This document shows positions 1 through 18,334 of a stretch of DNA of 18,334 bases, piece after piece (position 1 is the first letter of the stretch; each line of letters starts with the position of its first letter). Source of the stretch: Methanothrix sp. GTDB taxonomy: Archaea; Halobacteriota; Methanosarcinia; Methanotrichales; Methanotrichaceae. A model generated the notes under the pieces. It was not told the DNA's origin and searched no databases. It saw only the letters and a list, made by a program, of their open reading frames with translations. The stretch covers positions 1-18,334 of the forward strand of contig JAXGJB010000046.1 of NCBI GenBank assembly GCA_040770465.1, in the 5' to 3' direction. Position numbers and translations under genes: made by a program.

Positions 1-1
1 A

Positions 2-3000
2 TTCTATTTGCATTATACGGTCAATTAGATCGAGACATCTTGTTCTTAATGTCTTATCGTTAGTTTGTCGATATATCCGTAAGATTAACTGGCTGATGTG
101 GATATCTGATAATGCATGACGTTCTAATTCTCGATGAGAGCTGAGAGCATCAAGATACCTCTCGCATACTTGGCAAGTAATATCAGGAACTTTGGCGGTT
201 GTCTTTTCTAATGCAGTTATCAAACTTGACCGAGTGGTATCAAACGCGCTGCTTTCAACGAACGCTTCAATCAAACCTACATACTCACCCAGCTCATCAC
301 CTTCAAATCGATCGAAGCAATTTGACGCTTCAACACGCACTTTATCGTCCGGATCATTGAAGAGTTGAATCAATTTATCTTCGCATAATGGGCGGAATTG
401 TCGGAGATTTGAGGCAAAAACTTCGGCTGAACTGAGCCTCTGTGTATCTGTGCCAGACAAACAACGGTCGGCGAGTGGTTTTGCCTCCTCTACGTACAGA
501 GAGGCCAAACAAACCTGTCTCGCCGCAATTCTTGCAGCTTCGGGTACCTCAGAAGTGAGCATTCTTTCAAGAATGGGCTTAAGACAGGAAAAATGAGTTT
601 GTAATGCATATTTTATAAAGTATTCAACATGATTGGTACCTAACAGCACATCCTCCGTCTCACAGAGCTTTTTGAATAGGCGGACTGCCAAATCTCTATC
701 ATGGACCAACACAGCTGTAAGCGTTCTGACAACCCAAGACCTAACGGCAATTGAAGGGTCTCGTACCATTCGTTCCAGTGCTGGCAGGAAGTAAAGGATA
801 CGATCCTTATCGGGATGAATCAGCTCTCTCATAGCTTCTGCCGCTCCTCCTCGTACTGAATTGATCCCTGCCATTGAAATGTCGCCGCCATAATAAAAAT
901 CACCACCCTCAGCCTTGGTCCGCCATAATTCTTTCTCAGGATCGGGATCTTCAGTTGCATACCATGACACAATATCTAAGGCTTTATCAGGCAGGGGCTG
1001 TTCAGCCAAATTGGCAATAGGTTGACAAATCCAGCGACTGCAGCGGCGATCTGGAAATCGATGGCAACGTTGGCACACCTGAAGTACTGTTTGCACATCC
1101 AGATTGGCATCAGATATGCCTCGTAAAATCGCATTGAAGTAGTATTTGTGAGTGTCATCCGGAAATTGGAGCGCTAACTCAGCAAATCGTTTTGGCTCGT
1201 TTTTTGTTTGTTTTTCCAGAACTCCAGATAACTCATATGCACCACCGATAAAAAAGTCATGATCCTTACATCCAATTTTATCTCCATGTTTATAATTATA
1301 ATGTGAAACCGCCTCTAGCCACTCTTCGTCGTTCATTTTGTCTGCTTCTGATTCTGGTATTGGAGATCTGATAAAATCTACTTTAATATTTGGATCTTGC
1401 CTCCAATCTCCAAATTTTTGGGATAATTCCTCTAATCGCTGCCATACTTGTTCGGAACGGCGCGAAGGGTTGAATCCTTCGAGTAAAACAAATTGTGCAT
1501 GACCGTACTCATAACTACCTTCTTCGCTCTTCTCCCATTCTGAATAATAATTAAGTATCATATCCTCAAGCCTTGACAACTGGACGGCAGAGCAATACGG
1601 CGTGATGGATTCTAGCAGCTCTCGCGTTGCCCAGTGAGGACTGCTGAGATAACCGGTCTCAAGACGTGTGATTTTAGCACAAAGATAATCTGTTGCATCA
1701 GAGGCAAATCTCTCGCCGTTTGCTGTATAGGCTCGAATCAATAAATATTGGATCGTTTTAAAGTCTAGATCATTAAGTAGTTCTGCAACATATTCCAAAT
1801 ACTCTGGTTTGTTTACAGCAAGGTCTGATAGGGCATTTTCCATAGCAGTTAATATCGCGTCTTTGGAATCGGCGACCCAATCATAGTGGAGATATATCCA
1901 GATGGGATCGTTGTATGGCGAATGTTCCACTGATTTTGCTGTAAATCCTATTATATGAAGCATGAAAGGTAATATTTGATTGACGAATTCAATAGGCGCT
2001 CCTTTTGCGCTAGTGAGTAGGGCTCTCTTGAAAATATCTCCTGAAATATTACCAATATCACCATTTCTAACAAATGGGTTAAACCGCCCTTGATTTAGGG
2101 CTAAAATTAAACGCCGCTTAAGATAATGTCTGATTAATTCGCAAGCCCGGTCCGGACGATTTTCGGGCAAATTAATAATCCCACTCCTAAACCAAAAATC
2201 ATCTCTCATCGGGTTCTCCGTACCTACTTTATCGAGATGACCTTCATCAATTAGTTTTAATGTCAGTTCAAAGAAGCGACGGCCAGCAGATAAATCAGAA
2301 TACTGGATTATATGCGCTAATCTATGATCCCATTTTTTTGACTGGCCAACATAGGGTTCTATAAGCTCTGATATCCTGTCAGACAGCGTTCTTTGTACAC
2401 TTATTAATAGATCACTTGCTCTAGCAACAATTTTTTCGTCATGATCTGCCAACCATATTTCTATTAATCCGAGAGAATCTAGTAGCTTGAACCAAGGCAC
2501 AGAACCGTATAAAATACGCCGTACTTCTTTTGACCGAGGATCTTCTCGATCATCAATAAACTTAGCGATGACATTCCATTCTTCTTCCATCGGGTCGGTC
2601 AATTCCTTTAGCAGAGAGAAGACGACCTTTTTCAGGTGGAAGCGGATATCTGGGCGAGTAAGCAGAGCATCTAAATGTTCAATATAGCGGTCGAATTCCA
2701 TCTCGCGCTCGTGTAAAAGAATCTGCCTAACTTGGGCACGTCTGAATAGGCGCTGTTCGTCACTCAGTAATAATGATAATATGTCTTGCTTTCTCGCGGC
2801 GAATCGACGTGCAAATGCATAATCGAAAAATCCTTCATGGAAAAATGCATATTTTCCATCATCTAATATCAAAACATGCTCGGAAGCCATCGCTCTGGCA
2901 TCATCCGGAGATTCATCAACAACATATTCTGGAGCATATAATAATTGTTTTGTGCTCATATAATCACATAGCGCATCTATGACTTGAGTCCATTGAATGG

Positions 3001-4474
3001 ATCGGCCGAGGCGCTCACGAATTACAGTCTGCTTATATTCCCAATACCCGTGATATAGATCTCTCGCCGACTTGAAATTAAGGGCATCGGTAGTTTTATT
3101 TTCTGAAATTTCTGATAGTATGCGTAAGTGAAGAGGAATTGATAGTAATTTCAGTTGGTTGGCACTCAACTTTCCTGAGTCTAAACCTAAGTCATCGACC
3201 ACACCCTTCACAGTTTCATGAGTCAGAGGTTTAATCGGCACGACGTTAAGTGTCCCTTTTTTGCCTGTTAAACGTCGCAACCGATGATCATTATCGATAT
3301 CGAATTTTCGACAGGCTAATAATAACCGTATCTGCGGATGGGCTTCAGTTTGGTTTATAATTTCATGGATGCAATCGAAAAAGCTAGGATTACGGCCAGA
3401 AGCTAAACTTACAGCATCAAGTTGGTCGATGACCAATACACAATCTCGCCCTTGAGATATCGCTGCCAGAACGTTGGCAGGTGATCCAGGTAGACCCAAT
3501 TGAGATCCAACATCTTTGGGCAGTTGAGTGGGACTCAAACGATCAACACGAAATGTTAAAACAGGCCAGCTTTGGTCGTGAAGCGCTTCTACGACTTGGA
3601 GTATAACATTACTTTTGCCAACTCCCGCTTCGCCTGAAATCAACACACCGGTATTGTTGTCTGATGAAACGAGATTATCGAGAATTGATTTTACTTCATC
3701 TCTGGGGATAGTTTCTCCTGCAATAACTTCATCGCGAAGTGGAGATAAGTAACGATCATTTTGTGCTTTGATGGCCTCCAAAACACGAGGATCTTTACTC
3801 CACTGGCAAGGGCGATAACCACGCGTCTCTAGGTGATCCCATATGTTAAAAGCTATCAACTCATGATGAACTTCACGTAGTGCAAACTGAGCCAATACAT
3901 CTTTAACATCGGCGGGATCTCCATCAACGAGTGCGGTTAAACGGTTTTCAACGACGTCACCTAGTTCCCTTTCACCAAATGTTCCCACTCTAATCCGCTT
4001 GAGCGCCTCGTAAGCATCTTCTTCATCAGCAGCCTCGCTGCGATGATAAAAATCTTCGAAATCATCCAAGGGCTTTTTAGCTTTTAGAAATTCATCTTTA
4101 AATTCCTCGAAAGACGCAGCGCCTTCGGCTTTTTCAGCCAGGTCTCGCAATTGTTGTGCATCTTGGATAGAAACGAAGACACAGTAGTTATTTTCTGATT
4201 TTTGAATTTTTGTTAAGAATCGAGTTAAAATTTTTTCACGTTCCAGATCTGCCAGCGACCAATAACCTTTGCTACTATGTTGTCTTTTAACTTGGTGATA
4301 TTCGATTTTGTCACCCGTGCGAAGCCAGAACTCAGCACCTTCACCCTCCTCGCCAGGCGGTTCCAATCTTATAGAGTCGGCATGCTCTTCCAGGACCTCG
4401 GCCATACAATATACTGTCCAAAGGCCCTCATAACGGTTGCCAAATTTGTCAGTAGCTCCACCTGGTAGAGGCAT
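2..4474 (-). CDS. Large STAND-family NTPase with N-terminal Cap4-like PD-(D/E)xK nuclease and C-terminal helical (HEAT-like) repeats; Avs-like defence protein; 3' end outside window
   Basis: Hand translation from ATG 4474 (GAGGGAG upstream; alternative in-frame ATG at 4510): MPLPGGATDKFGNRYEGLWTVYCMAEVL...IRLEPPGEEGEGAEFWLRTGDKIEYHQVKRQ. Walker A GEAGVGKS at 3634-3611, Walker B LVIDQLD at about 3436-3416, sensor LLLACRKFD, winged-helix motif FFHEGFFDYAFARRF near 2850-2800. The same frame is open at the left edge (...RTRCLDLIDRIMQIE). The ORF track lists no stop-terminated ORF in this frame, consistent with one continuous frame of at least 1491 codons. Confidence 0.85.
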   Translation of the reverse strand, partial: MPLPGGATDKFGNRYEGLWTVYCMAEVLEEHADSIRLEPPGEEGEGAEFWLRTGDKIEYHQVKRQHSSKGYWSLADLEREKILTRFLTKIQKSENNYCVFVSIQDAQQLRDLAEKAEGAASFEEFKDEFLKAKKPLDDFEDFYHRSEAADEEDAYEALKRIRVGTFGERELGDVVENRLTALVDGDPADVKDVLAQFALREVHHELIAFNIWDHLETRGYRPCQWSKDPRVLEAIKAQNDRYLSPLRDEVIAGETIPRDEVKSILDNLVSSDNNTGVLISGEAGVGKSNVILQVVEALHDQSWPVLTFRVDRLSPTQLPKDVGSQLGLPGSPANVLAAISQGRDCVLVIDQLDAVSLASGRNPSFFDCIHEIINQTEAHPQIRLLLACRKFDIDNDHRLRRLTGKKGTLNVVPIKPLTHETVKGVVDDLGLDSGKLSANQLKLLSIPLHLRILSEISENKTTDALNFKSARDLYHGYWEYKQTVIRERLGRSIQWTQVIDALCDYMSTKQLLYAPEYVVDESPDDARAMASEHVLILDDGKYAFFHEGFFDYAFARRFAARKQDILSLLLSDEQRLFRRAQVRQILLHEREMEFDRYIEHLDALLTRPDIRFHLKKVVFSLLKELTDPMEEEWNVIAKFIDDREDPRSKEVRRILYGSVPWFKLLDSLGLIEIWLADHDEKIVARASDLLISVQRTLSDRISELIEPYVGQSKKWDHRLAHIIQYSDLSAGRRFFELTLKLIDEGHLDKVGTENPMRDDFWFRSGIINLPENRPDRACELIRHYLKRRLILALNQGRFNPFVRNGDIGNISGDIFKRALLTSAKGAPIEFVNQILPFMLHIIGFTAKSVEHSPYNDPIWIYLHYDWVADSKDAILTAMENALSDLAVNKPEYLEYVAELLNDLDFKTIQYLLIRAYTANGERFASDATDYLCAKITRLETGYLSSPHWATRELLESITPYCSAVQLSRLEDMILNYYSEWEKSEEGSYEYGHAQFVLLEGFNPSRRSEQVWQRLEELSQKFGDWRQDPNIKVDFIRSPIPESEADKMNDEEWLEAVSHYNYKHGDKIGCKDHDFFIGGAYELSGVLEKQTKNEPKRFAELALQFPDDTHKYYFNAILRGISDANLDVQTVLQVCQRCHRFPDRRCSRWICQPIANLAEQPLPDKALDIVSWYATEDPDPEKELWRTKAEGGDFYYGGDISMAGINSVRGGAAEAMRELIHPDKDRILYFLPALERMVRDPSIAVRSWVVRTLTAVLVHDRDLAVRLFKKLCETEDVLLGTNHVEYFIKYALQTHFSCLKPILERMLTSEVPEAARIAARQVCLASLYVEEAKPLADRCLSGTDTQRLSSAEVFASNLRQFRPLCEDKLIQLFNDPDDKVRVEASNCFDRFEGDELGEYVGLIEAFVESSAFDTTRSSLITALEKTTAKVPDITCQVCERYLDALSSHRELERHALSDIHISQLILRIYRQTNDKTLRTRCLDLIDRIMQIE

Positions 4475-4728
4475 ATCTTCTCCCTCTTTAAAGACAATCT
4501 GAGATAACATTTTCTCGTATAAGAATGATCCCAAGATTTGTTTCTGGTGGGGATTTTTATATCACCGTACTTTCAACCCGAATCCCTTCCTTTAAAAATC
4601 ATTCGACTTTCCTCTACAGGTACACAAAACAAGTGGACAGCAATCAGGGCAATTTCACCCCCCCCTCTTGCGCCGCTTCCCTTCAGACGCCGTACATTTG
4701 AGGGCCGACAGCATCCCGCTGCCGCCCC

Positions 4729-5682
4729 TCACCCCATCTTCTCCCTCACCGGCTCCAGAATCGCGTTCAGATGCTCGACGGCGCTCTTCTTGAGGTCGAG
4801 GGGGTGCATCTTCCCGGCCAGATAGTCCGCCTCAAGGCCATCGTACCTCTCGTAGGTGACGTCTCCGCCGAACTTCTCGGGCCGCCTTATGGTGACGCTA
4901 CCCAGGCGGGGCAGGATGTGGTACTTGAAGAGCTCGGTGACGGGGTTTCCTTCGATGTCTTTTGCCGGGCAGTAGGCGGACATGATCTTCGTTCCGAGGT
5001 CCTCGGCGGAGTCGTCGACGGAGATGTAGTTCCCCTTCGAGGAGGACATCTTCCCGCCGTTGAGGCCGGAGATGATGGGGGTGTGCAGGCACACCGGCGG
5101 CTCTAGGCCGAGCCTGGGCATCTCTTCTCTTGCCAGCATGTGGATCTTCCTCTGGTCGATCCCGCCGACGGCCAGGTCGACTTTGAGGGCGGCGATGTCC
5201 ACCGCCTGCATCAGGGGGTAGATCATCTGGGATACGTGGGGGTTGTCCATGTTCCGCCCCACCTCGTCCATCGACCGACGGGCCCGGTTGAGGGTGGTGT
5301 TCCTCGCCATCTTCAGGACGTTCTTGACGTACTCAGGCTCGAGCTGGTAGTCGGTCCCGTAGACGAACTCCGTCCGTTCGGGGTCGAGGCCGAGGGCTAT
5401 GAAGCAGTCCCTGTTGTAGTCGGCCGTCGCCCTCACCTCTTCGAGGGTCCCCTTCTCGTTCAGGTAGGCGTGAAGGTCCGCCAGAAGGACGACGACCTGG
5501 AATCCCGCCTCCTGAAGGTCGATCAGCTTGTTTGCGGTGAGCATGTGGCCCATGTGGACCTTCCCGCTCGGCTCGTATCCCACGTAGGCCCTCGGCTGCT
5601 CCTTTCCCTCCATCAACGCCTTGAGCTCGTCCAGCGTGACGATCTCCTCTGCATTCCTGATCACAAGCTCAAGCCTGTCCAA
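4729..5682 (-). CDS. tyrS: Tyrosine--tRNA ligase (archaeal type)
   Basis: AYVGYEPSGKVHMGH (HIGH), YPLMQAVD, GGIDQRKIHMLARE, KMSSS; TTG start with GGTGGTGAT RBS-like sequence upstream. Confidence 0.97.
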   Translation of the reverse strand: MDRLELVIRNAEEIVTLDELKALMEGKEQPRAYVGYEPSGKVHMGHMLTANKLIDLQEAGFQVVVLLADLHAYLNEKGTLEEVRATADYNRDCFIALGLDPERTEFVYGTDYQLEPEYVKNVLKMARNTTLNRARRSMDEVGRNMDNPHVSQMIYPLMQAVDIAALKVDLAVGGIDQRKIHMLAREEMPRLGLEPPVCLHTPIISGLNGGKMSSSKGNYISVDDSAEDLGTKIMSAYCPAKDIEGNPVTELFKYHILPRLGSVTIRRPEKFGGDVTYERYDGLEADYLAGKMHPLDLKKSAVEHLNAILEPVREKMG

Positions 5683-5715
5683 CTGATATCACCACCACCC
5701 CAGAGGAGAGGGGAT

Positions 5716-5730
5716 GTATAACGCTTTTGG
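5716..5730 (-). promoter_or_regulatory. Putative BRE/TATA promoter of tyrS
   Basis: CCAAAAGCGTTATAC on the minus strand; the TATA-like box begins 39 nt upstream of the TTG start. Confidence 0.55.
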
Positions 5731-5737
5731 TTCCTTT

Positions 5738-5785
5738 GGGAAATGCTCTGGCGAATGCCTTGTGGAATGCTTTAGGGAATAGCAC
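5738..5785. repeat. Four degenerate 12-bp tandem repeats (core GAATGC-like)
   Basis: gggaaatgctct ggcgaatgcctt gtggaatgcttt agggaatagcac; AAT cores at 5742, 5754, 5766 and 5778 (exact 12-bp period). Confidence 0.6.
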
Positions 5786-5901
5786 TTCTGCCATATGCGA
5801 CGGGCGAGGCTGGGCGATGGAAGGTGAGGCTAAGGGATATGAGACGGGGGAGTGATCTATTCAAGATAAGGGTTATTAGGGACCTACGCTCTTGGGCAAT
5901 C

Positions 5902-6126
5902 GTGAAGCAGAATCAGAAGCAGAAGGGAAAGCGCGACCCTGAGCCGGAGGAGAGGCCGTCTGCCCAGAATGACGCCGACGGGTCCCGTGAGAAGACCGCC
6001 GGCCTCGTATTCTTGGCGATCCTCTTCTCCCTGGTCTTCTGGAATTCGTACTGGTTTCTCTCCAAGTTCCTGCTCCTGTTCGTCATCTTCTACGTGATCT
6101 ATCTCGGCGCGAAATCCCGGCTCTGA
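5902..6126 (+). CDS. Small membrane protein, paralog 1 of 3 (74 aa)
   Basis: GTG at 5902 is in frame with track ORF 5824-6126 and lies 29 nt after TTATTA (5873). Hydrophobic stretch GLVFLAILFSLVFWNSYWFLSKFLLLFVIFYVIYLGAKSRL. Confidence 0.7.
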   Translation: MKQNQKQKGKRDPEPEERPSAQNDADGSREKTAGLVFLAILFSLVFWNSYWFLSKFLLLFVIFYVIYLGAKSRL

Positions 6127-6181
6127 TTTTGGGCGACGCCGACAGAAAGGGTTATCAGAAGATACCGCCCACCCTTATGGC

Positions 6182-6364
6182 ATGGGTCGCAGAATGTTTG
6201 GCAGATCAGGGAGGATCCGGAGACGCGAAGAGAACATCATACTCCTGATCCTGGCCATCGTGATAGTCGCTCTCCTCTGGAACTTCATTGGGGTTATCTT
6301 CAGAGTATTCCTATTCGCCGTCGTCGTCTACCTCGTCTACCGTCTCCTTCAGAGCCGCTTCTGA
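6182..6364 (+). CDS. Small membrane protein, paralog 2 of 3 (60 aa)
   Basis: Basic N-terminus, then NIILLILAIVIVALLWNFIGVIFRVFLFAVVVYLVYRLLQSRF; TTATCA box 30 nt upstream (6152). Confidence 0.75.
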   Translation: MGRRMFGRSGRIRRREENIILLILAIVIVALLWNFIGVIFRVFLFAVVVYLVYRLLQSRF

Positions 6365-6426
6365 GATGAGGTTTGCTGGGAGAAAATGGAGAAAACGTTA
6401 TCATATCAAAGGACGGAGTCTGTTGT

Positions 6427-6609
6427 ATGACTCGCGCAATTCCGGTCCGGGCCGGGGGGAGCCGATCCCTCTTGACGAACCTGATCCTCCTGGCAGTCGC
6501 GCTGGTGGTGGCCGTGATCCTCCTTCACATCATCGGCTTTCTCGCGGGGATATTGATCTTCGCCCTGGTGGTCTACATCGTCTACCTCGTCCTTCGCCAC
6601 CGCTTCTGA
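6427..6609 (+). CDS. Small membrane protein, paralog 3 of 3 (60 aa)
   Basis: ATG at 6427, in frame with track ORF 6373-6609 and 29 nt after TTATCA (6398): MTRAIPVRAGGSRSLLTNLILLAVALVVAVILLHIIGFLAGILIFALVVYIVYLVLRHRF. Confidence 0.75.
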   Translation: MTRAIPVRAGGSRSLLTNLILLAVALVVAVILLHIIGFLAGILIFALVVYIVYLVLRHRF

Positions 6610-7222
6610 GGCGGGCCTCGATCCGCCCGGCCTCGGCGAGGTCCTCCTCGGTGTTCAGGTTGAAGAGGCTCAATAGCTCCGGATCGAGAGGACGAAGAAG
6701 CTCCACCGATACGAACTTGGCGGAGAGCCCCTCCAGAGGGGCCCTGATCCTCAGCATTCCTCTGGCCAAGGCGTCCTCGCAGGCCCGGGCCATGGTGTCA
6801 GTCCTGTAGACGGCGTGAAGGGGCTCCATGAGGTCGCCCTCCTGAACGGGGATGGCGGCGTCGTACCCCTCAGCGAGATCGAATAAAAGCTCCAACACGT
6901 CGGGGTTGAGAAAAGGGAGGTCGCAGGCCACCGCGAGGGCGCGCTCTCCCCTGGCAGCAGCCATCCCGGCGGCGAGCCCCGCCACCGGTCCGAACCCCTG
7001 AACCGGGTCGACGGTGAGCCTCGCATCGGGGACGAGAGGCTCGAGCCTCAAAAGCTGTTTTTCGTCCCTCGCCACCACCACGAGGTCGTCGACGACCCCG
7101 CCGACGATCTCGACGGTCCGCTCGATCATCGTCGAGCCGCAAAATTCTAGAAACGCCTTCTCAGAGCCGATCCTCCTCCCGGCGCCTCCGGCGAGGATCA
7201 CACAAGACCTGTGAGCTCCCAT
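6530..7222 (-). CDS. mobA: Molybdenum cofactor guanylyltransferase
   Basis: From ATG 7222: CVILAGGAGRRIGSEKA, GFGPVAGL, LAVACDLPFL, MEPLHAVY, LFNLNTEEDL. The upstream extension in the track ORF overlaps the preceding gene and looks spurious. Confidence 0.9.
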   Translation of the reverse strand: MGAHRSCVILAGGAGRRIGSEKAFLEFCGSTMIERTVEIVGGVVDDLVVVARDEKQLLRLEPLVPDARLTVDPVQGFGPVAGLAAGMAAARGERALAVACDLPFLNPDVLELLFDLAEGYDAAIPVQEGDLMEPLHAVYRTDTMARACEDALARGMLRIRAPLEGLSAKFVSVELLRPLDPELLSLFNLNTEEDLAEAGRIEARLRSGGEGRGRRCRPPGRRSISPRESR

Positions 7223-7800
7223 CCTCCCTCCTCGCAGTCCTCTCGCAGGGCTCGCAGGAGGACCGCCTCGGGGTTCGGATTCACCTCGTCGGAGGTGAGA
7301 AGGGTGTAATCGGGGCTGACCGAGGCGGTCGCTTCCATCGCCTCCTCGAATAGGGACCTCATCGACGATAGCTCCGGAGGCTTTCCGGAGGCTCCGAGCC
7401 GCTGGTATGCGAACTCCCTGGTGAACCGATTTCCGAGGATGATCAGGGTCGACTTGCCCCTCTTCGAGACCTCCGCCTTTTTCCCGGCGATCTCGACGAG
7501 GAGATAGCCTCCTGGGACGAGGTATATCCTCCTCCGCCTCTGGCTCTCGACGGAGAGCTCCGTCACCTCCCCTACAAGAACGCCACCATCTCCCCACTTC
7601 CAGACCTTCTCCCTGCCGTCCGATATCCGAATATTCGAGCCCAGCTCCTCGGCCCTCCTCCGGAGCTCTTCATCGGTCCTGATCCTGCCGCTGTAAAGCT
7701 CCTCCTCCAGGGCCTCGGCTCTGCCGAAGAAGGCGATGCTCCTTTTGTCTCCTCCTAAGATCGCCCTCTTTTTGCCGGCAAAAGCCACCACCAGCGACAA
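7198..7800 (-). CDS. Connectase / MJ0548 (DUF2121) family protein, Ntn-hydrolase fold related to proteasome beta subunits
   Basis: N-terminus (M)SLVVAFAGKKRAILGGDKRSIAF, with Ser as first residue after Met removal and a GDxR motif, then LEEELYSGRIRTDEELRRRAEELG; 200 aa; GGGAGTGAT RBS-like sequence upstream of the TTG. Confidence 0.85.
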   Translation of the reverse strand: MSLVVAFAGKKRAILGGDKRSIAFFGRAEALEEELYSGRIRTDEELRRRAEELGSNIRISDGREKVWKWGDGGVLVGEVTELSVESQRRRRIYLVPGGYLLVEIAGKKAEVSKRGKSTLIILGNRFTREFAYQRLGASGKPPELSSMRSLFEEAMEATASVSPDYTLLTSDEVNPNPEAVLLRALREDCEEGGWELTGLV

Positions 7801-7826
7801 GTCGTGATCACTCCCTCAATCGGTTT

Positions 7827-8681
7827 TTATCGATTTGATCTCGTCTTCATCTGCATCTCGGCCGCCTTCACCGTCTGGCTCATCAGAATCGAGACGGTGA
7901 GGGGCCCAACCCCTCCGGGGACGGGGGTCACGGCGGCAGCCACCAACAGGGCTTCATCGAACTCGACGTCGCCGACGGTCTTGCCTTCGACCCTGTTTAT
8001 GCCGACGTCGAAGACGTAGGCTCCAGGCTTCACCATATCCGCCTTGATGAGGCCGGGAACCCCCGCCGCCACCACCAGGACCTCGGCTTTCCGCGTGTGG
8101 GCCGCAAGATCCTTCGTGAAGACGTGGCAGACGGTGACGGTGGCGTTTCTGTTGAGCATCATCGCCGCAAGGGGCTTTCCGACGACGTTGCTGTGGCCGA
8201 CGATCACCGCCTCCTTTCCCTTCAGGTCGACGCCGAGCCTTTCCAGGGCCCAGATTATCCCTTTCGGCGTGCATGGAACGAGCCTCTCGGCCCCGGCGAG
8301 AAGAGAGCCCATGTTCATCGGGTGGAAGCCGTCCACGTCCTTTGCTGGGTCGATGGCGGCCATCGCCGGGCTTGGGTCGAGCCCGCCGGGGAGGGGGAGC
8401 TGGAGTAGGATTCCGTTTACGTCGTCCCGCTCGTTGAGCCCCCGGATAGTCTCGACGATCTCATCGATCCCCGTCCCCTCCGGGAGGTTGACGTTCTCAG
8501 ACCTTATCCCGACCCGGTCGCAGGCCGAGTGCTTGATCCGGACGTACATCGCAGAGGCGGGGTTCTCGCCGACGATGATCGTTGCAAGCCCCGGCCTTCT
8601 GCCCAGGGCCGCTAGCTCATCGACCCTCACTTTTGTCTCGGCCTCCATCTCCGAGGCGAGGGCCTTTCCGTCGATGATCAT
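7827..8681 (-). CDS. folD: Bifunctional methylene-THF dehydrogenase/cyclohydrolase
   Basis: [52 protein letters not shown]; the ATG at 8681 overlaps the glyA TGA (ATGA). Confidence 0.96.
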
Positions 8682-9922
8682 CCCAGTTCCGGATAGAGGG
8701 GGAACCTCAGACAAAGCTCAGCCACCTCGTCTTTCACCCTTGCAATGACGTTCTCATCGTCTATGTTCCTGAGGACGGAAGCTGTCATGTTCGCGATCTG
8801 GACCATCTCCTTCTCTTTCATCCCCCGGGTGGTGACGGCCGGGGTCCCTATCCTGATGCCGCTCGTTATGAACGGCGAGGTCGGATCGAAGGGTATGGTG
8901 TTCTTGTTGAGGGTGATCCCCGCCCGCTCCAGGGCCGCCTCGGCGTCTTTTCCGGAGTAGGCCATCTTCAGGAGCTTGACGAGCATCAGGTGGTTGTCGG
9001 TCCCGCCGCTGACAAGCTCGAAGTTCTGGTCGAGGAGGGTCCTGGCGATGACGGCGGCGTTCTTCACGATCTGCTGCTGGTAGGTCTTGAACTCGGGGGC
9101 CAATGCCTCCTTGAAGGCGACGGCCTTGGCGGCGATGACGTGCATCAGCGGGCCGCCCTGGACGCCGGGGAAGACCGCCCTGTCGATGGCGGGGGCGATC
9201 TCCTGCCTGCACATGACGACGCCGCCCCTCGGACCCCGGAGGGTCTTGTGGGTGGTGGTGGTGACGACGTCGGCGTGGGGTATCGGCGAGGGGTGGACGC
9301 CGGCGGCCACAAGCCCCGCTATGTGGGCGATGTCGGCCATCAGGTAGGCTCCCACCTCGTCGGCCACCTCCCGGAGGGCTTTGAAGTCGATGGTCCGCGG
9401 GTATGCGGAGGCGCCGGTGACGATCATCTTGGGGGAGCACTTCTTTGCGATCTCCAGCATCTCGCCGTAGTCCAGCATCTCGGTCTCGCGGTTGACGCCG
9501 TAGTGGACGACGTTGTAGACCTTGCCCGAGAAGTTGACGGGGCTACCGTGAGAGAGGTGGCCACCGTGGTCGAGGGCCATGCCCATGACGGTGTCGCCGG
9601 GCTTGAGGAGGGCGAGGTAGACGGCCATGTTCGCCTGGGAGCCGCTGTGGGGCTGGACGTTGACGTGATCCGCCCCGAAGAGCTCCTTACACCGGTCTCT
9701 CGCCAGGTTCTCGGCGACGTCGACGAAGGTGCAGCCGCCGTAGTACCGTTTGCCAGGGTAGCCCTCGGCGTACTTGTTGGTCATCACGTTGTTGTAGGCC
9801 TCCATCACCGCGAGGCTTGTGAAGTTCTCGGCGGCGATCAGCTCGAGGCCGCTTCTCTGTCGCCTCAGCTCGTCTTTTATGGCCGAGGCGATCTCGGGAT
9901 CAACATCATCCAGGAAGTTCAA
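8678..9922 (-). CDS. glyA: Serine hydroxymethyltransferase (bacterial/THF-type)
   Basis: [47 protein letters not shown] (PLP lysine), SGIRIGTPA. Confidence 0.98.
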
Positions 9923-10040
9923 TTAAATCACCGGTAAACGATCTTCTGGAGAGATTCGCTGGGGGGCAAAATAGGTTATGGTGGTGGATGCCGGGCGGCG
10001 GCGGGAGGCGGTGGCGAGCGGAGAGGGGGCGGAGGAAGAC

Positions 10041-10075
10041 GACGGCGAACGGCAGACGGCGGACGGCGGATGGCG
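10041..10075. repeat. Five 7-bp tandem repeats (GACGGCG consensus) inside nested inverted repeats
   Basis: gacggcg aacggca gacggcg gacggcg gatggcg; flanked by gagggggcg (10023-10031) / cgccccctc (10084-10092). Confidence 0.65.
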
Positions 10076-10132
10076 ACGGAGCGCGCCCCCTCCCCCACAC
10101 ACCACCACCCATCACGACAGCCTTTTTAGCCC

Positions 10133-10609
10133 ATGAGGAGAGACGATTGGATGATGCTCAAACGGGCGAGGATTATAGCCGACTTACAGTTCGGGCGCGG
10201 GAGCGGCCGGGCTCTTTTCGCAGATGATACGAAGTTCCAGCTCTCAAAGACTGGGAGGCTGAGACATCTGTACCGGGGCGAGGAGAGGATAGCGACGGTC
10301 CGGGCCCGCGACGGCCTTCTGACTTTGAGCAGCCTCGGCGCCAAGCTTCTCTATGATCATCTGCCGGCGCCAAGGCAAAGGGTCGTCATCCTGAGCGAGG
10401 TGGCGCCTTACGTCGCCAAAGGAGGGACGGCCTTTGCAAAGCACGTCGTCGCCGTCGATCCCGAGATCAGGGCGGGAGAGGAGGTTCTGGTCGTCGACGA
10501 GGAGGACCATCTCATCGCCACCGGGAGGGCGGTCCTTGCGCCGGAGGAGATGATGGAGATTAGCCGGGGCCCCGCGGTGATCGTGAGGTCCGGCCAGGAG
10601 GAGGAGTGA
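10133..10609 (+). CDS. PUA-domain protein resembling the C-terminal part of archaeal tRNA-guanine transglycosylase
   Basis: RARIIADLQFGRGSG, FQLSKTGRLR, FAKHVVAVDPEIRAGEEVLVVDEEDHLIATGRAVL. The start may be ATG 10151, 28 nt after TTTTTA (10123). Confidence 0.85.
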   Translation: MRRDDWMMLKRARIIADLQFGRGSGRALFADDTKFQLSKTGRLRHLYRGEERIATVRARDGLLTLSSLGAKLLYDHLPAPRQRVVILSEVAPYVAKGGTAFAKHVVAVDPEIRAGEEVLVVDEEDHLIATGRAVLAPEEMMEISRGPAVIVRSGQEEE

Positions 10610-10610
10610 G

Positions 10611-10672
10611 CGGCCTTTTCCCCCCCCCGCCGGGCCCCGGACCCGGGCCGGTGATCATTGATTTTTTTTTGC
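10611..10672 (+). terminator. Possible terminator region between the convergent PUA and iscS genes
   Basis: GC-rich, partly self-complementary stretch followed by a run of about nine T ending at 10670. Confidence 0.4.
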
Positions 10673-10699
10673 TCCTGAGCTGGGCCATCAAGCGGGCCA

Positions 10700-11860
10700 T
10701 CAAGCTTTTCTGAATGGCGACATCGCCAGGAGGCTCTCGGCCACGGAGACGATCGTCTCTGCGACATAGTCGACCTCCTCGTCGGTGTTCTCCCTTCCCA
10801 GGGTTATACGAAGCGAGCCGTGGGCCTCCTCGGGTTTGAGGCCGATGGCGGTGAGGACGTGGCTAGCCACCGTCTTCTTCGAGGAGCAGGCGGAGCCCGT
10901 CGAGACGGCGATCCCCTCGGCGTCGAGCCGGAGCAGCAGAGCCTCCCCCTCGATGAAGGAGAAGCCGAGGTTGAGGTTGTGGGGGAGCCTCTTTGTCCGA
11001 GAGCCGTTGACCCAGGTGTCTTCGACCCGCTCCAGGACGTAGTCTGCGAGCCGGTCTCTCATCCCGCTCATCCGGACCATGTCATCCTCCAGGTTCTCCC
11101 CCGCCAGCTCCGCGGCGGTCGCCAGGCCGACGATGCCGGGGACGTTCTCTGTCCCCGACCTCATCCCCCGCTCGTGTCCGCCGCCGAAGACGATCGGCTC
11201 GATCGGCGTTCCTTTGCGGATGTAGAGGGCGCCGACCCCTTTCGGGCCGTGGAGCTTGTGGGACGAGATCGAGAGCAAATCCACACCGAGGTCGTCGACC
11301 TTCGTCGGGATCTTGCCGACGGTCTGGACGGCGTCGGTGTGAAAGACGATCCCTCGATCGCGAGCGAGCTCCCCCGCCTCGGCGATGGGCTGGATCGTAC
11401 CGATCTCGTTGTTTGCGTGCATGATCGAGATGAGGATCGTGTCCTCCCGGATCGCCGACTCCAGGGCGTCGATCTCGACGAGACCCTCCCTGGTCACCGG
11501 CAGATAGGTCACCTCGAAGCCCTCCTCCTCCAGCCTCCTGCAGGGCTCGAGGATCGCGGGGTGCTCGATGGAGGTGGTGATGATGTGGCGGCCCCGCTTC
11601 CTATTCGCCAGGGCGGCGCCCCTTATGGCCAGGTTGTCCGACTCGGTCCCGCCGCTGGTGAAGTAGACCTCCTCCGCCTCCGCCCCGATGAGGGCCGCCA
11701 CCCGCTCGCGGGCCTCCTCCAGGGCGGCCCGGGCCGCAAGGCCAGGCTGGTGGAGGCTTGAGGCGTTGCCGAAGATCTCGACGAAGGCGGTCTTCATCGC
11801 CTCGATCACCTCCGGGGCCATGGGGGTGGTGGCGGCGTGGTCCATGTAGATCCTCTTCAT
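10700..11860 (-). CDS. iscS: Cysteine desulfurase (IscS/NifS group I)
   Basis: MKRIYMDHAATTP, FTSGGTESDN, HTDAVQ, SSHKLHGPKG (PLP lysine), RSGTENV, STGSACSS (catalytic Cys). TATTTA box 31 nt upstream of ATG 11860. Confidence 0.95.
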   Translation of the reverse strand: MKRIYMDHAATTPMAPEVIEAMKTAFVEIFGNASSLHQPGLAARAALEEARERVAALIGAEAEEVYFTSGGTESDNLAIRGAALANRKRGRHIITTSIEHPAILEPCRRLEEEGFEVTYLPVTREGLVEIDALESAIREDTILISIMHANNEIGTIQPIAEAGELARDRGIVFHTDAVQTVGKIPTKVDDLGVDLLSISSHKLHGPKGVGALYIRKGTPIEPIVFGGGHERGMRSGTENVPGIVGLATAAELAGENLEDDMVRMSGMRDRLADYVLERVEDTWVNGSRTKRLPHNLNLGFSFIEGEALLLRLDAEGIAVSTGSACSSKKTVASHVLTAIGLKPEEAHGSLRITLGRENTDEEVDYVAETIVSVAESLLAMSPFRKA

Positions 11861-12128
11861 GGGAAAATCCGAGGAGCCCATAGGGTAAATAGGCGGCGAG
11901 GGTCCGGGTCGGGCGGCGAGGGCCGTCGGCGCCGGCCGCCACCAGCCGCACACCGACCGACGACCGCAGGCCCGACCGCCGGGCGGCGCGAACGCCCGCG
12001 GGCGAAGAAGAGGCGGCGGACCTGACCCTGAACAGAAGCAAACGCCGCCTCCGGCAACCCGACCCACCGAGGGCGACCGGAGGGCAATAGAGAGAACTTA
12101 TAAGTAAACGGCCGCAAGACTCCGGCCC

Positions 12129-12380
12129 ATGATAGCCTTCCACCCGCTGATCATGGCGGGAATCGTCCTCATCAGTGTGGGGATCCTCTACACCCTCGTC
12201 TCGCCCCGGGCCGGGATCGTCATGGCGGGGCTGGGGACGGTGGCGGCGGGGGTCTTCCTCTTCACCATCGTCCCGAATGCTTTGAACCCCATAGCCTTCT
12301 TCTTCAACGGCCTTCTCGTCCTCTGCGGCCTCTGGATGGTGGACGTAGGCGTGAGAAGGGACTGCTGCGCCGGGCGATAA
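12129..12380 (+). CDS. Small membrane protein (83 aa, about three TM helices)
   Basis: Almost entirely hydrophobic ORF with core-like GC-rich codon usage; TTATAA box at 12098, 31 nt upstream of the ATG. Confidence 0.7.
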   Translation: MIAFHPLIMAGIVLISVGILYTLVSPRAGIVMAGLGTVAAGVFLFTIVPNALNPIAFFFNGLLVLCGLWMVDVGVRRDCCAGR

Positions 12381-12382
12381 GC

Positions 12383-12390
12383 TTTATATG
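12383..12390 (+). promoter_or_regulatory. TATA box of the tRNA-Pro gene
   Basis: TTTATATG beginning 35 nt upstream of the mature tRNA 5' end. Confidence 0.65.
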
Positions 12391-12417
12391 GGTGGTAAGC
12401 GTCCTCGAATCCGCAGC

Positions 12418-12493
12418 GGGGCCATAGGGTAGCCTGGTATCCCACAGGACTGGGGGTCCTGTAACCGGCGTTCAAATCGCCGTGGCCCCACCA
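12418..12493 (+). tRNA. tRNA-Pro (anticodon GGG), CCA encoded, no intron
   Basis: Acceptor stem GGGGCCA/TGGCCCC followed by ACCA; D arm GGGT-AGCCTGGTA-TCCC; anticodon arm CAGGA-CTGGGGG-TCCTG; T arm CGGCG-TTCAAAT-CGCCG. Confidence 0.95.
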
Positions 12494-12817
12494 TTTTCGC
12501 GATGCTTAAGAGGGTTTTTGCGGTATCAAGATCGAAGAAGTGTGAGCAGTATCATGTGTTTCCAAATTTCATAACTAAATATGAAGTTAAAATTTGTGGG
12601 AAAATTTTGCAGATCTATCAAAGCCACAATGATTAGATCGTAGATAGGTGTCTCACATTCTTCAAGGAAGTCGGTTGGATGAATAAAGACCGACGAACAG
12701 ATGCGAAATGAGATCGGAGCACGTTGGACCTCGCCAGCGATGATCAATGCATCTGCCACGCCACTTAAAAGCGGGGTGGTGTTAATGCGGCTTTTTTTTC
12801 TTAATCGATGGCCGAAG

Positions 12818-14161
12818 TTATGAGCAATACCCACTGAGTCCAGTTAGAATGCTATATTTAGCTGCAGAAGTATATGTAGCCGTGGGTGTATATTTAGCAG
12901 AAGTATATGTAGCTGTGGGGGTGGGAGTTCCAGTAACAACCGGAGTAAAAGTAGAAGTAGATAAATTTGTAGGCCGTTTTGGATATATTATTAATAAACT
13001 AAGGTACTTATCACATTTTGGTTGATAATCATTTAAATATTCAAATTTTATTAAACTGGTTCCGTTCCTCAAATCCTGTAATTTTAAAAGAAACTCTATA
13101 TTTTGATTTGCTGCATAATTATTGGGGTTTAATCGTATAGCATGTTCGAAGAGTCTTGATGCCTCATCATATTGTCCCTTCAATAAATAAATAACTCCTT
13201 TGTTGTTCCATGCATTTTCAAAACATGGATTTATTTCTATTGATTTGTTGAATGCATCGAGTGATTGATCGTATTCACCGATCATAGATAATAATATACC
13301 TTTGCTATTCCACGCCATCGAGTGCAGGTTATTTTTCGCTATAGCATTGTTAAACGAGCTAAGCGCTTCACCAGATTCATTTAAATTTGCATTTACTATT
13401 CCCCTGAGATACCATGTTTCCGCATAATCTGGATCTATTGCTTCGGCTTTTTCAAAAGCTTGAAGAGAATCACGAAATCTATATAACTCAAAGAGTGCCA
13501 TACCTTTGTTGAGCCACGCATCAACATAACGTGGGTTTAGATTAATAGCGTTTTCAAAAGCTGTAATAGATTCTTCATATTTACCTTCGCTAACTAAGTC
13601 GAGACCCCTTTCGTTCCACATAACCGAAAAACCATTTAATTGGTTAGGAATAGTTATTATTATAATTAATAATATAAAAAATAGCCCGAAAATTGTTGCA
13701 AGATAACCGAATTTTAGAAAATCGCATTTATCTTTGAGTGTATTTACTAAATCATTCGTATGTATCTCACTTCTGCTTTTTAGAAACGCTTTTTCTGGTT
13801 CTTTTTTTATGATTTTTAGACAAGAAATGATACTAATGAACCAGAAGATAACTGGAATTATAGGTACATATGCAAAATATTTTGGATATGATATATATAC
13901 AAGAACATCTCGCATCATTCCAAGTGATTGGGTATTCATCAGGATGGCTAGATAACCGCCTATTAAGAGAGCATTAATAGACGTTAGTTGTTTTGCAGCG
14001 TCTTCTTGTATTCTAATATCTTCAAAAATATTTTTATGTAATGCAACTGTTTTATCGCCTTCGTCATCCGTAGTTATGCGATCTGTTGAAACCCATGGGT
14101 CGTCATGACAAGTCCCTTTCATAGCTATCATGCTGAGATATATGGCACTATTACCTGTCAA
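12818..14161 (-). CDS. Membrane protein: N-terminal three-TM domain + five TPR repeats + Thr/Pro-rich tail
   Basis: Three hydrophobic segments in roughly the first 175 aa. TPRs such as AWLNKGMALFELYRFRDSLQAFEKAEAIDPDY and AWNSKGILLSMIGEYDQSLDAFNKSIEINPCF. AT-rich. Start could be TTG 14161, ATG 14131 or ATG 14122. Confidence 0.85.
   Translation of the reverse strand: MTGNSAIYLSMIAMKGTCHDDPWVSTDRITTDDEGDKTVALHKNIFEDIRIQEDAAKQLTSINALLIGGYLAILMNTQSLGMMRDVLVYISYPKYFAYVPIIPVIFWFISIISCLKIIKKEPEKAFLKSRSEIHTNDLVNTLKDKCDFLKFGYLATIFGLFFILLIIIITIPNQLNGFSVMWNERGLDLVSEGKYEESITAFENAINLNPRYVDAWLNKGMALFELYRFRDSLQAFEKAEAIDPDYAETWYLRGIVNANLNESGEALSSFNNAIAKNNLHSMAWNSKGILLSMIGEYDQSLDAFNKSIEINPCFENAWNNKGVIYLLKGQYDEASRLFEHAIRLNPNNYAANQNIEFLLKLQDLRNGTSLIKFEYLNDYQPKCDKYLSLLIIYPKRPTNLSTSTFTPVVTGTPTPTATYTSAKYTPTATYTSAAKYSILTGLSGYCS
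12854..12921. repeat. Short tandem duplication encoding TPTATYTSA(A)KY twice
   Basis: gcagaagtatatgtagc occurs twice, 33 bp apart, near the 3' end of the TPR gene. Confidence 0.75.
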
Positions 14162-14439
14162 TTAAACTTTTCGATATAAATAACATATATCATACATATT
14201 ATTATATAAATATATTAAATCATTTCCGGGAGATATAACAAACAAATGAACGTCCAACTTAATGGACAGGCTGCCTCAGTTATCAAGGATGCGCTGGATG
14301 TTCCTGGAGATGTGGACCAACATAGATTTGCTGAAGGTTAGGTTGGATGTTGATTGCATCAGTTTTTAGAAGCAATTAACCCATATGTAACAAGAGAAGA
14401 GTGCAGGAAGTTTAAAATATAATAAATATGTTATATGTA

Positions 14440-15111
14440 TTAAAATTTCCGATATAGATACGTTTTTCCGGATAAGTCATCGTTTAGCCATTGTTCCGTT
14501 TCTAAATCGAAAATATCCTTTAGGCGATTGTACAGAGCATTGATGGTATCAAAAATTTTGTATTCTTCTATTTCTGCGGGATCTAAATCCATAATCGTCT
14601 TCGGCAGTATTTCTTTTCCCTCATCTGCTGGTGCTGCATATCTGCCAGACCATACCAAATGTTCGTTAGCATCTTTTAAGAGTGAATGTTCGATATCAGT
14701 TAATTCGATCCCTAAAGCCTTAATTAAATCCGGCGCTGTATGACCTCTAATCCCAAGACTTTTAAGGCTTGCATTCTCACTTATCTGAGGATTCGCTTTC
14801 AATTTCCTGGCTACTGTTATTCCCTTAACCATATTTTCGATCGCCATACCCATTAGCATCATATAGACAGGTACTACAGAATAAGCACTCGGTTGATGAG
14901 GCGGAAGAGTTCCTAATTCAACCAATTGTTCCCAATCAAGTTCATAATCCTTCTCCCTGTAAAGTCTCGATTTTTGCATGTATTCCCATTCTATGTCAAA
15001 ATATCTATTATATAGTTCATATAAACCATCCGCGTTTTGATATAACATATCTGCGGTGAAGAACCAGCTCCAGGGATTACTTATAACCTCTCTATAATTG
15101 TTTATGTCCAT
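14440..15111 (-). CDS. HEPN-like domain protein (223 aa)
   Basis: Pattern W..TA..L...A, then YMMLMGMAIENMVKG, GHTAPDL and WSGRYAAP, matching the E..xK / H..L / RY layout of HEPN helical bundles. AGGAGA RBS upstream; AT-rich. Confidence 0.6.
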   Translation of the reverse strand: MDINNYREVISNPWSWFFTADMLYQNADGLYELYNRYFDIEWEYMQKSRLYREKDYELDWEQLVELGTLPPHQPSAYSVVPVYMMLMGMAIENMVKGITVARKLKANPQISENASLKSLGIRGHTAPDLIKALGIELTDIEHSLLKDANEHLVWSGRYAAPADEGKEILPKTIMDLDPAEIEEYKIFDTINALYNRLKDIFDLETEQWLNDDLSGKTYLYRKF

Positions 15112-15333
15112 TACTTATCTCCTATCAAGATCATCTCTCAAATTCAGTATTTCATCTTTGCGTTCGTCTCCAGATTCCCGCGGCATAGTCGCCAACAGGC
15201 TTCTCTCTACTCTGAGACTCGCCGCTTATTCATTACTAGCCCCCCAGCCCCTCCTCTGGCTACGAAGGTACATCGCTGCCTTCTCGCGCCTCCGGATAAA
15301 GGGGCAAGCCTTCCTCAGCGAGTATCAAGCCCC

Positions 15334-15656
15334 TCATCTCCCTCCTCCCCTCGGCACCAGGCACTTCGGCCCGTCGCCGATCAGATCCTCCCGCCCGGCG
15401 ATGCGCAGCCCCTCCCGGACGAGCCCCCAGTTTCTCTTGTCACGGTACTGGAGGAGAGCCCGCTGAATCTCCTTCTCCCGTCCCTTCGGGACGTGGACCG
15501 GCTTTCCGGAGAAGGGGTCGAGCCCCGAGTGGTACATGCAGGTCGAGACGGTCATGGGGGTGGGGGTGAAGTCCTGGACCTGCTCGGAATAAAGGCGATG
15601 GTCCCGGATGTACTCGGCGAGCTCCACCATGTCACTGATCTCGCAGCCGGGATGGC
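15334..15656 (-). pseudogene. Detached second copy of the 3' end (about 106 codons) of the YgiQ-family radical SAM gene
   Basis: 15352-15656 aligns without gaps to 16389-16693 (offset 1037) with 12 mismatches by manual count; has its own stop (...LVPRGGGR*). Confidence 0.9.
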
Positions 15657-16219
15657 TAGTTGTTGGGTGCATTCTCGATCGGTATTGGAGGCTTGCGCCT
15701 TAATTTATAAACCCCCCAAATGGATTCGAGTAGTTTCACGACAATACCCCCAATGGCACTTGTCACAACATCATTTGCATTGAGGCCTAGTCCGGCTTCG
15801 CCATCGTCGTCGGGATCGGGGCTCGTTCCGGCTTCGCCATCGTCGTCGGGATCGGGGCTCGTTCCGGCTTTGTCATCGTCGTCGGGATCGGGGCTCGTTC
15901 CGGCTTCGCCATCGTCGTCGGGATCGGGGCTCGTTCCGGCTTCGCCATCGTCGTCGGGATCGGGACTTGGTTCAGAATCATCCTCGTCTTTGGATTTAGA
16001 TAATGATGATCCCAACTGAGCTTCGCTAGGTGATGATGACCCCAAATGGATAACCTCTTTGGGTTTTGATGACCCTAAATGGGAAACTTCTTTGGTTGAT
16101 GACCCCAAATGGATAACTTCTTTGGGGTTTGATGACCCCGAATCTGCATTTCCTGCCGCAACACTATGTAAGGCCATCGCAAAAATAATTACGATTACGA
16201 TTGCGATAGCTTTTCGCAT
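15656..16219 (-). CDS. Secreted or surface-anchored low-complexity acidic repeat protein (187 aa)
   Basis: Signal peptide MRKAIAIVIVIIFAMALHSVAAG; GGAGGGAG RBS; three GSSxxKEVxHL repeats; five SPDPDDDGEAG-type repeats; C-terminal hydrophobic segment followed by KLRRK. Confidence 0.8.
   Translation of the reverse strand: MRKAIAIVIVIIFAMALHSVAAGNADSGSSNPKEVIHLGSSTKEVSHLGSSKPKEVIHLGSSSPSEAQLGSSLSKSKDEDDSEPSPDPDDDGEAGTSPDPDDDGEAGTSPDPDDDDKAGTSPDPDDDGEAGTSPDPDDDGEAGLGLNANDVVTSAIGGIVVKLLESIWGVYKLRRKPPIPIENAPNN
15791..15964. repeat. 36-bp tandem repeat, four full units plus one partial
   Basis: tccggcttcgccatcgtcgtcgggatcggggctcgt at 15791, 15827, 15863 (two substitutions), 15899 and 15935 (partial); no spacers. 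Confidence 0.95.
16035..16139. repeat. 30-33-bp degenerate tandem repeat, about three units
   Basis: gatgaccccaaatggataac...ctttgg repeated in frame, encoding GSS(x)xKEVxHL. Confidence 0.85.
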
Positions 16220-16376
16220 AATCTCCCTCCTTTAAAGCCTTCTTTTCTCAACTCCAATCGGCAAAGTTACTAGTACTATAATTGTTAGAACTTAAAGAAA
16301 AATCTGTCGGCACAAATGAGGCAAAAATCATGAGAGCTGGAATGTATCTGATCCGAATCCCGGATCAACCCCACCC

Positions 16377-18275
16377 TCACCTCCCCCCCGGCACCAGGCA
16401 CTTCGGCCCGTCGCCGATCAGATCCTCTCGCCCGGCGATACGGAGCCCCTCCCGGACGAGCCCCCAGTTTCTCTTATCTCGGTACTGGAGAAGAGCCCGC
16501 TGGATCTCCTTCTCCCGCCCCTTCGGGACGTGGACCGGCTTTCCGGAGAAGGGGTCGAGGCCCGAGTGGTACATGCAGGTCGAGACGGTCATGGGGGTCG
16601 GGGTGAAGTCCTGGACCTGCTCGGAATAAAGGCGATGATCCCGGATGTACTCGGCGAGCTCCACCATGTCACGGATCTCGCAGCCGGGATGGCCGGAGAT
16701 GAAGTAGGGGACCAGGTACTGCTCTTTTCCCTCCTCGCGGCTCAGGGCCCTGAACCTCGCCCGAAACTCCTCCAGGGCGGCCCGGGGGGGCTTGTGCATC
16801 GTTTCGAGGACACGATCGGAGACGTGCTCGGGCGCCACCTTCAGGTGGCCGGAGACGTGGTGGCGGGCGAGGTCTTCGAGGTACTCCTGCCCCGCGCCGG
16901 TCTGATCCTTCAGGATCAGGTCGTGCCTGACCCCGGAGCTGACGAAGACCCGCTTGACGCCGGGAATTTCCCGGAGTCGGCGGAGGAGCTCCACCTGGCG
17001 GCGGTGGTCTGCTCTGAGGGTCGGGCAGTCCGGGCTGCAGAGCCGATCGGCGCAGGCGCCGCAGGCGGCGCCGCCCGCCCCTCCAGCGACCCCGCTAGCG
17101 CCGCCTCCGCCACCGGCCCTCCAGCGGCTGCAGGACATCCCGTACATGTTGGCCGTGGGGCCCCCCACGTCCTGGATGACGCCCTTGAAGCCCGGCAGCT
17201 CCGTCAACCTCTCCGCCTCCCTCACGATCGACTCGATGGACCTGCTCTGGATGATCCTCCCCTGATGGTGGGTGAGGGCACAAAACGAGCACGACCCGAA
17301 GCACCCCCGATGGGTGGTGATGGAGAAGCGGACCGGCTCCAGGGCCGGGATCTCCTCCCGGTAGGACGGGTGGGCGGCCCTGGTGAAGGGTAGCTCGTAG
17401 ATCCTGTCCAGCTCCTCGGTCGTCAGGGGGAGAGCGGGCGGGTTCTGAACGACGATGGTCTTGGGGTGGGGCTGGACGACGGTCCTACCCCGGAAGGGGT
17501 CCTGCTCGCCGTGGTGGAGCCGGAACGCCTCAGCGTACCTACTCTTGTCCCGCGCCACCTCGGCGAAGGAGGGGATCTCGACGAGCCCTTTTCCCTCCCC
17601 CGCCTCCTCCCGATCCGTCGCCCTCCACTCTCGGACCTCCATCTTGACCGCGGTCCCGGGAATGTTTCTGATCTCGCCGATGGCCTCGCCAGCGTCCAGA
17701 CGGCGGGCGACCTCCAGGATCGGCCTCTCCCCCATCCCGTAGACGATCATATCCGCCGGCGCGTCCGCCAGGATCGATCCCCGGACGGAGTCGGACCAGA
17801 AGTCGTAATGGGCGAACCTCCGGAGGCTCGCCTCGATCCCCCCGAGGATCACCGGGACGTCGGGGAAGAGGGCGTGAACCCGGTTGGCGTAGACCACCGC
17901 CGCCCGGTCGGGCCGGAGAAGCCGACCTCCGGGCGAGTAGACGTCCCGCCTCCGCCGCCTCAAGTTCGGCGAGTAGTTGTTCACCATCGAGTCGACGTTC
18001 CCTGAGGCGACCCCGAAGAAGAGCCGGGGCTCGCCGAGGGCGGTGATGTCGTCGTCCCGCCTCCAGTCTGGCTGGGGGATTATCCCGACGGAGCGGCCAG
18101 CATCCTGGAGGACCCGTCCGATGAGCCCGACCCCGAAGGAGGGGTGGTCAATGTACCCATCCCCCGAGACGAGGACGACGTCGAAGCGGTCGATCCCCTC
18201 CCGCCTCGCCTCCTCCATGGAGATGGGAAGGGGGGGCGACGGCTGGGGGGCGCTGATCCTCGCCATCCTCGTCAT
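16377..18275 (-). CDS. YgiQ / UPF0313 family radical SAM protein
   Basis: DVVLVSGDGYIDHPSFG, GGIEASLRRFAHYDFWSD, HRGCFGSCSFC (CxxxCxxC), DVGGPTANMY, LKVAPEH, YFISGHPG, QVQDFTPTPMT. Start taken as ATG 18275 (AGGAGA upstream); the track extends it to 18323. Confidence 0.93.
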   Translation of the reverse strand: MTRMARISAPQPSPPLPISMEEARREGIDRFDVVLVSGDGYIDHPSFGVGLIGRVLQDAGRSVGIIPQPDWRRDDDITALGEPRLFFGVASGNVDSMVNNYSPNLRRRRRDVYSPGGRLLRPDRAAVVYANRVHALFPDVPVILGGIEASLRRFAHYDFWSDSVRGSILADAPADMIVYGMGERPILEVARRLDAGEAIGEIRNIPGTAVKMEVREWRATDREEAGEGKGLVEIPSFAEVARDKSRYAEAFRLHHGEQDPFRGRTVVQPHPKTIVVQNPPALPLTTEELDRIYELPFTRAAHPSYREEIPALEPVRFSITTHRGCFGSCSFCALTHHQGRIIQSRSIESIVREAERLTELPGFKGVIQDVGGPTANMYGMSCSRWRAGGGGGASGVAGGAGGAACGACADRLCSPDCPTLRADHRRQVELLRRLREIPGVKRVFVSSGVRHDLILKDQTGAGQEYLEDLARHHVSGHLKVAPEHVSDRVLETMHKPPRAALEEFRARFRALSREEGKEQYLVPYFISGHPGCEIRDMVELAEYIRDHRLYSEQVQDFTPTPMTVSTCMYHSGLDPFSGKPVHVPKGREKEIQRALLQYRDKRNWGLVREGLRIAGREDLIGDGPKCLVPGGR

Positions 18276-18334
18276 ACCGGCCTTTCTCCTTCTGCTCTTC
18301 TTCATCAAAAGCCCCTTCATCACTGCCTATTTCT

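Follow-up and report, generated by a model that had tools for sequence, protein, structure and literature searches.

The locus downstream of tyrS

The window, i.e., the whole stretch of DNA analysed here (18,334 nucleotides), is the entire contig JAXGJB010000046.1 (contig 46) of an archaeon that carries mcrA. An open frame of 1511 codons with 0 stops lies on its minus strand (4534..2) and runs past the start of the window, and thus of the contig; it is missing from the list of open reading frames because it is listed only once open-ended frames are allowed. An earlier reading of the letters alone (henceforth the sequence-only reading) had proposed a single frame outside that list at 2..4510, in AT-rich DNA directly behind tyrS. 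The frame was recovered on the minus strand with open ends, while its start was moved: 17 of 21 aligned homologues begin at the ATG at 4474-4472 (MPLPGG...), three have short N-terminal extensions and one starts later, which leaves the in-frame ATG at 4510 as an alternative start. The features at this end of the window are as follows.

2..4474, minus strand: gene read as an Avs7-type antiviral STAND gene (open frame; ends set by homologue alignment and tblastn of the tails)
4475..4678, minus strand: upstream boundary of a low-GC insert and likely promoter region (sequence reading; drop in identity to strain L084)
4729-5682, minus strand: tyrS, tyrosyl-tRNA synthetase (PF00579, E 6.6e-55)

The tyrS gene, directly upstream on the same strand, is a conserved anchor for the insert and provides context outside the defence system. 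The low GC content of the insert was borne out by measurement, with 0.40-0.44 over positions 1-4500 versus 0.59-0.69 in the adjacent genes and 0.574 genome-wide. The intervening segment likely contains the promoter region, with an A/T-rich ATATAAAAAT at 4553-4562 and a Shine-Dalgarno-like GAGGGAG at 4480-4486, before the conserved start.

From the conserved start, the window holds 1491 of about 1508 codons, and these are free of the internal stops that had been named as counting against the gene, along with frameshifts. Alignment with 21 full-length homologues and tblastn placed the homologue C-termini 17 residues beyond the contig end, so only the extreme C-terminus (about 17 codons) and the stop are missing here. 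When we searched all 66 contigs by tblastn with the final 60 residues from five homologues and with full-length homologue P0002, contig 46 alone was returned, and no convincing tail turned up on the other contigs.

Domain architecture and conserved motifs

We found a three-part single polypeptide, consisting of an N-terminal effector, a central STAND NTPase and a C-terminal sensor of at least 400 aa, using two AF2 models together with fold and Pfam searches. Residue numbers below refer to the 1511-codon translation; subtracting 20 gives the position in the real protein (model numbering).

3800..4474, minus strand: N-terminal Cap4-type PD-(D/E)xK nuclease domain, the predicted effector (real residues 1 to about 225)
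4286..4429, minus strand: putative nuclease active-site residues (conservation and the DSSP string of the model)
4427-4429, minus strand: E36, in helix 1
4331-4333, minus strand: E68, at the start of strand 2, canonical Asp position
4286-4294, minus strand: Q81-V82-K83, in strand 3
2555..3799, minus strand: STAND NTPase module (NBD, helical domain, winged helix)
3611-3634, minus strand: Walker A, G301-S308 (GEAGVGKS)
3416-3436, minus strand: Walker B, L367-D373 (LVIDQLD)
3308-3310, minus strand: Arg409
2837-2839, minus strand: His566
2..2554, minus strand: C-terminal helical (HEAT-like) sensor of about 850 residues (AF2, Pfam HEAT, profile alignment)

The nuclease and NTPase parts (residues 21-660) were modelled with a pLDDT of 87.6 and a pTM of 0.82, and a Foldseek search with this model was headed by Avs4 and Avs3 (E 1.1e-11). 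The Cap4 nuclease fold in the N-terminal domain was likewise found by fold search, in line with the earlier assignment to Cap4-type PD-(D/E)xK enzymes. Profile searches of the excised domain gave no match to PF14130 (Cap4_nuclease) at E<=10 and nothing relevant among other Pfam families, and PF14130 was detected in only one of 22 family members (E 5.8e-6). The N-terminal motifs picked out by the sequence-only reading (G.RYE, E, (D/E) and QVK) are all present: G32-R34-Y35-E36 is conserved in at least 90% of 22 aligned proteins, while E58, E68-F69 (the Glu of 'GEGAEF') and H80-Q81-V82-K83 are invariant in 22/22. A larger alignment of 44 rows shows no variation at E16, E38, E48, Q61 or K63 (model numbering). 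The Glu noticed earlier at the expected catalytic Asp position is thus real and family-wide, E68 being the same in 44/44 proteins, and is therefore the normal state of the family and no lesion. With Glu in place of the usual catalytic Asp and Gln in that of the second acidic residue, the nuclease is assumed from its conservation to be catalytically competent.

In the NTPase module, Walker A, Walker B (including D373), C408-R409 and F564-F565-H566...D571-Y572...A575-R576 are invariant in 22/22 aligned proteins; these correspond to the Walker motifs, the 'ACR' sensor and the winged-helix F.H..FFDY..AR motif reported previously. Pfam matches across the protein comprised nSTAND_NTPase5, AAA_16 and HEAT. 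The first of these (PF25199) scored 32.6 bits on the whole protein and 33.8 bits on the excised module against a gathering cut-off of 34 bits, and was matched in 21/22 family members at E<=0.01. The sensor, anticipated as roughly 900 aa of helical repeats, has about 850 residues and was modelled as all-alpha (pLDDT 84.5, pTM 0.53), with a Pfam HEAT match (E 1e-7); Foldseek, against a library without the Avs7 structure 9N00, returned only generic solenoids for it (karyopherins, CAND1; TM 0.2-0.3). The layout of nuclease, STAND ATPase and helical sensor is hence supported by models and fold search.

Homology to Avs7 and comparison with other systems

What NLRs are to animals and plants, antiviral STAND receptors are to prokaryotes. 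The characterisation of Avs7 dates only from 2026 and is limited to one enterobacterium, Salmonella enterica, whose SeAvs7 is represented by PDB entries 9N00, 9N01 and 9YIX (Lee et al., Nature 2026, PMC13581612; bioRxiv 10.64898/2026.01.04.697583). According to that paper, SeAvs7 binds the HK97-fold major capsid protein of the phage, forms a tetramer with ATP/Mg and degrades dsDNA via Cap4. Its sensor, as seen in 9N00, has two lobes and a sharp bend; the authors delimit the family, with 3,272 curated proteins, through its C-terminal sensor (PMC13581612).

When PDB sequences were searched with a profile of the present family, SeAvs7 (9n00_A, 1523 aa) was the sole match at E<=0.01 (the next had E>=0.041). 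The match (E 2.7e-39) spans nuclease, NTPase, winged helix and sensor in collinear order, with one stretch pairing profile positions 60-663 with SeAvs7 59-659 (i-Evalue 3.5e-22; homology of NTPase and winged helix) and another pairing 949-1362 with 943-1370 of the SeAvs7 sensor (i-Evalue 2.5e-13, bias 0.0). The relationship is distant in sequence: the single-sequence search gave E 4e-19 overall, with stretches 293-684 to 277-659 (i-Evalue 9.9e-13) and, in the sensor, 1034-1344 to 1002-1325 (i-Evalue 6.2e-4, 20 bits). Of the SeAvs7 residues reported to contact the nucleotide (Walker A Lys, Walker B Asp358, Arg395 and His545; PMC13581612), all have counterparts here (K307, D370, R409 and H566) that are invariant in 22/22 family members, and Q81-x-K83 pairs with SeAvs7 Q60-x-K62 in the profile alignment. 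The two proteins thus share their three-part layout and are of almost equal length (about 1508 versus 1523 aa), and both belong to single-gene systems with evidence of horizontal transfer. They differ in host (an enterobacterium versus a methanogenic archaeon, where the nuclease motif reads E...Q-x-K) and in the EF-Tu contacts of SeAvs7. Among these contacts (Q999, D1003, K1044, H1048, D1059), only H1048 and D1059 are identical here in an alignment inspected by eye; in the single-sequence alignment D1003 and K1044 both face Glu, Q999 lies beyond the aligned part, and the positions matching H1048 and D1059 vary among the 22 family members. The contacts therefore do not appear to be conserved in the family, in agreement with the limited cofactor clade of the paper, in which EF-Tu is confined to 192 of 1,757 Avs7 homologues (PMC13581612).

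The gene is thus best read, from these alignments, as encoding a divergent Avs7-type receptor. Its novelty is smaller than first thought because the protein is a distant full-length homologue of a family characterised in 2026; a close match to a characterised Avs subtype had been named beforehand as something that would remove the novelty, and it is present in this weakened form, with the functional reading kept. The description as an antiviral pattern-recognition protein with an unknown trigger was likewise upheld as regards the receptor and revised as regards the trigger, for which the HK97-fold major capsid protein is now a strong candidate by analogy.

The low single-sequence score of the sensor also means that it could have drifted to another target. 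The protein could accordingly belong to a separate, uncharacterised Avs family, a sister of Avs7 on the same Cap4-STAND chassis, with a HEAT-like sensor for a portal, terminase or tail protein or for a host perturbation. This is in keeping with the at least 90 structurally distinct Avs families described, many with TPR-like helical sensors (PMC13581612), and with the PADLOC model for Dsr1, a system otherwise unrelated to Avs7 that has the Avs7 sensor, which matched neither this protein nor the 22 family members. We nevertheless consider it unlikely, given the significant and collinear profile match over the sensor, the almost equal lengths, the Q-x-K at real residues 61-63 versus 60-62 in SeAvs7, and the report that the Avs7 sensor senses capsid even in Dsr1 (PMC13581612).

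Full-length matches to Avs1-Avs5 models were absent from the PADLOC and NCBIfam searches: NCBIfam Avs4 scored 12.5 bits against a cut-off of 1500, with nothing else in NCBIfam above noise, and the matches of the PADLOC Avs2 models were confined to some 120-155 NTPase residues (E 7e-6 to 2.7e-4). SeAvs3 and EcAvs4 are reportedly the work of Gao et al. 2022. While Avs3 (SeAvs3, 8DGC) and Avs4 (EcAvs4, 8DGF) were the top fold matches for nuclease and NTPase, they gave no significant PDB sequence match; indeed, chains of Avs3, Avs4 and Avs5 are in the fold library, yet none was among the 15 PDB sequence matches at E<=1. They sense terminase and portal, and differ in length from the present protein. 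A Cap4-type head is also described for Avs3 (PMC13581612). The PADLOC run suggested earlier gave the candidate-defence model PDC-M54A as the best model in 22/22 family members (best E 1.8e-25), confined to the NTPase and winged helix (profile positions 316-643 of 1621-1657); we found no literature under the name 'PDC-M54', whose status is that of a candidate. The nuclease domains of Cap4 (CBASS), LmuA (Lamassu) and HamA (Hachiman) share 10-14% sequence identity with this one, and their sensors, whether fused or separate, are different (SAVED, SMC-like LmuB and the helicase HamB, respectively). Eukaryotic NLRs (NLRP3, NLRP9, NOD2) show 12-13% identity and differ in effectors (PYD/CARD) and sensors (LRR).

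Horizontal acquisition, allele turnover and proposed mode of action

Most members of this large family are bacterial: the species genomes scanned contained 456 relatives, and the best 80 of these 456 all come from bacteria. The gene is absent from all 40 close relatives examined (15 of them of the same genus), and of 400 further genomes from the phylum only 4 had a match. Given this distribution and a GC content of 0.40-0.44 against 0.574, we conclude that the methanogenic archaeon acquired the gene horizontally from outside, on a small low-GC insert. When 997 ORFs flanking 38 loci (those of the 80 fetched that had both flanks) were compared all-vs-all by BLASTP, no cluster recurred in more than four loci, and the four loci with a common neighbour are from closely related Dehalococcoidia. 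Because no neighbour is common to more than 4 of the 38 loci, this is a single-gene system.

The order of tyrS followed by an Avs gene is also found in strains L083 and L084, where the sister alleles are complete (1512 aa). In these near-identical strains, the allele in the slot downstream of tyrS is only 86% identical to the one studied here, identity to L084 falling from 97.6% to 86% at about position 4678 of the window. Within the gene, 60-residue windows revealed a mosaic segment.

3755..4294, minus strand: mosaic segment of the nuclease domain (residues 81-260)

Specifically, residues 81-200 are 48-52% identical to P0002 versus 80-88% to homologue P0005, while from residue 261 onward identity to P0002 is 70-100%. 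Residues 81-260 thus stem from a different lineage of alleles to that of the remaining gene. Synonymous divergence (dS) reaches about 1.5 over real residues 1-240, compared with 0.15-0.47 elsewhere. Given a dN/dS of 0.24 overall against the sister allele (0.04-0.33 in each segment), the gene is alive, i.e., under purifying selection. Together, the 86%-identical allele in the same slot and the mosaic nuclease domain point to allele turnover under purifying selection at a fixed locus. In L083 and L084 the Avs gene adjoins a pair that we take, from sequence features, to be a hicAB toxin-antitoxin.

These data bear on two further explanations. One is an inactive relic: the acquired defence gene would no longer function in this archaeon, its nuclease site having decayed (Glu for Asp) or its 3' end being damaged. 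The canonical Asp is indeed replaced, the 3' end lies outside the assembly, and other copies in the phylum are broken: in genome G099 the copy falls into two parts (1-1352 and 1346-1503), and in G382 it contains an internal TAG. The stop-free 1491 codons, the invariant E68, the dN/dS values and the complete sister alleles nevertheless make a relic very improbable. The other is that the protein only resembles Avs proteins and serves outside immunity, as a STAND regulator or a housekeeping NTPase. Defence and non-defence STAND clades are described as interspersed (PMC13581612), and the window contains no known defence gene adjoining this one. Set against this are the Cap4-type nuclease head, a patchy distribution driven by horizontal transfer, the turnover of alleles at a fixed locus and the matches to the PADLOC defence-candidate model. 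With the presumed hicAB pair beside the gene in L083 and L084 as a further argument, we regard a non-immune role as exceedingly unlikely.

We thus favour, with a probability of roughly 0.72, a single-protein Avs7-type antiviral pattern-recognition receptor whose gene reached the site behind tyrS by horizontal transfer, on a small insert of low GC. Its defensive role in this host, as well as its trigger, oligomeric state and DNase activity, are inferred from its likeness to SeAvs7, as follows. At rest, the protein would be an ADP-bound, autoinhibited monomer. Upon infection, the C-terminal helical sensor would wrap a conserved structural protein of the virus, with the HK97-fold major capsid protein of tailed archaeal viruses as the most probable target; a search of the present genome, which is 95% complete, for a gene of the HK97 capsid family (PF05065) found none. 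Binding would free the NTPase for ADP-to-ATP exchange and oligomerisation, which would gather the N-terminal Cap4-type nuclease domains into an active DNase, and degradation of double-stranded DNA would then abort the infection.

A well-preserved copy in a methanogen is a candidate for the study of protein-pattern immunity against archaeal tailed viruses, which share HK97-fold capsids, and offers a natural test of capsid sensing after inter-domain transfer and without the EF-Tu cofactor. The locus also shows, cleanly and on a small scale, how an immune gene at one fixed site of the chromosome can have its allele replaced and a domain made mosaic. We tentatively suggest, as a possibility somewhat short of even odds, that the Avs7-type receptor works in the methanogen, senses the HK97-fold capsid of tailed viruses without EF-Tu, and occupies a site of immune-allele exchange downstream of tyrS at which the hypervariable helical part of Cap4 (about residues 81-260) is swapped between alleles, possibly in answer to inhibitors by which viruses block the nuclease or its tetramerisation. 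If true, one capsid-fold recognition module would operate across the bacterial-archaeal divide after horizontal transfer. The gene as such adds a new group of hosts to a known family and leaves current views standing.

Elsewhere in the genome, we found one further match to the L083/L084 sequence, a stretch of about 400 bp at 80% identity on contig 11 (59694-60097), 2.9 kb from the contig end. A join of contigs 46 and 11 through this match was considered and dropped, the stretch, which we likewise take to be a hicAB pair, being probably a paralogue at 80% identity.

Extent and composition of the Avs gene

The host is an archaeon: mcrA is present in its genome (2.54 Mb in 66 contigs), and contig 46, which the window covers entirely, carries archaeal and methanogen genes including connectase MJ0548 and the archaeosine TGT C2/PUA. 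On this contig, a long reading frame had been proposed from the sequence despite its absence from the ORF track. The frame is real, and its absence is explained by the fact that ORF listing reports it only when open-ended frames are allowed. To place its ends, we aligned the Avs protein with 21 full-length homologues (22 sequences in all). The features concerned are as follows (residue numbers below refer to the 1511-codon translation unless stated).

4534..2, minus strand: open frame of 1511 codons, stop-free, running off the contig start
4510, minus strand: alternative in-frame ATG
4486-4480, minus strand: GAGGGAG ahead of the start ATG, from sequence reading
4474-4472, minus strand: conserved start ATG (MPLPGG...), from the alignment with 21 homologues
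4553-4562, tyrS-Avs spacer: A/T-rich ATATAAAAAT box, from sequence reading
4729-5682, minus strand: tyrS, directly upstream of the Avs gene on the same strand

The ATATAAAAAT box may represent an archaeal TATA element. In the same alignment the homologues end 17 residues past the final codon of the window, so the window has 1491 of approximately 1508 codons and, owing to the assembly break, lacks just the stop and the extreme C-terminus; a tblastn search of all contigs with homologue tails did not find the missing piece. As the sequence-only reading had described, the gene is AT-rich and lies immediately behind tyrS, with a GC content of 0.40-0.44 compared to 0.59-0.69 in adjoining genes and 0.574 in the whole genome.

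Relationship to Avs7 receptors

Judged by sequence homology, the Avs protein is best taken as an Avs7-type receptor, divergent in sequence and nearly complete. When its family profile was compared with all PDB sequences, we found one real match (E 2.7e-39), namely Salmonella enterica SeAvs7 (9n00_A, 1523 residues), with collinear stretches at profile positions 60-663 (to 59-659) and 949-1362 (to 943-1370); the single Avs sequence also matched it (E 4e-19). Avs3, Avs4 and Avs5, which have solved structures, were absent among the 15 PDB sequence matches at E<=1. According to the source describing apo SeAvs7 (9N00; Lee et al., bioRxiv 10.64898/2026.01.04.697583, Nature 2026, PMC13581612), Avs7 is a receptor with Cap4 nuclease, STAND and TPR parts, whose sensor wraps around the HK97-fold major capsid protein; in the capsid-bound state ADP is swapped for ATP, giving an asymmetric tetramer in which the Cap4 domains degrade dsDNA. 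In the printed alignments, the SeAvs7 nucleotide contacts named there (D358, R395 and H545) correspond to D370, R409 and H566, which are invariant in the Avs protein family. The five EF-Tu contacts of SeAvs7 are not conserved: read by eye, two are identical in the Avs protein, and both of these vary across the family. EF-Tu is incorporated by one Avs7 clade, comprising 192 of 1,757 homologues (PMC13581612). The earlier proposal of an antiviral sensor holds with respect to function, given the homology to SeAvs7, while its novelty is reduced as Avs7 has already been characterised (PMC13581612). By homology only, the trigger is probably an HK97-fold major capsid protein.

The family is large and its architecture is fixed. 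A word-indexed homology search scored 7998 candidates, of which 1135 proteins had E<=0.001, and nearly all of the 120 matches listed were 1470-1630 residues long. Family libraries identified the Avs protein only in part. In Pfam, nSTAND_NTPase5 scored 32.6 bits, slightly below the 34-bit threshold, and AAA_16 and HEAT repeats were also matched; in PADLOC the NTPase part matched PDC-M54A, an uncharacterised candidate, alongside weak Avs2 matches, and NCBIfam gave no real match. We predicted two structures from 44-row alignments. The model of residues 21-660 (pLDDT 87.6, pTM 0.82) falls into two parts in an exhaustive structural comparison, with Avs4 and Avs3 as top Foldseek matches (E 1.1e-11). 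The model of residues 640-1511 (pLDDT 84.5) is all-helical, in agreement with the roughly 900 helical residues suggested earlier, and this sensor model matched only generic HEAT solenoids (e.g., karyopherins and CAND1; TM 0.2-0.3).

All motifs named in the sequence-only reading are present and conserved: E58, E68-F69, HQVK, GEAGVGKS, LVIDQLD, ACR and FFHEGFFDY..AR are invariant in 22/22 sequences, and the GNRYE residues are conserved in at least 90% of them. Canonical PD-(D/E)xK enzymes have an alpha-beta-beta-beta arrangement, usually with Asp where the Avs protein has Glu. In the predicted model the motif residues take up this canonical layout, in which E36 lies in helix 1, E58 closes strand 1, E68 (the Glu already suspected at the expected Asp position) opens strand 2 and Q81-x-K83 lies in strand 3, the last at 61-63 in real numbering versus 60-62 in SeAvs7 (printed alignments). 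As this Glu is invariant in 44/44 aligned proteins, it is the normal state of the family and not a defect; E68 is a putative catalytic residue by position and conservation only. The family-wide E...Q-x-K nuclease motif, the occurrence in a methanogen and the allele mosaicism described below are modest additions to what is known of Avs7.

Distribution and allele exchange at the tyrS locus

The Avs gene looks to be of foreign origin. None of 40 relatives, 15 of them genomes of the same genus, carried it, and a search of 400 further genomes from across the phylum found it in 4. These four copies share 28-53% identity with the window Avs and are at least as distant from it as from bacterial members; one (G099:C1:73533-78051) is split into profile positions 1-1352 and 1346-1503, and another (G382:C65:14371-15792) has an internal TAG and terminates at a contig edge. 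These features together favour more than one independent acquisition, several in all, with decay being frequent. We confirmed 456 relatives in one-per-species genomes, the best 80 of which were all bacterial (Cyanobacteria, Chloroflexota, Acidobacteriota, Planctomycetota, Armatimonadota and others). The nearest cluster is 83% identical, and one of its proteins carries an annotation from a MAG of Methanothrix sp. Numerous effector swaps and extensive horizontal transfer are described for the Avs7 family in PMC13581612. No neighbour gene was conserved across 38 Avs-family loci, and the system therefore consists of a single gene.

The 83% allele occupies the same slot in two metagenome contigs, L083 and L084 (tyrS, Avs gene, two small ORFs). 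Across 4.7 kb of core genes in the flank, L084 and the window share 97.6% identity, which falls to 86.0% starting ~50 bp beyond the tyrS stop. The Avs genes of L083 and L084 differ at 5 of 4536 bases, and a 6.4-kb block spanning tyrS, Avs and a hicAB-like pair (L083 4367-10794, L084 3635-10062) is 98.9% identical, compared to only 88% in the upstream core-gene flanks, indicating a recent recombination tract across one housekeeping gene and the defence gene. Within the Avs protein, Cap4 domain residues 81-200 share 48-52% identity with the 83% allele versus 80-88% with another homologue (P0005), and residues 261 onward share 70-100% with the 83% allele; synonymous divergence is ~1.5 in the first 240 residues (real numbering) versus 0.15-0.47 elsewhere. 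By these values the gene is mosaic in the helical portion of the nuclease domain. Taken with an overall dN/dS of 0.24 against the sister allele and the shared slot, the divergence pattern indicates that the gene is functional, is under purifying selection and passes from lineage to lineage at one fixed locus.

Other features of the locus and window

The tyrS-Avs spacer is 254 bp long (4475-4728) and differs in length from that of the sister locus; its unaligned portion is 139 bp in the window and 67 bp in L084. Downstream (3') of Avs in L083 (10370-11067) and L084 (9624-10033) are overlapping 68-aa and 75-aa ORFs, which from their sequence features we take to be a HicA/HicB toxin-antitoxin look-alike, followed by an 88-aa ORF. 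The genome under study has a copy of this pair on contig 11 (C11:59694-60097), at 80% identity.

The window also has a second low-GC island at 12500-15100 (GC 0.33-0.36 versus ~0.6), containing:

12818-14161, minus strand: TPR-repeat protein, 447 aa
14440-15111, minus strand: 223-aa ORF without Pfam match

Beside it, a short ORF (15334-15672) matches DUF3362 positions 1-84, and the C-terminus of the neighbouring YgiQ-type radical SAM protein (16377-18323) matches positions 1-85; by sequence the short ORF resembles the remains of a second copy.
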